Source: a virus. Taken from it: a stretch of 64,000 bases of DNA. A program made the position numbers and the translations under genes. The stretch is from IMG/VR virus record IMGVR_UViG_3300045988_141624, positions 1 to 64,000 of that record; one strand, given 5' to 3'. Below, one piece after another: positions 1-64,000 of this stretch. The notes under the pieces are model-generated. The model made no database searches. It was not told where the DNA came from and saw only the letters and a program-made list of their open reading frames with translations. How positions within the stretch are numbered: position 1 is the first letter of the stretch; the number at the start of each line of letters is the position of its first letter.

Positions 1-120
1 ATATATATAAATATATATAATATATTATATATAATATAATAAATAATTATATATATAAATATATATAATATATTATATATAATATAATAAATAATTATAT
101 ATATTTATATATATAACTAA
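1..120. repeat. A/T-only tandem direct repeat (about 48-nt unit, two copies plus a partial third), cut by the window edge
   Basis: 13-50 is identical to 61-98, and each copy is preceded by atatataaat. There is no G or C in 1-116. Confidence 0.8.
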
Positions 121-128
121 TTACATAT

Positions 129-226
129 AATTTTCTTTTTATTATTTTTATATTTACGTTAGTAAATATAAATTTATTTTTCTATATTGCTTAAGCAATA
201 TAGAAAAAAATAATAAAAAGAAAATT
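129..226. repeat. Large inverted repeat with a perfect 32-nt palindromic core
   Basis: 177-208 (ttttctatattgcttaagcaatatagaaaa) is a perfect palindrome. The outer arm aattttctttttattattttt (129-149) is the reverse complement of 206-226. Confidence 0.8.
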
Positions 227-253
227 ATTTATAAAAGAAAAAATAAAAATTAC

Positions 254-343
254 GGGATTGCTTTTCATTGGTTATTTTTTAAAAATAAAAAGGATTTTGT
301 TCATTGGTAGAGAAAAATAAAACAAAGGGGTTTGTTTCATTGG
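254..343 (+). repeat. Three iteron-like direct repeats ending in TTCATTGG, with an exact 36-bp period
   Basis: gggattgcttttcattgg (254-271), aggattttgttcattgg (291-307) and ggggtttgtttcattgg (327-343). The copies end at 271, 307 and 343. Confidence 0.7.
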
Positions 344-755
344 AATTTTAAATTTTACTTTTTCTCAAATCATTAAGATACCCCTAAATAATTTAATATA
401 AAAAAGGGAGGGTTTTTGCGGAAATCCTCTCTTTTTGTTTATCCGGGGTTAAGTCATAAGTTTTATTTGTTTATTTTTATATAAACAATCAAGGAAAAAT
501 AGACCTATTAGACGTTTAAATTGCACCAAGGATAAATCCCTAGGGTAAGCAATTAAAATTGAAAATAGAGTTGATTTTTATATGAATACGTTATAAAAAT
601 AAAAAAGCGGGTTTTAATGCGAACTCGCTTAAAATTTAACAACACTCTGAATACTCAATATCAGAACGATTTACAACAATTGCTTTTGTAACATAAAATT
701 AAAAACTCCTTTTTTAATATTTACTTTACGAATTGAAACTGCGTAATAAAAACTC

Positions 756-784
756 TTGACAAAAGAAAAAATATCTTATATACT
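756..784 (+). promoter_or_regulatory. Sigma-A-type promoter
   Basis: TTGACA (756-761), a 17-nt spacer, then TATACT (779-784). Confidence 0.6.
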
Positions 785-813
785 TAATTCATAAAGAAAA
801 ATATTAATTATTG

Positions 814-842
814 TTGACAAAATGTAACAAATAATATATAAT
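814..842 (+). promoter_or_regulatory. Consensus sigma-A-type promoter
   Basis: TTGACA (814-819), a 17-nt spacer, then TATAAT (837-842). It lies just upstream of the AAGGAGG RBS of the 866 ORF. Confidence 0.7.
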
Positions 843-865
843 ATTCGTGACAAAAGGAGGCTAAC

Positions 866-1267
866 ATGGATACAAGCCAATCTCTTTCAGATTTTTTAGA
901 GTTTTTGCGCCAAAGTCAACAGGATTATAGTATAGCAGCTGACATTGAAACAACCAAAAGCAAAGAAACACAAGATATATTGCACAAAATAGAACTAGAT
1001 GATATTAAATATCATGAATATGCTAAGCTTGCAAAAGCACTAAAATCTATTAGAAATGAAAGACGAGAGGCTAAAAATATTCAGTTGCAATTGGCTCCCT
1101 TGGTTGGGTGGATTAAAGAAAATCAAAATGTCGTTCGGGGACTAGAGAGATTACTGGGTGAGGTTAGGAAAGCCGAGACAAATATTAAAAATGCGCATTA
1201 TTACCCCCGTACTGAAATTGTAGATGAAATATTAGAAAATAAGGAGAATATAAATGGAAAAAATTAA
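866..1267 (+). CDS. Hypothetical protein (K/E-rich, helical)
   Basis: AAGGAGG sits 5 nt before the ATG. The ORF overlaps the methyltransferase start. No family recognised. Confidence 0.6.
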   Translation: MDTSQSLSDFLEFLRQSQQDYSIAADIETTKSKETQDILHKIELDDIKYHEYAKLAKALKSIRNERREAKNIQLQLAPLVGWIKENQNVVRGLERLLGEVRKAETNIKNAHYYPRTEIVDEILENKENINGKN

Positions 1268-2219
1268 ATGTGCTTCTTTTTTTGCTGGTGTCGGAGGCAT
1301 AGACAAAGGTTTTGAAACAGCTAATGATTTTGAAATTGTTTACGCTAACGAATTTGACAAATATGCAGCGCTAACTTATGAATTAAATTCAAAAATAAAA
1401 ATTGACCAAAGAGATATTAGAAATATTTGCGCTGAAGAAATCCCTGACTTTGATGTTCTTTTAGCGGGATTCCCTTGTCAATCTTTTAGTATTGCTGGAC
1501 ATAGACATGGGTTCAAAGATGCAAAAGGAAGAGGAACATTATTCTTTGAGGTCGTGCGAATCGTTAAAACAAAGAAACCTAAGATTGTTTTCTTAGAGAA
1601 CGTAAAGAATCTTGTTACACATGATGATGGAAATACATTTGCTGTAATTTTAGATACGCTTACTCAGCTTGGTTATCATATAAAGTATAAAGTGCTTAAT
1701 GCAATGGAATATGGCAATATTCCGCAGAACAGGGAACGTATTTATATTATTGGCTTTTTGGATGAAAAGCAGTATAATAAATTTGAGTTTCCAGATGCTG
1801 TACCATTGACAACCCAATTGTCAGATATTATTGATTTCCATACAAAATTGAATGAGAAATATTACTATACACCGGGAAAATATAAAGGTGATATTTATGA
1901 TAAACTGGTAGAAGCAATGGATGATGATAGAGCTGTTTACCAATGGAGAAGACAGTATGTGCGTAAAAACAAATCAGGTGTAGTTCCAACATTAACTGCA
2001 AATCAGGGAATGGGTGGACACAATGTTTGTTTGATTAAGACAGATAATGGTATTAGAAAAATGACACCTCGCGAATGTTTTAATGCTCAAGGATTCCCTG
2101 AATGGTTTAGTTTGCCACGAAATATTAGCGATGGTCATTTATATAAACAAGCAGGAAATTCAGTATGTGTACCTGTAATTCAAAGAATTGCTTCTAATAT
2201 TTTAAAAGCTTTTAATTAA
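1254..2219 (+). CDS. DNA (cytosine-5)-methyltransferase
   Basis: Canonical C5-MTase motifs occur in order: FAGVGG (I), GFPCQSFS (IV), LENVKNL (VI), QNRERIY (VIII), GNSV (X). Confidence 0.9.
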   Translation: MEKIKCASFFAGVGGIDKGFETANDFEIVYANEFDKYAALTYELNSKIKIDQRDIRNICAEEIPDFDVLLAGFPCQSFSIAGHRHGFKDAKGRGTLFFEVVRIVKTKKPKIVFLENVKNLVTHDDGNTFAVILDTLTQLGYHIKYKVLNAMEYGNIPQNRERIYIIGFLDEKQYNKFEFPDAVPLTTQLSDIIDFHTKLNEKYYYTPGKYKGDIYDKLVEAMDDDRAVYQWRRQYVRKNKSGVVPTLTANQGMGGHNVCLIKTDNGIRKMTPRECFNAQGFPEWFSLPRNISDGHLYKQAGNSVCVPVIQRIASNILKAFN

Positions 2220-2260
2220 AATGTTTTACTTGTGGATAACATGTGGGAAAAGGAGGAAAA

Positions 2261-2482
2261 ATGAAAGTAAAACCGTTGTTTAAGCCCAATGAACACATTG
2301 ATATTTATTCTTATCTAAAGAAAAAAGGTATAGATAATGTAGAAGAATATTTACAACCGTCTATGGATAATGAAGAGCCTCCAGAGCTCTATGAAAACAT
2401 AGAAGAGGGATATAATGCTCTTATGGATGTTGTGAAAAATATTTTAGAAAACCCAGAAAAAAGTGTTGACAAAGAAAAATAA
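2261..2482 (+). CDS. Hypothetical protein
   Basis: The ATG at 2261 follows AAGGAGG. The upstream GTG start given in the ORF track is unlikely. Confidence 0.5.
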   Translation: MKVKPLFKPNEHIDIYSYLKKKGIDNVEEYLQPSMDNEEPPELYENIEEGYNALMDVVKNILENPEKSVDKEK

Positions 2483-2518
2483 AACTGGTATCATTAAATC
2501 AAGAAAGGAGTTTTGAAT

Positions 2519-2749
2519 ATGAAAGAAAAAACTAAAACAGTGATTACTTTGGAGAAATCTGATTTGGACACCATTGTTGATTTCTCAACTTTATTAACAA
2601 GTCTATGCGTTGCATCATTTGAATCAGATAGTAGCGTATGCGTTAAACACCAGTGCCTATTTAGAGAGTGGTGTGACGAAGATACTCTAATTGAGGCTAT
2701 TAAAGAGAATTTTACAACTGAAAACACGCAAATTATCATTGAGGAATAA
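2519..2749 (+). CDS. Hypothetical protein
   Basis: The ATG at 2519 lies 8 nt after AAAGGAG. Confidence 0.5.
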   Translation: MKEKTKTVITLEKSDLDTIVDFSTLLTSLCVASFESDSSVCVKHQCLFREWCDEDTLIEAIKENFTTENTQIIIEE

Positions 2750-2752
2750 GTT

Positions 2753-3316
2753 ATGAATCAAGTATATATTATCAATGGAAAACCCCGAATTGGGAAAGAC
2801 AGTTTTGTTAAAGAGGTAAAAAAATATTTAGCGAGTGTAAATTATCGAGTATACAATATTTCAGCCATAGAGCCGATTTTACACTTGGTTGAACAGATTG
2901 GGTTTGACGTAGCAAAGACCGCTATGAACAGAAAAATGTTTAGTTTGATTAAACAAGCTGTTGACCTTAGAAATTATACTTTTAATATAACTCAAAACAC
3001 TGTTCAAAACATTCTTACAAAAAAAGGTTCAGACGGAAATAATATTATCTTTATCCATTGTAGAGAGCCAAAAGAAATTGATAAATATGTTCGGGCTTAC
3101 AATGCGAAAACAATCTTAATTATGTCTCCTGAGATTGAAAAACTAAACATTGACTATGGCAATGATTCTGATAACAATGTAAACAATTATAATTACACTT
3201 ACATTATCGACAACCACAAGACATTAGAATTTAAAAGTGAAGAAGAAATAACAAAAGTGAACCATGAATTAGCTAAAAAATTTGTTGAGAATGTGGTTCT
3301 GAAAAGGAGATTTTAA
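2753..3316 (+). CDS. P-loop kinase, dNMP-kinase-like
   Basis: N-terminal Walker A-like GKPRIGKDSF. The size and its position next to dCMP deaminase fit phage deoxynucleotide kinases. Confidence 0.45.
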   Translation: MNQVYIINGKPRIGKDSFVKEVKKYLASVNYRVYNISAIEPILHLVEQIGFDVAKTAMNRKMFSLIKQAVDLRNYTFNITQNTVQNILTKKGSDGNNIIFIHCREPKEIDKYVRAYNAKTILIMSPEIEKLNIDYGNDSDNNVNNYNYTYIIDNHKTLEFKSEEEITKVNHELAKKFVENVVLKRRF

Positions 3317-3441
3317 TGATTTATTGTGAATATTACGAAAATTATAGTGGAGAGTGTGAACACCCAGATTATCCACAGAATGAAACAGGCGATTGCCTTT
3401 TAGAACTTTATGGTGAATGTGAACTTATGGATGAGGAGTAA
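3316..3441 (+). CDS. Small Cys/acidic protein (41 aa)
   Basis: TAATG stop-start overlap with the upstream gene, AAAAGGAG RBS, and the ORF fills the gap before 3444. It is below the ORF-track size cutoff. Confidence 0.4.
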   Translation: MIYCEYYENYSGECEHPDYPQNETGDCLLELYGECELMDEE

Positions 3442-3443
3442 AA

Positions 3444-3857
3444 ATGACTGACTCGCAAGTAAATAAATATTTTGACTTAGCTCGGAACGCAAGCTCCTTC
3501 AGCGATTTTCCCAGGGTGCATATTGGCGCAGTATTCGTTTATAAAAATAAAATTGTTGCGACAGGTTGGAACACAACAAAAGAAAATCCGATACAAAAAC
3601 ATTATAATCAGTGTCGTGGTTTTGACACCAACTCTTATAAAAACTCTCTCCATGCTGAAATGATGTGTCTTGTGCGCTCAAAAGATTATGATGTTGACTG
3701 GAAAAAGGTAAATGTGTTTGTATATCGTGCGCTGAAGAACGGGAAAATTTCATTAGCTAAACCATGTATTGCTTGCGAAACCGCACTCAAAGAAAAAGGA
3801 ATAAAGAATATATACTATACAACGGTTAATGGATATGCTCATGAAAGGTGGAATTGA
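3444..3857 (+). CDS. Deoxycytidylate (dCMP)/cytidine deaminase family protein
   Basis: Zinc-binding motifs HAEMMCL and PCIACETAL (HAE ... PCxxC). Confidence 0.8.
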   Translation: MTDSQVNKYFDLARNASSFSDFPRVHIGAVFVYKNKIVATGWNTTKENPIQKHYNQCRGFDTNSYKNSLHAEMMCLVRSKDYDVDWKKVNVFVYRALKNGKISLAKPCIACETALKEKGIKNIYYTTVNGYAHERWN

Positions 3858-4141
3858 TTTTGGCTCAATCTTTTAAAGAATTTTATTTAGAGTTTTTCTC
3901 TGATAGAGATTATATGGGAATTTCCACAAATGTAGGAAAATATGTTAATAAGCTTAACAAGCTCAAAGAAAAATATCCAGATGATGTAAATCTTGTGACA
4001 AATCCTGAAAACTGGGTTTATGCTAAAATTCCTATCTCTTGGTTTAAGTTTCCTTCGCCCAAAAGACAAGTTACAGATGAACAACGTCAAGCCGCAAGGG
4101 AAAGATTTGCTCAATATCATTTAAATAAAAAGGAGAGCTAA
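3848..4141 (+). CDS. Hypothetical protein
   Basis: ORF packed on the same strand. The start codon is uncertain. Confidence 0.5.
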   Translation: MELILAQSFKEFYLEFFSDRDYMGISTNVGKYVNKLNKLKEKYPDDVNLVTNPENWVYAKIPISWFKFPSPKRQVTDEQRQAARERFAQYHLNKKES

Positions 4142-4142
4142 A

Positions 4143-4532
4143 ATGGCTTTAACAATGAGTTTTATTAGACAAATTCCTAAGACGTGCATTGATTTTACTA
4201 AACTTCCTTTTATTAAAAAATTAACTTATGATAAAATGACAGATTCTTATGCCTGCCATATGAGCACAATTGGATACGCAAAAAATAAAAAAGAATTTGA
4301 TTTATGCGAATTGCGCATTTATAATAAACCAACGCTTATTGATGGGCCCTTAAAAGTTCATTTCTTTAGAAAAAGCACAAACAAATTGAGCCCTTATGTG
4401 TTTGAAAAATTTTTAGACGGAACCGAAATCAAATCTAAACATGACCTCTTGATTCAAAAGTATTTTTTGGAACTGTTTGAAACTTTAGTTAAAAAAGGAG
4501 CTATAAAACTTGAAGCCTCAGAAGAAAATTAA
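4143..4532 (+). CDS. Hypothetical protein
   Basis: The ATG follows AAGGAGAG. No family recognised. Confidence 0.6.
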   Translation: MALTMSFIRQIPKTCIDFTKLPFIKKLTYDKMTDSYACHMSTIGYAKNKKEFDLCELRIYNKPTLIDGPLKVHFFRKSTNKLSPYVFEKFLDGTEIKSKHDLLIQKYFLELFETLVKKGAIKLEASEEN

Positions 4533-4701
4533 ATTTTTAGAAGCAGTATATGATAACGCAATTGCTAACGACATTTGGAAAAAAGAGGAAGAATATGATG
4601 TTGTTGAAGAAACGCACACATACTATATTCTTCAATGGAACAATGGAATGAAAGTGGGCATTGGTAAAGAACTCGAGGGCAAAACCTACGAATTAATCTA
4701 A
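4510..4701 (+). CDS. Hypothetical protein
   Basis: TTG start 9 nt after AAGGAG. Confidence 0.45.
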   Translation: MKPQKKIKFLEAVYDNAIANDIWKKEEEYDVVEETHTYYILQWNNGMKVGIGKELEGKTYELI

Positions 4702-4712
4702 AGGAGAACACA

Positions 4713-5003
4713 ATGAAACAAACTACAACTTATTTGCTGCAAATGCCTGAACAAAATTTTACAGAAGATTTATACCTAGAATTTCCTTTTGAAAAAATCT
4801 TAACCCTCTCCATAGATTTGAATAAATATATTTATGAACACGCTCTCGGGTGGGATAAAATGTTGACCCTTGATGATTTTCAAACTGAGCTTATTAGAAT
4901 TATGTTTCAAGATGAAGATAAAATTTTTTGGTCTGCTTTCTTCAGAGATGAGGTAGAAAAAAATTTAATTGAATATGGAGGATATAATATTATTTTACAA
5001 TGA
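4713..5003 (+). CDS. Hypothetical protein
   Basis: The ATG follows AAGGAGAA. Confidence 0.6.
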   Translation: MKQTTTYLLQMPEQNFTEDLYLEFPFEKILTLSIDLNKYIYEHALGWDKMLTLDDFQTELIRIMFQDEDKIFWSAFFRDEVEKNLIEYGGYNIILQ

Positions 5004-6001
5004 GAGGAAAAGATTTAATGACGTTAGACAGTTTAGATTATGAAGCGCTAAACCGTCTAATTGAAGAAAAGAAAGAAATTACTTATAGACAATTGTGTCA
5101 AGAACTAAATATTCCGCAGCTCGGAGGCAGCTCTAAAATAAAACAACTAAATCAACTTGACGGCATTTGCGAATATGAAAAAAGGAATACGAAATATATT
5201 TTCTTAAGAATGCGAGATACAGAAGAAAGATTTTTGTTTAACAACAGAGCAATTTATGCGCCATATATTGAATATATTATTTCAGAGCTTTTTGCTAAAG
5301 AAGGGCCTCCGAATGATAATCTAATATTTTTCAACACAATGGAATTATTATATTGGTGCAACATGGTAAATAAAAATTTCAAACAAGTCAGATACGCAAG
5401 CGATTTTTCTAAAGTAGCAATTTGTGCGCTTAATGAGTTTAATTTAACTGATTTAGATTTCTTTGTGGATACGACATACGAAAAAATATTGAAACCTATT
5501 GTGCGCTCGGCACTTAAATCCATGGATAATAAAAAAAGCATTGTTATCAACAGAGGCTATAAACTATATTCCAAAACTCAAGACTGGATTAAGCATAAAA
5601 ATGTTCTCGCTACAAGCCCTGAAGGTAAAATTCTTGCTAAAATCGAGGCAGAATCTCTTACAGAATTAGGTATCAGAGGTATGACGGAACTCATGTTCTC
5701 TAAAAAACATTTGCTGCCAAAATATTATGCGCTCACAAGTCAAAAGTGTGAAGAACGGCTTGGATATGATGGATTCTATTCTTGTTATGCCATGATTGTG
5801 AACCCGAAAAGAATTAAATATAATATTGGCGAACTAAAGAAAGAGCTTAATGAAAAAATTCAAGCAAGAGTCTTGACCGCAAAAAGCCTGGACACTCTTA
5901 CAATGGTTAGCCGCAAAATGTTCATTGACTCAATGATTAATGATCGAACCCAATATGATTTCCAAAACGATGAGAACAAATATAAAAAAATCTTTGAATG
6001 A
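5000..6001 (+). CDS. Hypothetical protein (333 aa)
   Basis: Long ORF whose start overlaps the upstream stop. No family recognised. Confidence 0.6.
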   Translation: MRGKDLMTLDSLDYEALNRLIEEKKEITYRQLCQELNIPQLGGSSKIKQLNQLDGICEYEKRNTKYIFLRMRDTEERFLFNNRAIYAPYIEYIISELFAKEGPPNDNLIFFNTMELLYWCNMVNKNFKQVRYASDFSKVAICALNEFNLTDLDFFVDTTYEKILKPIVRSALKSMDNKKSIVINRGYKLYSKTQDWIKHKNVLATSPEGKILAKIEAESLTELGIRGMTELMFSKKHLLPKYYALTSQKCEERLGYDGFYSCYAMIVNPKRIKYNIGELKKELNEKIQARVLTAKSLDTLTMVSRKMFIDSMINDRTQYDFQNDENKYKKIFE

Positions 6002-6009
6002 GGTGTAAA

Positions 6010-6231
6010 ATGAAAGATACAATCTATACCCAAACTCAAAACGCATACACAGAAACGGGTTTCTTTATTATTAATACCGTGTTTAATAAAACTATTATGA
6101 TTCCCACGTCTTGCGTCCATGAATGGGAAGAACTTAATGGAGAATTGACCCCTAGAAAATATAAACAATTCTTAATTGATTATTTTGGTATTCCCCATGG
6201 GTTCACAGCTTTGGAGCCGAACCAAAGATGA
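6010..6231 (+). CDS. Hypothetical protein
   Basis: In-frame ATG at 6010 preceded by GAGGTG. Confidence 0.5.
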   Translation: MKDTIYTQTQNAYTETGFFIINTVFNKTIMIPTSCVHEWEELNGELTPRKYKQFLIDYFGIPHGFTALEPNQR

Positions 6232-6671
6232 AAAAAATAATTAAATTTATGCCCCTTGAGCTCTTCGCCACGAAAAAAGCTCATTGGGTGCGCCAAGGAA
6301 AATATCACGACCTCCAAAGATATTTCGTCAGAGATAACATCAAAGCAATGATGAAAGAAAATCATTCTTATGAAGAGTTCGCGCAAATGCAAAAGAACTT
6401 GTCTTATGGTGTTGAATATATTTGCAGCTCGATTGATGAATATATTTTTATCTCGGGCAAAGAGGCAATGGAAAAATCTTTAATCGAACTCAAAAAATTA
6501 ATTGAAAATAAAGAGCAAGATACACGCAAAATCGTGCGCTATATATGCACTCTCCAGTATTTTATCATCCGCACGTCCTCATTTATGTGCCACGCAAGGG
6601 ATAAAGAATATTGGGAAAAACTTAACTCTCTAAACACACAGAAAAATATGTTTGAAGAAGAGGATTTCTAA
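6228..6671 (+). CDS. Hypothetical protein
   Basis: ATGA overlap with the upstream gene. Confidence 0.6.
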   Translation: MKKIIKFMPLELFATKKAHWVRQGKYHDLQRYFVRDNIKAMMKENHSYEEFAQMQKNLSYGVEYICSSIDEYIFISGKEAMEKSLIELKKLIENKEQDTRKIVRYICTLQYFIIRTSSFMCHARDKEYWEKLNSLNTQKNMFEEEDF

Positions 6672-6937
6672 TGGAAGAATATTTCAAATTTAAAAAAGTA
6701 TACGATTCTTATACCGACCTCAGAGAACAATATTTAGCCCTCCTAGACGAAGGAGATTTTGTAATCGAAAAGAAAATGGATTTATATAAATCTTTCTATT
6801 ACTTTTGTCAAATCTATAACCCCGATATTTTGTTCTTTGATGAATATATCCTCATCTATGATTCCCGCCTATACAATATGTCCGAAGATGAAATTCATGC
6901 CCTTTTTCCAGACCATAAATGGAAAACTCTTATCTGA
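6671..6937 (+). CDS. Hypothetical protein
   Basis: TAATG overlap with the upstream gene. This is the last gene of the block and is followed by a hairpin. Confidence 0.6.
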   Translation: MEEYFKFKKVYDSYTDLREQYLALLDEGDFVIEKKMDLYKSFYYFCQIYNPDILFFDEYILIYDSRLYNMSEDEIHALFPDHKWKTLI

Positions 6938-6958
6938 ATTTGTCCAACTTCGCGGTCT

Positions 6959-7003
6959 GGGCTCGTTATTCATTTTTTGTCCTTGAGGACAAAAAAAGAG
7001 CCC
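6959..7003 (+). terminator. Compound hairpin terminator
   Basis: The inner stem pairs ttttttgtcc (6973-6982) with ggacaaaaaa (6987-6996). The outer stem pairs gggctc (6959-6964) with gagccc (6998-7003). Confidence 0.55.
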
Positions 7004-7077
7004 ATAAACCCTTAAAATTAATTTTTGTCTATTCTGCTCCTATATATATTCTATTAATACAAGAATAGACAAAAAAC

Positions 7078-7138
7078 TGTGGATAACCTGTGGATAAGTA
7101 TAAAGTTATCCACATATGGGCATAAAAACTGTGGATAA
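7078..7138. promoter_or_regulatory. Cluster of four perfect DnaA boxes (putative origin element)
   Basis: TGTGGATAA at 7078-7086, 7089-7097 and 7130-7138, and TTATCCACA at 7106-7114. A/T-only DNA follows directly. Confidence 0.6.
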
Positions 7139-7139
7139 C

Positions 7140-8330
7140 TTTTGTTTTTAGTATGAAATATTATTATATCTAGTATTGAAGTCTAGGTATATATAATTAT
7201 AATTTTTATATATATAAATAATATTTAATATATATTATATAATATATAATGGGGATTATATATTAAATGAAATTTAAAATATATCATATAATATCAAATG
7301 ATACTATATTAAGAAATAAAAAGAATACGAGAGAATATAAGAGAGAAAAATAATATTGATTGAGATAATACCATTTAGTATTAATTAAAAAAATGAAGTG
7401 AGAGAGAATAAGAGGAAAATAATACTAAATGAAATAATATCAAATGATATTATTTAAAGATAGAGAAAAAGAAATATGATATATAACATGTATTATATAT
7501 TAGACAGAAGGAATGAGATAGAGAGGGATATATAATGAGTATTATATATTAAAAAAAGAGAGAAATTATGCGTGAGGCAGAGAAGAGGGAATAATAAAAG
7601 TGTTGGATTTTTGTAGTAGCTACAGGTAAAATATTCAAAATTTCTGCATAAATATTCCAAAAAGTACCCCCTCTGGCATGCATAGGAGTTTGCATAATAG
7701 TCCATATAATATACATTATAAGTACTATAGTGGACTTTGGCAGCTCAGAAAATGGGATTTTTTAGGGGTAAATCCCTATTTTAATTATAATTTTATGCAA
7801 AAAAATGTATAATGCTTTTTTGATTTTAGGGTAGGGGGTAATAGCGAAACTATAAATTATATAATACAACAAACCCCATTATCTTCCCTTCTAACCCCTT
7901 TACCCCTCTATCCCTTGTCCCTATACCTTCCTTTTTCTTTCCTCTTATAACGTCCCTCAAAGCCTCACAAGGCCATACAATAATATTATAATAATATTAT
8001 ATTTATTTATTCTATTATATATATTATATTCCTGTATAATTTGCCTACTTCTACACAATCTATTTTATAAAATAAAAAAAAGATATAACTATTTTATTAT
8101 ATCTTTTTTATTCTATCTTATTCTATTATATTATATATGCCTTGCATTCTATTATTATATTATTGTATACAATATTCTATTTTATAATTTATATTTTATA
8201 TTTTATTTTTTGCGTATGTGCTATTATAATATCTTACTATCATACTATGATATAATATACAGCATTATAAAATAATATAATAAAAAATAATTATATATAA
8301 TATTTCATATATCCGATATTAAAATATAAA
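7140..8330. repeat. Noncoding A/T-rich island with internal direct repeats and strand-asymmetric purine and pyrimidine blocks
   Basis: There is no credible ORF. ataatatcaaatgata occurs at about 7299 and about 7435. GA-rich units lie at 7320-7560 and a CT-rich block at 7865-7975. Confidence 0.6.
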
Positions 8331-8337
8331 ATAAAAA

Positions 8338-8359
8338 AGAGGGATTTTTTTATCCCTCT
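8338..8359. terminator. Bidirectional hairpin terminator
   Basis: agaggga (8338-8344) pairs with tccctct (8353-8359). The hairpin is flanked by an A-run and a T-run. Confidence 0.55.
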
Positions 8360-8409
8360 TTTTTTGACTTTCATTTATGGCTGTCAACCCTTTTTAAAAA
8401 TTTTTAATT

Positions 8410-8562
8410 TTATTTTATACTTTGACATAATAGCGCCCCTATAATATACAATGTGTAAATCCATAATAACAATTTTAGCACTTCTAAAATCTCATGTTTT
8501 GAACGCCATAAGAAGCGGATTTTATCGACAAGGCTATTTTTTCTGATTTTATATTTTTTCAT
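8410..8562 (-). CDS. Small hypothetical protein (50 aa, hydrophobic C-terminus)
   Basis: Minus-strand ATG at 8562 with a weak RBS. It is the last ORF of the leftward cassette and is below the ORF-track cutoff. Confidence 0.3.
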   Translation of the reverse strand: MKKYKIRKNSLVDKIRFLWRSKHEILEVLKLLLWIYTLYIIGALLCQSIK

Positions 8563-8576
8563 TGATTTGTCCTCTC

Positions 8577-8741
8577 TTAGTCCCGATTATATTCTATATA
8601 ATTTTGCCAAGCTGCACGAGCCAAAAAAAACTTTTCTTCTTCTGTTAGTGTTTTATCCTGGTTTACCAGAAGATAAAAATCATCGTATTGCGCCCGTGTT
8701 TCAATGTCAAAAGTTTTTTCTTTGTACTGGTTATAAATCAT
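8577..8741 (-). CDS. Small hypothetical protein (54 aa)
   Basis: The minus strand reads AAAGGAGGAATAAAAATG, a strong RBS, and a consensus promoter lies just upstream. It is preferred over the plus-strand ORF 8567-8776. Confidence 0.5.
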   Translation of the reverse strand: MIYNQYKEKTFDIETRAQYDDFYLLVNQDKTLTEEEKFFLARAAWQNYIEYNRD

Positions 8742-8769
8742 TTTTATTCCTCCTTTTGTTTACATTTAT

Positions 8770-8798
8770 ATTATAAAAGATTTTATTGTATATGTCAA
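8770..8798 (-). promoter_or_regulatory. Consensus promoter (leftward)
   Basis: On the minus strand: TTGACA (8798-8793), a 17-nt spacer, then TATAAT (8775-8770). Confidence 0.6.
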
Positions 8799-8882
8799 TA
8801 GTTTTTTAAAAAATTTTTATAAATAAAAAAATAACCATTTCAGGCGTTAGAATAAAGAAGTGGATAGATTATACTATAAAAA

Positions 8883-8908
8883 ATAAAGCCCCCGTTCAGG
8901 GGCTTTAT
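8883..8908. terminator. Hairpin terminator
   Basis: ataaagcccc (8883-8892) pairs with ggggctttat (8899-8908), with a 6-nt loop. Confidence 0.65.
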
Positions 8909-8936
8909 TTTATGTTTTCAAAACAAGCAATATTTT

Positions 8937-9266
8937 TTATTGTATTTTACCCCTTTCTATTGTGATAGTCAAACCGTCACAATTGACAATGTAATATTTT
9001 TTTTGCGTTCCGTACATAATAAAATTTATTTGTTCGTTGTCAAAGTGTAAATATTTTTTTAAAAACAATGTCGCTATTTTTCTGGTGGTAGGTAAGGTTA
9101 TAAACGCCTGCGGGGCAATAGTTAATGTTTTCATGTCGGCGTTGTATTCCGCTATTATATCATTGTATGATTGCAAGGTGTAAAATTGATTGCAATCACC
9201 CCAGCGTATAATTGCCGCGTTTTTTATCGTGTTTCCATTCTCTTTTTTTAAAAATTCACAATACAT
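8937..9266 (-). CDS. Hypothetical protein, paralogue-like of the 9827-10123 product
   Basis: It shares the pattern Y.L.SY...I followed by (S/P)xTTR(K/H) and an F/L-rich tail with the neighbouring gene. Confidence 0.6.
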   Translation of the reverse strand: MYCEFLKKENGNTIKNAAIIRWGDCNQFYTLQSYNDIIAEYNADMKTLTIAPQAFITLPTTRKIATLFLKKYLHFDNEQINFIMYGTQKKYYIVNCDGLTITIERGKIQ

Positions 9267-9269
9267 TTT

Positions 9270-9800
9270 TTAGCCCTCCACCTTAAGGGGAATATCAGTT
9301 AAAACATAATCCCATGAGGTGCCCCAGTGCGTCACACCCCAAATATACAAATCTAGTTCTTCATTATAAAATACATTTTCACTTGTCAGCTCGCATAAAA
9401 TACGCGCGCCTTCATCCGATATAATATAATATTGAAATATCTCCGGCGGGTAGTCTTCTGCGTCTTTTAATTCCTGTATATCGGATTCGATTTCATTGTT
9501 TTTTTCTTCAAGTTTATTATATTCCTCCGTGTTTTCCTTGTCGTTGTCTATCATATCACGGAGAAGATCATCTATTTTTTCTTGTTTTTCAATTAGTTCT
9601 TCGATTTTATCGGAATTATCAATAATTCCGTTTATTTGCTCCCAAAAGCCTATTTCCATGGTTTTTTTCATTATGTCATTATTTAAAACCGTATCAAAGG
9701 CTTTTGCAAGCGTGGCATAATCAATATAACCATTTTCCAAGCCATAATCAGTAATTTTGTTCCTGTAAAAATATTTGCTTTTATGAATGTATTTTTTCAT
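9270..9800 (-). CDS. Hypothetical highly acidic protein
   Basis: D/E-rich coiled central region with a conserved-looking C-terminus, IWGVTHWGTSWDYV. No family assigned. Confidence 0.6.
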   Translation of the reverse strand: MKKYIHKSKYFYRNKITDYGLENGYIDYATLAKAFDTVLNNDIMKKTMEIGFWEQINGIIDNSDKIEELIEKQEKIDDLLRDMIDNDKENTEEYNKLEEKNNEIESDIQELKDAEDYPPEIFQYYIISDEGARILCELTSENVFYNEELDLYIWGVTHWGTSWDYVLTDIPLKVEG

Positions 9801-9826
9801 TGTTTTTACCCTCTTTTTTATTTATT

Positions 9827-10123
9827 TTAATAAACATACGGTTGACAGCATTTCAAAGAAACCCACCAATTTTTTCCATGTTTATCAATTCCTAAGTACT
9901 GCATGAAAGCGTTGACATGTCGTTGTGTTGTTTGTGACCATCCATTCCATAGTTTCTCAAACTCCCGTTTGTTTTTATCCCATTTACATATTAATGTAGT
10001 ATATGAATAGAGATAATAAGTACCGTGTCGTTCTAATAAGGTGCACTTATTATAGAATGATTTACGACCATCGACAGGTTTTAATTCAATTTTATTAATA
10101 AGTTTTCTCATTGTTTTTACCAT
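9827..10123 (-). CDS. Hypothetical protein (SY.T ... SQTTQRH motif)
   Basis: ORF with an RBS. It resembles the 8937-9266 product. Confidence 0.6.
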   Translation of the reverse strand: MVKTMRKLINKIELKPVDGRKSFYNKCTLLERHGTYYLYSYTTLICKWDKNKREFEKLWNGWSQTTQRHVNAFMQYLGIDKHGKNWWVSLKCCQPYVY

Positions 10124-10148
10124 CCTTTTTTTATTTTTTATAAAATTT

Positions 10149-10364
10149 TTACACGCGCAAAAAATCGCTTAAAAAATATTTTCTTCTATACCTATTAAAA
10201 TAAGCGTTGTCATTTGCGTCCCAAAAAATGCTGGTTGTTCGCACGCTTTCCTGTTTATCCATGTTATAAAAACACGATGTTATTTTATCCTCCTGTTCAT
10301 CTATCGCTAAAATAGCGATAGAGAATACGTTGGTCAATCCTTGTGCTGCGATTGGTTTTTTCAT
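10149..10364 (-). CDS. Hypothetical protein
   Basis: First ORF downstream of the leftward consensus promoter. The RBS is GGAGGT. Confidence 0.55.
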   Translation of the reverse strand: MKKPIAAQGLTNVFSIAILAIDEQEDKITSCFYNMDKQESVRTTSIFWDANDNAYFNRYRRKYFLSDFLRV

Positions 10365-10408
10365 TTTTTAATACCTCCGTTTTTTGTTTGTTCCTCTGAA
10401 CACTTTTA

Positions 10409-10436
10409 ATTATAATGATTTTTTTGTTTTTGTCAA
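10409..10436 (-). promoter_or_regulatory. Consensus promoter (leftward) for the 10364-to-8410 cassette
   Basis: On the minus strand: TTGACA (10436-10431), a 16-nt spacer, then TATAAT (10414-10409). Confidence 0.6.
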
Positions 10437-10949
10437 CACTTTTTTATAATTTTTTTGAAAATTTTTTATAGCCCCTTTATATATAACAAGGAATAAAATT
10501 ATATCATTTACATTTTTTTAATTTTGCAGCAAAAAACACTTGACTTTTTTATTCTACTTTGATATATTGACATTGTAAATTTTAATTCCGTTATAAAATC
10601 CAAAAGGATATAGGAAAAAATAAGCCTAAAAAGGTTGTTTTTCCTATATCCTTTTTTTATTGCACTTGTGTATAATTGTATATACATAGAAATGTATAAA
10701 ATTATATGTATAAAAATACAAACTATGCAAAATTCCTGCATAAAAAAATGTATATTTTGTGAATATTTTGCATAATTTTTAGGAGGCAAAATAGAAGATG
10801 GTAATAGCGAAACAAAAATTTTCCTGGGGCGAGGAAGATATGGTAATAGCGAAAATTAAAAATTCCACAGGAGAAATAATAAAATAACTATTGAAAAATT
10901 TTTAAAAGTGATATATAATAAAAACAAAAAAGAAAAGAGGTTGTGTTTT

Positions 10950-11642
10950 ATGAAAATTGGTTTTGATTGTAAGTATGTTTATGTGGAGCCTTTGGGTGTG
11001 AGAGAGGTATATGCTTCTCCAGCGAGTGAGAAAAATGCGTTTTGCAATCTCTGTGATGAAGAATTGGTTTTATCTTATGAAAATTCTAAGTTTTCTTATA
11101 GAGAATCATATTTGGGAATATTGAAAATTGTAGATGTACCATTTGACTATATTTACATTTGTCCATTTTGTTATTATTTAAATGACTACATTAATAAACT
11201 TACAGCTTGGGGCAAAACAGGATTTCATAAATATAAATTATTTCTTCCTAGTTTTCTGTCTTTAATGTTGGCAAGTAATTTAGCCACCGAAGAAAACAAT
11301 TATAAAACTCTTAACGATACAATTATTCTAAACAATACAAAACAAACTCTTTGGAAAGAATTTTTGGACATTAAATCTTTGGAGGGAAAACAAAATCCTG
11401 AATTAATTAAACGTATTCTCGAGCAAAGGTTTGATGTTTACAGTCATAAAGTTGTTAAGCTTTTAGAAAAACCGCTGACATTTAGCGAATATTGCAAGAT
11501 GTTTTTTAAGTCGTTGTTTTATCAAATGATAGAAGAAAAAGAAGGGGTAAGCAAAGATAATAAAAAGAATTCAAACCAAGAGGAAGGCGAGAACGTTAAT
11601 AAATCTGAATTTGGAAATTTCAAATTGATTTCCGAAATTTGA
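10950..11642 (+). CDS. Hypothetical Cys-containing protein
   Basis: The ATG at 10950 follows AAGAGG. It contains CNLC ... CPFC pairs. Confidence 0.55.
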   Translation: MKIGFDCKYVYVEPLGVREVYASPASEKNAFCNLCDEELVLSYENSKFSYRESYLGILKIVDVPFDYIYICPFCYYLNDYINKLTAWGKTGFHKYKLFLPSFLSLMLASNLATEENNYKTLNDTIILNNTKQTLWKEFLDIKSLEGKQNPELIKRILEQRFDVYSHKVVKLLEKPLTFSEYCKMFFKSLFYQMIEEKEGVSKDNKKNSNQEEGENVNKSEFGNFKLISEI

Positions 11643-11727
11643 AATTTTAAATCGTAATTAAAAGACCAAAACCTACCCCATATTTATTTAATCCAAAACC
11701 ACCCCTATATTAGAAAGGAAGATTATA

Positions 11728-11973
11728 ATGCAAGTTTATCATGGTGGCGAATATCCAATGACAGTTTATGATGTAGTGTATAAGGATGACTTAATATATT
11801 TTCTTATGTACCTTGGTGAAAAATGGACTTTGGTTGACGCAAGAGAATGTACTGTTAAGCCTATTTGGATGCCTAGTTATGAAGAAGAAATGGGATTCGA
11901 TGAATCAGATAAAACACTTAGTAATAGAGATTTCATAGAGATAACTGAACAATTGGAAGAATCAGATTGGTAA
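11728..11973 (+). CDS. Hypothetical protein
   Basis: The ATG follows AAGGAAG. Confidence 0.55.
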   Translation: MQVYHGGEYPMTVYDVVYKDDLIYFLMYLGEKWTLVDARECTVKPIWMPSYEEEMGFDESDKTLSNRDFIEITEQLEESDW

Positions 11974-12007
11974 TTATGTAAAATATTATTTTTAAAAAGG
12001 AGGAATT

Positions 12008-12823
12008 ATGATGAAAAAATATACAAAAGAAGACTTTGAAACATTCAAACGAGACGAACGCGGATGGCTAATCTGCCCTAGTGGGGATTATACAGAGATT
12101 AAAAAGTTCCCAAAGAGGTGTAAATTTGATGGTGAAAGCATATTCAGCAATTGGAGCAGATTCAGCGAGGAATGTAGATTTGTCAGCTGGTGTACCTTTG
12201 GATACAGGTGTAGTTTTGGTGAGAAATGCAGATTTGATAACAGATGTAAATTTGGTTTTTGTAGTAGATTCAGGGCGAGATGTAGCTTCGGCGAGACGTG
12301 TGTATTTGAAGAGAATTGTAGTTTTGGAGCTTGTTGTAAATTCGGAAATAGCAATATATTTCATGAAGCATGTATTTTTGACCAAGGCTGCATATTTGGA
12401 AAATATTGTTTGTTTTATAAAAAAAGTGTCTTTGGTTCTTACTCGAAATTAGGAGACGGCTGCGTTGTTAAAGAAGAATGTAGGTTTGGAAGAGATTCTT
12501 CTTTTGGGCGGGGTATTATTTTTGGACATAATTGTAAATTTGGTCTTAATGGTTTTTTTGATAAGCATTGCATTTGGGGCGAAAATTGTCTTTTCAATTG
12601 GACACCATATCAAACTAATAAATCACAGAGGGAGAAACAAATGAATGAAGAATTACAAAGTGCTTTCAATATTGTTGTAAAATATGGTTTTTGTGGTGAA
12701 TGTCGTTATAATTTAGATTCCAGATATTGCGAGGGAACAATGTGTTATAGAGATATGAATCTAATTCGAGACGCTTTAGAGGCGTTTTCAGAAAAGGAGA
12801 GTAATGAAAATGAAAAACTGTGA
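12008..12823 (+). CDS. Hexapeptide-repeat (CxFGxx) protein, copy 1 of a duplicated module
   Basis: About 25 consecutive 6-residue units, for example CRFDNR CKFGF CSRFRAR CSFGET CVFEEN CSFGAC CKFGNS. The N-terminus, MMKKYTKEDFETFKRDERGWLICPSGDYTEIK, is shared with the 15920 product. Confidence 0.75.
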   Translation: MMKKYTKEDFETFKRDERGWLICPSGDYTEIKKFPKRCKFDGESIFSNWSRFSEECRFVSWCTFGYRCSFGEKCRFDNRCKFGFCSRFRARCSFGETCVFEENCSFGACCKFGNSNIFHEACIFDQGCIFGKYCLFYKKSVFGSYSKLGDGCVVKEECRFGRDSSFGRGIIFGHNCKFGLNGFFDKHCIWGENCLFNWTPYQTNKSQREKQMNEELQSAFNIVVKYGFCGECRYNLDSRYCEGTMCYRDMNLIRDALEAFSEKESNENEKL

Positions 12824-13181
12824 AGATTGCAAATATTATGATGGATATGATTTTTGGAATGGAACAGTTTATTGTGAACGTAAAGGTGGATATGAAAACT
12901 GTCCGTATGATGACGAAACACCAATTAAAAATAATGGTGGTAAGATAGAAGTTGATGTTGGATTTATGCAAGATTACATCTATTACACATTAAAGAATAT
13001 AACAGAAAGAGAAATCATAGCCATTGCACAAAAAGAAATAAAATCTATTATTGCTGAAAACTTAACAGATAAAATCCTAGAGGATATGAGAGCGCAAATT
13101 AAAGACGTTGTCTCTAATTCAATATCTGAGACAATAGAAGATGAGTTGAAAGACAGATTTAAAAAAGAGCCAAACAGATGA
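12804..13181 (+). CDS. Cys-rich N-terminus plus coiled-coil protein, copy 1 of a duplicated module
   Basis: MKNCEDCKYYDGYD...YENCPYDDET.IKNNG.KIEVD.GFM.DYIY.TLKN aligns along its whole length with the 16518 product. Confidence 0.7.
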   Translation: MKMKNCEDCKYYDGYDFWNGTVYCERKGGYENCPYDDETPIKNNGGKIEVDVGFMQDYIYYTLKNITEREIIAIAQKEIKSIIAENLTDKILEDMRAQIKDVVSNSISETIEDELKDRFKKEPNR

Positions 13182-13303
13182 AGAAATTTAAACAAATTCT
13201 TAAAACAATATTACTTTGGATAGAATCAAGTTTATGTGTTGCATTTTTGTTGATTTTGTCTATAATAGGAATGAGTTGGTTGTTAAAATTATGGGGTGTG
13301 TAA
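13178..13303 (+). CDS. Small membrane peptide (41 aa)
   Basis: ATGA start-stop overlap with the upstream gene. Hydrophobic core LCVAFLLILSIIGMSWLL. It is below the ORF-track cutoff. Confidence 0.35.
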   Translation: MKKFKQILKTILLWIESSLCVAFLLILSIIGMSWLLKLWGV

Positions 13304-13565
13304 ATTGAGAACTAAGAAATGGATTTATATTTGTGACCACTGTGGGAAAGCAGAGATAGGAGGAAAATATAATTATTCTTTGCAGGCTTTTGAAGCCGCT
13401 CCAAAAGGTTGGTACAAATTAGGTCGCGAAGATTTGTGTCCAGAGTGTTATGAAATATATTTAAAATTCAAAAATGAAGTGAAAAATAAAGAAGTGAAAA
13501 ATGAAAAAGAAGATATTCTTACAAAAAATTGCACTTTTAGAAAAAACTGGCTGCGTTCAAATTAG
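13296..13565 (+). CDS. Zinc-ribbon-like small protein
   Basis: CDHC ... CPEC pairs. The start codon is uncertain (GTG 13296 or TTG 13305). Confidence 0.5.
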   Translation: MCKLRTKKWIYICDHCGKAEIGGKYNYSLQAFEAAPKGWYKLGREDLCPECYEIYLKFKNEVKNKEVKNEKEDILTKNCTFRKNWLRSN

Positions 13566-13604
13566 TAAATTTTGTGAAATTGATAAATTAAGGAGGCAAA
13601 ACTA

Positions 13605-14801
13605 TTGATTAAAATTGAAAATATTGATGTGTTTGGTTGGGAAGCAGCTATTCGTGGAATGCGTAATCCGATGAATAGTTGGGATAAGAGTGATAGCTGG
13701 AAATTTACGCATATGGACGCTTTTACTCAAGAACATCTTGGAGTAGGATTTCATATTGGTGAAAACGATCTTAAACTCATGAAATCACTCTCCAAAGCTG
13801 GCAACGACCATGCTAAGTTCTTGCGTATGATTAACGTAACGTGTGACATTACCGCTCCAAGATTTTGGTGGGAACAATTTTCGACATATCGTGTCGGGGT
13901 TGTGCAAAATAGTACGTCTACCATGCATCGACTGACGCATAAAGCTTTTGGAATAGAGGATTTTAGTTGTGAACATTTAAGAGGGTATTCTCCAACACAT
14001 AAAACTTTTATTCCTCCGTTAAGGGAAGATGAAGAAGTATGGCGAGTTTTCAACAATACTAATTATGAAGTTAGCAGCGAGGGTAGAGTTAAAGTTAAAT
14101 ATAATCAACATCATTTTGAAGACGGTAAACGAGGTTATTACGAACGAGAAATTGTAGGTTCCATACATAAAGATGGATATTTATTTGTAACAATTAAGGG
14201 AAAACAATATCCAAAACATAGACTAGTTGCTGAATTATTTATTAATAATCCATACAATAAACCGTTTGTTAATCATATTGATGGTAATAAACAAAATAAT
14301 CGTGTTGAAAATTTGGAGTGGTGTACACAAAAAGAAAATATTAAGCATTCTTATAAAACTGGTCTACAAGGAAAACCTGTTAAATCTCACCCCAGTAAAT
14401 TACTTCATTTAATTCCAGAAGCAAAAAAAATGTATTTAGAAGGATTGAGCAAAAGAAAAATAGCAAGTGAACTTGGTATTTCTCACCCTAGTGTAAGTTA
14501 TCTATTAGAATATGAAGAACCTAAAAATGAATTTAATGAATTATTAAAGACAATAGATAGGCTAAATATATTGAGAGAAGAGTATTTGGATACGAAAGAT
14601 AAAGTAGTATGGAGGAATATGATTGAACTGCTCCCGCAATCCTACAACCAAAAGCGCACGGTTCAGTTAAACTATCAAGTTTTAAAATCTATGTATTTTG
14701 CGAGACGAAATCATAAACTTGAAGAGTGGCATACATTCTGTGATTGGATTGAGAGTCTGCCATATTCAGAGTTGATTATCGAATGCGGAAGAGATAAATA
14801 A
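13605..14801 (+). CDS. Divergent ThyX-like (flavin-dependent thymidylate synthase fold) protein carrying an in-frame HNH endonuclease module
   Basis: The TTG start follows AAGGAGG. The flanks resemble the ThyX layout: GNDHAKFLRMINVTCDITAPRFWWEQFSTYR...NSTST, then LLPQSYNQKRTVQLNYQVL..MYFARRNHKLEEW. However, the RHRxxS motif is not conserved. Confidence 0.6.
   Translation: MIKIENIDVFGWEAAIRGMRNPMNSWDKSDSWKFTHMDAFTQEHLGVGFHIGENDLKLMKSLSKAGNDHAKFLRMINVTCDITAPRFWWEQFSTYRVGVVQNSTSTMHRLTHKAFGIEDFSCEHLRGYSPTHKTFIPPLREDEEVWRVFNNTNYEVSSEGRVKVKYNQHHFEDGKRGYYEREIVGSIHKDGYLFVTIKGKQYPKHRLVAELFINNPYNKPFVNHIDGNKQNNRVENLEWCTQKENIKHSYKTGLQGKPVKSHPSKLLHLIPEAKKMYLEGLSKRKIASELGISHPSVSYLLEYEEPKNEFNELLKTIDRLNILREEYLDTKDKVVWRNMIELLPQSYNQKRTVQLNYQVLKSMYFARRNHKLEEWHTFCDWIESLPYSELIIECGRDK
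14025..14520 (+). mobile_element. HNH (NUMOD4 plus HNH_3 plus HTH) homing-endonuclease-like module fused in frame inside the ThyX-like gene
   Basis: EVWRVF..NYEVSSEGRVK (NUMOD4-like), NHIDGNKQNNRVENLEWCTQKEN (HNH), and LSKRKIASELGISHPSVSYLL (HTH). Boundaries are approximate. Confidence 0.6.
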
Positions 14802-14837
14802 TACCTGATATTTTAAGCTAATAAAAGGAGAACAATT

Positions 14838-15038
14838 ATGATTAAATTTAATATTTCTATCTATTGCCAGGACTGTCCGGATTTTGAGCCCCAAGTAACC
14901 CAAAGACCAGAGCATATTAAATCAAATTATGGCGACTCATATTTTTATGGTGATACGCTTGTTGAGTGCAAATATCGGAATCGCTGTGAAACTATTTACA
15001 ATTATTTGAAAAAGGAGAAAAATAATGGCTCTTGCTAA
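14838..15038 (+). CDS. Small Cys-containing hypothetical protein
   Basis: The ATG follows AAGGAGAA. Confidence 0.55.
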   Translation: MIKFNISIYCQDCPDFEPQVTQRPEHIKSNYGDSYFYGDTLVECKYRNRCETIYNYLKKEKNNGSC

Positions 15039-15228
15039 GAAATGTGATCGTTGTGGACAATTGCATGAACATTATCCCCTCGGAAACCAGCCAGGGGTGT
15101 TTAATTCTATTGCTATATGTAGACGAAACGCAACCGGTACAACGGAATGCACAAAAACAGTTCTGGATTTGTGTCCAAATTGCATGGCGCTACTTGAAAA
15201 ATTTATTACGGAGGGAAAAACGACATGA
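15025..15228 (+). CDS. Small zinc-ribbon protein
   Basis: CDRC ... CPNC pairs. The RBS is AAGGAGAA. Confidence 0.55.
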   Translation: MALAKKCDRCGQLHEHYPLGNQPGVFNSIAICRRNATGTTECTKTVLDLCPNCMALLEKFITEGKTT

Positions 15229-15407
15229 TGCTTTCTTGTAATCGATTTGCGTTCGTTCCGCATTTATGCCTTGAATGCAAACGTTATATTTGGCTAGAAG
15301 GCTATAGAAAAGCAAAGGTCTGGAAGAAAATTTCAAATATGTACATCAAAGAAAATATTTGTAAAAGTTGTCTCACAAAATTTGATGTGATGACTAAAAA
15401 GGAATAA
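15225..15407 (+). CDS. Small zinc-ribbon protein
   Basis: ATGA overlap with the upstream gene. CLEC ... CKSC pairs. Confidence 0.5.
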   Translation: MMLSCNRFAFVPHLCLECKRYIWLEGYRKAKVWKKISNMYIKENICKSCLTKFDVMTKKE

Positions 15408-15422
15408 GAAAGGAGATTAAAT

Positions 15423-15875
15423 ATGATTATTGTTATTCTCGTCCTGGGTATTCTAATGGCTGTTTGGGGAATTAAGCTTGAACTCGATAAACCGATTGTT
15501 GGCGTTGCGTTTCAAATCATTGGTGCCGTTGTCAGCTTAGCCTCAATTATAGTTGTCGTTTTGTTGCTTGGATGTGTAATTGACCGAGTTGGCATTGATA
15601 AAAAAATAGCCATGTATGAGGAGGAAAATGCCGGAATCGAGCAGCAAATTACAGATGTGGTAAAGCAATATCAGGAATACGAAAGTGGTATCTTTAAAGA
15701 TATTGCTCCCGAAGGTGCTATGACACTTGTTACTCTTTACCCCGAGCTTAAATCCGATACTCTTGTCCAGTCTCAAATCGAGGTTTACATCGAGAACAAC
15801 AAGGCGATTAAAGAGCTTAAAAGCATGACTGTCAATGCGTCCTTTTATCGTTGGTGGTTATATTTTGGAAAGTGA
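15423..15875 (+). CDS. Membrane protein (two N-terminal TM helices)
   Basis: MIIVILVLGILMAVWGI and AFQIIGAVVSLASIIVVVLLLGCVI. The RBS is AAGGAG. Confidence 0.65.
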   Translation: MIIVILVLGILMAVWGIKLELDKPIVGVAFQIIGAVVSLASIIVVVLLLGCVIDRVGIDKKIAMYEEENAGIEQQITDVVKQYQEYESGIFKDIAPEGAMTLVTLYPELKSDTLVQSQIEVYIENNKAIKELKSMTVNASFYRWWLYFGK

Positions 15876-15919
15876 GAAATGAAAATGAAAGTCGATATAT
15901 ACACAAATAAGGAGATATA

Positions 15920-16492
15920 ATGATGATGAAAAAATACACAAAAAAGGATTTAGAAACATTTCAGAGAGATGAACAGGGAAGGTTAATCTGTCCCCACGGT
16001 GATTACACAGAGATTAAATTTTTCCCAGCGAGGTGCTGTTTTGCCATGGGAAGCACATTCGGTGAGCGGAGCAACTTTGGCCAAGAAAGTACATTCGGCT
16101 TGATGTGTGTTTTTGGCATGGAAAGCACCTTCGGCATGGGAAGTAGATTTGGAGGCGGGAGCAACTTTGGCGGGCAAAGCAACTTCGACACGGGATGTAG
16201 GTTTGGTAAATGGAGCCGCTTTGGCGAATTGAGCAGATTCGGCAAGGGATGCAGTCATGAAGGACTGACCAACAGCATATATGTGGCGGTTGACAGGATC
16301 GGCAGTGAGCTGCGGAAAACATATTTCTTCAAAGCAGAAGAGGGATACTTTGTCCGCGCCGGTTGTTTTTTCGGAACGCTTAATGAGTTCAAAACGAAGC
16401 TAAACAAAACGCACGGCGGCACAATTCACGAGATAACATATTTAATGGCATGTAATTTAGCGGTAAAATTGTTGGATTCGCAGTGGAAATAA
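15920..16492 (+). CDS. Hexapeptide-repeat (SxFGxx) protein, copy 2 of a duplicated module
   Basis: STFGER SNFGQE STFGLM CVFGME STFGMG SRFGGG SNFGGQ SNFDTG CRFGKW SRFGEL SRFGKG. About three quarters of the N-terminal 40 aa are identical to the 12008 product. Confidence 0.75.
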   Translation: MMMKKYTKKDLETFQRDEQGRLICPHGDYTEIKFFPARCCFAMGSTFGERSNFGQESTFGLMCVFGMESTFGMGSRFGGGSNFGGQSNFDTGCRFGKWSRFGELSRFGKGCSHEGLTNSIYVAVDRIGSELRKTYFFKAEEGYFVRAGCFFGTLNEFKTKLNKTHGGTIHEITYLMACNLAVKLLDSQWK

Positions 16493-16517
16493 AATAAATG
16501 AAACAGGAGGAAGAAAA

Positions 16518-17162
16518 ATGAAAGAATGTAGAGATTGTAAATACTTTGAGGGATATGACTATTCAGATGGTACACCATATTGTAAATATGAAAAGGGATA
16601 TGAAAACTGTCCGTACAATGATGAGACAGAAATTAAAAATAATGGTATTAAAATAGAAGTCGATGCAGGATTTATGCATGATTATATCTATCACACCTTA
16701 AAGAACACAATTGAAAAAGAAGCCAGCGGCATGGCACAAGAAGAAATAAAATCTATTATTACTGATAACTTAAAAGATGAAATTTTAGAGGAGATGAAAA
16801 GACAAATCAAAGAGACTGTTTCTGAGTCAATCTCTAATTTTATGATGAAAGAAATAACAATTGGTGGTGGGTGGAACAATCCTGAAAGGAAAGTAACTAG
16901 AGAAGAATATTTATCTGAAGTAATAGAAAACGAGTTAAAAGACAGGTTTAAATCTGATGTTTTAAGAAATTCTATCATAAATGAAATTGCAAAGAGTATA
17001 GATAATTATGATAGAAAACTTCGTGATGAGATAAACAAAGGTGTTAAAAATTATTTTGATGTAGCAACAAGACAAACTTTGACAGAGAATGTTGTTTCTA
17101 TGCTTATGACAAATGACACATATCAGAAACTTTCAAACAGCATGAAAACTTTCTTACCATAA
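16518..17162 (+). CDS. Cys-rich N-terminus plus coiled-coil protein, copy 2 (longer)
   Basis: It aligns with the 12804 product, with an insertion of about 30 aa and a C-terminal extension. Confidence 0.7.
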   Translation: MKECRDCKYFEGYDYSDGTPYCKYEKGYENCPYNDETEIKNNGIKIEVDAGFMHDYIYHTLKNTIEKEASGMAQEEIKSIITDNLKDEILEEMKRQIKETVSESISNFMMKEITIGGGWNNPERKVTREEYLSEVIENELKDRFKSDVLRNSIINEIAKSIDNYDRKLRDEINKGVKNYFDVATRQTLTENVVSMLMTNDTYQKLSNSMKTFLP

Positions 17163-17177
17163 TTAGGAAATACTCAA

Positions 17178-17228
17178 CATGAGGGATTGCCATATTTGGA
17201 GTTGATTACAGGCGGTACAGAAAAATGA
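17178..17228 (+). pseudogene. Orphan remnant of the ThyX-like gene's 3' tail
   Basis: It translates as HEGLPYLELITGGTEK*, compare ..WIESLPYSELIIECGRDK* at 14750-14801. No upstream gene body is present. Confidence 0.45.
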
Positions 17229-17309
17229 ACATGAATGACTGGGCAAAAAATTACATAGAAATTATTGCAAAAAGTGTGGTCAAGCTATTGATTGGAGTGA
17301 AAACAAATA

Positions 17310-17720
17310 ATGTATTTAGAAAACGCTATTAAAGTTATTGAATACGCTAAAGCGTATAATAAGAAAGATGCTACATTAAGGTTTGCTTTAAATTTGGCAA
17401 CCGTGGTATTAAAAAAAGTGTTAGAGGAAGAACAAGCAAAAGAAGAACACGAAGATTTGTCTGAAGAATATTATAAAGGATATATAGATGCTTATTACGA
17501 AATTATGACCAAACCAGCATATTTTCAACTTGAAAAAGTCGAAGACGATGTTGGAATTGTAAGGTGTAAAAATTGTGATATGTGGTGTGATGACAATATA
17601 ATTATAGAAGGGGGAATTAAAGAAAATATAAAACCTTGTGCGCAATGGTCTGGTGAAGGGCACATTGTTTTCACTAAGAAAAATGATTTTTGTAGTTATG
17701 GTGAGCGGAGGAATGAATAA
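17310..17720 (+). CDS. Hypothetical protein
   Basis: Clean ORF. C-terminal CKNCDMWC motif. Confidence 0.55.
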   Translation: MYLENAIKVIEYAKAYNKKDATLRFALNLATVVLKKVLEEEQAKEEHEDLSEEYYKGYIDAYYEIMTKPAYFQLEKVEDDVGIVRCKNCDMWCDDNIIIEGGIKENIKPCAQWSGEGHIVFTKKNDFCSYGERRNE

Positions 17721-17826
17721 TGAAAAGAAATAAAGTAAGTCGCATGAAGAGTTATGAATTGGTAAACTTTTGTGAAATTGATAAATTTGCTCTCAGAAAA
17801 AGCAATTTAAAAGTGGAGGTAATGTT

Positions 17827-18258
17827 ATGTTTTACTTATTTAATCAGAATAATTCAGGCGGCTCTTTTATTGTAAATGATAAAGTTTGTCATAGACTTTT
17901 TATTGAAGCTGATGACGGGAGAGAAGCACTCCGAGTAGCCGAAAGTCTTGGTTGCTATTGGGATGGCGTAAGCAAGGGTTTGGATTGTCCTTGTTGTGGC
18001 GATAGATGGAGTAGATATTACAATGAAATTGATATTAACAAATTTAAGAACGATGGATATGAGGTAAGTGTTTATGATAGTATTTATCATAATACTGTTC
18101 AAGAATGGGAAAAGAAATATGGTAAATTTACCATTGTTAAACAACCTCATTTTAAAAGTGATAAATATGGTAATTTTCGTTTATATGTTGGCTCTATCTC
18201 ATTCGCGTCCATTGAAGAATATGCGCAATATATGGCAAACTTTTTGTGGATGGATTGA
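17827..18258 (+). CDS. Hypothetical protein
   Basis: The ATG follows GGAGGT. It contains CPCCGDRW. Confidence 0.55.
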   Translation: MFYLFNQNNSGGSFIVNDKVCHRLFIEADDGREALRVAESLGCYWDGVSKGLDCPCCGDRWSRYYNEIDINKFKNDGYEVSVYDSIYHNTVQEWEKKYGKFTIVKQPHFKSDKYGNFRLYVGSISFASIEEYAQYMANFLWMD

Positions 18259-18298
18259 AACATTACCTTATGCAAAGGAACTGATTTGTCTTGAATGA
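18233..18298 (+). pseudogene. Second orphan remnant of the ThyX-like gene's 3' tail (out of frame with the 17827 gene)
   Basis: It translates as WQTFCGWIETLPYAKELICLE*, compare WHTFCDWIESLPYSELIIE. Confidence 0.45.
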
Positions 18299-18341
18299 AA
18301 TTTAGTTAAACAAAATTAGTGAAAGAAAGAGTAGGTAAAAT

Positions 18342-18518
18342 ATGACTGTTAAAAAATTAAAAGAATATCTTGAAAAGAACGAAGTTCCAGACAGTGCAGA
18401 AATTTTTATCTATGCGGATTATGGGAATTATGGAAAAGTAAGCGGAGAATTTGTTATTTTCAAAAATGGTTCTACAAACGATTGTAATGAGATAATTTTT
18501 GAGTTTAATGACAAATAA
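18342..18518 (+). CDS. Small hypothetical protein (58 aa)
   Basis: ATG ORF that fills an intergenic gap. The RBS is weak. It is below the ORF-track cutoff. Confidence 0.3.
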   Translation: MTVKKLKEYLEKNEVPDSAEIFIYADYGNYGKVSGEFVIFKNGSTNDCNEIIFEFNDK

Positions 18519-18646
18519 AGGGAAAATAAAATTTGTGTCGAATATATAAATATAGATGTTACATTTTTGTAATATCTGGTTGAATTGCTAATATTTTTCA
18601 TGAAGCCTATCACAAAATGGGCTTCAAAATTTTGTTAAAAAACATA

Positions 18647-18675
18647 TTGCAAAAGGTGGTGGTATATGCTATACT
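18647..18675 (+). promoter_or_regulatory. Promoter upstream of the recombinase gene
   Basis: TTGCAA (18647-18652), a 17-nt spacer, then TATACT (18670-18675). It abuts a TAATAGCGAAA motif. Confidence 0.5.
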
Positions 18676-18699
18676 AATAGCGAAAGGAAGGGAATAAGA

Positions 18700-19515
18700 A
18701 TGGAAAACATGGAGTTATTTTTGAAGAATTTACAAGGTGAGGGAAAATCTAAAAACACAATTGTAAATTATCAAAAAGATGTTCGAGATATGTTGTCTTT
18801 TGTAAATAAGAATGAGGCTGTAATCACGGTTGAAGATTTAGTGGTTTGGAAGGCAAGTTTAGATACTTATGCTTCGGCCTCTATTTATAGAAAAATTAGT
18901 GCTGTGAAAAGCTACTTTGGTTTTTTGAATGGAATTAATCGAATTAAAAATAATCCAGCCAAAAACCTAAAAAATGTAAAGGTTAAAAATAAAGAAAAAC
19001 CTTATATTCCCATGGAAGAAGCAGTAGACTTGATTAAATATGGGAAAAATGCAAGAGATAAAGCTATTGTTGCAATGTATTTGAGTACAGGATTGCGGGT
19101 TTCCGAACTAATTAGAATCACTTTGGAACAATATGAAAACGATGATATTTATATTGAGACAAAAGGTGGAAGCTTTAGGCGAGTTTATTTAAACCAATCC
19201 TGTAGAGAATATGTTGACAAATATCTTGAAACTAGGAAGAACGGCGCAGAGAACTTGTTTGTTTCTAATCAAGGGACTCCAATGCGCCCAGAGTGTATAA
19301 ATAGAACATTGAAGAATATTGCGAAAAGAGCAGGAATTACCAAAAATATCAGCAATCATAGCTTGCGTTATACTTTTGTAAGTGATGTGTGTGATAATTA
19401 TGGTATTAGAGTGGCCCAAGAAACAATTGGTCATAAGTCTATCAAAACAACTGAAAGATATTCCAAAGTGAAAGAAGAAAAAATAAAAGATGTAATGTTG
19501 TCTATTGCATTTTAA
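18700..19515 (+). CDS. Tyrosine site-specific recombinase (XerC/D-like integrase)
   Basis: Catalytic signature GLRVSEL (R), HSLRYTF (HxxR) and GHKSIKTTERY (H...Y), plus an N-terminal SAM-like domain. Confidence 0.85.
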   Translation: MENMELFLKNLQGEGKSKNTIVNYQKDVRDMLSFVNKNEAVITVEDLVVWKASLDTYASASIYRKISAVKSYFGFLNGINRIKNNPAKNLKNVKVKNKEKPYIPMEEAVDLIKYGKNARDKAIVAMYLSTGLRVSELIRITLEQYENDDIYIETKGGSFRRVYLNQSCREYVDKYLETRKNGAENLFVSNQGTPMRPECINRTLKNIAKRAGITKNISNHSLRYTFVSDVCDNYGIRVAQETIGHKSIKTTERYSKVKEEKIKDVMLSIAF

Positions 19516-19530
19516 CAAGGAGTTTATTGT

Positions 19531-20211
19531 ATGAAAAATTTATTTAAATTGTTTGTAGAAAAGAAGGTGTTTCATTGCATATTTTTATGTAGTGTTATGG
19601 GAATGACATTGGTGGATACAACAGGGATGAGCGCTCAAGATATGGCAATAGCTAGTGTTGAACCTAGTATTGTTGCTACAGCGTCTCCAACTGTTGAGAC
19701 AACTTCCGTGCCAACTCAAATCACAACTCCCAAACCAACTAAGGAACCAATTAAAAAAACAAAAAAACCTACTAAAAAACCCAAGAATACCCAGAAACCT
19801 AAGACAGTTCAGCAACCAAAACAAGAAGTTACTAATCATGGTAAAGGAAAATATTCTGGAATTAAAGTAAGTAGTAGCGACAGAAAATTATTAGCTCAGC
19901 TTGTAAAAAGAGAAGCGGGGGGCGAAAGTTTTAAGGGGCAAAAAGCTGTTGTAGAGGTTGTATTGAATCGTGTGTTAGATAGTCGTTTTCCTAATACAAT
20001 TAGAGGGGTTGTTTTTCAAAAAGGACAATTTTCTACTGCCTCTAAACTATCAAAAACCACTCCAACACAAACCAATTATGACGCTGTAGATTATGTGCTA
20101 GAACATGGTGCAACTGTTCTTCATGGTAATTATGTATATTTCTCTGCTGGGAAATGTCATGGCTCTGGCAGAATTAAAATTGGAAATCAATGGTTTGGAA
20201 AAGGAAAATAA
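19531..20211 (+). CDS. Secreted SleB-type cell-wall hydrolase (Hydrolase_2 family)
   Basis: N-terminal hydrophobic signal/anchor, a P/T/K-rich linker, then REAGGES..QKAVVEVVLNRV.DSRFPNTIRGVVFQKGQFS. Confidence 0.7.
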   Translation: MKNLFKLFVEKKVFHCIFLCSVMGMTLVDTTGMSAQDMAIASVEPSIVATASPTVETTSVPTQITTPKPTKEPIKKTKKPTKKPKNTQKPKTVQQPKQEVTNHGKGKYSGIKVSSSDRKLLAQLVKREAGGESFKGQKAVVEVVLNRVLDSRFPNTIRGVVFQKGQFSTASKLSKTTPTQTNYDAVDYVLEHGATVLHGNYVYFSAGKCHGSGRIKIGNQWFGKGK

Positions 20212-20235
20212 TTTAAAAATTTTTTATAAAGATAG

Positions 20236-20280
20236 TTGACAGATATAATTCCTTGTGTCATAATATTAACACAAGGAATT
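20236..20280 (+). promoter_or_regulatory. Promoter overlapped by a perfect 12-bp inverted repeat (operator-like)
   Basis: TTGACA (20236-20241), a 17-nt spacer, then CATAAT (20259-20264). aattccttgtgt (20247-20258) is the inverted repeat of acacaaggaatt (20269-20280). Confidence 0.55.
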
Positions 20281-20310
20281 ATTTTAATTAGGAGGCGAAA
20301 CAAAGAACAA

Positions 20311-20529
20311 ATGGAAGAAAATGGAAAAAGACCAGAACAAATTATTGTGGACTATGTAGAAGAAAAGATGAAAGAAGTTCATCTTAAATCTTTTACAGAT
20401 GGATTCTACGGCTGCCTTAATGCTGTTATTCGACAATTCAATGAAGGGAGAACTAAAAACGAAATTTTAAATTGGTGTAAAAGTGTAAGAGATAACAGGC
20501 AAATTATTATTCCAGAAAAAAAAGATTAA
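20311..20529 (+). CDS. Hypothetical protein
   Basis: In-frame ATG after GGAGG. The ORF-track start at 20236 is in fact the -35 box. Confidence 0.45.
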   Translation: MEENGKRPEQIIVDYVEEKMKEVHLKSFTDGFYGCLNAVIRQFNEGRTKNEILNWCKSVRDNRQIIIPEKKD

Positions 20530-20560
20530 AAAAATTATTAAATTTAAGGAGAAAATTATT

Positions 20561-21550
20561 ATGAAAGAAGTATTACAGACAAGAAGTTATGGTATGGTTT
20601 CAGGAGTTCTTTCCGAAAAAGACATTGAAGTAAAACAGCTTCCTGACGGACGAGAAAAAATTCAAGGGGCAGTTACCATTGAAAACAAACAGGGTGTTTA
20701 TCGAGTTAGTGTAAATAACATTTTTCACTATACTAAGGGTGCCGAAGAAACAGAAGAAAACGAAACCAGAGGTTGGAAAAATTGGATTGGTTTTATGAGT
20801 AGTGGTATTGATAAAAAAGAAGCTGCTAAAAATGGTGTAACTCCCTCTTGTGTAAATTGCACTATTTCATTGAACACCTATGAACGAGCCGATAGAAACG
20901 GTAATGGGGTTGCCTCTTATACCAATTTATCTGGTAATTTTATTACAGTTGTAGATGAAAACTCTGTTGGTGAAGGTGCGGCAGAATTTTCTATGGATTG
21001 TATTATTAAAAGCATTAAACCCGAAACAGACAACAATGGTGAAACAGGTCGTGCTTTAGTTGATGTCTATACGGTAGATTATTTCAAAAATATGCACGTT
21101 GTTCATATTGTAGTTCCCGAAGAATATTATGACGCAATTATGCAGGGCTATGTAGATGAAGTTTCGGGTGAATATGTGGACAAATTAGAGGCTGGAGATA
21201 CAATCACTCTTTATTGCGAAGTGGCTAATGTGGGTGGTTCTACTCAACCTGTTCATAGTGGTTTCGGACGCAAGGTGACAACTCGTCAAGGTTTTACAAG
21301 ACAAGAGTTCCAGTTAGTAGGCGCAGATATTCCTAAAAATAAAAGCAATAACCCCATGGAGTTGGAAGGCTCCTTCGATGAAGAAACAATTAAACAACTA
21401 GAAAAAGAAATGAATATTCGCTTGGAAGAGATTCAATCTAATAATACTGCGACTTCTGCATCTACTCAAAGTTCTCAGCCCAAGTTTGGAAACAAATCTT
21501 CCATTAAAGAACGCATGGCTAGCATGAGTCTTGATGATATGCCGTTTTAA
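20561..21550 (+). CDS. Putative ssDNA-binding protein
   Basis: The C-terminus ends ..MSLDDMPF, an SSB-type acidic tail ending in Pro-Phe. It lies directly upstream of the recombination ATPase. The N-terminal fold is not recognised. Confidence 0.45.
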   Translation: MKEVLQTRSYGMVSGVLSEKDIEVKQLPDGREKIQGAVTIENKQGVYRVSVNNIFHYTKGAEETEENETRGWKNWIGFMSSGIDKKEAAKNGVTPSCVNCTISLNTYERADRNGNGVASYTNLSGNFITVVDENSVGEGAAEFSMDCIIKSIKPETDNNGETGRALVDVYTVDYFKNMHVVHIVVPEEYYDAIMQGYVDEVSGEYVDKLEAGDTITLYCEVANVGGSTQPVHSGFGRKVTTRQGFTRQEFQLVGADIPKNKSNNPMELEGSFDEETIKQLEKEMNIRLEEIQSNNTATSASTQSSQPKFGNKSSIKERMASMSLDDMPF

Positions 21551-21569
21551 TAAAGAGGAGGAATAAAAT

Positions 21570-22631
21570 ATGGCTACTAAAATTGATATTTTTGCAAAAC
21601 AAGATAGTAATATGGTTATGGATTTATCTGGACAAAAAATCATGATTTATGGCCCCAATGATACGGGGAAAACAAAACAATCTTGTAGATTTCCTAAACC
21701 TCTTTTGTTAATGGCTGAAAATGGCGGTAATGCTGTTAATTGTCCTAAGTTTGCTATTAGAGATTGGAATACTTTTGTTACAATTAATAATCAGCTTGTT
21801 AATATGTATGATAAGGCGCATGAACTTTATAATACTATTATTATTGACACTGCTGAGGAATTGGTAAATATTTGCGAGGCTCAAGTTTGTAAAATGTATG
21901 GGGTAAACGACATTGGATTGGTTCAAGACTCTTCCGATAAAAACAATCGTAATCCTAATGGTTATCTTTTGGCTCGAAAAATGTTTAGAAATCAAATCAA
22001 TATGCTGACCTCTTATGGATATACTGTTATTTTTATTTCACATGAAGAAGAGGTAGAAAAGAAAGAAGAAATCATTGATAAGGATAACAAAGTCAAAATA
22101 GTAACTAAAATGTTTACAGTGCCTTTTGGAACGGAGAAAAAGAAGGGTTCTACACGCTTTTTGAGAAATTTGTGTGACTTTGTTATTTATGCTCGTCCCA
22201 ACGGTATTGACCAGAATGGCGATGCTATTCCCTCTTCTGCTATTTGTAAACAAACTCATACAATTTTTGCTCGAAGCCGATATAATATGCCTGTTATGGT
22301 GGATGTGTTTACAGCGGAGAATATGCAGAAAACAATGTTGGAAGCAATTAAAAGCAGCGCCGAAGAATCTAATAGTGTTCTAGTGCCTTTTGAGAAAAAA
22401 GAAGATAAGTTCTCACTAGAAGATTATTTTGAAATTATTCCAAAGGTAATGCAAAAAGTGTTCGCTGTTGCACCTGAAACCGTGCAGCTGATTGTAGAAG
22501 AAGAATTGGGATACGATGATGAAGGAAAAGTAAGGAAAGTATCTTCGGCCAAAGAGAATGATATTCCTAAACTTGCTAACATTTATACAAAACTAACTAA
22601 TTTAGCAACTGAATACGAAATTTCTTTTTAA
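21570..22631 (+). CDS. AAA_24/Sak4-like RecA-fold ATPase
   Basis: Walker A IMIYGPNDTGKT, then LLLMAENGG, then Walker B-like TIIIDTAEEL. Confidence 0.6.
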   Translation: MATKIDIFAKQDSNMVMDLSGQKIMIYGPNDTGKTKQSCRFPKPLLLMAENGGNAVNCPKFAIRDWNTFVTINNQLVNMYDKAHELYNTIIIDTAEELVNICEAQVCKMYGVNDIGLVQDSSDKNNRNPNGYLLARKMFRNQINMLTSYGYTVIFISHEEEVEKKEEIIDKDNKVKIVTKMFTVPFGTEKKKGSTRFLRNLCDFVIYARPNGIDQNGDAIPSSAICKQTHTIFARSRYNMPVMVDVFTAENMQKTMLEAIKSSAEESNSVLVPFEKKEDKFSLEDYFEIIPKVMQKVFAVAPETVQLIVEEELGYDDEGKVRKVSSAKENDIPKLANIYTKLTNLATEYEISF

Positions 22632-22642
22632 GGAAACGATTT

Positions 22643-22668
22643 AGAGAGTGGAAAATTTTCTACTCTCT
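22643..22668 (+). terminator. Rho-independent terminator
   Basis: agagagtgg (22643-22651) pairs with ctactctct (22660-22668), followed by a T-run. Confidence 0.65.
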
Positions 22669-22679
22669 TTATTTTTTTA

Positions 22680-22708
22680 TTGACAAATTCAATTTAATCC
22701 TCTATAAT
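22680..22708 (+). promoter_or_regulatory. Consensus promoter
   Basis: TTGACA (22680-22685), a 17-nt spacer, then TATAAT (22703-22708). Confidence 0.65.
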
Positions 22709-22740
22709 AAGTGTACAAAGAAAAGACAAGGAGTATATTT

Positions 22741-23247
22741 ATGGCTAAACCTACATATGTTAAATGTCGTTTTTGCAAAAAAGAAATAGAAAGGGACAAA
22801 GCTTTTAATCCAAAAGAACGTCAATATTTTTGTGATGAAAATTGTTATAACAAACTTCAAAAGAAGCAAAATCCTGCTCCACCAAAAAGCGAATTTAGGC
22901 AACTAACAGATTTTATTGATGAAATTTATGAAAAAGATTGTAACTGGGCTTGGATTACTAAACAAATTAAACACTATAAAGAGGAATACGGTTGGTCAGA
23001 CAAAGAATTGTTACTAACCTTGCGCTATTATGTGTTAATTTTAGAGAAACCTTATGATGTAACATTGGGTTTGGGGCAAGTGTTTCCCCGCTATTATAAA
23101 GAAGCCATGGAATATACTAATGAATGTTTCCATAATAAAGAGAAATATCAAGACATGGAATTTAAAGAAGAGGTAGTTTATGTGCCCAACACTTCTAAAA
23201 GCTATTATCATCGACTGAAAGGGAAGGACAATGATTTATTCATTTAA
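22741..23247 (+). CDS. Hypothetical zinc-ribbon protein (possible helicase-loader position)
   Basis: The ATG at 22741 lies 8 nt after AAGGAG. CRFC ... CDENC pairs. It overlaps the DnaB-like gene start. Confidence 0.5.
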   Translation: MAKPTYVKCRFCKKEIERDKAFNPKERQYFCDENCYNKLQKKQNPAPPKSEFRQLTDFIDEIYEKDCNWAWITKQIKHYKEEYGWSDKELLLTLRYYVLILEKPYDVTLGLGQVFPRYYKEAMEYTNECFHNKEKYQDMEFKEEVVYVPNTSKSYYHRLKGKDNDLFI

Positions 23248-24742
23248 TGACGCTTATATGACATTAGGTTGTTTGCTGAATAACACCGACTTGTTACTAA
23301 ACAAAAAATTTCCAATTAATAAAGATGATTTTCTGCCGTGTTCTTTCCATATGATTCTATTTTCTGCTATTGCTCATTTAGCGACCGAAGGGGCTATGGA
23401 AGTAGATGAAATCATGGTAGATAATTTTTGTAAACACTATAAAGCTCAATATGAAGTATTAGAGGATAATAATTTTTTAGAGTTTATTCCCACTGTAAAA
23501 GATTTAGTTAATCCTGACAATTATGAGGTCTATTATAACAATGTGCGTAAATTAAGTTTGCTTCGCCAGTATGAAGAAATGGGTGTTGATATTTCTGAAA
23601 TTTATGAAGAAAATGAAAATGGTGAAATCAATTTTGAAAAATTAAATCAATATTCTATTAAATACATACTTAACTTCTATGAAAGTAAATATAATCAATT
23701 AAGAAAGAAATTTGATAGTAGAAATGTTCGCGCTGAAATGTGGGCTGGTGAGGGCTTTGAAAAAGTGTTGGATGAGTTTCAACTAGAACCTTCTTTTGGA
23801 GCAGTTCTTAATTCACCTTATTTAACATCTATTTATAGAGGTTGGCAAAGAGGGCATTTGTTATTACGTTCTGCACCTTCAGGTTTTGGTAAAACATCCG
23901 CAGCTATTGGGGATTTGTGCTCTGTTTCTGTAACTCATTTATGGGATAAAGAAAAACAAGAGTTCGTAGAGAACCCTAATTATCAAGGAAATGGGTTCTA
24001 TATTCATACTGAAATGGAACAAGAAAGAGAATTACAACCCAGATTTGCGGCATATGTGGCAGATGTGCCCACTCATAAAATTTTAGACGGCAAATTCACA
24101 CAAGAAGAAAAAAATAGATTGATTAAAGCGGGACAAATTCTCAGAGAATCCAATATTCGTTTAATTGATATGCCAGATTTTACTTTAACTAATTTGCGCA
24201 GAGTAATTAAAGAGTGTTCTATTATTCACCAATGCAAATATGGTGTATTTGATTATATCTGGGATAATGGCATAGTGGGCAAAGACTATAAAGAAAGAAT
24301 TGGCACTTCTTTAAGACAAGATATGTTGTTGTTGGCTATTTCTAATGAGTTGAAAATGTGCGCAGAAGATTATAGTTTAGGTTTGTTATCAATGACGCAG
24401 TTAAACGGCAATGAAAAAACAAATGATTTAATTGATGAAAATTGTTTATTTGGCAGCAAACAATTAAAAACTAAGTTAGACAATGGTTGTATTGTTTTGA
24501 AACCTAGAAAAAAAGAGCTGTCTTTAGCTCAAACAATTATTAACCGCAAAAGACTAGAAGAGAAAACTGAGCCAAACATTATTACCCATGTTTATAAAGC
24601 TAGATATTCTCAATATGGTCAAAATGTTAAAGTATGGCAGAGCTTTGACTTCAGCACAGGACGTGTTAAAGATTTATTTTGCACGGATGAAAAAAATAAT
24701 TATTTAGATTCTATTCCAAAAACCTTTGTGAAAAATAAATGA
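23231..24742 (+). CDS. dnaB: DnaB-like replicative DNA helicase
   Basis: Its size, the Walker A SAPSGFGKTS, the RecA-like C-terminal half and its position upstream of primase. Confidence 0.7.
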   Translation: MIYSFNDAYMTLGCLLNNTDLLLNKKFPINKDDFLPCSFHMILFSAIAHLATEGAMEVDEIMVDNFCKHYKAQYEVLEDNNFLEFIPTVKDLVNPDNYEVYYNNVRKLSLLRQYEEMGVDISEIYEENENGEINFEKLNQYSIKYILNFYESKYNQLRKKFDSRNVRAEMWAGEGFEKVLDEFQLEPSFGAVLNSPYLTSIYRGWQRGHLLLRSAPSGFGKTSAAIGDLCSVSVTHLWDKEKQEFVENPNYQGNGFYIHTEMEQERELQPRFAAYVADVPTHKILDGKFTQEEKNRLIKAGQILRESNIRLIDMPDFTLTNLRRVIKECSIIHQCKYGVFDYIWDNGIVGKDYKERIGTSLRQDMLLLAISNELKMCAEDYSLGLLSMTQLNGNEKTNDLIDENCLFGSKQLKTKLDNGCIVLKPRKKELSLAQTIINRKRLEEKTEPNIITHVYKARYSQYGQNVKVWQSFDFSTGRVKDLFCTDEKNNYLDSIPKTFVKNK

Positions 24743-24772
24743 TAACAATGGTAACAAGGAGGGGAGTGACAA

Positions 24773-25864
24773 ATGAAACAAATCAATCTTAAAGAAATAA
24801 AAAACAAGATGAATAGTAAAAATATTCATACATTAATAACATCTTTAGGTGGATATGTTTATGAAGAAAATGATAAACATATCATTTGTTCATCTATTTG
24901 TCACAACTCATCTAGTCATAAATTATATTGGTATAAAGATAGCAAACAATTTTTTTGTTTTTCACAATGCAGTAGAGCTTATAGTGTTTTTGATTTAGTA
25001 ATTAAAGTAAAAAATATTTCTTTTGTAGAATCTATAAAATATATTTGTACTGTTTGTAATATTCCAATTCAAGACGTAGAAAGGTATCAAGAGAAAAAGA
25101 AACAAGATAACTGGGAAGATAATCTTTCTAAATATATTAAAATAAAAAGAAAAGAAAACTTATATAAGACTTATGATAAATCCATTTTAAATTTTTTTGA
25201 TAAAAGCTATCATAAATCTTGGATTAAAGACGGTATTTCCATAGAAACAATGCAAAAATATCATATCGGTTTTTATCCTTATAAACAAATGATAACTATT
25301 CCTGTTTTTGATAAAGAAGGCAATTTAATGGGAATACATGGACGCAATTTAAATCCAGAATTAATAGAGTTTGGATATAAATATATGCCTGTTAAAATGT
25401 TGGATGAAACAGAATATAAGTTTTCAACTAGTCAAGTTTTGTATGGATTAAACATGAATCAATACAATATAGAAAATACAAAAGAAGTTAATATTTTTGA
25501 GGCACCAAAATCAGTTCTTCAAATGGAAACTATGTTATCTTGTAATAATAGTGTTGGATTATTTGGAACAAACATAAGCAAAAGTAAAAGAAATTTGTTG
25601 TTAAATTTAGGAATTGATACTGTCAACATTTGTCTTGATAAACAGTATCATCATTATTTCGATGAGGTTACCAACGATGAAGAAAAACGAGAATACTTAA
25701 GATGGGAAAGAATTGTAAGCAAAATTGCACAACAATTCAAAGGGTTCTGTCAGGTTTATGTGGTTTATGATAGAGGGGATTTGTTGGATTATAAAGACAG
25801 TCCCTCTGACAAAGGCATAAACACATGGAAAATATTATATAAAAATAGAGAAAATATTTTTTGA
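24773..25864 (+). CDS. dnaG: DNA primase (zinc finger plus TOPRIM)
   Basis: CHC2-type finger CHNSSSH...FFCFSQC. A TOPRIM-like EAPKS and downstream acidic motifs. Confidence 0.7.
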   Translation: MKQINLKEIKNKMNSKNIHTLITSLGGYVYEENDKHIICSSICHNSSSHKLYWYKDSKQFFCFSQCSRAYSVFDLVIKVKNISFVESIKYICTVCNIPIQDVERYQEKKKQDNWEDNLSKYIKIKRKENLYKTYDKSILNFFDKSYHKSWIKDGISIETMQKYHIGFYPYKQMITIPVFDKEGNLMGIHGRNLNPELIEFGYKYMPVKMLDETEYKFSTSQVLYGLNMNQYNIENTKEVNIFEAPKSVLQMETMLSCNNSVGLFGTNISKSKRNLLLNLGIDTVNICLDKQYHHYFDEVTNDEEKREYLRWERIVSKIAQQFKGFCQVYVVYDRGDLLDYKDSPSDKGINTWKILYKNRENIF

Positions 25865-25874
25865 GGAGGTCATA

Positions 25875-27317
25875 ATGAAAAATAAAATTTATATTCTGCA
25901 AGACTGCGATGTAGATGGTTTGGTGTCAAGTGTTTTAGCATATAAATATTTAATTCATCTTAATGTGCCAAAAGACAATATTGTTGTTTTATATCACGAA
26001 GATAAAAGACATGGGTTAAATGATGATATTATGGGGCAAATTAAGGATGATTGCGCTCTTTTATGGATACCTGACGCAAACGCAAGTAAATCTAAATATG
26101 TTGAGAAATTAAATTGCAAAATTGTTCAAACAGACCATCATGCTATTCTTCCATTAGATGGGGTTATTTCAATTAACAATCAATATAGCCCCAAAATTCA
26201 AAATAAATATTTAAGCGGCGCTGGGGTAACGTATAAATTTATTATGTATTGCTGTCAAAAACAAAATGATAAATTCTATGAAGAATTAAGAGATTTAGTA
26301 GCATTAAGTAATATTGCTGATGTTATGGATATTAGAAATATTGAAAATAGATTATATAATTATGTAGGATTGTCTAAAATTAACAATCCATTTTTGCTAT
26401 ACTTAATTAATAATTTAGCAAAAGGAACTGCAACACCCACTAGTTTCGCTTGGGACATTGTTCCGAAGCTAAATGCCACGATTCGTTCTTCTAATATGGC
26501 ACTTAAAGAAGATATTTTTAATTGCTTTGTTGGGAACCAAGACAATTATGAAGAAATAACTAAAGAAATAAAAAAAGAACGCAACAATCAAAACAAAACG
26601 GTGCAAAAATTATTAAAAGATTGTACTATAAAAGAATATGATAAAGTAGTTATTGGGAAGTTAGAAGAAAGTAGTGCTTATACAGGGTTAATTGCTAATA
26701 AAATCATGAGCAAATATAACAAACCTACGCTTTGCATCCATGAAAACGAAAAGGGTTTTATGGGTTCGTGTCGTTCTCCTGTTGATATGAAAGACCAATA
26801 CAACGATAGTAATTTATTGTATTTTGCCGAGGGTCACCAAGCTAGTTTTGGGATTTCAATTCCTAAAGATAATTTTGAAGATTTTTTAAATTATATAGAA
26901 CACAATATTACCGTTGATGAGCCTTACCTAGAAGTGTGTGGTAAATATACAAAAAATAACATTCCTAGCTACTTGTTTGGTTATTGGGACAAATACTCCA
27001 CTCTATGGGGAAACGGCTTAAATAGCCCTGTTTTTTATATGGTAGACATACAAATTTCAAGTAAAAACATACAAGTTTTGGGGCGCAACCAAACAACGCT
27101 GAAATTTGAGATGAATGATGTAGAATATATTATGTTTTTTGTCACAAAAGAATTGAAAAAAGAACTTCATGTAGGAGAAAATGTGCCTCTTAATATTTCC
27201 GTTATTGGAAAATTAGGAATTAATGAATGGAATGGTAATAAAAAGAAACAAGTTATTGTTGACAAAATTGAGGCCGAAGTGTATAATAAAGAAAAAACTT
27301 GGGAAGATTTATTTTAA
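25875..27317 (+). CDS. DHH-family phosphoesterase, RecJ-like exonuclease
   Basis: DHH motifs LQDCDVDG, WIPDAN and QTDHH. Confidence 0.7.
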   Translation: MKNKIYILQDCDVDGLVSSVLAYKYLIHLNVPKDNIVVLYHEDKRHGLNDDIMGQIKDDCALLWIPDANASKSKYVEKLNCKIVQTDHHAILPLDGVISINNQYSPKIQNKYLSGAGVTYKFIMYCCQKQNDKFYEELRDLVALSNIADVMDIRNIENRLYNYVGLSKINNPFLLYLINNLAKGTATPTSFAWDIVPKLNATIRSSNMALKEDIFNCFVGNQDNYEEITKEIKKERNNQNKTVQKLLKDCTIKEYDKVVIGKLEESSAYTGLIANKIMSKYNKPTLCIHENEKGFMGSCRSPVDMKDQYNDSNLLYFAEGHQASFGISIPKDNFEDFLNYIEHNITVDEPYLEVCGKYTKNNIPSYLFGYWDKYSTLWGNGLNSPVFYMVDIQISSKNIQVLGRNQTTLKFEMNDVEYIMFFVTKELKKELHVGENVPLNISVIGKLGINEWNGNKKKQVIVDKIEAEVYNKEKTWEDLF

Positions 27318-27327
27318 GGGGGTTAAA

Positions 27328-27819
27328 ATGGCACGAAAAACAAAAACTCATTACAATTATACAAAATTAAATTTATGGCATTATGAATTATTGCCATATC
27401 TACCCAAACACTATTTTCATCAAACGTCTCTTATTATTCGTAATGCAATGGATGGTTTAAAAAAAAGAGCAAAAGAGCAGAAAGGAGAATTAACTCATGG
27501 TGTTTTATCAGAATATGATGATTTAGATTTCATGCTTTATGTGAAGAAATATGTGGCTGCATATAAAGCCAGAAGTCGTTATTATAGTAGATGGACTCAA
27601 CAACTGTTATTAGATATTAGCGATTTTGATATGATTTTCTGGCCCGATGATGCTAAAATTTTTGCTAATTGGCATACAAGAGAATATCTAAGAGTTTGCA
27701 TGGCTAAGTTATATGAAAAATATATGTGGCCTCTTGGTGTTCCTAAAGTGTCCGATGAAGAATGGAAAACTTTAAAAGAGGGTTATTATAAAATAACAGG
27801 AGAAAAATATAAGCTCTAA
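27328..27819 (+). CDS. Hypothetical protein (resembles the TIGR02328 / pyrimidine-dimer-glycosylase-like family)
   Basis: The ATG at 27328 follows AAGGGGG. The N-terminal LNLWHYELLPYLPKHYF resembles the RLWHxxLIPYLPRQQL signature. Confidence 0.4.
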   Translation: MARKTKTHYNYTKLNLWHYELLPYLPKHYFHQTSLIIRNAMDGLKKRAKEQKGELTHGVLSEYDDLDFMLYVKKYVAAYKARSRYYSRWTQQLLLDISDFDMIFWPDDAKIFANWHTREYLRVCMAKLYEKYMWPLGVPKVSDEEWKTLKEGYYKITGEKYKL

Positions 27820-27831
27820 AGGGGTGATGAA

Positions 27832-30800
27832 ATGTATTTTAACAATCATGTTCATGATGAATACAGTAATGCTGCTTTAGGTTTTCCCGATGTAGTCAAC
27901 AAAGTAGAAGATGTAATTCAAAAAGCTTATGACTTGGGATTAAGTGGTATTGCAATTACTAATCATGAATGTGTTTCCTCACATATTAAAGCATTACAAT
28001 ATTATGAGAAAATGGAAAAAGACAGACCTTTTAAAATTGCTTTGGGGAATGAAATTTATTTAATGGACGAAAGTGAGGACGAAGAAAACAGAACAGAAAA
28101 AAGAACAGTTTATCCTTATTATCATTTTATTTTAACAGCTTTAGACACCTTGGGCCATAAACAAATCAGAGAGCTTTCAACAAGAGCTTGGAAAAGAGCC
28201 TATTTCTCTAGGGGTTTAATGAGGACACCCACTTATTATAGTGATATAGAAGAGGTTGTTGGACAAGAAAAAGGCCATATTATTGCCTCGACCGCTTGTC
28301 TTGGAAGCTTTTTAGATAAGATGATTTTGCAATGGAAAAATGGGGATAATACAGCAAAATTAGCTATTCATAGCTTCATAACGTGGTGCATTGATACTTT
28401 TGGTAAAGATAATTTCTTTTTAGAAATTCAACCATGTTATGAAGATAATGTAGAACAAGTGACAGTTAATTCAGCAATGAAAGAATTATCTAAAGCATAC
28501 AAACTAGGAATCATTCCTACTACTGACGCTCATTATTTAACAAAAGACATGGCTTTTGTGCATAAAACCTATCTAAATTCTAAAGAGGGTGAGCGAGAAG
28601 TAGATAAATTTTATGCCATGACTTATCTAATGGACGAGGAAGAATTGAGAACGTTTCTCAAATTGCAATTTTCCATTAAAGAAATAGATGAAATGTACAA
28701 GAATACGTTGTTAATTTGGGATAGAATTGAAAAATATGATTTACAACACAATCCTATTATTCCTCAAATTCCCGAAGAGAAGTTACCTCAATTTAAAATC
28801 AGACATTTGTTTAAGGAATGGTATTCTAAATATCCTAATTTTGCTTTTTATAGTAACAACGAGAGAACACTCCATGAACAATATTTCTTTTATCAAATTG
28901 AAAAAGGATTTGAAAAAAAGGTTTGTAATAGTGTAAAACCTAAGAATATAGAACAATATATAGCAAGATTAGATGAAGAATTTGAACAATTTCGCTTAAT
29001 AAGTGAAGCATTGGGTACATCTATCCCCTGTTATTTTAGCTCTATGTCCCGAATAATAGATATAATATGGGACATTGGTAGTTTAGTTATGCCAGGGAGA
29101 GGTAGTGCGGGTGCATGTCTTTCTTGTTATTTATTGGATATTACACAAATAGACCCCGTTCCTTTTGGTGATTATATGCCGTTTTGGAGATTCCTTAAAT
29201 AATTTTTTATCCTAAATCATTAAGACATGGATAAAAAATTTAGGGCCTTATATTAGGAATGATATAAGTGGAGACTGTGAACTATCTAACCAATAGGTGT
29301 GAGAATGTAATTCTTGCTAACGAGGAAAGTCTAAGGATGAAAATCTATGATAATCTCGTGCCAAGCCCTTTGTCAAGGAAAGGTGTAACGACTAAGCAAG
29401 CTGAATGTGGTTACAGCTTTAGCGCAGTCTACCCCAACTGAAATAAGTGGGTAAAGAAATAGTCTATCCCGCTATGGAAACATAGCGGTAGTGAGAAACG
29501 TACAACGCGGCGTAGAACTTCCAGATTAATAACATAGTTTGGCTATATGGTGACATATAGAAAATAAAGTGGCTAACCAGTGAAAGTGCTGGGTGTGAGG
29601 AAAATCCTTGCTAACAGTGAAAACCTTGTTCATCCTGAATCGTGAACATGGCGATACTGTGCCAAGTTTTGTATTAAAAATACATTAAAGGTGCAACGAC
29701 TAAGCCCCGTAGGGTGAAACTCCCCGCGGTTAATGCCACTCTCTCCAATTGGAGATGAAGATATAGTCTAAACCGACTGTTTATTCAGTGTTAAAGTATT
29801 GGGAATAAATAACCAACGGTATAATTGATTGACACAGATTCAGAATCATCAAAAAAGAATGAAATTGTTCAGGGTGTTGTAGATTTCTTTGGTGAAGATA
29901 GGGTGTTAAGCATTGCAACATTTTCTGCCTTAACCAGTAAAACGGCAATAGAGAAAAGCTGTAAAGGCTTGGGAATTAATAATGATACAGCTAACTACAT
30001 TAAAGCTATGATACCTATTGAGCGTGGTTTTACTTGGAGCTTAAAAGATTGTTTTGAGGGTGATTTGGAAAAGCAAAGAAAACCAATTCAAACATTTATT
30101 AATGAAGTCAACAAATATCCTAAGCTAAAAGAATGTGCTTTGGCTTTAGAAGGATTGATAACAGGAAGAAGCACTCATGCAGCGGGCATCTTAATTGGGA
30201 ACGAACCTTATACCAATTTCATAGCTGCAATGCGATCTCCCAAAGGCGATTTATGTTCTTGCTATGACCTAATAGACGCTGAACACTGTGGGGAAATTAA
30301 ATTTGACTTGTTAAAAACCAATGCAACAGATAAAATTCACACAACGTTAGATTTGTTACTTAAAGACAATTTAATTGAATGGCAAGGAAGTCTAAAGAGC
30401 ACCTATGAAAAATATATTCATCCCGATGTATTAGATTATGAAAACCCTAAAATGTGGGATATAATTAAAAATATATATAGTGTTTTTCAATTTGATACAA
30501 ATGTCAGTGTCCGCGCTTTAAATGCTACTCATCCTAAAAGCGTTATGGATTTATCTGCAACAAACAACCTGTTAAGGCTTATGTCTCAACCAGGACAAGA
30601 ATCTCCCCTAGATAAATATGCACGTTTTAAAAACAATATTAATGAATGGTATAATGAAATGGAAAGCTATGGGCTTTCTAAAGATGAACAAAAATGCTTA
30701 GAGGAATATTTAATTGATTCTTATGGACTAGCAGACAGTCAAGAAAAAGTAATGCGTCTAAGTATGGATAAAAGAATAAGTGGTTATACATTAAAAGAGG

Positions 30801-32710
30801 CAAACAAACTTCGTAAAAGTATTGCGCGGAAATCACAGAAATTACAAGAAGAAGCTAAGCAACAATTTTTTGAATATGGAGAGAAATTAGGCACCAGAAA
30901 AGAATTTTTAAATTATGTATGGAATGTTATTTTTGGTGCGTCATTTGGCTATGTAGAAATGGTCATGATTTGTGAACCTTACCAGGGGTGTGCTGTTATT
31001 TAACAGTGCTAACGGTATCAGCTGAATAAGACTGTTGTTCAAGAGTTACAACTAGATAACAACGTTAAAAAAGACGAAGCAGCTGACTAAGAAAATCTAA
31101 GGTCTATGTAAAATAGATAGCTGACAATACCGTGCGGTTTCTTATGAGGTCGTGTAGAGACTATTCCGATAGGAAGTACACTAACTATTGGTACGTTGGT
31201 GGAAGTGCAAATCTATAACAAATTTTGTTATAAAGATATAGTCCGATGGATTAATATGAAAATTCATATGTTGTAGAAATACAAAAATCCACTCGATTCC
31301 TTCTCCCAAATTCATTCAACCTCTTATTCTATTATCGCCCTACAAGAATTAAATCTTAATTATTATTACCCCTCAGTCTATTGGAATTGTGCTTGTTTAA
31401 CAGTGGAAAGTCAATCAGACGATGACACAGATAAAAGAACAGCAATAGATTATGGCAAAATGGCTCGCAGTATTTACAAGATGAAACAACATGGTATTGA
31501 TGTTTTGCCTCCTTCTATCAACAAATCCAATATTTCTTTTACACCCAATAAAGAAAACAACACTATTTTGTTTGGATTAGGTGGTATTTCAGGGATAAAC
31601 AATGAAGCAGCTAGAGAAATAGTTAATAATCGTCCATATAGTTCTTTTGAAGATTTCTACAACAAAGTTCAAAAGAATAAAAATACGTTATTAAAAAATC
31701 AAAAAATTATAACTTTAATTAAATCTGGTTGTTTTGATGAGTTTGATACTAGCAGAACAAATATTATGAAACAATATTTTGCTTTAATGTATGAACCAAA
31801 AGAAGAGTTGACTTTGCAAAATATGAGCAAAATATTAGAGTATGATATTCCTGTTCCCGAAGAGCTATTAAACCCTTATTTGTTAAGTAAACAAATAAAA
31901 CAGAAAAAGAATTTCTATAAAAACGATGAAAAAGCTAAGAGTAAAAAACATTATAGAGTGCCACATGATTTACAAAATGATTTATTAATTATGTTCCCTG
32001 AATTAAAAGAAGATGTTGATTATTATTATGATAGTGACATAATGATAATTATTGATAAAGCTTTAGACAAACAAATGAAAAAGATTAATGAAAAAATTAA
32101 AGAGTATATTACACAGGATAAAGTAAAGGATGAGTTTAATTCTAGGGGTAGAGAGTTGTTATACCATGAGAACATAAAACAAGAAAATGAATTGCAATGG
32201 GCTTTTTCTTCCACGTCTTTTTATCCAAACAATGAACATGAATTAAATAACATTGATTGTGATAAATATAATATTATTGATTATAATCTTTTACCAGAGA
32301 ACCCTGAATTTGAAACTAAGTATTATGTTAAGAAAGATGGTGAAGAGGTTGTTTGGAACCAATATTATCTTTATAGAATTTGTGGTACAGTAACAAGTAA
32401 GGATAAAAATAAAAGGACAGTAGATATTTTGACTCCCACCAATGATGTGGTAACAATTCGTTTAAATGATGAAGTTTATACTTATTATGAACAAAAAATA
32501 TCTGAGGGCACAGATACAAATAAAACCGTAATTGATGATAGCTGGTTTACAAGAGGAAAAATGTTATGTGTTGTAGGATATAGACAAGGGGACGGGTTCA
32601 GAGGAAAAAGATATAGAAGCTCAATTTTCAAACATACAATTATGTTAATAGAAAAAGTAAATCAAGACGGTTCTTTAGAGTTAAGAACAGAAAGAAAAAT
32701 AAAAGACTAG
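27832..32710 (+). CDS. dnaE: DNA polymerase III alpha subunit (PHP plus polymerase core), interrupted by three group I introns. Exons: 27832-29195, 29496-29526, 29828-30950, 31296-32710.
   Basis: PHP motif HVHDEYS, plus GRGSAGACLSCYLLDITQIDP. Spliced joins restore FWRFL-NVQRGVELPD-IDTD and GY-SFSQIHS. The exons sum to 3933 nt, which is 1311 codons. Confidence 0.85.
29196..29495 (+). mobile_element. Group I intron (PolIII intron 1, no ORF)
   Basis: The 5' exon ends in U and the insert ends in G. Core-like strings ttgctaacgaggaaag, ctcgtgccaag, gtgtaacgactaagc and aaatagtct. It is a paralogue of the next intron. Confidence 0.75.
29527..29827 (+). mobile_element. Group I intron (PolIII intron 2, no ORF)
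   Basis: The exon end ccagaU can pair with the intron sequence gtttgg (P1-like). Core-like strings ttgctaacagtgaaaac, ctgtgccaag, gtgcaacgactaagc and gatatagtct. It ends in G. Confidence 0.75.
30951..31295 (+). mobile_element. Group I intron (PolIII intron 3, no ORF)
   Basis: It splits GY|SFSQIHS. It contains agatatagtccga. The 5' exon ends in U and the insert ends in G. Confidence 0.7.
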
Positions 32711-32729
32711 AGAAAATCTAGTCTTTTTT
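32705..32729 (+). terminator. Rho-independent terminator
   Basis: gactag (32705-32710) pairs with ctagtc (32718-32723), followed by TTTTTT. Confidence 0.6.
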
Positions 32730-32731
32730 AT

Positions 32732-32760
32732 TTGACTTTTTTTATTTTATGATGTATAAT
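32732..32760 (+). promoter_or_regulatory. Near-consensus promoter
   Basis: TTGACT (32732-32737), a 17-nt spacer, then TATAAT (32755-32760). Confidence 0.65.
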
Positions 32761-32789
32761 ACAGACAAAAGATAGAGAGGAGAACAAAA

Positions 32790-34943
32790 ATGGAATTAGA
32801 AAAGAAAATAATTCCTTACAAGACAGTATATGAGAATGATTCTTATGGTATTAAATTATGTAATGATAAAGAAACTTTAGAAAGCATATGTATTGTAGGC
32901 AATGTTGGCTGCTTGCAAAATAATATTGAATATAGAGTTATTCTTAAAAAGAAAACTCATCCTAAATATGGTGAGCAATACGAATTAATTAGCGTTCCAA
33001 GTTTAGACGATATAGAAATCAGTGATGAAGATGAGGTTTCTGTATTATTGTCTGTTATGAACGAAACACAGGCCAACAAGGTTCATGAAGCTTATCCACG
33101 TTTTGTCCAGATGATTATTAATGGCGATGAGGATAAAATTGATATAGATAACATTAAAGGGGTTGGCAAAAAGCGTCTTAATGAATACATTGATAAAATT
33201 AGTGGGGTTTATAAGTATCAGAAAATTATTAATACTTTTCCTAAATATGGATTGAATCTCAACGATTGTAAAAAACTATTTAAAAAATATCATTCTTTAG
33301 ACGAAATTAAGAATAAATTAGATGAAAATCCATATCATATACTAATTGATGTATTAGAAAAAAGTTTTCTTAAAGCCAACACTGTCATTATTGAAAATGC
33401 TCCAAAGTTTTTGGGGAGCAAAATTCAAACCGAATATTTATTATTGTATGTTCTTGGAATGAATGAAAACGAAGGAAACACAAAAGTTAATGCCAATGTT
33501 GCTGCTTATATAGCTAAAGATATTGTGCCTGAGTGTATTTCAGCAATGAAGGAAGTGGCTGAGAATAGCCCTCTAATTTTCTATGATAATAGTACAAAAT
33601 TCATGGCTAAAATGGATACTTATCAAGCAGAGGTAAATATATCCAAAGAACTAATTAAACGCCTAAATAGCAACAAAAACCTTAATATTAGGTGGGAAAA
33701 ATACAAGGGTTTTTTAAGTGATGAACAAGCAAATGTATTGAAAACTATTAACGAGAAAAATATTGTTATTTTATGTGGCCCTGCTGGTTCAGGTAAAACA
33801 TCTTCTGTTAAAGCTTTAATAAATATGTTAGATGAAGAACTATTTACATACGAATTATTAGCTCCCACTGGTATTTCAGCTAAAAGATTGGCTGATGTAA
33901 CAGAAAGACACACTCAAACGATTCATAAAGAATTGGCGCTTCAAAGCTATATAACACAAGATGTTTTGATTGTAGATGAATTTTCTTTTGTGGGTGTAAA
34001 ACTTTTTGCTCAATTATTGGAAAATGTGTCTCCTGAAACAAAGATTTTATTGGTTTGTGATGATGAACAATTGCCCTCAATTCCGTGTGGTAATGTTATT
34101 AAAGACATTATGAGAGCTGACATTGTTCCAACCATTAAACTAACCAAAATATTTAGATATGGGAACAATGCTTTGTTGACCGTTGCAACAGATATTAGAA
34201 ACAAAAAACCATATTTAAATGAAACGGGCTGCATATTTGAGGGACATAAGACAAATAAAGAATATTCTTTTATAGAAATAAATGACAATCCTTTATCTCA
34301 AGTTATGGAACAATATAAAAAAATGTTGCAAAAATACAAACAAAGTGATATTATTATATTGTCTCCATTTAATATTGGTGATTTCGGTACATATGCTATC
34401 AACAATAAAATTCAAGACACTTATAATCCATTAATCAACGATGAAGAAATAGTAAAAAGCGTCCAAACTTCACACGGAAGTACGAAAGTTCATTATAGAA
34501 AAGGTGACAGGGTTATTAATACTAAAAACATTTATCATGCTGTTACACCTTCTGAATTTTATGATATTGGATTAAAAGAGGGTAGCACAACAATTGTTAA
34601 TGGAGATATTGGTGTTGTAAGGATGGTGGATTTAGAAAATAAATGTTTGATTATTAATTTTAGTGAAAATACAGTAGTCTTTACATTTAATGATCTTGCT
34701 CATTTGCTGCTAGGCTATGCTATTTCTACTCACAAATCACAGGGGTCAGAATTTCCAGTAGTAATTAACATTGTTCATCCTCAACACTCAAGAATGTTGA
34801 CAAAAAATTTGCTCTATGTAGCCAATACAAGAGCAAAAGAATTACTTATAGAGATAGGAGATGTTGCTACAATTAATAAAGCGATTCAAATTGAAGCCAC
34901 GGAAGATAGAGAAACTTTTTTGTACGAACTACTTACAAATTAA
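32790..34943 (+). CDS. RecD/YrrC-like SF1 DNA helicase
   Basis: Walker A LCGPAGSGKTS, motif II LIVDEFSFV, and C-terminal AISTHKSQGSEF and YVANTRAK. Confidence 0.8.
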   Translation: MELEKKIIPYKTVYENDSYGIKLCNDKETLESICIVGNVGCLQNNIEYRVILKKKTHPKYGEQYELISVPSLDDIEISDEDEVSVLLSVMNETQANKVHEAYPRFVQMIINGDEDKIDIDNIKGVGKKRLNEYIDKISGVYKYQKIINTFPKYGLNLNDCKKLFKKYHSLDEIKNKLDENPYHILIDVLEKSFLKANTVIIENAPKFLGSKIQTEYLLLYVLGMNENEGNTKVNANVAAYIAKDIVPECISAMKEVAENSPLIFYDNSTKFMAKMDTYQAEVNISKELIKRLNSNKNLNIRWEKYKGFLSDEQANVLKTINEKNIVILCGPAGSGKTSSVKALINMLDEELFTYELLAPTGISAKRLADVTERHTQTIHKELALQSYITQDVLIVDEFSFVGVKLFAQLLENVSPETKILLVCDDEQLPSIPCGNVIKDIMRADIVPTIKLTKIFRYGNNALLTVATDIRNKKPYLNETGCIFEGHKTNKEYSFIEINDNPLSQVMEQYKKMLQKYKQSDIIILSPFNIGDFGTYAINNKIQDTYNPLINDEEIVKSVQTSHGSTKVHYRKGDRVINTKNIYHAVTPSEFYDIGLKEGSTTIVNGDIGVVRMVDLENKCLIINFSENTVVFTFNDLAHLLLGYAISTHKSQGSEFPVVINIVHPQHSRMLTKNLLYVANTRAKELLIEIGDVATINKAIQIEATEDRETFLYELLTN

Positions 34944-34961
34944 AAGGAGTATACCACATCT

Positions 34962-35162
34962 ATGTCGAATATATTAATTACCCTACTAAATATAGTGTCT
35001 ACATTGGTTCTTATATGCTTGTGTATTACTTTCTATTTTTGGTATTGGCACCCTGATGAAAATATTGAATTGCAAAAGAAAATCTTAACACTCTTAATGA
35101 TTTTTGCTATTATAGTAGCAGCTCTAGTATTGTGTTATATTTTTATTATGATTTTTGAGTAA
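34962..35162 (+). CDS. Small membrane protein (two TM helices)
   Basis: Hydrophobic segments ILITLLNIVSTLVLICLCITFYFW and LLMIFAIIVAALVLCYIFIMIF. Confidence 0.5.
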   Translation: MSNILITLLNIVSTLVLICLCITFYFWYWHPDENIELQKKILTLLMIFAIIVAALVLCYIFIMIFE

Positions 35163-35176
35163 TAAGGAGAAACAAA

Positions 35177-35380
35177 ATGGAAGAAAAAATTGTTTTGTAC
35201 ACCACAAAGACCTGTCCCAGATGTAAAATCTTGGAACGCAAACTAATTGAGAAAGGAGTTAAATTTGAAAAATGTGATGATATGACAGAGCTTGAAGAAA
35301 GAAAAATGTATTCTGTGCCTGTTCTTCGTATAGGAGACAAATTTTTAAACTATGCTGAAGCATTTCAAAAATTTATTTAA
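35177..35380 (+). CDS. Glutaredoxin/NrdH-like redoxin
   Basis: CPRC active site after a beta-strand (VLYTTKTCPRCK), and the cis-Pro region YSVPVL. 67 aa. Confidence 0.7.
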   Translation: MEEKIVLYTTKTCPRCKILERKLIEKGVKFEKCDDMTELEERKMYSVPVLRIGDKFLNYAEAFQKFI

Positions 35381-35398
35381 TATCAGGGAGGATATAAA

Positions 35399-38300
35399 TT
35401 GTCAAAGTTATTGGAAAAATATCAAGAACAATATAAGCCTTATGTAAAGTTTATTGATTCTTATCGTAAAGCTTCCAATGCAGCTAGTGGTAGTGAAGTA
35501 GACTCTAACGCAAATGTAGAGAATAAAAACATTACCACTTTACAAGGAGAACTAAACAAAAAAGAAATTATTGGAACAAATCGCACTCTAATGATTGAAA
35601 AACTTACAGAACTGTATGGCGAAGAAACCGCAAAAGAATACATTCGTCAACTTGAGGCCCATGAAATTTATAAACATGATGAAACCAGTATTATGCCGTA
35701 CTGCGTTAGCATTACAATGTATCCTTTCTTATTCGATGGGCTAACCAACATCGGTGGTTTATCTACGGCACCCAACAATTTGGATTCTTTTTGTGGGAGC
35801 TTTGTTAATTTAGTATTTGCCATTGCTTCTCAATTCGCAGGAGCAGTAAGCACACCAGAGTTTCTAATGTATATGGATTATTTCATTAGAAAAGAATATG
35901 GAAATGATTATTATTTAAAACCTGATTCTGTAGTATCAGCCATTGGTAGAAAAAGAACTATTCATTCTGTTATTCATGATAAGTTCAGCCAAGTTGTTTA
36001 TTCATTAAATCAACCAGCTGCCGCAAGGAATTTTCAAAGCGTAAACTAAAATGCGCCTATATGTAGTAATAGATATAGCAAACTCCTTTAATTTCTGGGA
36101 AATCTTATTATAATTATAGTTTTATCATTCATAATAAGACAATCAGAAGCGAAGCCCTATAAAGGGAACGTTCAACGACCATTGCGAAAGCAAGTACACT
36201 ATAAGCGTTTGATAGTGGAAATGGGGAGTATCCTTTCAAAGGATAGTGATATGGTCTACTCTTTATGGTGACATAAAGCAGTTCATAAGAGAACGCATAC
36301 AACGTAGCGCATTGTATGGAATACAAGGGTTTTGGAATATTGCTTATTTCGACCAACCTTATTTTAACGGTATGTTTGAAGATTTTGTTTTTCCCGATGG
36401 TTCTGAACCTTGTTGGGATAGTGTGAATTGGCTCCAAAAAGACTTTATGAAATGGTTTAATGCAGAAAGATTAAAAACAGCTACATCGTTCTTATCTTTC
36501 CCTGTTGAAACTGTTAATCTTTTGGATAATGGGACAGATTATGTGGATAAAGAATGGAAAGATTTCACAGCACAAATGTGGGCAGAAGGACATTCATTCT
36601 TCTGTTATAGAAGCAATAGTGTTGACTCGTTGGCATCGTGTTGTAGGCTCAGAAACGAAATTCAAGAAAACACGTTCTCATTTACGTTAGGTGCCGGAGG
36701 TGTGTCTACAGGTTCTAAAGGCGTTATTACCATTAACATCAATAGATTGGTGCAAAATGTTTATAAAAAGAATCCTCACGCAACATTAAAAGATATTTCT
36801 AAAACTGTTAGAGAACAAATTCATAAAGTACATTGTTACTTAACAGCATTTAATGAAATTATAAAAGATAATTTTAAATCTAAAATGCTTCCTGTTTATG
36901 ATGCAGGATATATTGCTTTAGAAAAACAATATTTAAGTTTAGGTATGTAATTTAATGCCTTACATTGCTTTTCCAGTTATCGCTGGGGTACTAAGGAGTG
37001 CTAACGAGGAAACCTGACTACCATAAGGTAAAAGGCAATCTCGTGGGAAGGAAGTTTTTGTATGGAAATTTATATGATTCAAAATGATATTAATAATATG
37101 GTTTATATAGGACAGATAAATAATTCAAAACATAGGTTGAAGCAACATGTTTCAGCAGATTTATTAAAAAGACTGTTTTATTCATTGAAATATGAACAAG
37201 ATAAAACTATGACTCAAATCGCTAGAGAGTATAAAATTGACATAAGTCAACTGAATAAAATTAACCAAGGACGCGACCACAGGGTTGATTGGCAAACATA
37301 TCCTGTTAGAAAAGGCAAAGTATCCAATCCGTTATACAAACATGCTGAGGAAATAAGAAACTTGCTTAAAAACACAGATATTCCACAAAAAGACATAGCC
37401 AGAAAATTTAATGTTTCTGTTTCCTCGGTGCGTGCTATCAATAAGGGGAGCTATTATAGAGATAATAAACTATCTTATCCTTTAAGATATAATTATCAAT
37501 GCTATAATAGTGGAAGAACCGCTCTGTCTCCTAGTGAGGTTTGTGAAATAGAAGAGAAATTAAAAAACACTAATATTTCAATGCGCTCCATTGCTGCGGA
37601 ATACGAAATCGCATTGACAACTGTTACAAATTTAAATATTGGCTCAATAAAAAAATATCGTAAAGAATCATTAAATTATCCATTGCGGAAACTTTAACCT
37701 GTATCGACTATCCTCGCATAGAGGAGTAAAAAAACTATTGATACGTTTTTTGAAATGGCAATGGCACTATCAAGGGATAGTAATTAAGAAATAGTCAGTT
37801 CTATTAGAAATAATAGGTTAAACGATTAACGGTTTTCTTGAAGGGGCAGAATTTTTAGGCATTGAGATTTCACCCAATGAGGAATATTTTGCCTATGGTG
37901 AAGCCATTCTAAAACCAATCTACGAAGAAAACAAAAAAGATAAAACATCAGAGATTATGTTTAACACGGAGTTCGTGCCTGAAAAGAGTGGGCACTAAGT
38001 AGGATAATCCATAAACTACTTATAGGAAATTTTCTTTAATTGACTCGGAAATCCAGAGGTGGACAACGAGGGGCAAGTTTAAATACAGCCTGAACGACTA
38101 AATAAGAAAACTTCATAGGAAATTAAATGAAGGTGCAATAGTCTGAACTCATATACAACCTAACTAAAGTATGAGAAAGAAAGTCAGATGTACAGACATC
38201 TTAAAGAAGAACTTTCTTCGCCAAGCTATCTTGGTCATTAAAGTAACAGAATTGGCAGAAAATCTCGGTGTTAAAAATGCAAAATGGGATAGAGAAGATG

Positions 38301-38966
38301 GATATTATGTTCCCAGAGATTGTTACAATAGCTATTTTTATATAGTAGAAGATGAAAATACTAACCTTTTAGATAAGTTTATTCTACATGGAGATAAATT
38401 AACCAAATATTTAGATGGTAGACAAAACTGCCTGTTACACCTTTTCCACTAATCAGTGGGGTATACAAAATATGCTAACGGTGAAGGCTAAGTCTTATTG
38501 ATACGCTAATACCGTGGGAAAGATTTTTACTATACAGTTAAAATCCAATCCTGTATCGACTATCTCCGTATCGGGAGAGTAGGGTTGTTATTGATACGCA
38601 ACCCGAAATGGGTGTTGCTGCGCAAAGCAGTTAAAATATAGTCAGCGCCGTTTGGAAACAACGGATAAAGTGGGTTCAGCTCTCCATGCTAACTTAGAAG
38701 AACATTTATCTAAAGAACAATACTTAAAAATGCTTGAAGTAGCTATTAAAACTGGTTGCAGTTATTTCACATTTAATATCCCAAATACAGCCTGTAATGA
38801 CTGTGGATATATTTCTAAACATAAACTAACCAAATGTCCTAAATGCGGAAGTGAGAACTTAGATTATATAACAAGAGTAATTGGTTACATGAAAAGAATT
38901 TCTAGTTTCTCAGAAGCAAGACAAAAGGAAGAAAAACAAAGATATTATGACAAAGTTAAAGTATGA
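35399..38966 (+). CDS. nrdD: Anaerobic ribonucleoside-triphosphate reductase (class III NrdD), interrupted by four group I introns. Exons: 35399-36042, 36329-36944, 37825-37980, 38255-38419, 38673-38966.
   Basis: Joins restore NFQSV-FWNIAYFDQPYF, KQYLSLG-INGFLEGAEFLG, NTEFVP-AENLGVKNAKWD and KYLDG-GSALHANL. The C-terminus has a CNDCGY..CPKCGS zinc ribbon and a glycyl-radical-type RVIGYM. The exons sum to 1875 nt, which is 625 codons. Confidence 0.85.
36043..36328 (+). mobile_element. Group I intron (nrdD intron 1, no ORF)
   Basis: The exon end agcgU can pair with the intron sequence gcgc 12 nt downstream. It contains ttcaacgacc and gatatggtct, and ends in G. Confidence 0.7.
36945..37824 (+). 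mobile_element. Group I intron (nrdD intron 2) carrying an endonuclease-like ORF
   Basis: Core strings gtgctaacgaggaaacc, ctcgtgggaagg and gaaatagtca flank ORF 37062-37697. The 5' exon ends in U and the insert ends in G. Confidence 0.75.
37062..37697 (+). CDS. Intron-encoded GIY-YIG-type endonuclease relative with three NUMOD1-like HTH repeats. The catalytic domain appears truncated.
   Basis: The N-terminal IYMIQNDINNMVYIGQ...RLKQH matches GIY-(x10)-YIG...R..H. Three repeats of the form (M/Q)..IA.(E/K)(Y/F).(I/V)..(S/T).(L/V)..(I/L)N.G follow. No downstream conserved Glu/Asn region is seen. Confidence 0.6.
   Translation: MEIYMIQNDINNMVYIGQINNSKHRLKQHVSADLLKRLFYSLKYEQDKTMTQIAREYKIDISQLNKINQGRDHRVDWQTYPVRKGKVSNPLYKHAEEIRNLLKNTDIPQKDIARKFNVSVSSVRAINKGSYYRDNKLSYPLRYNYQCYNSGRTALSPSEVCEIEEKLKNTNISMRSIAAEYEIALTTVTNLNIGSIKKYRKESLNYPLRKL
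37981..38254 (+). mobile_element. Group I intron (nrdD intron 3, no ORF)
   Basis: It splits FVP|AENLG. It contains ctgaacgactaaataag and gcaatagtctga. The 5' exon ends in U and the insert ends in G. Confidence 0.7.
38420..38672 (+). mobile_element. Group I intron (nrdD intron 4, no ORF)
   Basis: It splits LDG|GSALH. It contains atgctaacggtgaagg, accgtgggaaag, cctgtatcgactatc (also present in intron 2) and aaatatagtcag. Confidence 0.7.
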
Positions 38967-39465
38967 GTCTTATTCAATTATTTTCCAAGAAGTTCCTGAT
39001 GAAATAACTTTGGGATTTAATATCAGTGGTTGCCCTTACAAGTGTGAGGGCTGCCACTCCCCCTTCTTATGGGAAGATATAGGAACACCTTTATTAGAAA
39101 ACATTGAATCTGTTATTAAAAAGTATGAAAACCTAATAACTTGTGTTTGTTTTTTTGGCGGTGACCAAAACAAAGACGAACTCCTGGAATGCCTTAAAAT
39201 TTGCAAAACTTATAATTTAGCCACTTGTTTATATTCTGGTTACGGCAAAGGGCGACGACATGAATCAGAAGAATTGAAATATTTTTTGCCGATAATCCCT
39301 TACCTAGATTATCTTAAAATAGGTGAATATAATAAAAAATTAGGTGGGCTAGCCTCTAAGAATACAAATCAAATCTTTTATAAAATCGAACACCAAGGAA
39401 ACAACAAGCGCATGTTAAGTGATATAACTTCTTTATTCACTGAAAAATCGGAGGTAATTAGATAG
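38947..39465 (+). CDS. nrdG: Anaerobic RNR activating protein (radical SAM, NrdG)
   Basis: GCPYKCEGCHSP (CxxxCxxC cluster motif). It overlaps the end of nrdD. Confidence 0.8.
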   Translation: MTKLKYESYSIIFQEVPDEITLGFNISGCPYKCEGCHSPFLWEDIGTPLLENIESVIKKYENLITCVCFFGGDQNKDELLECLKICKTYNLATCLYSGYGKGRRHESEELKYFLPIIPYLDYLKIGEYNKKLGGLASKNTNQIFYKIEHQGNNKRMLSDITSLFTEKSEVIR

Positions 39466-39917
39466 TGCTTACATATGCTAATTATTATATAGATAACATA
39501 CTTCCAAAAGAAAAAGTTCTTATTATTAACACATATCAAGAAAAGGTATCTTCTTATGATAAAAGATTGGTAAAAGACATTTCTAAAATCCTCCCTAAAT
39601 TTAATGATGTAACCTGTGTTTGTTTCTGGGAAGTTTACGATGATTTTTTCTATGAAGAAATAAATCTGGATGAACTTAAAAAGATTTTATCTTATTGCAA
39701 AGAACTAAACTATAAAACGTTTCTATATAGTTCCTATCACAGTGACAAAGAACGTGAAATCAAACGATTTGAAACGATTGCAAAAAACTTAGATTATTTG
39801 CGCATAGGATATTACAATCAACAAGGTAAGACTTATAAGGTTACATTGGACAAAAATCATGTATATCTTGAAAACATTAATAATAAATTCAGAAAGGACA
39901 ATAAACAAATACTATGA
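39465..39917 (+). CDS. NrdG paralogue lacking the radical-SAM cysteine motif
   Basis: It aligns with the NrdG C-terminal two thirds: VTCVCFWEV..ELKKILSYCKELNYKTFLYSSY..LDYLRIGYYN against ITCVCFFGG..ELLECLKICKTYNLATCLYSGY..LDYLKIGEYN. It has no CxxxCxxC motif. Confidence 0.6.
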   Translation: MLTYANYYIDNILPKEKVLIINTYQEKVSSYDKRLVKDISKILPKFNDVTCVCFWEVYDDFFYEEINLDELKKILSYCKELNYKTFLYSSYHSDKEREIKRFETIAKNLDYLRIGYYNQQGKTYKVTLDKNHVYLENINNKFRKDNKQIL

Positions 39918-40102
39918 CTATTCTAATCAACCCGGACGCAGATTTTGTAAAACAATTTAAAAAAGAACTCAAAGACAACAACAACTATTGCCCTTGTAAA
40001 ATCAAAAAAACACCTGAAACAAAGTGCATGTGTAAAGAGTTTGTTGACAGCACCGAAGAAGGATATTGTGAATGTGGTTTATATTATAAAACAAACAAAT
40101 AA
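39914..40102 (+). CDS. Small triple-CxC protein, ferredoxin-thioredoxin-reductase catalytic-subunit-like
   Basis: YCPCK..(x10)..CMCKEF..(x12)..CECGLYY recalls the FTR-B CPC/CPC/CHC pattern, but with a Glu in place of the His. Confidence 0.4.
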   Translation: MTILINPDADFVKQFKKELKDNNNYCPCKIKKTPETKCMCKEFVDSTEEGYCECGLYYKTNK

Positions 40103-40116
40103 TTTTCAAAAAAGTG

Positions 40117-40145
40117 TTGACATTATCATCAAAAAGTGATAATAT
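40117..40145 (+). promoter_or_regulatory. Promoter of a non-coding unit
   Basis: TTGACA (40117-40122), a 17-nt spacer, then TAATAT (40140-40145). Confidence 0.55.
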
Positions 40146-40151
40146 AAGCAT

Positions 40152-40238
40152 GTAAGGTGTTGGGAAGCCTTACATTGTTACCTCCTTTCTTTGTTTGATG
40201 AGACTCTCTAAAAAATATTAAGAGAGTCTCATTTTTTT
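40152..40238 (+). ncRNA. Candidate small RNA (about 87 nt) with an exposed anti-Shine-Dalgarno CCUCCU
   Basis: The unit has its own promoter. A 5' hairpin pairs 40151-40157 with 40168-40174. A single-stranded uuaCCUCCUuuc lies at 40178-40189. A perfect 10-bp terminator hairpin pairs 40200-40209 with 40221-40230 and is followed by U7. No ORF is present. Confidence 0.4.
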
Positions 40239-40239
40239 G

Positions 40240-40268
40240 TTGACAATATTATAAAAAAGTGTTATATT
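40240..40268 (+). promoter_or_regulatory. Promoter for dut
   Basis: TTGACA (40240-40245), a 17-nt spacer, then TATATT (40263-40268). Confidence 0.55.
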
Positions 40269-40307
40269 AAACATAGAAAAAATGCCCAATTAAAGGAGAT
40301 GTTTTTA

Positions 40308-40751
40308 ATGGAACAAACTATCGTACAAGTAAAGAAAATGTCTAACACTGCTAAAATTCCCTTATTAACTACACGGTTTTCAGCTGGTGTAGACATGTAT
40401 GCAAACATTCCTAAAGTTACAATGATTAGGCCCCATGAAACTGTTAAGGTTCCCACTGGAATTGCCATGAGTATTCCTAAAGGATACTTCGGTGCTCTTG
40501 TGGCTCGTAGCGGTATTGCAACAAAACGTAATCTAGCCCCCATTAATTGTATTGGAATTATTGATAGCGATTATCGAGGAGAAATCTTGGTTCCCTTACA
40601 TAACCATGGAGATGAAACTCAAATCATTGAACCAGACGAAAGAATTGCGCAACTTATTGTAATGCCTTATTTGCCTATTGCTTTTGAAGAAGTAGATGCT
40701 TTGGATTCAACAAAACGTGGAGATGGTGGTTTTGGAAGCACAGGAGTATAA
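40308..40751 (+). CDS. dut: dUTP pyrophosphatase (trimeric dUTPase)
   Basis: The five dUTPase motifs: AGVDMY, ARSGIATK, GIIDSDYRGE, RIAQLIV and RGDGGFGSTG. The ATG at 40308 lies 9 nt after AAAGGAG. Confidence 0.9.
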   Translation: MEQTIVQVKKMSNTAKIPLLTTRFSAGVDMYANIPKVTMIRPHETVKVPTGIAMSIPKGYFGALVARSGIATKRNLAPINCIGIIDSDYRGEILVPLHNHGDETQIIEPDERIAQLIVMPYLPIAFEEVDALDSTKRGDGGFGSTGV

Positions 40752-40753
40752 AA

Positions 40754-40981
40754 ATGGCTCAATTTTATAAAATGACAATTCATATATGCGATTTAGAAGA
40801 TAATCTAAACATAAAAGAAATCGAAAGATTGATTGAAGACAAAGCTTTGAACGGGATTAGCACCAGCGCTATATGTCATTTCTCTGAAGAAGAAAAAGGT
40901 GCTAAAATAGAATGGAATGAAGATATAGATGTGAATTATAGAGACTGTCCCACATCTGCTTGGGAAAAATATTTTACTTAA
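40754..40981 (+). CDS. Hypothetical protein
   Basis: ORF tightly packed after dut. Confidence 0.55.
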   Translation: MAQFYKMTIHICDLEDNLNIKEIERLIEDKALNGISTSAICHFSEEEKGAKIEWNEDIDVNYRDCPTSAWEKYFT

Positions 40982-40995
40982 ATAAAGGAGAAAAA

Positions 40996-41382
40996 ATGAA
41001 TAAAGACCCAGTGATTCAGCGTATGATAAATCTAATTCAAGAAAATCCCGAACTTGATATTATTCCTATTGTGAATAGTGACATGTATGGAAACAAAACA
41101 CAGTATCCTAATTATAAATATTGGACTGGTAAAATCGTTGATTCTGAATTAGATGAAGTAATGGACACCACGGCATGGGAATGCGAACCTAGATTAATTT
41201 CCCGAAAGTGTTTACACCCTTTTGAAAAAGTCGAACTTGTTTCTGATATAGCTGAATACAAATATGGTAATAGAAAAGCCTCAACTGTAAACAAGGTAAT
41301 AGATGAAGAATTTGATAAAATGTGGAAAAAAGTTATCTTGATTTATATTGACAATCCAGAAGAAGAGGAGGGAGAAGAATGA
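40996..41382 (+). CDS. Hypothetical protein
   Basis: The ATG at 40996 follows AAAGGAG. Confidence 0.55.
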   Translation: MNKDPVIQRMINLIQENPELDIIPIVNSDMYGNKTQYPNYKYWTGKIVDSELDEVMDTTAWECEPRLISRKCLHPFEKVELVSDIAEYKYGNRKASTVNKVIDEEFDKMWKKVILIYIDNPEEEEGEE

Positions 41383-41480
41383 GTTTACGTCCCATTGACG
41401 CAGTTATAATTGATGATGTTATGGGCACTTTCTTCGGTATTGAAGATGAAATGCCCGAAGAAGACGATGACGAAGAATAA
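41379..41480 (+). CDS. Small acidic peptide (33 aa)
   Basis: ATGA overlap with the upstream stop. It ends just before the convergent terminator. It is below the ORF-track cutoff. Confidence 0.3.
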   Translation: MSLRPIDAVIIDDVMGTFFGIEDEMPEEDDDEE

Positions 41481-41485
41481 CCAAA

Positions 41486-41526
41486 AAAATAAGGTAGAAA
41501 GAGATAAACTCAATCTACCTTATTTT
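41486..41526. terminator. Bidirectional terminator at the convergence of the early (+) and late (-) gene blocks
   Basis: aaaataaggtaga (41486-41498) pairs with tctaccttatttt (41514-41526). The A-run and T-run arms serve both directions. Confidence 0.75.
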
Positions 41527-41529
41527 CAT

Positions 41530-42522
41530 TTATTTGACTTTGCTCCTATAGTTAGGCAAACAGAAACCACGAATAAAACGACCATTAATTTCCACATTTC
41601 GATAACCTACCGCGTCAGATTTATTTCCTTCTATGATTTTCATATTGTTTCCAGACACTTCAACAACGATACCAACGTGTTCAGGCCACCCAGTATCATC
41701 ACCTTTTCCATTGTCATCCCAATCATACATTAGAATATCACCAATTTGGGGAACATAAGCGTCATTTTCTTCCCAGCGACCAATCTTTTTGTACAACTCA
41801 ATCATTTTACCACAACTACATTCTGTTGGCATAATGTCGGTTAAACCGCATTGGATAGCCACAAAAGAAACAAAAGTAGCACACCAAGAACCCGTATATT
41901 TCATTCTATAGTTGCGTGCTAAAGGTTTATGCGCATTATATCCATCAATAATTACTTTATGACTTCCATCAGATTCTTTACAGCCTAAATATTTCTTAGC
42001 TTCATTAACCACCTTTTGACGCAAAGACATTTCAGTAGTTTTTGTAGAGCCACCAGAACTAGGTGTAGAGGGTTTTGCAGGAGAAACAGCTCCATCTAAT
42101 ACAACCCAAGTCTTAGCCCCACAAATACCATCAGCGGACAATCCTTTTGCTTTTTGAAAAGCAATACAAGCTGCTTTTGCTTTTTGTCCATAAATAGAAT
42201 CAATAGCACCACAATTAAACCCATGTTTGGTTACTTTGGTTTGAAATTCTTTAACATCCTCGCCTTTCATCATCGGAGAGGTTAGTTTTAGAGTGCGCCT
42301 TGTTTTAGTTTCCAACTTTCCCCATGTTTTAGAACCACAAATGCCGTCTGCACTTAGCCCAACAGACGCTTGAAATTTCTTGCATGCACTCACAGATTTT
42401 TTTCCATATTTTCCATCAATAGCACCACAACTAAACCCCTTGCTTGTAACCAACTTTTGAAAATCTGTTACATCAGACCCACTCATTAGAGGGGTAGTAA
42501 GTTTTAAAGTTTTTCTTGCCAT
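41530..42522 (-). CDS. Endolysin: two PG_binding_1 repeats plus a C-terminal CHAP/NlpC-P60-type cysteine peptidase domain
   Basis: Two repeats of the form G.DV..FQ..V...GF.CGAIDG.YG.K...A...FQ...GLSADGICG.KTW. The C-terminal domain has SWCATFV (Cys) and PEHVGIVV (His). Confidence 0.85.
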   Translation of the reverse strand: MARKTLKLTTPLMSGSDVTDFQKLVTSKGFSCGAIDGKYGKKSVSACKKFQASVGLSADGICGSKTWGKLETKTRRTLKLTSPMMKGEDVKEFQTKVTKHGFNCGAIDSIYGQKAKAACIAFQKAKGLSADGICGAKTWVVLDGAVSPAKPSTPSSGGSTKTTEMSLRQKVVNEAKKYLGCKESDGSHKVIIDGYNAHKPLARNYRMKYTGSWCATFVSFVAIQCGLTDIMPTECSCGKMIELYKKIGRWEENDAYVPQIGDILMYDWDDNGKGDDTGWPEHVGIVVEVSGNNMKIIEGNKSDAVGYRNVEINGRFIRGFCLPNYRSKVK

Positions 42523-42558
42523 TTATATTCTCCCTTTCTCTATTGTTTTTGAGGAATA

Positions 42559-42723
42559 TTATTTGAACTCTTCGCATTTCTTTAATTGATTGATTTGTGT
42601 TTTTGTCAATTTTGGATATGATTTAACAGCCTCATCAAATGTCACACCCTCGGTTCCCATTCTTTTCAAAATAGCTCGAGCCGTTATCCTCAATAAAACA
42701 TTTTTTAATTCTTCGATTCTCAT
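42559..42723 (-). CDS. Small hypothetical protein (54 aa, no TM segment)
   Basis: The ATG at 42723 lies 8 nt after GGGGAGTG. It fills the gap upstream of the endolysin and is below the ORF-track cutoff. Confidence 0.4.
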   Translation of the reverse strand: MRIEELKNVLLRITARAILKRMGTEGVTFDEAVKSYPKLTKTQINQLKKCEEFK

Positions 42724-42729
42724 TTAATA

Positions 42730-43059
42730 TCACTCCCCATAAGCCATGAGTGCCACTGCTTCTTCAATATCACTCATTCTTTGTTCTAAACTTGGAGGAT
42801 TGTTGCTTTGTTCTTCTTGTAGTTCCTGAGCCAATTCTTCTTGTGTTCTTTCTACAATTGCCCCATCTACCACTTTATATTTATATTGATTTAACATAGT
42901 AAGAGCACTATATTTTAGTTGAACATGAACATGATACTCTTCATTACCTTCTTCTACAAAAATATCTGTGTCTAATGGTTTTTCAAACACGGTAGAAAAG
43001 AATTTAATAACTCGATTCTGTTCGTCAGCTCTTGCATAAATTTTATGTACTTTTTTCAT
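42730..43059 (-). CDS. Hypothetical protein downstream of the tail fibres (XkdW-like position)
   Basis: Soluble, with an acidic C-terminus, ..PPSLEQRMSDIEEAVALMA. Confidence 0.5.
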   Translation of the reverse strand: MKKVHKIYARADEQNRVIKFFSTVFEKPLDTDIFVEEGNEEYHVHVQLKYSALTMLNQYKYKVVDGAIVERTQEELAQELQEEQSNNPPSLEQRMSDIEEAVALMAYGE

Positions 43060-43076
43060 TTAATCTCCCTCTTTTC

Positions 43077-44036
43077 TTAAGCATAATATTCTGCGTCAAA
43101 ATCCATGTATTGGTTACCAGAAATAATTAAGTTCCATTGAGAATACCCAGTCACGGATTTGTTTACCTTAGCGTTAAGAGTGAATTGACCAGGGACTTGT
43201 TTGTTTGTGGAAAAACTGGTTACTGTATACCCCGTCCCACCGTTGCCGTTTTGATTAGCAAACCAAGGACTCCCGCTATAGGTAACGGTTGGAAGAATCC
43301 TCATTTCCACAGGTGGATAAATAGGAACCCCGATTTCTGTTTGATAATAACTCATACTTGGATACAAAACCGCGCCATTATCAGAAGAATATCTTAAATA
43401 ATATCTTTGGCAACGCAATAGTTCGTCAGCATACAAAGGATAAGAATAAGCAGTTGGTACATCACTTACTTCTACTTTAGCCCATAAAAGATACAGTCCA
43501 TTACCAAAGCCCCATGTACTCGGCGGCAAAAAGTTTTTAATCAAAAAATGAAGCGTCCCAGTTACACCATTGTAATCTGGATTCAGTGCAAAACACATAT
43601 TACTAATTCCACTTGAAGTCATAGTATCAGTTAAAGTAATCACTAATTCTTTACCCTCGCCGTCACAAAACTTTGCCGAAGCAGAAATAGTTTTGCCCAC
43701 TGAGTTAGGGAACTCTATATATTGCCCTATAGATAGGAATTTAATATTTAATCCATATGTAGAAGAAATGGTTAAAGCGGTAGGAACACCGCTTATTTTA
43801 TACCATCTATCAATAAAATATTTATCCACTGTAAGAGTAGTGGCTCTTCTTTGATTAACTGGATTAGTAAAATCAGTATTAATCAACAAATTGGGAGAAG
43901 GTATCTTTTTTAATGAACTTTGTATGTTTTCCAATTCTGTTTGAACATTAGAGCCATCAGAAGTAAGAGTAACACTGGCTTCCGTTTCAAAATGAACTGT
44001 TTCACCATTTTCTTGTACCCTATAATTTATCGCCAT
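43077..44036 (-). CDS. Tail fibre / receptor-binding protein, paralogue B2
   Basis: It shares NLLIN..F.NP, DRWY, ELL(R/K)CQRYY(L/M)RY and the C-terminal FDAEY with the 44048 gene. Confidence 0.55.
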   Translation of the reverse strand: MAINYRVQENGETVHFETEASVTLTSDGSNVQTELENIQSSLKKIPSPNLLINTDFTNPVNQRRATTLTVDKYFIDRWYKISGVPTALTISSTYGLNIKFLSIGQYIEFPNSVGKTISASAKFCDGEGKELVITLTDTMTSSGISNMCFALNPDYNGVTGTLHFLIKNFLPPSTWGFGNGLYLLWAKVEVSDVPTAYSYPLYADELLRCQRYYLRYSSDNGAVLYPSMSYYQTEIGVPIYPPVEMRILPTVTYSGSPWFANQNGNGGTGYTVTSFSTNKQVPGQFTLNAKVNKSVTGYSQWNLIISGNQYMDFDAEYYA

Positions 44037-44047
44037 GATTTACACCT

Positions 44048-45106
44048 TTAACCCACTGTTTGCCAACTAGGATGATATTCAGCGTCAAAAGCCATATAAG
44101 CACCCGCTACATAAGAATAGAAAATAATAGCTTGACCATATGTTAATGCTGTTCCACCAGCAGGGAACACAGCCCTTATAGAGTATTCATTTCCACTATT
44201 ATAACTCATTTCTAATGTTGTGACTTGTGCGTCTAACATTTCATTTGTGCCAGGGTACTGCACCTGAAAAGTTCCGTGTTGAACCAAAGTAGGTACTGAA
44301 ACTCTCATTGTCGTAGGCAACCAAAAAGCAATTGCAGCCGAAGTTCTGGACGTAGCTACACCAATTGAGAAAGGCAACTTATCATTGGGAGAACTAGCGG
44401 AATTAGGCTTATAGCCATAACGCATATAATAACGTTGACATTTCAATAGTTCTTCACTATAATTGGGCAACTGATATTTAGTTAAATACTTACCAAACTC
44501 AAATTTGGCCCATTGAATAGCTACATAATTATCAGCTGGCGTTTCCCCTGTTGCAGGAGTAGCATATTTTGAAATAATTTTAACAATAACTACATTGTCA
44601 TTCGGCAATAAATAAAAAGATAAATTATCATTTGTTACTGCATTAGCTTCGCCAGCATTAAGAGTCCCCGTGACATAATCCGTTGTACCATCTTCATAAC
44701 CCACAGAAAGCGTAAAGAACTTACCTAAATAATCGGATAAACCATAAATAGCTTGACACAACCCTGTTTCCACTCTAATTCCTCGCCCAGTGTCATAACG
44801 AGTCACATTTCCAGTAGACGTACCTTCAGCGGGATACCATCTATCTAACCAGTATCCAGCATCTGTTACCCCAGCTGTAGAACCACTTAAATCAGCCAAA
44901 TTCCCAGAACCATATTGATAAATTGGATTCAAGAAATTTGAATTAATAAGTAGATTATCATTACTACTACCCTCTTCTAACCTAGTAATTTCATCTTGTA
45001 AAGTGGTGGTTCCATCACCCATAATAACCATGTCAGAATTGGTTTTAAAAATTAATTCATTGTTTTGTCCACTTTGATGAACAAAAGGTTGAACATTTAT
45101 TTGCAT
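44048..45106 (-). CDS. Tail fibre / receptor-binding protein, paralogue B1
   Basis: The ATG at 45106 follows AAAGGGGTGG. Motifs are as for the 43077 gene. Confidence 0.55.
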   Translation of the reverse strand: MQINVQPFVHQSGQNNELIFKTNSDMVIMGDGTTTLQDEITRLEEGSSNDNLLINSNFLNPIYQYGSGNLADLSGSTAGVTDAGYWLDRWYPAEGTSTGNVTRYDTGRGIRVETGLCQAIYGLSDYLGKFFTLSVGYEDGTTDYVTGTLNAGEANAVTNDNLSFYLLPNDNVVIVKIISKYATPATGETPADNYVAIQWAKFEFGKYLTKYQLPNYSEELLKCQRYYMRYGYKPNSASSPNDKLPFSIGVATSRTSAAIAFWLPTTMRVSVPTLVQHGTFQVQYPGTNEMLDAQVTTLEMSYNSGNEYSIRAVFPAGGTALTYGQAIIFYSYVAGAYMAFDAEYHPSWQTVG

Positions 45107-45119
45107 AAAATCCACCCCT

Positions 45120-45827
45120 TTATAATTGTAATAAATAAATTTGTCCTTCATAAAGAGAAGAAGGCGCTTGTGTATATAAATCTATTGTCGATGTTATAAA
45201 CTCAAAAAACACACCCCAATACTGTGAAGTTGTTGAAGGCGTATTACCCGTGTTATTATCCTGTTTGGAATAATATAAATAATCTCCATCTATACACAAA
45301 TCATTCTTATTATATGTAATAGTTTCATCATAAACACCTCTATAAGTGCAATCAAAACCTAAATATCCCTTTTCTCCCTTTAATCCAATATACAACCAAT
45401 TCTCTGAGTCTGTTAAGCCGTTTTCTACTGCTGTATTTTCCTTTATACATACATATAAATTGCCGCTATTATCCGTTACAAAATTCAATGGACAATAAGT
45501 CTCACCCACAGTAAAAACGCCTTTAGAGATGAGATTTTGTATATTGTAGTCATAGTTTTCTTGTAATTCTTTTAACTTATCCTCTACGTTTATATAATAA
45601 TAGTTTTGCAACACTGTAAACGCACTATTTAGATTGTTTACTAAAGTTGCATTAGTAACTTTATTTTTTAATGTAGATAAATTGTTATTTACAAAATTAA
45701 TAGCGTTACTATAATTTCCTTGAATATAATATTGTTGAAAAGTATTCCAACTATCTTTATCACTCAAATGTATATCTTCTTTAATAGAAAATTTTACATC
45801 AGTGTTTGGGTTTGCTTTTTCTGCCAT
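45120..45827 (-). CDS. Tail fibre-associated structural protein, paralogue A2
   Basis: Similar layout to the 45832 gene: an N-terminal helical part, Y/W-rich beta repeats, and the C-terminus PSSLYEGQIY. Confidence 0.5.
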   Translation of the reverse strand: MAEKANPNTDVKFSIKEDIHLSDKDSWNTFQQYYIQGNYSNAINFVNNNLSTLKNKVTNATLVNNLNSAFTVLQNYYYINVEDKLKELQENYDYNIQNLISKGVFTVGETYCPLNFVTDNSGNLYVCIKENTAVENGLTDSENWLYIGLKGEKGYLGFDCTYRGVYDETITYNKNDLCIDGDYLYYSKQDNNTGNTPSTTSQYWGVFFEFITSTIDLYTQAPSSLYEGQIYLLQL

Positions 45828-45831
45828 AATA

Positions 45832-46572
45832 TCACTCCACTATCCCAAACCATAGCTCTCCTTCTTCCAAAGAACTAGGTGGTTCATTAATGGGCACAAT
45901 AGAATAAGTGGCTGTAGTTAAATTACCAATTAATTCCCAATAAGCTAAAGAATCTGGTGGAACGTTACCAGTGTTAGGTGTTTGCAGAGATAGATACAAA
46001 CCGTTTTGATATGTTACCAAAACATTTGTTTCATAATTCTCTGTTGAACTCCAATCACCTAAATAGCTAATTCCATCACCTTTATCACCTTTTTCGCCTT
46101 GAATAGTTAATTGTCGCCAATAAGAAGGGTTTAAAGGCGTTACGCCAACAGGAACATCACTCAAAGCAATATAAACGACATTAGAACTCTTGTCAGGAAA
46201 ATACACTAAATTGTGTTGTTTATAAGACGATGTATTACTATATTCCCCAATCAAGCTAAATTGATTAATAATATCTAGCCACTCTTGTTGTTTTTGAGCA
46301 ATATAAGTTGTCAAATCGCTTTTAAAAAATCTTTCCAGAGCCATAGCAGTATCTTGCAAAGCATTTATTTTTATACTATTAATAATTTTATTGTCAGCAT
46401 TAGGAATTTGTTGATAAATTGTTTGCGCTGTTGCAATGTCACCATTCTCTATTGCTGTCTGATATTGTTTAATCAATGCACCATCCGTTGATTCAACATC
46501 TTGCATTGTTGTAAACGTTTGAATAGAATCTGGAAAACTTGTAAATCCTAAATCTTTATATGTAACACTCAT
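45832..46572 (-). CDS. Tail fibre-associated structural protein, paralogue A1
   Basis: A short collagen-like GEKGDKGDG, and the C-terminus PPSSLEEGELW paralleling the 45120 gene. Confidence 0.5.
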   Translation of the reverse strand: MSVTYKDLGFTSFPDSIQTFTTMQDVESTDGALIKQYQTAIENGDIATAQTIYQQIPNADNKIINSIKINALQDTAMALERFFKSDLTTYIAQKQQEWLDIINQFSLIGEYSNTSSYKQHNLVYFPDKSSNVVYIALSDVPVGVTPLNPSYWRQLTIQGEKGDKGDGISYLGDWSSTENYETNVLVTYQNGLYLSLQTPNTGNVPPDSLAYWELIGNLTTATYSIVPINEPPSSLEEGELWFGIVE

Positions 46573-46585
46573 TTTTTCACCGTCC

Positions 46586-47971
46586 TTAAATATCAGGATA
46601 TAAGGGATAATAACGCACCATGTTTATAGTTTGCGAACCATCGGGCGATAAACTGGTGTCAATACTTTTAATAATATATTGGTTTGTTTCTGCTGAATTT
46701 ACACGAGTATAATCCACCAAAATATTTACATCAAGCCAATACAGAGGCACAACAGATAAAGAAATACTATCGTTTAACCGAGTGTGGAGCCAAAGCTCAT
46801 AATTTGCTCTTTGTTGCGCCAAATCATTACTCCAAATATTTTCATATTCGTCCCCATAAAACACTTGACGAATTTCACCTATGGTATTTATATAAAAAGG
46901 TGAGTCAGGATTTTCATCTTTTGCTATTGCATAAGGTTGTTGGTATCCTAAAAACAGAAAATTTTCTTCACCCTTATATTGAACCACATAAAATTTGTTA
47001 GCTTGAGGAATAACAGCAGTCGTTCCATCTTCATTAACCAATGGGTAGGCTGGAAGAGAATTTATCTTTAGCATTGGATTTTCTACAATAGATGGAGCCT
47101 TAAATCCATAAATCAATCCCTTGGTCAATGAATTCACACCAGCCATTGTAACATTATATGTATTTCCATCGACCGCAGCTTCGCCATAATGAGAAGGGTC
47201 ATGAGACATTCCATATACCTCAACCACATTCTTAACTTCACCAAAATCAACACTGGTAGATTCAGATAAAACAATTTGCTTCCACATATCATCTTGAATA
47301 TAAGAGGCTTCATTTTGTCCACTAGGAATTCGTTGATAATGAAAAACGCCATCCACATCAAAGAATATCTCATAATTAGGCGTAATATCCCTTAATTCAG
47401 ATAAAATATCATAAACAGTTCCACCTTGATCAATTTTTATTTCATAAGGCACTGGTTGAGGGTTATCTTCAATAACATAATTATTAAACCCACCCAAATC
47501 AACCAATGTACTTATCATTGAATCACGAATACTACTGTCTTGAGGAATAATAGTCGGGATACCTTCAAGATAACCATTCCTCTGCCCTGTTAATTTCGAC
47601 ATTAAATCCAATCCTTGTAAAGACAATGTAGAATTACCAGGGTCATAGCTCCAAGAAGGGGCGTCTACCAAATAAATACCCATATTTATCCAATCGCCGC
47701 TGTTTAAATAATCAACAAACACTTGAAAATATTTATCAACCCAAATTCTTCCACCAGGTTGCAATTCTAATGTACTGTCTTTAACTACCAATGAAAGACT
47801 ACAAGTTCTTCGTATATCTGCTGTTGCGTCTACATTAATGCTTCCATCCAACACCACACCAGTAATTTCATCAACTGTTTGCATGTTAAAATTTAAAATA
47901 TTTATTTTAACCCTTAAATCACGAATATTCTTTTTAGCATCTTTGTACATTGCTCCCGTGATAGACGCCAT
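46586..47971 (-). CDS. Tail tip/baseplate structural protein (hub/Tal-like position)
   Basis: 461-aa late-operon ORF next to the 47976 gene. The family was not resolved by eye. Confidence 0.4.
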   Translation of the reverse strand: MASITGAMYKDAKKNIRDLRVKINILNFNMQTVDEITGVVLDGSINVDATADIRRTCSLSLVVKDSTLELQPGGRIWVDKYFQVFVDYLNSGDWINMGIYLVDAPSWSYDPGNSTLSLQGLDLMSKLTGQRNGYLEGIPTIIPQDSSIRDSMISTLVDLGGFNNYVIEDNPQPVPYEIKIDQGGTVYDILSELRDITPNYEIFFDVDGVFHYQRIPSGQNEASYIQDDMWKQIVLSESTSVDFGEVKNVVEVYGMSHDPSHYGEAAVDGNTYNVTMAGVNSLTKGLIYGFKAPSIVENPMLKINSLPAYPLVNEDGTTAVIPQANKFYVVQYKGEENFLFLGYQQPYAIAKDENPDSPFYINTIGEIRQVFYGDEYENIWSNDLAQQRANYELWLHTRLNDSISLSVVPLYWLDVNILVDYTRVNSAETNQYIIKSIDTSLSPDGSQTINMVRYYPLYPDI

Positions 47972-47975
47972 CTAC

Positions 47976-48881
47976 TCATCCCTCCTTTACTAATCCGTTG
48001 TCATTCCAATCTTCTTGACTGCTTAAATCACCTACTTCTGTCCATGAGAAATCAACAGAAGTTAAACCCATACCATAATTGGAATCATAATTTATTGTTG
48101 GTGAATCTGTTACAAAGACACACCATATATTTCCGTTCCAGTCTTTCAAAACTTTAGCTGATTTTGTAGTCAAGAAATCCTCTACCGCTTTGCGCTCTTC
48201 AGCCATTTCATATCTGTCTAAAATTCTATTCTTCAAATAATCTTTGGGTAAAATATTCCCAGATACGCTACCTGTTTCATAATTTAACAAAGAATTAGAT
48301 ACAACAATAGGATATTTCTTGCCAATAGGTTCAAAAACGCCTACTTTTTGAACTCTAGTAGAAGAACCATAACTAACTCCTGAATAGAATTTATATATGG
48401 AATCTATATCCGCAATAAAAATTCCGTCAAATTGACTGAATACTTCATTAATAATATATTGGCCCTCAATGCCTTGTACAACGGGCACAAAAGCATATTC
48501 ATATGTGACATTGTTTTCATTGAAATAATCGTTAAACACTAATTTTGTAATATCGGAAAAACTTGTTACTTCGTATGAGCCAATAGTCAACCAATCAAAT
48601 GTCCCTTTAACACGTCTCTTAACCCTAATTTCAGAAATCTGCGTAGATAAGAACCCAATGTTCCCCGCAGACAAATCCCCCTCGAATTTAGCGTCAAAAA
48701 TAGTATTATAATCCCAATCAGGGAAAGTTGTTGTATATGAGAAATTTGTATCTTTTGTGATTAACATCTCATCATAAATTCCGTTTTGAATTTGAATTTG
48801 ATTAATTTTCTCCACAGAGGTAGGCGTTGGGTCTAAACTGTTTTTATCTAAAGCAAAATTGTAGCCTAAAAATTCAAACAT
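47976..48881 (-). CDS. Tail/baseplate structural protein (Dit-like position)
   Basis: 301-aa late-operon ORF with stop-start abutment to its neighbours. Confidence 0.4.
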   Translation of the reverse strand: MFEFLGYNFALDKNSLDPTPTSVEKINQIQIQNGIYDEMLITKDTNFSYTTTFPDWDYNTIFDAKFEGDLSAGNIGFLSTQISEIRVKRRVKGTFDWLTIGSYEVTSFSDITKLVFNDYFNENNVTYEYAFVPVVQGIEGQYIINEVFSQFDGIFIADIDSIYKFYSGVSYGSSTRVQKVGVFEPIGKKYPIVVSNSLLNYETGSVSGNILPKDYLKNRILDRYEMAEERKAVEDFLTTKSAKVLKDWNGNIWCVFVTDSPTINYDSNYGMGLTSVDFSWTEVGDLSSQEDWNDNGLVKEG

Positions 48882-49475
48882 TTAAGACACTCTTTTCCAA
48901 AAATATACGCAATAATACGGGGGAATGTTATTATGAGACTGTCCATCCCCCGCACTGGAAATACCGCTAGTGGAACCAGGGCCCCACCAGTTGGCAATAT
49001 AATCTTGATATATTCTAATAGGATAAGCGCCTGTTTTCTTTGTTAGTTTAGAGCCAGAGTTTACCCCATTATAAGCATGTGTATGAGAAGGCATTTGTGC
49101 TGTTGTAAGAGTAACTCTCTTTTCGCCCCCTGTTTTTCCTGTTGTGGAAAAATCTGTGTCACTTGTGTTTACACCCACTAAAAAATTACCAGGAGCAATC
49201 TGTTGCCAAGTTCCGCTTAAATAGTTATTAGGGTTTGCACTGGAAGAATCCAATACAATTACTGACCCAACTGGAAACATTGTTTCAGTAATATTGGATA
49301 CAATATTTTGAACAGCTGATTGAATATCTGCTTTCCACAGAGTTTGAATATTCTGCAAATCAATTTGCTTAATATTTTGATTGTTATTTATAATGAACCC
49401 ATCAGTGGTTCCCATTGAATCAGTGGTATCCACTGAAGATAATAATTTTGTTTGTTCTCCTGCCATAAATATCAC
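48882..49475 (-). CDS. Phage tail-collar domain protein (MdpB-like)
   Basis: GGEKRVTLTTAQMPSHTH and GQSHNNIPPYY are the tail-collar signatures. An alternative ATG start lies at 49466. Confidence 0.7.
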   Translation of the reverse strand: MIFMAGEQTKLLSSVDTTDSMGTTDGFIINNNQNIKQIDLQNIQTLWKADIQSAVQNIVSNITETMFPVGSVIVLDSSSANPNNYLSGTWQQIAPGNFLVGVNTSDTDFSTTGKTGGEKRVTLTTAQMPSHTHAYNGVNSGSKLTKKTGAYPIRIYQDYIANWWGPGSTSGISSAGDGQSHNNIPPYYCVYFWKRVS

Positions 49476-49483
49476 CAGCCTTT

Positions 49484-50656
49484 TTATTCAACATAGAAAG
49501 AATCATCGGCATCAACAAAATATACATCAGGGTTTATAGAATCCATGTAATATGTTATTCTGTTATAAATAGCACCTAAATTCTCTATCTGTAATTCATA
49601 AAGATTTTGCACTCGTCTAAACCAAATGAAAATATAATCTTGCCCACTTGCTTCATCAATGTAATTGCTATGAATATAATAAGACATTCCATTCAAAGGA
49701 GTTACTTTAGCGCTCACATAATCTTTATAAATATCCGCTTCATCGTAACCTTTTTGATAAAACAACTCTATTTTATCCCCATTGGTATTAGAATAGGTTA
49801 TAATATTGGTGTAAGGATTGAATTTGCGCCCTAAAACCATTGTTGTAAAGCCGCCATTAATTTCAAAGCCATCTGTCCATTTAACCCAAACACCGTTATC
49901 TGTTAAATCTATTTCCTCATTGCCATTATATTTAGGAGGATTTGCATTTGTTTCCCCATCAATACTAATCAAATTAGAAGTAATATTTACATATCCTTCA
50001 TCACACATATTCGTTATTTCCAACAAAGTAAACATAGTTGGTCTTGTATAACGAACAGTAAACTCAATTAAACCAGTTGTAGTTGCTAAATTATTAACAG
50101 TTACACCAGTAATTTCTATGTAATATATAGTAGCGTTGTCAAACCCAGAAATAGTGTATGATAAATCTAAAGGAACTTCCGTGCTGTTAGCATAAAGTTC
50201 GCCGCTTGTAGATATTAATCTTTTATTTGTATCATACAAATTCACCACATAAGTATTCAACGCTTGATTTTGTGCTTGTGTATATTGAAATGTAAAATTA
50301 TATGTGGCATTTTCAATTACATTACCTATTGGAATATTAGTTAATGTAAAAACAGGTTGTGCATAACAATAAAACTGTATAGGGGAACTTGCAGGGCTTT
50401 CAGCTCCCGTAGAATCCGACACAGTTAAATAAGCATTATAATAGACACCATTTGTTAAAGTGTTAGCAGGTAGAATGTGTTCGTACTTTAACCCTTCTTG
50501 ACTTTGTGAATAAACAACTTGGTTTTTTGTGTTTTCTCGAATTGTTAAAGTGTTCTTTACAATCTGTTGAGAACCATTATAATTAAAAGTAAATATTTGC
50601 TGTTGTGTTGCGTCAAACGCATTAACAGTATTTAAAACAGGTTTAACCAATGCCAT
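49484..50656 (-). CDS. Tail structural protein with Ig/FN3-like beta-rich repeats
   Basis: 390 aa, rich in T/N/Y, with no TM segment, in the late operon. Confidence 0.4.
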   Translation of the reverse strand: MALVKPVLNTVNAFDATQQQIFTFNYNGSQQIVKNTLTIRENTKNQVVYSQSQEGLKYEHILPANTLTNGVYYNAYLTVSDSTGAESPASSPIQFYCYAQPVFTLTNIPIGNVIENATYNFTFQYTQAQNQALNTYVVNLYDTNKRLISTSGELYANSTEVPLDLSYTISGFDNATIYYIEITGVTVNNLATTTGLIEFTVRYTRPTMFTLLEITNMCDEGYVNITSNLISIDGETNANPPKYNGNEEIDLTDNGVWVKWTDGFEINGGFTTMVLGRKFNPYTNIITYSNTNGDKIELFYQKGYDEADIYKDYVSAKVTPLNGMSYYIHSNYIDEASGQDYIFIWFRRVQNLYELQIENLGAIYNRITYYMDSINPDVYFVDADDSFYVE

Positions 50657-50670
50657 TCTATCACCTCCGC

Positions 50671-51039
50671 TCAGATTTGTACATATGTGAATCTACCCGC
50701 TATCGCTTGTAATTGCTCTACTTGAGTTTGTAATTGTGTAATTTGGTTTTGCAAATCTTCTGCCACCGTATCTGTTTTTAAGTTCGCCGCCGCAATTCCA
50801 TCTTCAATATCTGACAAAGCAGTAGTTAATCCGCTTACATATTGTTGTTCTATTTCAAAATAAGGCAAAGCACTCCAATCAGAAGTGCCGTCCCCTATTT
50901 TTACCTTATAAGGCGTACCAGAAGTATCAATCCCGATTTCGCCTTTTGAAAGAATTGGGTTGGCCGTTCCCCATTCAGAAGAGCCATCATTTCTTAAAAT
51001 AATTTTCCCTTTTATTTCTCTTTGCGCCATAGCAGTCAC
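50671..51039 (-). CDS. Short fibre protein with an Mtd_N/HylP-type N-terminal domain and a coiled-coil C-terminus
   Basis: IILRNDGSSEWGTANPILSKGEIGIDTSG..KIGDGTSDWSALPY. Confidence 0.55.
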   Translation of the reverse strand: MTAMAQREIKGKIILRNDGSSEWGTANPILSKGEIGIDTSGTPYKVKIGDGTSDWSALPYFEIEQQYVSGLTTALSDIEDGIAAANLKTDTVAEDLQNQITQLQTQVEQLQAIAGRFTYVQI

Positions 51040-51042
51040 ACC

Positions 51043-52356
51043 TTAGACAGTAGCGCCGCCACCGTTAATAATATATGTATCCGTAGAAAGTAGAACATCA
51101 TCCCCTACGGTCATAACACCTTCTGCGTCTACATTTACATTATTCCCACCTGTTGAAGCTTTTACTACACCAACTTGAGTAGTCGTTGCAATCTGTGTGT
51201 TTTTAACAAAAGAAGCAGAAATTGTACCCTTCCCACTAACAAAGTTAATGTCATCAGAACTCTCTACAATACCTGCTGTGTCACCATTAGCAACCTGGAC
51301 ACCCGTTGTAGAATAATACAAAAATACCCAAGCACTACCATTATAATAATAAATAGCGTCTTTTACTACATCAGACGGAGTAAAAGTAATCTGAACATCG
51401 CAAGCATCCCATTTAGCTGGAGATGTGTGTTGTGCTGTAATAGCAGCAATAGCAGCTGTGTCAATGGTTGATTGGTTTGCGCCATCTACCACAGAAGTAG
51501 ACACACCAGTTAAATAATTATATTTAGGAATGTTGTTAATCTGTTCCTGAATACCACTTGTTACACCAGACAAATATCCCAATTCCGTTTTGGTAACATC
51601 ACTTGCTTCCAAAGCACCTGTTGACCCAGAAACAATGGCTCTATCAGGTGTCAAACTAATTGAATCCTGTTTGCCGTCTACCTCTTGTTGCAACTCATCT
51701 ATCGCCAATTGTACATTGGTTGCACTTCCAGCCATGCCCGAAGGAGGTGTGATAGACACATTCGTACCACTCACCGTGCCATTAGAATCTAATTTCCCAT
51801 CTAATTGTGTTTTGATTTTATTAGCTGTCCATAAAGCATTATTAGCACTTGCGTCTGCGCCCGTTACATTATCATTAACCACTAGATTCCCCGACGCCGA
51901 AGGAGTGCTATTTTTAATAGCGTCAGCGCTATCGGCTTTAATAGCAGCGTTTACATATCCCTGATCGGCTTTGGGGTTGTTAGCGAACTGAGATTTTAAC
52001 ATATCCCCCGCGCCTAAATCAGATAAATCATCAGGTGTTACTAACTGTTTCCAGACCGCATTTTGACTGGCATTGCTATAAATTAAATATGCTTTATTGT
52101 TTGTTGTGTCCAACCATAATGTGCCTAGTTTATAATCACTATCACTTGCCGTTGGTGCAGCGGCTTTAACAACCACACTAGACGCATTAATAGTAAGAGC
52201 ATTGTCCCAAGTAGCAACCCCGTCACCATATTTAACCACACCTGTATCAGTCTCAATGCCTAATTCACCTTTTAATAACACAGGATTAGCACTAGACCAA
52301 TTAGCAGCTGTGTCGTTTCTAATAATAATTCTACTATTTAATTGTCTTTGTGACAC
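51043..52356 (-). CDS. Tail fibre protein with an Mtd_N/HylP-type N-terminal domain
   Basis: IIIRNDTAANWSSANPVLLKGELGIETDTGVVKYGDGVATW, followed by a long G/S/T/A/N-rich fibre region. Confidence 0.6.
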   Translation of the reverse strand: MSQRQLNSRIIIRNDTAANWSSANPVLLKGELGIETDTGVVKYGDGVATWDNALTINASSVVVKAAAPTASDSDYKLGTLWLDTTNNKAYLIYSNASQNAVWKQLVTPDDLSDLGAGDMLKSQFANNPKADQGYVNAAIKADSADAIKNSTPSASGNLVVNDNVTGADASANNALWTANKIKTQLDGKLDSNGTVSGTNVSITPPSGMAGSATNVQLAIDELQQEVDGKQDSISLTPDRAIVSGSTGALEASDVTKTELGYLSGVTSGIQEQINNIPKYNYLTGVSTSVVDGANQSTIDTAAIAAITAQHTSPAKWDACDVQITFTPSDVVKDAIYYYNGSAWVFLYYSTTGVQVANGDTAGIVESSDDINFVSGKGTISASFVKNTQIATTTQVGVVKASTGGNNVNVDAEGVMTVGDDVLLSTDTYIINGGGATV

Positions 52357-52379
52357 ATTATCTCGCCCCTTCTTTATGA

Positions 52380-52874
52380 TTATGTGGCACTGCCACCATT
52401 TATAACTTCAATATCATCATAGTTGGAACCTATACAAAAATATTTCATATCTGTTGTATCCCATCTATAAATCTTATTGTTTGTTGTGTCTAAAAATATA
52501 TCTTTTTCCCATCCACTATTAGGAATAACTGGAAATTCTAAATAAGTAACATAAGAATGTAGCTCACCCAATAAATCTAATTGCCCAGAGGTTTTGTTTC
52601 CAACCAGTTCATGACCATTAATACTAGGCTTATTGTCAAGCTTGTTATAATCGCCTTCTTTATAAACTACTTGACTACGATTAAACTCTACTTGAATATC
52701 AGTCACTACATTCCCTTGAATTGTTTCTACATCAGTTGTTTTCGCACCATCTAAAACTACACTTGTCTCAAGAACATTTCCTTGACTAGATTGAACCTCT
52801 GTGACTACATTCCCTTGGTTTGATTGAATATTAGTGACTGCGTCCCCCCCATTGGAAACAACAACCGTGCTCAT
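52380..52874 (-). CDS. Tail fibre-like protein with internal short repeats
   Basis: Three repeats of the form (S/T)(N/S/I)QGNVVT(E/D)(V/I)Q, then LDNKPSINGHELVGNK. Confidence 0.45.
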   Translation of the reverse strand: MSTVVVSNGGDAVTNIQSNQGNVVTEVQSSQGNVLETSVVLDGAKTTDVETIQGNVVTDIQVEFNRSQVVYKEGDYNKLDNKPSINGHELVGNKTSGQLDLLGELHSYVTYLEFPVIPNSGWEKDIFLDTTNNKIYRWDTTDMKYFCIGSNYDDIEVINGGSAT

Positions 52875-53263
52875 ACACTCACCGTATTTTCAACACAAAT
52901 AGTAGAAGCGGGTAATAAAGTGGTTATATCATCGTTTTCCATTTTAACCCCTACTTTATAAAAACCATAAGGAAATAAAGCTGTAATTTCAGGTGTGAAC
53001 TCCATTTTTATTGTATTATCAGTATATTCTTGATTTTCAAAAACAAAAGTATAAATACTTTTATCTGTATGTAAATTCTTTTTAAAATCTACTATAATTT
53101 TGTCAGTCGATTGCAAAACATAATCCGTGCCATCACATTGTTTTATAGTAAATTTTAAGCTCCATACAAAGGTATCCCCTTCGTACCAATAAATTTTACC
53201 ATTTCTAATTCGTGGAGAACTCCCCCCACCCATTAGAAAATTTTCACATTGACATTGACACAT
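52871..53263 (-). CDS. Hypothetical structural protein
   Basis: Overlapping stop-start with its neighbour. Beta-rich. Confidence 0.45.
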   Translation of the reverse strand: MCQCQCENFLMGGGSSPRIRNGKIYWYEGDTFVWSLKFTIKQCDGTDYVLQSTDKIIVDFKKNLHTDKSIYTFVFENQEYTDNTIKMEFTPEITALFPYGFYKVGVKMENDDITTLLPASTICVENTVSV

Positions 53264-53279
53264 CTAGTATCACGCTCTT

Positions 53280-53525
53280 TCACATTATGAAAGCTAGATT
53301 CATATTATTTTGAGGAATACATATCTTAACTGTTGCGCCAACTGTTAATGTTTTATCCCCATATAATGGCAATGTATAGCTTTTGCCATTCATTACAACT
53401 TTATAACCAGTAGAATCTATACTTTCTATTAAACCAGTATAAATTTTTGTTCCTGTATCATTCTTTTTAATTAAATATTCTATTGCCTTAACAATTTCAA
53501 CCATTGCCTGTTTTTCTTCGTCCAT
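53280..53525 (-). CDS. Hypothetical small protein
   Basis: First ORF after the tape-measure gene. Confidence 0.45.
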   Translation of the reverse strand: MDEEKQAMVEIVKAIEYLIKKNDTGTKIYTGLIESIDSTGYKVVMNGKSYTLPLYGDKTLTVGATVKICIPQNNMNLAFIM

Positions 53526-53566
53526 TTATTCATCACTCACATTTTATAGCTAATAAGCAGAGAGCC

Positions 53567-56500
53567 TTAGCGTAGGCTCCCCACTTGAATAGCTGTTGAC
53601 ATAAAATTGTTTTTCAATGTATTTACAAAAGAACTTGCGTCTTTAACATTCGGTAGTACCAACTTTTCAAAATTAAACTGATTATTGGTGTCTCCACTTC
53701 CAGAATTATTATTTGCCCCCAACATGCTTAACCATTGTGACGGATGATATTGTCCAATTTCCATTAAATTTTGCGCCAATGTATGAGGAACAATACCAGA
53801 ACCACGACTCAAAGGTGCTAAAATATTCTGTTGTGACGGAATATATAATTCGCTACCATTTTCGTTAATATTTCCTATCATGTTTCTAGGAATATATGCA
53901 CTACCAGAAGCAAAGCCCTTGGCTGATAAAGCGCTTTGAGTTTTGCTACCAAACACACCATCAACAGATAAGCCAGAATCTTTTTGGAATTTCTTTAGCG
54001 CATTTACGGTTTGAGTTCCCATAACGCCATCGACCGCCAAGTTCCCATAACCCAAAGAATTTAAAGCGTTTTGCAAAGCCTTTACATTATCGCCTTTACT
54101 GCCTTTTTTCAGCGTTCCAGAAGATTTAGTTGATGAACTTCCTCCACCACTGCTTTTTCCAGGAGAAATGTAATTATCATCCAACTGCTGAAGAATAGAG
54201 TTATATTGACTAATGAAACTCTTTAAATTACCAAGTCTCTTTTCCCAATTCTTTTGTTCTTCATTTACACCAAATATCTGTTGAGCAATTAATCTCTTTT
54301 GGTTATTTTCATAAGAATCAGCAGCTTCTTGCCACAAATCCTTATAATCTTCCCAATATTGTATTTTCTCATCATATTTATCTTCGGAAGCTTGCTTTTG
54401 ATTTTGTAAATCCTCTAATTCTTTTTCATAAGCTTGTTTTCGTCTTACTTCATCTAAGTTCTTTTGAGCTTCATTTACAGCGCCTATGTCACTTTCATAA
54501 ACAAAGCCCTTTCCCTCACGATATATTCTAACTCGCGTGTTCTCAGCTTTAGCAAGACTCTCCAATGCTTCTTCTAATTCTAATTGCTTATCTAACTCTT
54601 CATTTTGCTTTTGCAACGCTTTTATTTTAGCATCCCAATACTCTTGCTCTTTCTTCTTTTGTTTTTCTAACGCTTTTATCTCTTTATCAGCTAAATCATT
54701 GATATAGTCTAAAGCGTCTTCGTAGTTTTCTTTTTGTCTTTGTAGCGCTTCTTTTGCTGCATCGGACGTTTGCTTAGAAGCAGAACTTGTTTTAGATTTA
54801 GACTTAGAGCTAGATTTTTTAGAAGATTTTTTACTAGAACTTTTTTTCTTTACACCAGGAGCAGACCAATTTTGAGCAATAGGCGAAACACCGTCAATTG
54901 TTCCGTCCCCACTTAAAATATCTCTGGTGTCTTGAGCATTATATACCACATCGCCTTTGTGTAGGTATCCTAATTCAGCTCCATGTTCACCCGCTATATA
55001 AGCATTTCTACCATGTTTATCTGTTACAAGCTCAGGCCCTTTTTCACCCAACCAAGATAATTCATTCTTGGGTGCACCGGTCGGAGGAGTGCCCGTCCAA
55101 CTACCTTTTACTTTTGATAAATAATTGTTTACAATATCGTCATAACTCGGGTTTCCTGCGCCTGGCCCCGTCACTTTTGTTTGTATCGTAACCGTTTTAA
55201 CAATGTTTGGCATTTTGCGCACATCGTTAAATTGGTCTTGAACAGTAGTTAAATCTTTTTGAGCGTCCTCAGAATCAACATCAACATGCAATAAAGCTCT
55301 AAGCTCAACATCAGACGCCTCTTTAGCTTTGGCTATTTCCTCATCAATTTTTTCCAACGGAGTATTACCGTTTTCATCGCTTACATCAGTTTTAATATTT
55401 ACTTTCTTAATTATCTCACTGATTTCAGAGCTTGTAAAGCCCATTTTTGATAAGAAAGCCACCAAATCAGATAATTTAGCAGTCGCTTGACCCGTACTAG
55501 CGTCAACACTAATAATCTTTTGTTGAGTTAATAAATCCGTCCAAGCCTGAGTAGAAGATTGTAAATCTAATATTTCAACCCCAGCTGCTTTAGCTTGTTC
55601 TATAAAATTATAAAACTCAACATCGGTCATACCCATGGCTGTTTGAGCATCAGCACCAAGCATTAATAATTTTTTACCATTATCATCTACAACTAGACCA
55701 AGTTCACTAGCTTTTGACATCAATGAATCAAAATCGTATTCTATAACCCCGCCTGTTTGTTTGTAAGCTTCCAACAAAGCAGAAAGAGCTTCTCGTGGTA
55801 TGCCTAGTGCTTGTGCTAATTTTTCAGCATTTTTAATCATAATATTGCCTGCGGCGTCAACACTAGCAATATCAGGAGTTACCCCAGCGCCTGAAATAAG
55901 GTCACCTAGCTTAGAATAATCTCCATCTTTAATAAACTTATAGAAGCTTTGGTATCTTTCTCTCGCAGTTTTCTCAGCTAAATCCCAATTACCATTGAAA
56001 TCAGCATACCAATTCTCACCAAAGAATATGCTCATTAACTCTTGGGTCTGAGCACCACGATTTCCTTCAGCAAGATTTTTCATCAACTGCTCATAACCTT
56101 TTGACATATTAGCTAAATGAGCGGTTTCAGGTTCTATTTTTAAAGCAGCTGTTACTCTATCAGAAATGCCTTGTGCACCAGCTTCAATTTCATCGCCTTC
56201 TGCCTTTAAGGCATTGCGCATTTGGGCTAAAGAATCTTTAAACTTAGGAGCATATTCAGACTCGGCTAAATTTAATAAAATTTTCCTAGATTCTTCTATG
56301 CTCTTGTTACCAATCGAAAAATCAGAACTATTAATAGTTTTTACAAGATTATCATAGTCTTGAGCATTTTTAATTTCAGCTGCGCCCATTTGAGTAAGAG
56401 CTTCAATACCCTCTTTTTTAATGGACTCAATATAAGCGTCTTGGGCTGAATTTACTTTATCTTGAGCCTCTTGCAGACTTGACAACTTGGTAGAAACAGC

Positions 56501-59500
56501 ACCCAGTGCATCTGATACATCCATTCCTGCTCCTTCGGCTTGTCTAAGCTTATTGAGCATTATAGAAAGTTTAGATATTTGTTCTTCAACAGGGGCGTTA
56601 TTGTCCCACATTTTGCCCCACTCGTCACCAAAGACTTGTCTAAATTGCCTTAATGCGGAACCCGTTGCTTCCACAGACGCAGTTTGAGCTTCCTTTAACC
56701 CCTTCTCAGCTTCTACTATTTGAGCTTGTAAATATGTACTATTGTTTGCTAATCTCTTACTATAAATTCCACCAAGAATTTGAGATTGCTCTTCATACTT
56801 CCCATTAACTAAATCTATACCAGCTGCCTCATCGCCAATTGAATCTACAATCTTGCCTTGTAATTCACTCAACTGTTTGTTTATAGCAACTCTTTCTTCA
56901 TCACTCTCAGCGTTTTTCTTTTGAGCTGCTAATTCTCTGTATTGAGCTAATTGCTCACCTAGAGTGGTAGTTAATTCACTTTCCTTTTGGCGCAATTCTT
57001 CAGCTTTTTGTTGCTGCTCAGCTCTAACTTGACTAGCATGAGCAGAAAGAGCAGAAAAAATACTAATACCAGCGCTTAAAATGCCTAGGAATCCACCGAC
57101 CCCCATAACCCTTGAGAAAGCACCTACGCCACTTGCTAAAGAACTAAACGCACCCTCGCCAACAGAACGTAAAGAACTAAATGCAGAAGTCGCTGCTTTT
57201 ATAGCTACTGGAATGTTTTTAAACGGTTCTATTAAACTAGTAAAACTATTTTTTAAATTGTTTACTGCATTAGGAAATTGATTTCCTATAAAAATTCCCG
57301 CAAATGTTACCAAAACGGGTATAAAAGTTTGTAGTCCACCCAAAGCATTTGCCACTTCTAAAATAGATGTAGCAAAACTAAGTATAGTTTTTACAGCGCC
57401 TGAACTAATACCTTTTGTAAAGAAGGCTTCAAACTGAGCCGTAAGCCCCGCTATTTTACCTTCAATAGAATCAAGATATGCCGCATTTTCTCTTGAGGCA
57501 GAACCAAAAGAGTTCATAGCGACTTCACTTGCACCAACCGCGCTATCAAAGTTTGAAAGCACACTGTTTACAACGTCTCATTTGTATTAAGTTAATATAA
57601 TTAACCGTAAATAAATTTAGCTAACTCCTTTTTATAAGAACCATCTCTAAACGTCCAATATGGCAATCTCAATAAAGGAATATTATTATTTTTACAATAT
57701 TTATTTTTTATTTCATCTCTTTTTTTCTGATTTAATAAACACTCTTCATCTGTTTTTTGCGTGGTTGTAAAATGAAATATGCCGTCCACTTCTATTAGTT
57801 TTAAATTAGAATCTTGTTTAATACAATAATCAAACCTTAATTTTCTTTTATAAACACAATCATCAAAAGAAAATTCTTTAATATATTTTATATTATTATT
57901 GTTCAACCAATCTTCTACCAAAAACATTATAGAAGAAGTAGCTTTTGTACAAACCGTACATCTTGTTTGTCCTCTTAAAAAAGAAGCTAAACTTACTGTA
58001 AAAAATTTCCCACAACCACACTTCATAATTAAATGTTTTTTATTTGTATCAATTTCTTTTAAACAACACGACAGCTTATTTCTAACAATATAGTGTTTAA
58101 TATTATAAATAAAATAAGGATTATCCCATTTGAAAAACCGAGTTTTTAATTTGTTATACCTGTTTAAAGATAAATAACTTATAACACTTCTATACCCTTC
58201 CTTGTTTTCAAACGGCAATAACTCTTTAATATTATTATACTTATCAAACAATGGAATTAATTCCAAACTTTCAAATGTCTTTTTAACGTATTCTATCTTG
58301 TGTTGCTTATATTCATGAGCTCTTTTTATCGAGCATTTTTGACAAGTACAACATTCACTTTCTAAAAAATGATACAAAGTCTTTGGATAAATTTCCCCAC
58401 ACTTCTCACAAACAAAAAACAGAGGGCTTTTATTTGCGTTTATATATTCTTCACTAATCAAAGACGTATTTTTATGCATTATTTTAATATAATGTCGTAT
58501 ATTTTCTATGGTGTAAGGATTATACTTAGAATATCTTTGAAACTTATAAGTATTACTCATTTTTATTGCTTCCTTTGATAATAAATACTTATAACCTTCA
58601 CCATCTACACAAAAAATTTTATCCTTTATTCTTCGGACGTTTACATATCCATTCTTTAATAATTCTTTAATTTCTTCCATTTTATTTCCTTGCTAAATTT
58701 ATTCACTCTTATACTTTCATATAAGATTAGACTATATTTTTATCACAATATAAAATCGTAATAACTGGCTCTTTCCACATAAATACTATGTGTACCCTAC
58801 TTGCTTCGTCTATTAAAATAGCTTATTCTATTATATAATAGTTACATTTATTAATTCTTATAAAAACTTATTAATTCTTATAGAAACTAATTGCTTTTGG
58901 TAGTCGTTGAACCTTATTCTATATTTCAATAGAATCTTGGCTGCGGATTGACCATATATCTTTACGCTTTTTACCATACTCTAGTTAGTTACTCTAAACC
59001 ATTGAAACATTGCTGTCTCAACTTGGTACGCAAAGCTTTAGGCTTCCATGTCTTTTACACAGAAATAGTAAACCACTCTATCTTCCCCGCAATTTAGCCA
59101 GTACGGGCTTATGTTGCAAAACCTGGGTTTTCTTGTTTGTTAGCTTTTGCTTTCACAAAAGAACGGATTATATTTTAATATTGTTCAAAACAATACCGCA
59201 GACTCTTTCCATATATACATATGTACTCTACTCGCTTCGTCCATTTATATGGCTTATTCTATCATACGATAGTTACATTTGTCAACTTAAAGTCAACTGC
59301 TTTTGATAATCTCTGAACCTTATTCTATATTTCAATAGAATCTTGGCTGCGGATTGACCATATATCCTTATACTTTTTACTATATCTTAGTTAATTACTC
59401 CAAGCCCCTAATATATCACTATATTAAGTTAGTATATAAGGCTCTTAGGCATCCATGTTAAACACAGATAAAAGTGATGAACCTTTTCTTTCCCGCAATT

Positions 59501-60864
59501 AAGTCTGTCCGTGGCTCAACCCTAGAGTCAACCACCTATCAAAGAGGCATAATAATTTTTAGTATTCTGGTCTAACGTATCCCAAATACCAGATAATTCC
59601 GAAAAAATTTCAAACGTAGATTTTAACTGTCCACCAGTACCCATTAGGGTTATACCGATTTTGTTAAAATCTTTTTCCATAGAGGCTAATAAGTCAAGGT
59701 TTTGTTCCCCTGAATCATCCATAGCCTGTAAATTCAATGTAATGGTTCTTAAACCACGAGCAACACGACTTGCTTGCCCAGGCATCATCTCGGTGCCTGC
59801 TGTTAGTACATTATATTAATAAAGAATCGTTACTTCTTTATGAATTGCACAAAACAATTCCTTACACTTTCATGTAAGATTAGATTATATCTTGTTTATA
59901 ATAAAATATAAACTGCCCCGTTTCCCCGCACTTGCGAGTATGCTATATTACAATAGACTTACTAATCGTTGAACTTTTTTCCATTGTCTATGGAAACTTA
60001 GCTGCGGATAACCCAATATTTATTTTTGTTACTATACCAAAAACATTACTTTTTGCCATCATAATATTACTATTATAATTTAGTAAATAAATCTCTAAGG
60101 GCTTCCCCGTCAATTAGAGGCATTTTACTAGACCAACTATTTTAGCCTAATGTTTGTTCCATGCTATTCCCAGCTTGCGCCATCGTAGCGGCAACTTTAG
60201 GAACAGCCGTGGCTAAATCACCTGAAGATACTGCAAACTTATTTGCTACTTCGTTTACAGCGTCTACAATATGCTCTGAATCTGCTGCTGTAATATTAAA
60301 TGCTTTCATTTGAGAAATCAAGAAAGCAGCAGCGTCACCAGCACTTACTTCTTCATCAGCAACATTCTGGAACATAGAAGCAACTTCAGCCAATTGAAGA
60401 GATTCTACATCATTAAAACCAGATTTAGTAAATTCAGTTGCAGCTTCAATTACTTGTGTAGCCGTTCTCGCAACCTTTTCACCAACCTGTAAAGCTCTAT
60501 TGCCAAATTGCTCTAGTTCAGCACCCGTCATGTCACTGACTTTTCTTAATTCTGTCATAGCTGCGTCTAATTCAAAAACAGAAGACACACCTTTTCTAAA
60601 AGAATTGTAAACAGAATCAATTATTTTTGTACCAATTTGCCATCTTGAGTTCTTATCAATAATACTGCTCAAGGACTGACTAGTTTTGTCCATGGCTTTA
60701 TTCATTTTATTGAAACCAGAAGTGGCAGATTTAGTACCAGCGTCACCAAATTTAAAACCCTTAAAGTTTGAAGCAAGCTTATTAAGCTGTCCTTGTAAAT
60801 TGTTTTCATCTAAAAGGGCTTTAACGTTAATACTATAATTATTACTTCCTGGCAAATAAACCAC
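53567..60864 (-). CDS. Tail tape-measure protein interrupted by three group I introns. Proposed exons: 60864-60150, 59808-59531, 59153-59121, 59559-53567 corrected to 57559-53567.
   Basis: The N-terminal fragment has a TP901-type TMP core (MTELRKVSDMTGAELEQFG...). The fragment 59788-59528 continues it (AGTEMMPGQASRVARGLR). The large C-terminal ORF is coiled-coil rich and carries a PG_binding_1 domain. The proposed exons sum to 5019 nt, which is 1673 codons. Junctions are uncertain by a few nt. Confidence 0.75.
57560..59120 (-). mobile_element. Group I intron (TMP intron 3) with an endonuclease ORF in its 3' region
   Basis: Core strings aattgcggggaag, atccgcagccaagattc, ggttcaacgactacc and aatatagtct precede ORF 58680-57601. 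It is a paralogue of intron 2. Confidence 0.65.
57601..58680 (-). CDS. Intron-encoded putative homing endonuclease: repeated zinc-ribbon modules plus a C-terminal PD-(D/E)XK (Vsr/DUF559-like) domain
   Basis: Several CxxC...CxxC pairs (CEKC..CCTCQKC, CGC..CTVC). The C-terminus reads RFDYCI...LIEVDGIFH...K..D, then PLLRLPYW. Confidence 0.5.
   Translation of the reverse strand: MEEIKELLKNGYVNVRRIKDKIFCVDGEGYKYLLSKEAIKMSNTYKFQRYSKYNPYTIENIRHYIKIMHKNTSLISEEYINANKSPLFFVCEKCGEIYPKTLYHFLESECCTCQKCSIKRAHEYKQHKIEYVKKTFESLELIPLFDKYNNIKELLPFENKEGYRSVISYLSLNRYNKLKTRFFKWDNPYFIYNIKHYIVRNKLSCCLKEIDTNKKHLIMKCGCGKFFTVSLASFLRGQTRCTVCTKATSSIMFLVEDWLNNNNIKYIKEFSFDDCVYKRKLRFDYCIKQDSNLKLIEVDGIFHFTTTQKTDEECLLNQKKRDEIKNKYCKNNNIPLLRLPYWTFRDGSYKKELAKFIYG
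59154..59530 (-). mobile_element. Group I intron (TMP intron 2, no ORF)
   Basis: The exon end gtggU can pair with the intron sequence gccac (P1-like). Core strings aattgcgggaaag, atccgcagccaag and atataatcc. It ends ..ttgtG. Confidence 0.65.
59809..60149 (-). mobile_element. Group I intron (TMP intron 1, no ORF)
   Basis: Minus-strand core strings aattgacggggaag, atccgcagctaag, ttcaacgatta and gatataatct. An alternative in-frame 5' splice site lies at 60144. Confidence 0.7.
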
Positions 60865-60882
60865 CTCATTATTGCCATAAGA

Positions 60883-61422
60883 TTATTTCTTTTTCAAATT
60901 CCCACTAACCCTATATTTTTTCATTGTTGAAGCGGCGATTAAAATAGAATCAGAAATATCATCATCATTTTTAGAAGAACCAGGAGACACAAAAATTAAA
61001 TTCAGATTAAACATCTGATTGGCCAACTTAATAGAGTTTTCTTTTAATTTATCCCTCTTTTGGTCAGCTCTGTCCCCACTAAATATCCCAATATTTTTCC
61101 TCCAAGTAGAAACAGGAATAAAATCTATCATTAAATCAGGATAATCTTTTTTAAACAACAACAAAGACCCCTGTACAGCCCCTAATTGCACCAAAGTTTT
61201 CTTCCCTTTTTGAGAAAATAAGGGCACATCTTCTACTACTAATCTATCTGGACGATATTGTTTAATTACATCATTTAACTGTGTAAAAATATCTACTATT
61301 CTTTCACGCCAATCTTCATGTTTACGCTTTGGCACAATTTTACCATAAGCCAATAATTCATCATTAAAAAAAATGCTCCAACCAGTACAATTGGTTGAAG
61401 CATCTACACCCATAATTATCAT
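60883..61422 (-). CDS. ruvC: RuvC-like Holliday junction resolvase
   Basis: MGVDASTNCTGWSIF (first Asp), LVVEDVPLF (Glu) and DDISDSILIA (Asp pair). Confidence 0.75.
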   Translation of the reverse strand: MIIMGVDASTNCTGWSIFFNDELLAYGKIVPKRKHEDWRERIVDIFTQLNDVIKQYRPDRLVVEDVPLFSQKGKKTLVQLGAVQGSLLLFKKDYPDLMIDFIPVSTWRKNIGIFSGDRADQKRDKLKENSIKLANQMFNLNLIFVSPGSSKNDDDISDSILIAASTMKKYRVSGNLKKK

Positions 61423-61431
61423 TTTGTTCCC

Positions 61432-61899
61432 CTATCTCATTTCTATTCCCTGTTGTTCCATTCCTTCATAAAACCACTGTTTTAGTTTTCCACCATCTAA
61501 TTTAGCAAGCAAAGGAGTGAACGCATTTCTAGCGCCTCGCCATGGGCCATCACCAAAATAAGGGCCCGATAACCCCTCATAAATAATTTCTGCTAAATCT
61601 TTTGTCACACTGCCCGAATATGGACTACCATGCTGATAGATTGATTCATTTACAGTCATCTTAGAATAGTCTTGTTTAAGTTCACCCTCAGCCCCATGAG
61701 ACAAAGAATTGACCTCTGTTACCCAACTATCCCTAAATTGTCCTGTTCGTTGATAAACACTAGGAGCATAAGAGCCATAAACAATATCATCTATTTCCAT
61801 TTTATATTCTTCCAACATTTTATCCATAACATATTGAACGGCTTTTTGAACAGGAATCCGAAATAAATTGTAAAACTCAGTAGGATTATTCGCAGGCAT
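61432..61899 (-). CDS. Putative head-tail/tail-completion protein (HK97 gp10-like hint)
   Basis: YQRTGQFRDSW resembles the TGxLRxS motif of gp10-family proteins. This is weak evidence. Confidence 0.35.
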   Translation of the reverse strand: MPANNPTEFYNLFRIPVQKAVQYVMDKMLEEYKMEIDDIVYGSYAPSVYQRTGQFRDSWVTEVNSLSHGAEGELKQDYSKMTVNESIYQHGSPYSGSVTKDLAEIIYEGLSGPYFGDGPWRGARNAFTPLLAKLDGGKLKQWFYEGMEQQGIEMR

Positions 61900-61901
61900 A
61901 A

Positions 61902-62387
61902 TTATTCCTTCTTTAATAACTCGTCAGATAAATTCATCTTACTAGCTTTTTCTGCCTGTTTAAGAACCTTTTTCCAATTTACTTTTTTACCACTCTCAAT
62001 AAGCTTTTCTAATTCTTTCAACAACTTGCACACTTCCTTATTGGGATTGGTTTCATGTTCAATATATTCATCAATCTTATCAATGTTGCGAATATGGGAC
62101 TCAATCTCATCAATATATCCATTTGCCCAAATGGTTTCAAAATCCAACCCTGAAATCTCATCATCTGTTAAATCGGTACAGAATTTTAAAATTAAAGCGT
62201 GTTTGGAAACCTCTCTCACGTCATAAGTATCATCTAATTGAATTAAAACATCACCAATATACTTAATAACTTCCCAAGTCAAAAAAGGAATAATCTCTAT
62301 TTCCAAATCCTCTAAATAAATATTCGCAGGACGTTTTAGTTCTGCAATTTTTCTTACCTTTTTTCCCATGCGTTTCACTTCCATCAT
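61902..62387 (-). CDS. Hypothetical acidic protein (possible chaperone)
   Basis: Acidic 161-aa ORF just downstream of a leftward promoter. Confidence 0.4.
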   Translation of the reverse strand: MMEVKRMGKKVRKIAELKRPANIYLEDLEIEIIPFLTWEVIKYIGDVLIQLDDTYDVREVSKHALILKFCTDLTDDEISGLDFETIWANGYIDEIESHIRNIDKIDEYIEHETNPNKEVCKLLKELEKLIESGKKVNWKKVLKQAEKASKMNLSDELLKKE

Positions 62388-62422
62388 ATGTAATGCGGGA
62401 AAATCCCGCTGTTTATATTGAC

Positions 62423-62452
62423 ATTATACTAATTTTCTGTTTAAATGTCAAT
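62423..62452 (-). promoter_or_regulatory. Leftward promoter inside the late region, followed by a small hairpin
   Basis: On the minus strand: TTGACA (62452-62447), an 18-nt spacer, then TATAAT (62428-62423). A hairpin gcggga/tcccgc lies at 62395-62409. Confidence 0.5.
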
Positions 62453-62456
62453 ACCT

Positions 62457-62849
62457 TTATTTCGTATTGGCAATAATAGCCTCTACTGTATTTCTTACCC
62501 AAGCATCATAGTCTGCTACGGTTGATTTAATAGCATTTTTAATTTCAGTGCTTGCAATCTGTTCAAACGCATTTTTGGTAATCTCAAAAGCCTGTTGTTG
62601 TTCTTCAATATCAAACTTACCATCAGCTTTTAAAGATTTAACATAGGTTTCAGAAGTTGTTACAACAATATCTTCTAGCATAGAATAAGCACGACTTAAA
62701 TATGTATCCACCGTTTCATTTTCAGTCTTACTCTTTAGCCAATTTGTTGCTTTCTTGACCCCATAAACAATCAAAGCAGACACCAATGGAACCGTAACAG
62801 TAATAATTGTTTGTAGCGCAGTCATAATAACATCATTAAAACTTCCCAT
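62457..62849 (-). CDS. Putative holin (LL-H-family-like: a single N-terminal TM helix plus a long helical tail)
   Basis: TM helix VIMTALQTIITVTVPLVSALIVYGV, then a charged helical C-terminus ending ..VEAIIANTK. Confidence 0.45.
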   Translation of the reverse strand: MGSFNDVIMTALQTIITVTVPLVSALIVYGVKKATNWLKSKTENETVDTYLSRAYSMLEDIVVTTSETYVKSLKADGKFDIEEQQQAFEITKNAFEQIASTEIKNAIKSTVADYDAWVRNTVEAIIANTK

Positions 62850-62895
62850 AACATAGCCTCCTGTTAAAATTATTATTACTTAACAACTAGTCCTT

Positions 62896-63279
62896 TTAAA
62901 GTGTTGATACACTCTTTACATAGTAGAAAACAAAAGCCCCAAACAACACAATGGTAATAAAATTCTTTTTCAAAAATCCCAAAATATCAAATTTACCCTT
63001 TTCATCCACTTCTTCTACTTCATTCTCTATCCTCATTAAATTCTCTTCCATTTTTTTAACTACTTCTCGGTTATGCTCTACGTCTTTTATATTTTGTTCC
63101 AACAAATAATTAGTTTTCATCATTGTTTTATTTAATTCGCTCAACATATTATTGTTGTTTTTTACCATTGTTGTTAGATTTGTTATTTGAACCTCTGTTT
63201 TCGCTAAACTTGTCTCGGCTTTCCCCAATCTCTTTTCCAAATTTCGATAATCGTTTTTTATATCTGTAATCCCATCCAT
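62896..63279 (-). CDS. Coiled-coil protein with a C-terminal TM anchor (XhlA-like lysis accessory?)
   Basis: A long heptad-like N-terminus and the C-terminal ITIVLFGAFVFYYV. Its start overlaps the end of the MazF-like gene by 22 nt. Confidence 0.4.
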   Translation of the reverse strand: MDGITDIKNDYRNLEKRLGKAETSLAKTEVQITNLTTMVKNNNNMLSELNKTMMKTNYLLEQNIKDVEHNREVVKKMEENLMRIENEVEEVDEKGKFDILGFLKKNFITIVLFGAFVFYYVKSVSTL

Positions 63280-63656
63280 CCTCTTCCCCTCCCCTTTTTA
63301 TATTTATTATCAAAAATGCCTAGTGCTTTCTTCATTCTGTATTCAATTCTTATCATATCTTTCGGCTCTATCTCTCCTAAATACTGTAATAATTGTCTTT
63401 CTTCCACTGGCATTATTTGTTCTGTTAAAATTGTATTAGATTCCTTCCACAAAAAAGGATATTTATTAACCTCTAAACTATAATGAGTCGGAAGCCATGT
63501 CTTTTGTTTGCTTGTTAAAGGGACACACAAGAACACCGTGCTATAGTGACAACTATAATTATTACCCACTATTAAAACTGGGCGCACACCAAACTGTATA
63601 CTCCCCACTCTTTTCCCTAAGTCAGCTAAATAAATACCTCGCCTCTTAATCAACAT
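63258..63656 (-). CDS. mazF: MazF/EndoA (PemK) family endoribonuclease toxin homologue
   Basis: It aligns end to end with B. subtilis EndoA: KRRGIYLADLGKRVGSIQFGVRPVLIV against [34 protein letters not shown] against LPTHVEI, and TILTEQIMPVEERQL against VILLEQIRTIDKQRL. Confidence 0.8.
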   Translation of the reverse strand: MLIKRRGIYLADLGKRVGSIQFGVRPVLIVGNNYSCHYSTVFLCVPLTSKQKTWLPTHYSLEVNKYPFLWKESNTILTEQIMPVEERQLLQYLGEIEPKDMIRIEYRMKKALGIFDNKYKKGRGRGWMGLQI

Positions 63657-63657
63657 T

Positions 63658-63987
63658 TTATAATTTTTCCTTTTTTACATAAAACTCTCCGCTTTTACGT
63701 CTTATACCTATTTTAACATAATCAGGGACAATATCATAAGGGTTCGCCACAGCAATAACCCTATTTTCATAATCAACGTACAACTTCCCCTTTTTCTCAA
63801 AGCGAACATTGCAATATCCTTCAGGTATTTCTTTTTTTGTCCTTAGCGTACAATTATCTTGTGAATTAGTTGGAATCACTTTGTTTTGAGTTCTACAAAA
63901 TCTTGAAAATGGACAAATGTCATTAGACTTTTTGCAAAATAAATACAATCTACCATTTTCATCTTTATAATAAACATAAGGACACAT
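63658..63987 (-). CDS. Cys-rich hypothetical protein, translationally coupled to the MazF-like gene
   Basis: The junction reads TAAAATG (a 1-nt gap). It has six Cys. It has no MazE/AbrB or RHH features. Confidence 0.55.
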   Translation of the reverse strand: MCPYVYYKDENGRLYLFCKKSNDICPFSRFCRTQNKVIPTNSQDNCTLRTKKEIPEGYCNVRFEKKGKLYVDYENRVIAVANPYDIVPDYVKIGIRRKSGEFYVKKEKL

Positions 63988-64000
63988 ACAATCACTCTCT

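Follow-up and report, generated by a model that had tools for sequence, protein, structure and literature searches.

The nrdD locus

The locus lies in a 64-kb stretch of phage DNA, called the window below, and holds the following genes and coding pieces:

35177-35380, plus strand: glutaredoxin/NrdH-like gene (Pfam Glutaredoxin, 3.2e-07), directly upstream of nrdD; a possible reductant
35399-36042, plus strand: nrdD exon 1, 644 nt; TTG start with the Shine-Dalgarno sequence GGGAGG upstream
36329-36944, plus strand: nrdD exon 2, 616 nt; encodes an SCCRL motif, aligned with the identical SCCRL of T. maritima NrdD
37825-37980, plus strand: nrdD exon 3, 156 nt, 52 codons
38255-38419, plus strand: nrdD exon 4, 165 nt, 55 codons
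38673-38966, plus strand: nrdD exon 5, 294 nt with the stop; Cys4 zinc site and glycyl-radical motif RVIGY
38947-39465, plus strand: nrdG activase (radical SAM; Pfam Fer4_12 and Radical_SAM), its start overlapping the end of nrdD

When the five exons are joined they give 1875 nt, that is 624 codons and a stop. A preliminary description of the region had counted 625 codons and held that the pieces join cleanly, and both statements are correct: the frame is restored and the boundaries are those of the empty sites of relatives. The spliced product covers positions 4-560 of 562 in the Pfam profile NRDD (PF13597; 317 bits, 2.8e-94), and its residues 16-622 match the structures 4COI (T. maritima NrdD) and 4U3E with E=2.4e-64. 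The alignment to T. maritima NrdD is colinear and gap-free at all four junctions, and so is that to an uninterrupted 625-aa homologue with 86% identity, where the residues are also identical across all four joins. With tblastn, exon 4 alone is found as a contiguous NrdD segment elsewhere.

The motifs CNDCG...CPKCG and SCCRL align with the same motifs in reference NrdDs, and RVIGY aligns with RIVGY of T. maritima and RTCGY of T4. We take SCCRL to be the carrier of the thiyl-radical cysteine.

Compared with the allele of the relative L004 (98% amino acid identity), 81 codons differ, spread over all exons; 71 of these differences are synonymous and 10 non-synonymous, and the spliced frame contains no frameshift or stop. 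It is therefore under strong purifying selection. A chance origin of the arrangement is excluded, because the reading frame is recovered at each of the four joins and 71 of the 81 differing codons are synonymous. We conclude, with a probability of roughly 0.9, that the region is a single class III (anaerobic) ribonucleotide reductase gene, nrdD, with five exons and four independent group I introns.

The gene belongs to a gut-type, siphovirus-like phage, where it forms an operon with the glutaredoxin-like gene and nrdG. The DNA polymerase III alpha of this phage is closest to that of Enterocloster phages. The whole region matched none of 50,697 phage records in a megablast search. In a set of 5.8 billion proteins the best full-length NrdD was only 86% identical, and neither a spliced-transcript nor an intron-less allele of this strain was found there.

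Insertion sites and their occupancy in relatives

The four inserts, with the class to which each is assigned from its sequence and predicted structure, are:

36043-36328, plus strand: intron 1, 286 nt, no ORF; IA2-type group I with P7.1 and P7.2; phase 2; stop 2 codons in
36945-37824, plus strand: intron 2, 880 nt; T4-nrdD-like (IA2) group I with an ORF in the P6 loop; phase 0; paralogue of intron 4
37981-38254, plus strand: intron 3, 274 nt, no ORF; group I without P7.1 and P7.2, with a P9 extension; phase 0
38420-38672, plus strand: intron 4, 253 nt, no ORF; T4-nrdD-like (IA2) group I; phase 0; paralogue of intron 2

All four sites are found empty in IMG/VR relatives. In L004, where exon 1 is joined directly to exon 2 and exon 3 to exon 4, site 1 reads GCGT|ATTTTGG and site 3 GTGCCA|GCAGAA. 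In L007 and L048 exon 3 is likewise joined directly to exon 4, site 2 reads TTGGT|ATTAAT and site 4 GATGGT|GGTTCA. The boundaries given by these empty sites agree with the proposed ones to the single nucleotide. It had also been noted that all upstream exons end in T (U in the RNA) and all inserts in G, and this is borne out in four of four cases.

Each of the four introns is polymorphic among the relatives, being present or absent independently of the rest. L004 has introns 2 and 4 and lacks 1 and 3, while L007 and L048 have intron 1 and lack 2, 3 and 4. At the nrdD gene 73 of 80 relatives are intron-free, and only this window carries four introns. In L006 a fifth nrdD site is occupied by an insert that is an intein. 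For the four inserts studied here inteins are ruled out by an in-frame stop 2-11 codons past each 5' splice site, and group II introns by size and core motifs.

The varying occupancy implies mixed populations in metagenomes, and it could therefore be asked if intron-bearing reads from several strains were stitched, or collapsed, into one contig. Each intron is however found at the same site in independent contigs, introns 2 and 4 occur together in L004, and the exons form one continuous frame with exact junctions on both sides of each intron. We consider such an assembly artefact extremely improbable, the least probable of the alternatives weighed here.

An apparent duplication of exon sequence at the 3' end of intron 1 was also considered, as tblastn seemingly lets exon 2 overlap residues 184-215. 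The overlap scores 18, compared with 15.9 +/- 3.5 in shuffled sequences, and is therefore an extension artefact.

Detection of the introns with RF00028

The preliminary description called all four inserts group I introns. When empty sites, P1, the terminal G and the core are considered this stands for all four, but the threshold of the Rfam model RF00028 is passed by intron 1 only, and for introns 2-4 family comparison and covariation were needed. Intron 1 scores 83.7 bits (E=7.9e-20) with its full core aligned, above the gathering threshold of 50 bits, which is an operational detection criterion and not a biological definition. In local searches, with matches on the coding strand, intron 2 reaches 17.9 bits (E=0.06), intron 3 19.3 bits (E=0.018) and intron 4 28.5 bits (E=3.2e-05), all below the gathering score. 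Over 4.5 kb at E<=10 Rfam reports intron 1 only, and introns 2-4 are matched only in smaller search windows. That RF00028 under-detects phage variants of group I introns has been described before (PMC11878797).

Structure of introns 1 and 3

In the minimum-free-energy folds the exon-terminal nucleotides U36042, U36944, U37980 and U38419 are each paired to a G within a P1 of 5-7 bp. The U.G pair at the splice site is also given by the Rfam alignment for intron 1 and by RNAalifold for intron 3.

For intron 1 a P1-like helix had been suggested, and it is found in the Rfam alignment as well as in the minimum-free-energy fold, as GCGUA/UGCGC with the U.G pair. P7.1 and P7.2 (UUGC-GAAA-GCAA and CACUAU...AUAGUG) lie within an insertion of the Rfam alignment. 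In P7.1/P7.2 and in the GAAAUGGGGA segment intron 1 probably resembles Twort orf142-I2.

For intron 3, RNAalifold with the homologues from L009-L011 gives 84 pairs, of which 17 are compensatory (double-sided), in helices P1, P2, P3, P4, P5, P6 and P9; P1 is GUGCCUG/UGGGCAC with the U.G pair. The P3/P7 pseudoknot cannot be drawn by RNAalifold, and P8 of the window is misaligned there; P7 (GACUA/UAGUC) and P8 (CUUCAU/AUGAAG, in L009 CAGCAC/GUGCUG) were read directly from the alignment. Because P7.1 and P7.2 are both missing, intron 3 is not IA2 and belongs to a different subgroup from introns 1, 2 and 4.

The family of introns 2 and 4

With nhmmer, intron 2 is matched in its 5' half (E=2.8e-15) and its 3' core (E=5.6e-16), and intron 4 with an E-value of about 1e-19. 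P1 is AGGUAU/AUGCCU in intron 2 and GGUAG/CUGCC in intron 4, both with U.G. A direct reading of family members shows that exon GGU is paired with guide GCC and exon GGGU with GCCC.

Among 52 non-redundant members, 90.5% of cells hold canonical pairs, compared with 39-44% in shifted controls, and double-sided changes are seen in P3, P4, P5, P6, P7.1, P7.2, P8 and P9. P7.1 and P7.2 are 96.9% and 98.4% canonical with many double-sided changes, while P3 is 85% canonical with such changes in five of its six pairs. Between P3 and GCUAACG there are two further covarying hairpins (88.8% and 85.9% canonical). The canonical order P1-(P2)-P3-J3/4-P4, which is kept in introns 1 and 3, is thus departed from in introns 2 and 4. 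The P3 that Rfam proposes for intron 4 (AAUAUGC/GGGUGUU) was rejected: its 5' strand lies in a covarying hairpin and its 3' strand covaries with an upstream segment.

Lactococcus phage LW81 (949 group) has an intron, not annotated as such in the record, in a different host gene, that of topoisomerase subunit B; its 5' half (P3, hairpins, P4, P5) is 76% identical to intron 4, and it therefore belongs to the same structural class. At 20 loci bearing the core of introns 2 and 4, Rfam gave no match.

In the same window about five further group I introns are found, in the pol III alpha gene and the tape-measure gene, and the 64 kb hold at least seven well-supported group I introns and two probable ones. 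A tentative proposal, which we hold to be possible but rather doubtful, is that introns 2 and 4 and the third intron of the pol III alpha gene (31.0-31.4 kb) form an undescribed subclass of T4-nrdD-like IA2 introns, defined by a module of two hairpins that separates the 5' strand of P3 from J3/4. Such a subclass would be widespread in phage metagenomes, with members in more than 120 IMG/VR contigs and also in cultured phages of Lactococcus and Enterococcus, and RF00028 would be essentially blind to it; the same proposal would place this phage segment among the most intron-dense known.

Splicing or separate translation

Judged from the sequence, the four inserts appear to behave as group I introns, and this is supported by their precise insertion relative to intron-less alleles, the U.G in P1, the terminal G and the P3-P9 core. 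Split ribonucleotide reductase genes that work without splicing are nevertheless published: nrdA of Aeromonas phage Aeh1 is interrupted by mobE and its pieces assemble as such (PMC3653736). With an endonuclease-type ORF in intron 2, the pieces of nrdD might similarly be translated separately and then assemble, the inserts being endonuclease cassettes or other mobile DNA. However, exons 3 and 4 would yield peptides of only 52 and 55 residues and have neither a start codon nor a ribosome-binding site at their 5' ends, three of the inserts have no ORF, and P1 with U.G, the terminal G and the group I core are found in all four. We therefore regard a gene split without RNA splicing as very unlikely.

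Decay of the endonuclease genes

The intron 2 ORF (37062-37697, plus strand; 211 aa) is a remnant of a GIY-YIG homing endonuclease with helix-turn-helix repeats. It covers only positions 4-38 of the 78 in the Pfam GIY-YIG profile, because an in-frame deletion of 402 nt relative to L004 has removed most of the catalytic domain; the version in L004 has 345 aa and covers positions 4-78 of 78 with 48.5 bits. Intron 1 holds an HNH-like ORF of 243 aa in L007 and L048. No intact homing endonuclease is found in the four nrdD introns, as introns 1, 3 and 4 are ORF-less and the ORF of intron 2 is cut down.

Such decay, together with the sub-threshold Rfam scores of introns 2-4, would fit an alternative in which all four are group I introns, one or more of which have ceased to splice efficiently, leaving nrdD as a decaying pseudogene or with trace expression. 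The yield of full-length mRNA would moreover be the product of four splicing efficiencies. Against this, the core helices are all intact and fit the covariation of their families, synonymous differences from L004 far outnumber the non-synonymous ones in a frame free of lesions, and nrdG and the glutaredoxin gene are intact. A decaying or barely expressed nrdD is in our view unlikely, although less so than the other two alternatives.

Proposed mechanism and origin

In the preferred reading, of a functional nrdD with four group I introns, we infer self-splicing, the order of events below and the present mobility of the introns. Each intron would fold after transcription; exogenous guanosine would attack after the exon-terminal U, held in the U.G wobble of P1, and the terminal G would then direct exon ligation. 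A full-length NrdD mRNA would require that all four reactions succeed. The in-frame stops 2-11 codons past each 5' splice site mean that ribosomes would terminate before they reach the ribozyme core.

Homing or recombination probably brought the introns into conserved motifs in separate events, as each is found singly in relatives. No clear co-conversion tract documenting homing is seen between the window and L004, L007 or L048. SNPs between the window and L004 are more closely spaced over the 300 nt that precede intron 1, but at these positions L007 and L048 match sometimes the window and sometimes L004. With the HNH-like gene of intron 1 lost, the GIY-YIG gene of intron 2 cut down and introns 3 and 4 ORF-less, the phage may represent a late stage of the homing cycle.

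Comparison with known systems

The T4 nrdD coding sequence is joined from two pieces, in agreement with the single intron stated for it earlier. This IA2 intron (sunY, with I-TevII) lies in the same gene family, and nrdG follows nrdD in T4 as well. It has a P1 with U.G, as the introns here do, and shares with introns 2 and 4 the colinear core P7, P7.1, P7.2, GAAA, P3', P8, J8/7 (AAGAUAUAGUC), P7' and P9. In T4, however, P3 abuts J3/4, where introns 2 and 4 have the two extra hairpins. I-TevII is a GIY-YIG enzyme like the intron 2 remnant, but intact. A comparison of insertion sites, which had been suggested, shows that no intron here lies at the T4 site (Y179/E180). The T4 protein comes from a remote branch of the NrdD family, and BLAST aligns only its C-terminal 165 aa.

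A further published case is nrdD of the Jug (jumbo gut) phages, which in one example is divided into four fragments by group I introns, with part of the splicing confirmed by metatranscriptome reads (Sci Adv 2026, PMC12880540). The genome-wide intron load is high there, as it is here. However, Jug phages have genomes of 360-402 kb and are associated with Bacteroides/Phocaeicola, while the present phage is siphovirus-like; there are four fragments compared with five exons; and one Jug junction is without evidence of splicing and some inserts are inteins, whereas all four inserts here appear to be RNA introns (PMC12880540).

In a Zeta-group crAss-like phage the MCP gene is in five fragments with group I-type inserts, in a genome of very high intron density (Nat Commun 2021, PMC7886860). 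Both the gene and the phage order are different, and those introns were inferred from endonuclease domains only, while RNA structure and empty sites were checked here. Staphylococcus phage Twort (orf142/nrdE) and Brochothrix phage A9 (nrdE, with three introns and an intein) likewise have multiple IA2 introns per gene, in Firmicute phages and at conserved ribonucleotide reductase motifs, but these are class Ib or other genes of Herelleviridae myoviruses, for which no more than three introns per gene are reported (PMC3653736).

The number of introns in nrdD had been called extreme. This is overstated, as three or four intervening sequences in one phage gene have been described before (PMC12880540, PMC7886860, PMC3653736): the load of four introns is heavy, yet has precedent among phage genes.

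Implications

What is known of group I introns and ribonucleotide reductases is not changed by this locus, as multi-intron phage genes, nrdD included, were already described. For annotation it means that the five ORF fragments at 35.4-39.0 kb together make up a single functional nrdD and are not pseudogene debris, and that three of the four introns would escape gene callers and Rfam.

Further, the locus and its relatives form a natural series, with 0, 1, 2 or 4 introns at four conserved nrdD sites and an intein at a fifth, in which the endonuclease genes are intact in some members and deleted in others. Such a series is suited to the study of intron gain, of endonuclease decay and of the cost of stacked ribozyme reactions in an essential gene of nucleotide metabolism in an anaerobe-infecting phage.

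The spliced nrdD frame

In the ORF map of the window, the stretch 35399-38966 shows NrdD-like pieces spread over two frames. The preliminary description joined them into one class III (anaerobic) ribonucleotide reductase gene, nrdD, with five exons and four group I introns:

35399-36042, +, exon 1
36043-36328, +, intron 1
36329-36944, +, exon 2
36945-37824, +, intron 2
37825-37980, +, exon 3
37981-38254, +, intron 3
38255-38419, +, exon 4
38420-38672, +, intron 4
38673-38966, +, exon 5

Joined, the five pieces come to 1875 nt, that is 624 codons and a stop, and the intron phases are 2, 0, 0 and 0. As had been described, T closes every 5' exon and G closes every insert (4/4 each). To judge from its sequence, the spliced protein is NrdD over its full length: it matches the Pfam NRDD profile at positions 4-560 of 562 (E=2.8e-94), and the T. 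maritima NrdD structures 4COI and 4U3E align to residues 16-622 (E=2.4e-64), colinear and gap-free at all four junctions. An uninterrupted 625-aa homologue from a large protein set, 86% identical overall, is identical across the four joins (ARNFQSV-FWNIAYFDQ, G-INGFLEGAEFLG, NTEFVP-AENLGVKNAKWD and KYLDG-GSALHANLEEHL). Further, of the 81 codons that differ over all exons between the window and the related IMG/VR locus L004, 71 do so synonymously, indicating that the spliced frame is under purifying selection.

The insertion sites lie in NrdD segments conserved above average (67th-80th percentile of 10-residue windows), and the adjoining residues F216, G420, P472 and G527/G528 are invariant. 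The T4 record has a single IA2 intron in nrdD, in agreement with the earlier claim of one intron; its site (Y179/E180) differs from site 1, lying about 15 residues upstream of it by an approximate motif alignment, T4 NrdD aligning C-terminally only.

Intron content of related loci

IMG/VR was scanned with the spliced NrdD protein, giving 80 related loci whose intron content was assessed by tblastn and blastn. There is no interruption in 73 of the 80, and among these loci and the window only the window has four introns. L004 (98% amino acid identity) has introns 2 and 4 and lacks 1 and 3, L007 and L048 (83%) have intron 1 alone, and L009-L011 (71%) have intron 3 alone. The empty sites of L004 and L007 match the proposed boundaries to the nucleotide.

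Table. Empty sites in relatives (slash, insertion point)
Site 1: L004, GCGT/ATTTTGG
Site 2: L007, TTGGT/ATTAAT
Site 3: L004, GTGCCA/GCAGAA; L007, GTTCCC/GCAGAA
Site 4: L007, GATGGT/GGTTCA

At site 3 the Pro codon is CCU in the window (37980), where the U is needed for a U.G pair, and CCA or CCC in the intron-less L004 (7698) and L007 (4551). Such intron-less alleles would be poor P1 substrates unless a synonymous change occurs.

The insert of L006, a relative with 69% identity, is a LAGLIDADG intein about 407 aa long (L006 1631-2851), placed in frame just before Cys102 (…APY/…VHN/CVSITMY), resulting in a single 1048-aa ORF. This position is a fifth invaded site within the same NrdD family.

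Group I identity of the inserts

On the combined evidence of sequence and modelled structure, all four inserts are group I introns, and introns 1, 2 and 4 are of IA2 type. A search with the Rfam model RF00028 agreed with the proposed identity for intron 1 (83.7 bits). Introns 2-4 gave no match in a 4.5-kb search; short search windows gave coding-strand matches (intron 2, 17.9 bits, E=0.06; intron 3, 19.3 bits, E=0.018; intron 4, 28.5 bits, E=3.2e-05).

The alignment of intron 1 contains a P7.1/P7.2 insertion and a P1 (GCGUA/UGCGC), the helix already suspected at the exon end. By the empty sites this intron ends at 36328, 50 nt beyond the end of the Rfam model, and therefore it has P9 extensions. 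When exon end and intron start are folded together, the minimum-free-energy structure is a P1 hairpin with the last exon U paired with G in all four introns.

Intron 3 is without P7.1/P7.2. From its alignment to the L009-L011 homologues (69% identity), RNAalifold independently recovered P1, P2, P3, P4, P5, P6 and P9 extensions, in total 84 pairs (17 compensatory), including a U.G pair in P1 at alignment column 10, window position 37980.

An IA2 variant with two additional hairpins

Introns 2 and 4 are paralogous to each other. Their core is colinear with that of the T4 nrdD intron (P7, P7.1, P7.2, GAAA, P3', P8, AAGAUAUAGUC, P9), and more than 120 IMG/VR contigs contain the core motif GTATCGACTATC...ATAGTCAG. 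Matching 5' halves, found by nhmmer profile, to 3' cores gave 52 non-redundant family members, over which a structure written on intron 4 was scored. The pairs are canonical in 90.5% of cases, versus 39-44% in controls with partners shifted by 1-3 columns. Double-sided changes are seen in P3, P4, P5, P6, P7.1, P7.2, P8 and P9, while P7 is uninformative because the search pattern fixed it. The 5' strand of P3 is ACACCU in intron 4 and CAUUGC in intron 2.

Between this strand and J3/4 (GCUAACG) the family (in the window at 36945-37061 and 38420-38525, elsewhere at loci L081-L200) has two hairpins, both covarying over the 52 members, whereas in the otherwise homologous T4 intron P3 directly abuts J3/4. 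The insertion probably explains why RF00028 misplaces P3 and scores the family low. Phage intron variants missed by Rfam and GISSD models have been reported (PMC11878797); our literature search found no relevant description of a two-hairpin insertion between P3 and J3/4.

In the Lactococcus phage LW81 (KY554777.1 58339-58626) a 288-nt unannotated gap separates two ORFs, both called topoisomerase subunit B. The gap includes a 5' half that shares 76% identity with intron 4; by that similarity, this cultured phage probably has an intron of the same class that the record leaves unannotated.

Other introns in the window

The phage of the window is siphovirus-like and encodes a tape measure, tail proteins and an endolysin; in its replication module are a DnaB-like helicase, RecJ, pol III alpha and RecD2. 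Its nearest cultured relatives, judged from the N-terminus of pol III alpha, are Enterocloster bolteae phages (57% identity). The pol III alpha gene (27832-32710, +) is also split, and the tape-measure gene (53567-60864, -) is apparently in three ORFs (60864-60142, 59788-59528 and 57562-53567):

29223-29487, +, pol III alpha intron, RF00028 62.5 bits
29535-29788, +, pol III alpha intron, RF00028 52.7 bits
31004-31402, +, ORF-free gap containing a third pol III alpha intron, nhmmer core profile at 31152-31243, E=6e-7
60153-59861, -, tape-measure RF00028 match, 45 bits, E=1.3e-9
59098-58893, -, tape-measure RF00028 match, 28.4 bits
58762-58710, -, tape-measure RF00028 match, 19 bits
58680-57601, -, HNH-type endonuclease ORF in the tape-measure region

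A micro-exon of about 47 nt separates the first two pol III alpha introns. The gap at 31004-31402 has no Rfam match, local search included, and IA2 motifs are legible in its sequence. Over nrdD, pol III alpha and the tape measure, the 64 kb contain at least seven well supported group I introns and two probable ones.

Elsewhere in the window, 13605-14801 (+) is an HNH_3/NUMOD4 homing-endonuclease-type ORF. After the activase gene nrdG comes an ORF (39465-39917, +) without a Pfam match; it is paralogous to NrdG over the latter's C-terminal two-thirds (39% identity, E=1e-13) and lacks the N-terminal Cys-cluster region.

Comparison with multi-intron phage genes

The four-intron nrdD is borne out by the spliced frame, colinearity and empty sites, and its group I interpretation is supported. 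Four introns had been called extreme. The number stands at the upper end of what has been reported, and the kind is already known from published multi-intron phage genes. In Jug phages nrdD is fragmented in 95 of 104 genomes, one example being in four fragments partly validated by RNA reads (PMC12880540), and the MCP gene of a Zeta crAss-like phage is in five fragments (PMC7886860). Brochothrix A9 nrdE has three introns and an intein, Lactococcus phage 949 nrdD one intron (PMC3653736), and Bastillevirinae have at most three introns per gene (PMC11878797). The less ordinary aspects of the locus are two: the IA2 variant to which Rfam is blind and in which two hairpins separate P3 from J3/4, and the very high local intron density.

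Expression and homing

Given established group I chemistry, one NrdD mRNA would require four independent two-step transesterifications. In each intron the reading frame runs into a stop 2-11 codons beyond the 5' splice site. In T4, splicing is reportedly linked to translation of the upstream exon, as Sandegren and Sjoberg are said to have found in 2007. The T. maritima enzyme belongs to an NrdD branch that uses thiol reductants, and the glutaredoxin-like gene upstream of nrdD would fit this.

The intron 2 ORF (37062-37697) covers only positions 4-38 of the 78 in the Pfam GIY-YIG profile; its L004 orthologue is 402 nt longer, in frame, with a complete domain. Intron 1 has no ORF in the window and a 243-aa HNH-like ORF in L007 and L048 (Pfam HNH 21.3 bits, cut-off 21.4), and introns 3 and 4 are without ORFs. 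With ORFs truncated or absent, none of the four introns can home unaided, and we infer that this endonuclease loss matches a late phase of the homing cycle.

Follow-up and report, generated by a model that had tools for sequence, protein, structure and literature searches.

The window analysed here, a stretch of 64,000 nucleotides, belongs to an uncultured SPbeta-like gut phage, in whose relatives neighbouring genes match the SPbeta tail families YomN, YomU, YomW and YomX. Its minus strand carries, from position 60864 to 53567, a tape-measure gene that is split by three predicted group I introns. The three tape-measure open reading frames (ORFs) of this region, 60864-60142, 59788-59528 and 57562-53567, lie exactly where an earlier note on this DNA had located them, and the claim of that note that the gene contains three group I introns, two of them in tandem round a very short exon, is borne out. 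The elements, all on the minus strand, are the following (a slash marks a splice site or exon join here and below):

60144-60864, minus strand: exon 1, 721 nt; GTG start at 60864, 3' end ...ACATTAGGCT; placed by its ORF, the relative L007 and a gap-free protein alignment.
59809-60143, minus strand: predicted intron 1, 335 nt, group I ribozyme with no ORF; follows U60144 and ends with G59809.
59531-59808, minus strand: exon 2, 278 nt, coding for ...LTAGTEMMPGQ...YYASLIGG.
59132-59530, minus strand: predicted intron 2, 399 nt, subgroup IA-like ribozyme with P7.1/P7.2 and no ORF; follows U59531 and ends with G59132.
59121-59131, minus strand: micro-exon, 11 nt, AAAACCCAGGT; codes for KTQ and supplies positions 1 and 2 of a Val codon.
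57579-59120, minus strand: predicted intron 3, 1542 nt; consists of the ribozyme core (59120-58707), a cassette with the nuclease ORF, and a tail of 30 nt at the 3' end (57608-57579).
57601-58680, minus strand: putative homing-endonuclease ORF within intron 3, 359 aa; zinc-ribbon repeats and a C-terminal nuclease domain.
53567-57578, minus strand: exon 3, 4012 nt, stop codon included; first bases A GAC GTT GTA AAC, that is (V)DVVN...

Joining the four exons gives a coding sequence (CDS) of 5022 nt and 1673 aa with zero internal stops, in which the Val codon left incomplete by the micro-exon takes its third base from the first position of exon 3. The predicted joins read ACATTAGGCT/TACTAACAGC and GGTGGT/AAAACCCAGGT/AGACGTTG, with TQVDVVNSVLSNFDSAVGASEVAMNSFGSASR as the predicted junction peptide. 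The translated product aligns without gaps across both junction regions to 12 uninterrupted homologs, all of which (12/12) have exactly 10 residues at the micro-exon region (KTQV-like, for example KTQVDVVNSI), and the motif TLGLLTAG at the exon 1/exon 2 join is likewise kept gap-free. A match to PF10145 (PhageMin_Tail) over residues 123-331 of the 1673-aa product, at 91.9 bits against a cut-off of 33.2, and a C-terminal peptidoglycan-binding domain (PG_binding_1, residues 1499-1554) identify the predicted product as a phage tail tape-measure protein. In public annotations the gene is broken up into three ORFs, named 'minor tail protein' or 'hypothetical'.

The predicted boundaries of all three introns are set to the base by natural alleles, on related metagenome contigs, that lack each element. 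L007 is without intron 1, and its absence is exact: the allele reads ACATTAGGCT/TACTAACAGC (...TTAGGCT/TACTAACAGC), which places the end of exon 1 at 60144. Intron 2 is exactly absent from L002 and L001, both of which also lack intron 3 and retain the 11 nt; in L002 the absence of intron 3 is likewise exact, and this allele reads GGTGGT/AAAACCCAGGT/AGACGTTGTAAAC (AGACG...). The 11 nt are identical across all carriers and the intron-less allele. Each of the three introns is directly preceded by U and has G as its last base, the 3' ends being ...TATAATG/ for intron 1, ...AAACAAG/ for intron 2 and ...ACAAATG/ for intron 3, which follows U59121 and ends at G57579. Read on in frame, the 5' splice site of intron 1 falls within a TAA, and that of intron 2 is followed at once by a TGA.

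These alleles bear directly on the exon structure proposed in the earlier note, in which a 33-nt mini-exon at 59153-59121 (coding for KAKANKQENPG, with AAAGCAAAAGCTAACAAACAAG as exon sequence) would separate introns 2 and 3, exon 1 would end at 60150 and exon 3 would start at 57559. We give this structure practically no credence: its 5019-nt construct is indeed open, with no internal stop and correct arithmetic, and its splice sites likewise follow U and G, but it does not correspond to the real exons. Between the two sites L002 has only AAAACCCAGGT, followed by AGACGTTGTAAACAGTGTG, which the 33-nt version puts inside intron 3, and the end of exon 1 in L007 corresponds to 60144. All homologs contain KTQV followed by DVVNS[IV], as well as TLGLL, where the 33-nt version deletes 2 residues and swaps 10 conserved ones, and its 3' splice site of intron 2 cuts the loop of the conserved P9 hairpin. 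The KAKANKQENPG mini-exon, already refuted by the intron-less alleles, was rejected. Three of the six proposed junctions are thus right, and three are displaced according to L007, L002 and the homologs (from 60150 to 60144, from 59154 to 59132 and from 57559 to 57578). Because intron 2 ends at 59132 and exon 3 starts at 57578, the micro-exon is 11 nt long (59131-59121, in agreement with L002 and the 12 homologs) and not 33.

The group I core strings quoted previously are all present where expected on the minus strand: AATTGACGGGGAAG at 60115-60102, AATTGCGGGAAAG at 59500-59488, AATTGCGGGGAAG at 59094-59082, ATCCGCAGCCAAG in two copies at 59354-59342 and 58948-58936, and AATATAGTCT at 58738-58729. 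A search of both strands of the 64-kb window for the AATTG(N)CGGG motif returned no further copy. The earlier note had pointed to the Rfam group I model RF00028, which, at a permissive setting, does match the gaps, at 49.0 bits (E 1e-10) for intron 1, 28.4 and 19.0 bits (partial matches) for the intron 3 unit and 16.6 bits for the intron 2 unit; in L008, the form of intron 3 without the ORF reaches 37.2 bits. None of the three introns (0/3) reaches the curated RF00028 cut-off, a gathering score of 50 bits, because large insertions (the P5 extension and P7.1/P7.2) are badly aligned by the Rfam model, in which P3' is misaligned owing to the P7.1/P7.2 insert of ~130 nt. The Rfam gathering score is a classifier cut-off and no biological feature.

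Introns 2 and 3 are paralogs along the entire ribozyme (~400 nt, 73% identity), so that the paralogy noticed earlier between the two units of the 1.97-kb gap is real and extends beyond the 5' halves to which it had been confined. Their family alignment (A3) comprises 87 pairs in 16 helices, with 95.5% of the cells paired against 32-41% with slid partners and compensatory changes (both sides changed) at 54/87 pairs against 7-14 in the slid controls; 0 of 500 shuffles match the observed values. Compensated pairs occur in both pseudoknot helices (4/7 in P3, 3/6 in P7) and in all of the P7.1/P7.2 helices (helices 13-15), located between the P7 5' strand and P3'. In the alignment of the intron 1 family (A5), both sides are changed in 29/55 predicted pairs; these covariation alignments hold 8-9 sequences only, and the structure is partly derived from the same alignments. 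Introns 2 and 3 are members of one ribozyme family, IA-like in its subgroup, which was assigned from helix positions only. Within this family the guide covaries with the exon (9 members; U-A, A-U, G-C and C-G at exon position -4), and the insertion site lies after '...GGU' with a matching guide sequence in 9/9 aligned members. Intron 1 forms a P1 of AUUAGGCU with UGGUCUAGU (-7.3 kcal/mol). The P1 of intron 2 pairs GUGGU with GCCAC, and a P10-like pairing of this intron with the micro-exon reaches -8.4 kcal/mol. For intron 3, P1 pairs CAGGU with GCCCG over five positions with one A.C mismatch; it is weak, a competing CCAG/CUGG pairing has -5.7 kcal/mol, and P10 is of 7 bp (-7.5 kcal/mol).

The ORF of intron 3 is placed after P9, outside the ribozyme core. 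It matches PHROG homing and intron-nuclease families with E values from 1e-13 to 1e-38, among them phrog_559 (3.5e-38), phrog_9084 'homing endonuclease' (1.4e-22) and phrog_7140 'intron encoded nuclease'. Its presence is independent of that of the intron: L008 and L009 keep intron 3 without the ORF, and there 58707 is joined to 57608. Related ORFs are found at the other sites. The intron 1 homolog in L001 contains a 368-aa nuclease ORF and the intron 2 copy in L004, 97% identical to the one described here, carries an ORF after P9, each of the two being ~30% identical to the intron 3 nuclease. The Pfam family DUF2726 matches the latter with E 0.024, under its cut-off, and relatives of the ORF are labelled DUF2726 (PF10881), DUF559 or Vsr. 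No variation is seen at residues D284, E297, H303 and K325, and almost none at D299. An AF2 model of the ORF has a pLDDT of 90.8; a Foldseek search with it gave no match at E < 0.02, and its local matches include the R2 restriction-like endonuclease, the La Crosse endonuclease and AF1548 (probability 0.75-0.96) and TnsA at 0.51 (weakly suggestive). A sequence search of the PDB with the ORF returned no match. The C-terminal nuclease domain is probably PD-(D/E)xK-like.

The tandem arrangement of intron 2, micro-exon and intron 3 is present in at least four independent contigs, including L007, L008 and L009, and the 86-aa ORF of exon 2 occurs with exactly the same sequence on 89 public contigs; the locus therefore belongs to circulating phages and not to one assembly. 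Over 4.1 kb, the part of the gene that codes for the last 1330 aa shares 88-94% of its nucleotides with L008 and L009, in which the frame is preserved. Sites 2 and 3 are occupied singly in other relatives (L040, L020, L078, L096, L085; L038), and presence/absence polymorphism among the relatives is of the mobility type. A nested twintron, also considered, was rejected: the introns are adjacent, the 11 nt between them are a genuine exon, and each site is singly occupied elsewhere. Like a nested twintron, the locus has two ribozymes in a single gene interruption; unlike one, neither intron lies inside the other and each has its own exon-derived P1 partner.

We consider it very improbable that the gene is interrupted by decayed or non-functional insertions, or only looks interrupted through an assembly artefact, and is dead or made as separate unspliced polypeptides. 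The arrangement is common to four independent contigs and the exact ORFs to dozens, compensatory changes maintain the ribozyme helices, and the exon frames are preserved. The pieces are annotated publicly as separate 'minor tail protein' ORFs, and the Rfam scores fall under the curated cut-off, as such decay might suggest; however, the 11-nt piece is untranslatable alone, and exon 2 starts within a conserved motif, without an independent start context.

We thus favour, with a probability of about 0.87, the reading that this SPbeta-like phage tape-measure gene contains three phage IA-type group I introns, whose splicing would yield an mRNA for the 1673-aa product. The steps proposed are established group I chemistry. 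The internal guide of each ribozyme would form P1 with the 3' end of the exon before it, a U.G wobble marking the splice site, and free guanosine would cleave there; the released exon end would then attack behind the terminal G of the intron, and the outcome would be a single mRNA translated into the 1673-aa protein. Splicing might in this way gate virion assembly, as the earlier note proposed. From the sequence we infer self-splicing in infected cells, the splicing order and the co-conversion of introns 2 and 3. The micro-exon would have a double role: for intron 2 it would be the 3' exon, pairing in P10 through its nucleotides ~3-10, and for intron 3 the 5' exon, pairing in P1 through nucleotides 7-11. 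Since these two pairings overlap, sequential splicing of introns 2 and 3 is most likely, and the frame would be kept only if the two splice separately. At the DNA level, intron 3 may be mobile via its homing-endonuclease gene, and the ORF-less intron 2, 11 bp away, may be copied along with it by co-conversion.

A more far-reaching proposal, which we regard as unlikely, would treat introns 2 and 3 and the 11-nt exon as one unit. Splicing would then be obligatorily ordered because the micro-exon is almost wholly claimed by the pairings of both ribozymes; mis-ordering would lead to skipping and a frameshifted 343-aa N-terminal fragment; ribozyme kinetics would then govern how much full-length relative to truncated protein is made and, through this, tail assembly; and intron 2 would depend entirely on co-conversion with the intron 3 nuclease for its spread, as part of a two-intron mobile cassette. 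Also improbable is removal of introns 2 and 3 together with the 11 nt as one composite intron, or frequent skipping of the micro-exon, with the truncated, frameshifted 343-aa polypeptide as the main or a regulated second product. Skipping is documented for the phage group I introns of Twort orf142 and SIOphi as reported in PMC11878797, the weak P1 of intron 3 could favour it, and the stop at codon 344 would fall right behind the PF10145 domain. As the sole pathway, however, it would entail loss of the remaining 1330 aa, which are intact and conserved; the identity of the 11 nt between carriers and the intron-less allele also argues against it, as do the own P1, guide sequence and fully compensated core of both ribozymes.

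That introns in a tape-measure gene are unusual, as the earlier note had it, is overstated: tape-measure genes with interruptions are common in this phage family and there are published precedents (PMC2504315). According to that work (Tourasse & Kolsto 2008), tape-measure genes of B. cereus-group prophages carry the group I introns TMP-IVS1, IVS2 and IVS3 at three sites, two of which hold paralogous introns 80% identical to each other, and Lactobacillus phage JCL1032 has one tape-measure intron. As far as that account describes them, the B. cereus introns resemble those described here in the type of gene, in the several sites per gene and the IA-type ribozymes, in the paralogs at two sites (80% there, 73% here) with P1 and guide re-adapted per site, in a nuclease ORF present in some copies only, and in a patchy distribution among related phages. 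Table 2 of the same article never lists IVS1 and IVS2 together in a strain, whereas here, by comparison with the published description, the paralogs occur in one gene, with only an 11-nt micro-exon between them; the lineage also differs, being that of uncultured SPbeta-like gut phages. A 2025 paper (PMC11878797) reports a phage tail gene with three self-splicing introns and, in phiNIT1, a small internal exon between two group I introns detected by nanopore cDNA sequencing. Both features, as presented there, recur in this gene; the evidence in those cases comes from RNA, whereas splicing is predicted here, and here the flanking introns are paralogs. Tandem group I introns with mini- or micro-exons are known from fungal mitochondria, for example at Ophiostomatales cob-490 and cox3-640, and sequential 'ratchet-like' splicing has been proposed for them (PMC7902536, PMC12308204). 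These share with the present locus two IA-type modules and a spacer of a few nucleotides acting as exon or pseudo-exon; unlike these organellar introns, in which the spacer is often a duplicated pseudo-exon, the pair described here is from a phage and its 11 nt are genuine coding sequence in the intron-less allele.

Since introns in tape-measure genes are already documented, the locus is no new kind of thing; it is a new, clear-cut case whose middle exon is unusually tiny, and it leaves the known workings of such introns unchanged. ORF-based pipelines would miss the 11-nt exon; once the join is corrected, the gene again codes for a tape-measure protein of 1673 aa. One ribozyme family has been re-targeted to several '...GGU' sites within one gene, and the locus and its relatives provide a natural series, with no intron, with intron 1 only, with introns 2 and 3, and with copies with or without the nuclease ORF, that would be a useful resource for studying changes of insertion site in group I introns and the sharing of one very short exon by two ribozymes.

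The tape-measure protein of this phage is encoded in pieces in three minus-strand ORFs (60864-60142, 59788-59528 and 57562-53567), where an earlier note had placed them, and its outline of a single tape-measure gene with three group I introns, including a tandem pair, is confirmed. Each of the three introns starts after a U and has G as its last base. A slash marks insertion points and junctions in the sequences below.

Introns, micro-exon and intron-borne ORF of the tape-measure gene
60143-59809, minus strand: intron 1, 335 nt, bounded by intron-less alleles
59530-59132, minus strand: intron 2, 399 nt, bounded by intron-less alleles
59131-59121, minus strand: micro-exon, 11 nt, between introns 2 and 3
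59120-57579, minus strand: intron 3, 1542 nt, bounded by intron-less alleles
58680-57601, minus strand: nuclease ORF, 359 aa, 3' of the third ribozyme core, matching phage homing-endonuclease and intron-nuclease families

At the level of DNA, these boundaries are settled by close relatives among the metagenome loci compared with the window. L002, which is 96% identical, contains intron 1 and reads GATAGGTGGT/AAAACCCAGGT/AGACGTTGTAAAC at the other two sites, the uninterrupted target of this type being …GGTGGTAAAACCCAGGTAGACGTTG…. L007 shows the reverse pattern, with introns 2 and 3 present and intron 1 exactly absent (…ACATTAGGCT/TACTAACAGC…), and L001 has intron 1, with a 368-aa ORF, without introns 2 and 3. 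In L008 and L009, introns 2 and 3 flank the same 11 nt and carry no ORF, the position equivalent to 58707 being joined to that of 57608. Protein comparison agrees with these boundaries. When the joined exon pieces were used as query, many homologs were returned, 12 of which are uninterrupted through both junction regions; these read EQTLG-L-LTAGTE without a gap, which fits a junction 60144/59808 and not the 60150 proposed earlier. The homologs have exactly ten residues from '…IGG' to 'LSNF' (for example, KTQVDVVNSI). In the window, AAA ACC CAG GT between the two ribozymes encodes KTQ and two bases of a Val codon, and DVVNSV is encoded in frame immediately upstream of what had been taken as the third exon. 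Homolog alignment and intron-less alleles thus correct three junction coordinates of the earlier note (60150, 59153 and 57559). Its 33-nt mini-exon (KAKANKQENPG) is wrong, as L002 has only 11 nt between the sites; the 5019-nt construct built on it is indeed open, but the intron-less alleles contradict it as an exon structure. Placing the 3' splice site right after the P9 hairpin would give a 23-nt micro-exon and add LTNK; this was rejected on the same L002 spacing and because homologs lack a four-residue insertion.

The joined coding sequence comprises 5022 nt and 1673 codons with no internal stops, and its product has a PF10145 domain (residues 123-331) and a peptidoglycan-binding one (1499-1554). 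Spliced junctions would read ACATTAGGCT/TACTAACAGC and GATAGGTGGT/AAAACCCAGGT/AGACGTTGTA, and the junction peptides of the spliced product would be VAATMAQAGNSMEQTLGLLTAGTEMMPGQASR and TQVDVVNSVLSNFDSAVGASEVAMNSFGSASR. Reading on from the exon, a stop is met in frame right at the 5' splice site of introns 1 and 2, and after 14 full intron codons in intron 3. Computed skipping of the micro-exon, for which the junction would read GGTGGT/AGACGTTG, shifts the frame and leads to a stop at codon 344.

The group I core strings quoted in the earlier note are present in the gaps at the positions it gave, and the motif AATTG(N)CGGG occurs in the window at these gaps and nowhere else. The Rfam model RF00028, which the note had named as a check, has no match in this region at its gathering threshold. 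All three introns score below it in a permissive search, with 49.0 bits for the first gap (E 1e-10; threshold 50) and 16.6 bits for the second unit; the third gives two partial matches (28.4 and 19.0 bits). The two units of the 1.97-kb gap are paralogous, as had been noticed, not over their 5' halves only but over the full ~400 nt (73% identity), and nhmmer detects divergent members of both intron families at other tape-measure loci. The ~400-nt introns were compared using nhmmer, MAFFT and pair counting, the alignment of the intron 2/3 family containing nine members that are 63-77% identical except for one near-identical pair. For these, RNAalifold predicts P4, an extended P5, P6/P6a, P7, P7.1, P7.2 and P9; P3 was then added as a pseudoknot and pairs were counted over the full topology. 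Paired cells amount to 95.5%, falling to 32-41% once partners are shifted by 1-3 columns, and 54 of 87 pairs show changes on both sides, where the shifted controls give 7-14; none of 500 shuffles reached the observed pairing values. These alignments are small and the structure is partly derived from them. P3 varies as CAGACU/AGUCUG, CUGGCU/AGCCAG and CAGAUU/AAUCUG, and P7 as GAUUA/UAAUC, GACUA/UAGUC, GCAUA/UAUGC and GGUCA/UGACC, its first pair being an invariant G-C. The ~130-nt block from P7 to P3' contains compensated hairpins in the P7.1/P7.2 arrangement of subgroup IA, which accounts for the poor Rfam alignment of units 2 and 3; the Rfam placement of P3' in both was wrong and was replaced by the covariation-supported P3. 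In the intron 1 family, two-sided changes are seen at 29 of the 55 predicted pairs.

All aligned members of the intron 2/3 family are inserted after '…GGU', in the exon contexts GGUGGU, CCAGGU, GCGGGU, GCAGGU, GCUGGU and GCCGGU, and their guide sequences, each starting with GCC, covary with exon positions -4 and -5. Predicted P1 duplexes have energies of -7.3 kcal/mol for intron 1 and -7.4 kcal/mol for intron 2 (GUGGU/GCCAC). P1 of intron 3 (CAGGU/GCCCG) has an A.C mismatch at -4, perhaps because the intron once moved here from a site-2-type target; the family tree is star-like and gives no direction for such a move. The site-3 intron of L038 has a perfect guide, GCCUG. The guide GCCCG of intron 3 (window 59108-59104) would pair without mismatch with CGGGU, which is the exon sequence at site 2 in L078 and L093. 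A P10-like pairing of intron 2 (-8.4 kcal/mol) extends over approximately nt 3-10 of the micro-exon, and P10 of intron 3 has 7 bp (-7.5 kcal/mol). Both ribozymes thus lay claim to the 11-nt exon, with pairings that overlap, and from this overlap we infer that introns 2 and 3 would be spliced sequentially.

Related nuclease ORFs, ~30% identical, lie in intron 1 of L001, intron 2 of L004 and intron 3 of the window, and share zinc-ribbon repeats and a C-terminal domain in which D284, E297, H303 and K325 are invariant and D299 nearly so. In different relatives, one nuclease family is carried by introns at three sites of this gene (window 57601-58680 on the minus strand, L001:11008-12114 and L004:2568-3137). 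Its relatives are labelled DUF2726, DUF559, 'very-short-patch-repair endonuclease' or 'restriction enzyme', with which the PHROGs label of the largest matching family, 'HNH endonuclease', is at odds. A PDB sequence search gave no match and whole-chain Foldseek with a confident AlphaFold model (pLDDT 90.8) nothing significant; local Foldseek matches reach high probability only for PD-(D/E)xK-type nucleases, and the modelled C-terminal fold is probably PD-(D/E)xK-like. Among the fetched proteins, no close match placed an L004-type intron 2 ORF on a longer contig.

Related tape-measure genes occur in ~100 IMG/VR contigs and in MAG contigs from gut and rumen, whose labels are Bacilli, Coprobacillaceae, Clostridia and Agathobacter. 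Genes around the locus in relatives match the SPbeta-type tail families YomN, YomU, YomW, YomX and YonB. Exact window proteins are found on public contigs of up to 136 kb, and the 86-aa exon-2 ORF on 89 contigs. Names in public records are limited to 'hypothetical protein' and 'minor tail protein', the introns and the 11-nt exon being unannotated; exon pieces appear as separate ORFs in DAH38656.1, DAH38657.1 and DAQ95449.1, from related metagenome-derived phage genomes. Among 50,697 phage records searched by Megablast with the 7.3-kb region, no annotated close relative came up. The only two matches, of ~100 nt, fall in query 750-863 (window ~60115-60002), which is the conserved P4-P5 core of intron 1, and come from one phage of Staphylococcus and one of Enterocloster.

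Across the family, interruptions cluster at approximately residues 134, 241-268 and 333-342. Occupation of site 2 without site 3 is seen in L078, L096, L085, L082, L083, L093 and L095, as well as in L040 and L020, where the ribozyme belongs to another family. L038 has the opposite pattern, with site 3 only, and both sites are filled together only in the window lineage (window, L007, L008 and L009). Exact matching in a small IMG/VR sample found neither a window-type intron 3 without intron 2 nor an ORF-less intron 2 without intron 3; tentatively, the two may be linked. Tandem ribozymes are also found at another hot spot, approximately residue 253 of the window protein, in L096 (3912-4500) and the same region of L099, where they flank a ~21-nt exon (SKVARGL); the L096 gene has a further intron, its third, at site 2. 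The gene family thus contains more than one case of a short exon flanked by tandem introns.

Elsewhere in the window, group I ribozymes above the Rfam gathering score lie on the plus strand at 29223-29487 (62.5 bits) and 29535-29788 (52.7 bits), ~47 nt apart between ORFs 27832-29202 and 29825-31003, a candidate tandem-intron and short-exon arrangement, and at 36033-36278 (83.7 bits) between ORFs 35399-36049 and 36246-36950. Right upstream of the tape-measure gene, in the tail module, lies a RuvC-like Holliday-junction resolvase gene (60883-61422, minus strand; Pfam RuvC 9e-08, PHROG 1e-16), whose position is conserved in L001-L005. A 132-aa ORF at 63258-63656 (minus strand) corresponds in position to an L001 gene (7256-7603) with a PemK-toxin Pfam match.

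The rarity that the earlier note had claimed for such introns was overstated. Tape-measure genes of B. cereus-group prophages have group I introns at three sites, two of which hold 80%-identical IA2 paralogs with a re-adapted P1 (Tourasse & Kolsto 2008, PMC2504315), and a tape-measure intron is listed for Lactobacillus phage JCL1032 (PMC2504315). Splicing is known for introns in capsid and tail genes of Cluster J mycobacteriophages (PMC3706429). In Twort, the tail tube gene orf142 contains three introns, and exon skipping occurs there (PMC11878797); the same paper reports a small phiNIT1 exon flanked by two group I introns. Side-by-side group I introns with micro-exons are known from fungal mitochondria (PMC7902536, PMC12308204). 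By comparison with these cases, two paralogs here lie 11 nt apart around a coding micro-exon of a phage gene, and a limited literature search found no report of exactly that arrangement. Group I introns in tape-measure genes are thus known, and the gene in this window is a further case.

Follow-up and report, generated by a model that had tools for sequence, protein, structure and literature searches.

Gene organisation of the locus

The stretch of viral DNA analysed here, referred to as the window, comprises 64,000 nucleotides of the IMG/VR virus record IMGVR_UViG_3300045988_141624. Its source is an uncultured phage resembling Enterocloster phage PMBT24, and it belongs to a family of gut-Firmicutes siphophages with genomes of ~85-100 kb, whose cultured relatives are the Enterocloster phages PMBT24 and CB473P1; no close relative of the window was found in a DNA search of phage genomes. 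Four neighbouring genes, all on the minus strand and at the coordinates given in an earlier note on this DNA, encode a Cys-rich protein, a MazF/PemK-family protein, a coiled-coil protein with a membrane helix and a holin-like protein (Table 1). The block is located between the tail-tube gene (YomU_Tube, just past the end of the window) and the tape-measure gene, and these flanks confirm that the MazF gene belongs to a string of tail and late genes, as had been claimed. Conservation of the block in related phages, put forward in the earlier note as a check, was also found: the order Cys-rich, MazF, coiled-coil/TM, holin is seen again in many metagenomic contigs and in Enterocloster phages available in culture. 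Scans of genomes and metagenomes mainly sampled the same clades again.

Table 1. Genes and predicted signals in the tube/tape-measure interval of the window
Feature	Coordinates	Strand	Basis or remarks
Cys-rich protein, 109 aa, six Cys	63658..63987	-	ORF
MazF/PemK-family protein, 132 aa	63258..63656	-	Pfam, PHROG and PDB matches
Coiled-coil protein with C-terminal membrane helix, 127 aa	62896..63279	-	ORF, hydropathy
Holin-like protein, 130 aa	62457..62849	-	PHROG 13712 'holin'
Predicted sigma-70 consensus promoter, TTGACA-17 nt-TATAAT, perfect	62423..62451	-	Just downstream of the holin-like gene
GC-rich hairpin GCGGGA-TTT-TCCCGC	62395..62409	-	Between the promoter at 62423..62451 and the next gene
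Acidic 161-aa protein	61902..62387	-	Precedes the YomN-like gene directly in all relatives; homologues p143, p146
YomN-family protein, 155 aa	61432..61899	-	PF27376 in precomputed annotation; kept in relatives
RuvC-like resolvase gene	60883..61422	-	Pfam RuvC 9.2e-8; PHROG 159 1e-16
Tape-measure gene, first exon	60142..60864	-	PHROG tape-measure matches, best 2.7e-40

The two junctions around the MazF gene that had been pointed out can be read directly in the sequence: TAAAATG between the Cys-rich gene and MazF, with a spacing of one nucleotide, and a 22-nt overlap between MazF and the coiled-coil gene. The window MazF probably shares a transcript with the Cys-rich gene before it, to whose translation its own would be coupled, and its last ~17 residues are coded within the ribosome-binding region of the next gene. 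On the late strand of the window, the promoter predicted downstream of the holin-like gene is the sole perfect consensus, and it is conserved in the close relatives L007, L039 and L040. In PMBT24 and CB473P1, the Cys gene and the MazF unit have between them a predicted sigma-70 promoter (11-12 of 12 positions), which precedes a 148-aa zinc-ribbon gene (p148) located upstream of MazF; in CB473P1 a hairpin is found in this interval as well.

As regards the genes further downstream, the acidic 161-aa protein matched no family in Pfam or PHROG, and its position suggests a tail-assembly chaperone. The RuvC-like resolvase gene lies directly upstream of the tape-measure gene and is conserved in relatives, while the tape measure itself is colinear with that of PMBT24.

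The MazF-family protein

The homology to EndoA/MazF over the full length of the product, proposed in the earlier note, is supported by Pfam, by PHROG 1936 and by solved chains. The protein matches Pfam PemK_toxin (PF02452) with an E value of 7.8e-16 and 58.7 bits (gathering score, 23.1 bits) over profile positions 1-108 of 109, and PHROG 1936 'MazF-like growth inhibitor' with an E value of 3.3e-20. Moreover, residues 1-116 match the chains of B. subtilis YdcE (4MDX, 4ME7, 1NE8) and of B. anthracis/B. cereus (4HKE, 7BXY) at E values of 3e-17 to 1e-14 and ~33-38% identity. A word-indexed protein search returned only 7 relatives. An AlphaFold2 model built with 7 sequences (pLDDT 42) was unusable.

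Both motifs singled out previously, GVRPVLIV (containing Arg25) and VPLTSK (Thr48), are present in the protein. Like EndoA, it has Arg25, Thr48, Gly18 and Pro26 (BsMazF numbering), the His and the Glu-Gln of the EQI motif; the first four are invariant or nearly so across the phage homologues, and His58, Glu79 and Gln80 are, together with them, invariant also in those sequences with Ile or Val at position 20. In BsMazF, Arg25 and Thr48 are required for toxicity, while Gly18 and Pro26 contact the RNA (PMC8634880).

Unlike EndoA, the window MazF is phage-borne, lies in a tail operon, lacks an upstream MazE (RHH) gene, ends in a 17-aa basic C-terminal tail and has Phe in place of Gly22. The description of the protein as a bona fide MazF stands as far as family membership is concerned, but not for the Glu of EndoA position 20 (E24 in E. 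coli MazF), which in the beta1-beta2 loop is replaced by Ile, while its basic partner after the EQI motif (Arg81 of EndoA, window position 82) is replaced by Met. The two positions co-vary among 25 aligned sequences, the pairs found being E/R, E/K, I/M, V/M, I/I, V/V, I/T, T/Q and K/E. Within the W clade, Ile or Val at position 20 is fixed even in members only 54% identical, and L068 and TR-TP1 have this state as well; the canonical Glu/Arg pair is retained at the same locus in sister clades. The weight of this position has been studied by mutation: E. coli MazF with the E24A change fails to cut RNA (PMC3924284), and the E20A mutant of S. aureus PemK loses 40-60% of its activity (PMC8887465). 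E20 is, furthermore, a key residue of MazF-Da. With Ile/Met in place of the Glu20/Arg pair, the activity of the window protein is uncertain and, judging from the sequence, may be lower than that of EndoA or tuned differently.

Membrane proteins downstream of MazF

Hydropathy agrees with the description of the first downstream product as a coiled-coil protein anchored in the membrane by its C-terminus, and places the helix at residues ~99-125. On the basis of a similar architecture beside a holin it was presumed that this might be a member of the XhlA family; this assignment is unsupported, as Pfam gave generic coiled-coil matches only, all below cut-off. The gene is kept in most relatives, and homologues without MazF are found in L035, L064, L065 and L073-75.

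The second downstream product had been described as a holin-like protein of the LL-H type. The holin class stands, given the match to PHROG 13712 'holin' (5.9e-22 over residues 4-130) and a single N-terminal membrane helix (residues 10-28), followed by a charged C-terminal domain; the LL-H family does not, since the match to Pfam Holin_LLH (PF09682; 0.0032, residues 13-48 only) scores 18.3 bits against a cut-off of 24.9 bits. In the clades of the Enterocloster phages, the same slot is occupied by an unrelated holin (Phage_holin_5_2). The holin-like gene has no endolysin gene next to it: the only endolysin-like gene found (41530-42522), with two PG_binding_1 domains and a CHAP domain, lies ~20 kb downstream of the block. 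The association between MazF and the holin is positional only.

The Cys-rich protein and the search for an antitoxin

The gene upstream of MazF does encode, as had been noted, a 109-aa protein with six Cys and not a canonical MazE, and it matched no Pfam family. Five Cys (C2, C18, C25, C31 and C46) are invariant in its N-terminal domain, its C-terminus is basic, and the initiator is its sole Met; L033-type Cys proteins have a long acidic C-terminal tail. In the AlphaFold2 model, the C-terminal domain, a small beta-barrel, reaches a pLDDT of ~90, and the N-terminal domain stays below 60. A profile search of the PDB gave no sequence match and no significant fold was obtained: the fold search with the model returned weak OB/S1-like PDB matches only (E > 0.2) and no antitoxin-like fold, and its matches in BFVD were uncharacterised phage homologues only. 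The family comprises 242 representative clusters, all of small stand-alone proteins, and in each relative found the gene comes immediately after that of the tube, with or without MazF. The Cys-rich protein is a core tail-module gene product of the phage family, and probably not a dedicated partner of MazF.

No known antitoxin family (MazE/AbrB, RHH, PemI, Phd and similar) was found beside MazF. Pfam searches with 49 small ORFs of the window gave no antitoxin family either, with only a weak DUF433 match (E 0.002), and tblastn with approximate MazE queries, as well as with PMBT24 p148, gave no homologue. Furthermore, the helix motif of MazE, AimX and YosL, M-x3-Y-x-E-M (PMC10769878), had no strict match in the six frames of the window. 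With respect to a repeat-RNA antitoxin (type III, ToxIN-like), no tandem repeats were found in L001 8500-12500, where short repeats occurred at chance level only. MazF is probably without a dedicated antitoxin, and no new toxin-antitoxin type is revealed.

Distribution and inheritance of MazF

MazF is absent from the locus in six lineages (L065/66, L035/L064, L036, the TR-TP1 clade and the two G1 clades, G1a and G1b), so that it is dispensable; about half of the sampled lineages are without it there, one of them nested among MazF-bearing phages. In L065/66, whose tube is 73% identical to that of PMBT24, neither MazF nor any remnant of it is present at the locus; the genes there are those for the Cys protein, the coiled-coil/TM protein and a holin, together with a hairpin. 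The tail module of TR-TP1 has the N-terminal Cys domain only, and its MazF is located 66 kb away.

Where MazF is present, it directly follows the Cys gene in 6 of 7 lineages, with gaps of -35 to +83 nt, a placement that lends some likelihood to a functional link; adjacency or overlap is seen in W, W' (L041), W'' (L077), E2, L067, L033/34 and L063. The upstream neighbour can also be p148 (PMBT24, CB473P1) or the coiled-coil/TM gene (MT838326.1, with two genes between the Cys gene and MazF). MazF may be followed by a coiled-coil/TM gene, by a 58-aa ORF, by a polytopic membrane protein or by the p161-like gene. Toxin and supposed partner are not kept together across relatives, given six MazF-less lineages and three upstream neighbours.

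The identity matrix of MazF correlates with that of the tube (r = 0.88), and its dN/dS of 0.05-0.15, similar to that of the tube gene, indicates purifying selection. As judged from these sequence comparisons, MazF is old in the tail module and has been vertically inherited.

The sense strands showed no depletion of UACAU, ACA or any 5-mer, UACAU occurring 32 times on the late strand of the phage against 21.8 expected. An active EndoA-like enzyme would therefore cut the phage mRNAs too; there is no sign of self-protection, a result that is uninformative if the specificity of the enzyme differs from that of EndoA.

Interpretation of the phage-borne MazF

The reading that we favour, and to which we give about an even chance, is that the window MazF is a lone endoribonuclease of the MazF/PemK family, an old but dispensable accessory of the tube/tape-measure interval. 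Most likely, the phage would make the protein during lytic growth; inside the infected cell its dimer would bind and cut single-stranded RNA, either to shut off the host or for the turnover of RNA. No antitoxin would be needed, because killing the host costs a lytic phage nothing. The proposed roles in host shut-off, lysis timing or counter-defence are guesses. Since the Cys-rich neighbour is a standard gene of the phage family, the case would be one more lone phage MazF of known type.

The replacement of the Glu20/Arg pair lends itself to a different interpretation: the Ile20/Met82 protein would be weak or dead as an enzyme and would act on the host MazEF, not on RNA, as a toxin mimic for counter-defence that soaks up host MazE or forms inactive heterodimers with host MazF. 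In vivo, E. coli MazF can still bind and titrate MazE when the E24A change has made it inactive as an RNase (PMC3924284), the SPbeta-family proteins AimX and YosL offer a precedent for inactivation of host MazF (PMC10769878), and the fixation of Ile/Val20 across the W clade, as well as its presence in L068 and TR-TP1, points the same way. We nevertheless consider it unlikely: the invariance of Arg25, Thr48, Gly18, Pro26, His58, Glu79 and Gln80 is as expected for continued RNA binding or cutting, the paired change at 20 and 82 resembles a compensated structural change and not a loss of function, the locus has retained the canonical pair in sister clades, and titration of MazE would free host MazF, while the phage shows no UACAU avoidance. 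That the Ile20/Met82 MazF is an RNase-impaired mimic disarming or hijacking host MazEF, or that the Cys5/beta-barrel protein doubles as a MazF inhibitor, is quite unlikely; if true, such a mimic would represent a counter-defence principle distinct from the antitoxin mimics AimX and YosL. The lead of the earlier note, in which the Cys-rich protein is the antitoxin of a new type II pair with MazF, draws on the one-nucleotide spacing in the window, on the adjacency or overlap of both genes in the lineages listed above, on the acidic tail of the L033-type protein, which could mimic RNA, and on the failure to find another antitoxin candidate. The claim that MazF is coupled to this protein as a possible new neutraliser is not supported, as the Cys gene persists without MazF, full-length, in six lineages and the neighbours of MazF vary: a predicted promoter and an extra gene intervene in the E1 clade (and a hairpin in CB473P1), two genes in MT838326.1, and in TR-TP1 the N-terminal Cys domain, present alone, and MazF lie far apart. 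The breadth of the Cys-rich family, its lack of likeness to any antitoxin fold and the basic, not acidic, C-terminus of the window protein likewise make such a pair highly improbable.

An equally low probability is given to a role in competition between phages, in which MazF on its own would exclude co-infecting phages or defend against them, in the manner of the MazF-like 'Sma' of phage-inducible chromosomal islands (PICIs), to which it is likened by description only. Single-protein MazF-like antiphage systems have been reported on phage satellites (review PMC12948488), and a patchy distribution in close relatives, as seen for MazF, is what accessory defence genes typically show; however, PMBT24 has been described as virulent (PMC11035940), MazF sits in the structural operon and not in a lysogeny or moron region, and its vertical inheritance pattern is unlike that of fast-moving defence cargo. 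As for lysis timing, MazF together with the coiled-coil/TM protein and the holin might schedule or reinforce lysis: MazF adjoins both genes in four clades, the holin position is retained although the holin family differs, and MazF lies by lysis genes in the unrelated phages SA-C12 (a gene annotated as 'lysozyme') and TR-TP1 (near an endolysin). But L065 has the coiled-coil/TM gene and holin without MazF, and G1b the coiled-coil/TM gene only; L033 has MazF without either, in L077 MazF and the coiled-coil/TM gene stand apart, with two membrane-protein genes between them, sampled Heliusvirales phages carry MazF in the replication module, and the window endolysin is 20 kb distant. This is the least probable of the explanations weighed here, and we give it very little credence compared with a lone MazF.

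Relation to other phage MazF genes

Lone MazF-like genes are common in phage genomes and essentially unstudied: matches were found in 97 phage records, in varied contexts, which in the sampled Heliusvirales phages means the replication module. The lone MazFs of PHROG 1936 (Lactobacillus phages Lenus and SA-C12, Heliusvirales gut phages, Thomasclavelia phage TR-TP1) likewise have no recognisable antitoxin gene; unlike that of the window, they lie in replication, methylase, lysis or integrase neighbourhoods and not in the tube/tape-measure interval. The window case adds a well-defined and evolutionarily stable lone MazF in a family with cultured members (PMBT24, CB473P1), where natural MazF-plus and MazF-minus sister phages are available for comparison and the conserved variant of the Glu20/Arg pair could reveal the weight of that pair in activity.

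The phages SPbeta and phi3T have tail genes in the same Pfam families (YomU, YomW, YomX, YomN). Their AimX and YosL are non-canonical MazF binders, antitoxin mimics with a MazE-like helix whose target is the host toxin, and their binding inactivates host MazF and permits lytic growth (PMC10769878); the window differs from them in the absence of that helix.

The closest counterparts with a name are the 'mRNA interferase' of PMBT24 (WDQ45535.1) and its homologues in CB473P1 and CB457P1, with ~37-39% identity to the window MazF. The tail modules are colinear and the locus is the same, running from tube and Cys genes to MazF, coiled-coil/TM, holin, chaperone-like, YomN, RuvC and tape-measure genes. 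PMBT24 differs from the window in its canonical Glu20/Arg pair, in the zinc-ribbon gene and predicted promoter between the Cys gene and MazF, and in a holin of a different family. The PMBT24 paper makes no mention of the mRNA interferase gene; an annotation of this gene already exists in GenBank.

Identity and setting of the MazF-family gene

The 132-aa product is a MazF/EndoA homologue, as the earlier note had proposed: it matches the MazF/PemK family of Pfam over its full length (58.7 bits, cut-off 23.1), PHROG 1936 'MazF-like growth inhibitor' (3e-20) and solved EndoA/MazF structures over residues 1-116 (E 3e-17 to 1e-14). The gene arrangement described there was likewise confirmed, since the MazF start lies one base past the stop of the upstream six-Cys protein gene (TAAAATG junction) and the MazF gene overlaps the coiled-coil/TM gene by 22 nt.

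Upstream (5') of the Cys-rich gene lie a tail-tube gene (YomU_Tube family) and the SPbeta-type structural genes YomW, YomX, YonB and YonD, while 3' of the holin-like gene there follow, in order, genes for an acidic 161-aa protein, a YomN-family protein and a RuvC-like resolvase, and then the tape-measure gene; this places the four-gene block within the run of tail genes. An identical MazF protein is encoded on the 85-kb human-gut metagenome scaffold L001, which extends the window. A search of 50,697 phage records found no close DNA relative. The tail module with MazF is conserved in related phages at the protein level, being colinear with that of PMBT24 and CB473P1, two cultured phages of Enterocloster bolteae. 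The syntenic gene already bears the name 'mRNA interferase' in the records of both, and the PMBT24 paper is silent on it. The RuvC-like resolvase gene (60883-61422, minus strand) is directly 5' of the tape-measure gene in nearly all sampled relatives as well as here, an odd site for a recombination nuclease.

Coordinates of the four-gene block and of group I introns in the window
Feature	Position	Strand	Evidence
Cys-rich protein, 109 aa, six Cys	63658-63987	-	
MazF/PemK family protein, 132 aa	63258-63656	-	Pfam, PHROG, PDB matches
Coiled-coil protein with hydrophobic C-terminal helix, 127 aa	62896-63279	-	
Holin-like protein, 130 aa, single N-terminal membrane helix	62457-62849	-	
Group I intron	36033-36278	+	Rfam RF00028, 83.7 bits
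Group I intron	29223-29487	+	Rfam RF00028, 62.5 bits
Group I intron	29535-29788	+	Rfam RF00028, 52.7 bits
Group I intron	59861-60212	-	Rfam RF00028, 49 bits
Group I intron	58893-59098	-	Rfam RF00028, 28 bits

The proposed LL-H-type holin stood in part: the protein falls below the Pfam LL-H threshold, although a PHROG annotated as holin matches it at 5.9e-22. In Enterocloster clades an unrelated Phage_holin_5_2 gene occupies the same slot, which speaks for a holin function at this position. The coiled-coil/TM protein gave only generic coiled-coil matches in Pfam. The sole endolysin-like gene found (two PG_binding_1 domains and CHAP; 41530-42522, minus strand) lies at the distal end of the late operon, some 20 kb away from the holin-like gene. 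No mechanistic tie of MazF to lysis was found.

The Cys-rich protein and the search for a neutraliser

The Cys-rich family comprises 242 representative clusters, every member being small and stand-alone, with five invariant Cys (C2, C18, C25, C31, C46) and, after these, a small beta-barrel domain. For the Cys-rich protein, Pfam and PDB sequences gave no match and fold comparison none of significance, the top structural matches being weak and OB/S1-like. Across a broad sampling of the family, the gene is directly 3' of the tube gene at all recovered loci. The suggestion that it encodes a novel MazF neutraliser is unsupported, for it tracks the tube gene and persists in lineages without MazF. 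We conclude that the gene belongs to the core of the tail module and serves a function of its own, MazF being an accessory gene lodged beside it. Some members (L033 7001-7543, P0019-P0023, P0049) carry a strongly acidic C-terminal extension of about 70 residues with a Lys/Arg-rich end; in the sampled locus L033 this variant is directly 5' of MazF.

As regards other neutralisers, none of 49 small window ORFs matched an antitoxin-type Pfam family, tblastn found no homologue of MazE or of p148 (see below), and no ToxI-kind tandem repeats were found. The MazE/AimX/YosL helix motif, by which SPbeta-family phages bind host MazF (PMC10769878), was not found in the window either. One small ORF has a weak DUF433 match (E 0.002).

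In PMBT24 and CB473P1, a consensus promoter is followed by the gene for a 148-aa protein, p148, directly 5' of MazF (L004 9744-10249 and L003 10056-10560, respectively). This protein, which lacks a Pfam match, carries a zinc ribbon at its C-terminal end and an acidic/aromatic tail (…EEAVWYFDAWLNL). Such a layout is more TA-like than any arrangement in the window.

Transcription signals

In CB473P1 and PMBT24, a predicted sigma-70 consensus promoter (12/12 and 11/12; extended -10 element) separates the Cys-rich gene from the p148-MazF unit, with a strong hairpin 5' of it in CB473P1, so that the MazF unit of this clade is predicted to have its own promoter. Three clades have a hairpin after the tube gene. 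No comparable sigma-70 site is present 5' of the window Cys-rich or MazF gene, and transcription from the tube unit therefore probably runs on through the Cys-rich gene into the window MazF. The only perfect consensus on the window late strand (TTGACA-17-TATAAT, 62423-62451, minus) is 3' of the holin-like gene. The stretch 62395-62451 (minus), between the holin-like and chaperone-like genes, holds this predicted promoter and then a GC hairpin, and is kept in close relatives. Near-consensus sites number 13 in the window versus 1.6 expected, nearly all on the early (+) strand.

Distribution, selection and probable role of MazF

About half of the distinct lineages carry MazF at the tube/tape-measure locus. 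It directly follows the Cys-rich gene in the window clade (L007, L039-41, L077), in the E2 clade (L011-22) and in L067, L033/34 and L063; in the PMBT24/CB473P1 clade the extra zinc-ribbon gene comes between the two, as do a 119-aa ORF and then the coiled-coil/TM gene in MT838326.1. It is missing without remnant in L065/66, whose tube is 73% identical to that of PMBT24 and which are therefore nested among carriers, as well as in L035 and L064, L036, and two further clades (L070-76). The coiled-coil/TM gene occurs without MazF in L065, L035, L064 and L073-75. In the Thomasclavelia phage TR-TP1 clade the tail locus has neither MazF nor a remnant of it, and of the Cys-rich protein it has the N-terminal Cys domain only; MazF is here 66 kb distant, adjoining an integrase. 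Pairwise divergence of MazF tracks that of the tube protein (r = 0.88), a pattern that favours long-standing vertical inheritance with occasional losses over repeated insertion. In the 54%-identical relative L077 (5357-6416), two membrane-protein genes are inserted between MazF and the coiled-coil/TM gene, one for a polytopic product and one for an AgrB-family protein (PF04647).

The dN/dS of MazF against three relatives (0.05-0.15) is similar to that of the tube gene and indicates purifying selection. In alignments, the window protein retains Arg25, Thr48, Gly18, Pro26, His58, Glu79 and Gln80; in BsMazF, Arg25 and Thr48 are required for toxicity, and Gly18 and Pro26 contact RNA (PMC8634880). 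Glu20 is replaced by Ile, the position being Ile or Val across the window clade down to 54% identity and in the MazF of MT838326.1 and TR-TP1. The equivalent E24A change in E. coli MazF abolishes RNA cleavage with MazE binding kept (PMC3924284), E20 is a key residue of MazF-Da, and E20A in S. aureus PemK, where that Glu pairs with Arg84, costs 40-60% of activity (PMC8887465). Position 20 co-varies with the basic residue that follows the EQI motif (window position 82) in every aligned sequence, phage and cellular (alignments A2, A10): the canonical pairs are E/R or E/K, those of this group I/M, V/M, I/I, V/V and I/T; Lactobacillus phages have T/Q, and in Heliusvirales phages the charges are swapped (K/E). 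This paired change looks like compensated loop-latch remodelling rather than decay, and leaves the level and specificity of the RNase activity uncertain. Phage transcripts showed no avoidance of UACAU or ACA.

The window gene is thus a genuine, conserved and selected MazF-family gene without a cognate antitoxin, in a tail-operon position that is unusual yet evolutionarily stable. It belongs to the recognised class of lone phage MazF-like genes; 97 phage records were matched, in varied contexts. Most likely, its product cleaves RNA in infected cells during lytic growth. The most interesting alternative, for which the Glu20/Arg replacement leaves room, is a toxin mimic acting on host MazEF.

Other features of the window

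Three genes are broken by group I introns, namely nrdD, PolIII-alpha (split ORFs 27832-29202, 29825-31003 and 31403-32710) and tape-measure (exons 60142-60864, 59528-59788 and 53567-57562). A stretch of about 100 nt in the tape-measure intron matches DNA without annotation in Staphylococcus phage OPT-SA02 and Enterocloster phage CB457P1. A 359-aa ORF without Pfam match within the second tape-measure gap (57601-58680, minus strand) may be an intron-borne homing endonuclease. Beyond the window, comparison with the PMBT24 capsid protein shows that the major capsid gene, too, is interrupted: its two parts (L001 2882-3148 and 3543-4397) are about 400 nt apart, and the gap is probably another intron. 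Finally, the early region (+ strand) encodes a tyrosine recombinase (Phage_integrase and SAM-like domain), a C5 DNA methylase (1254-2219), a RecD-like helicase, DnaB, RecJ, dUTPase and dCMP deaminase.
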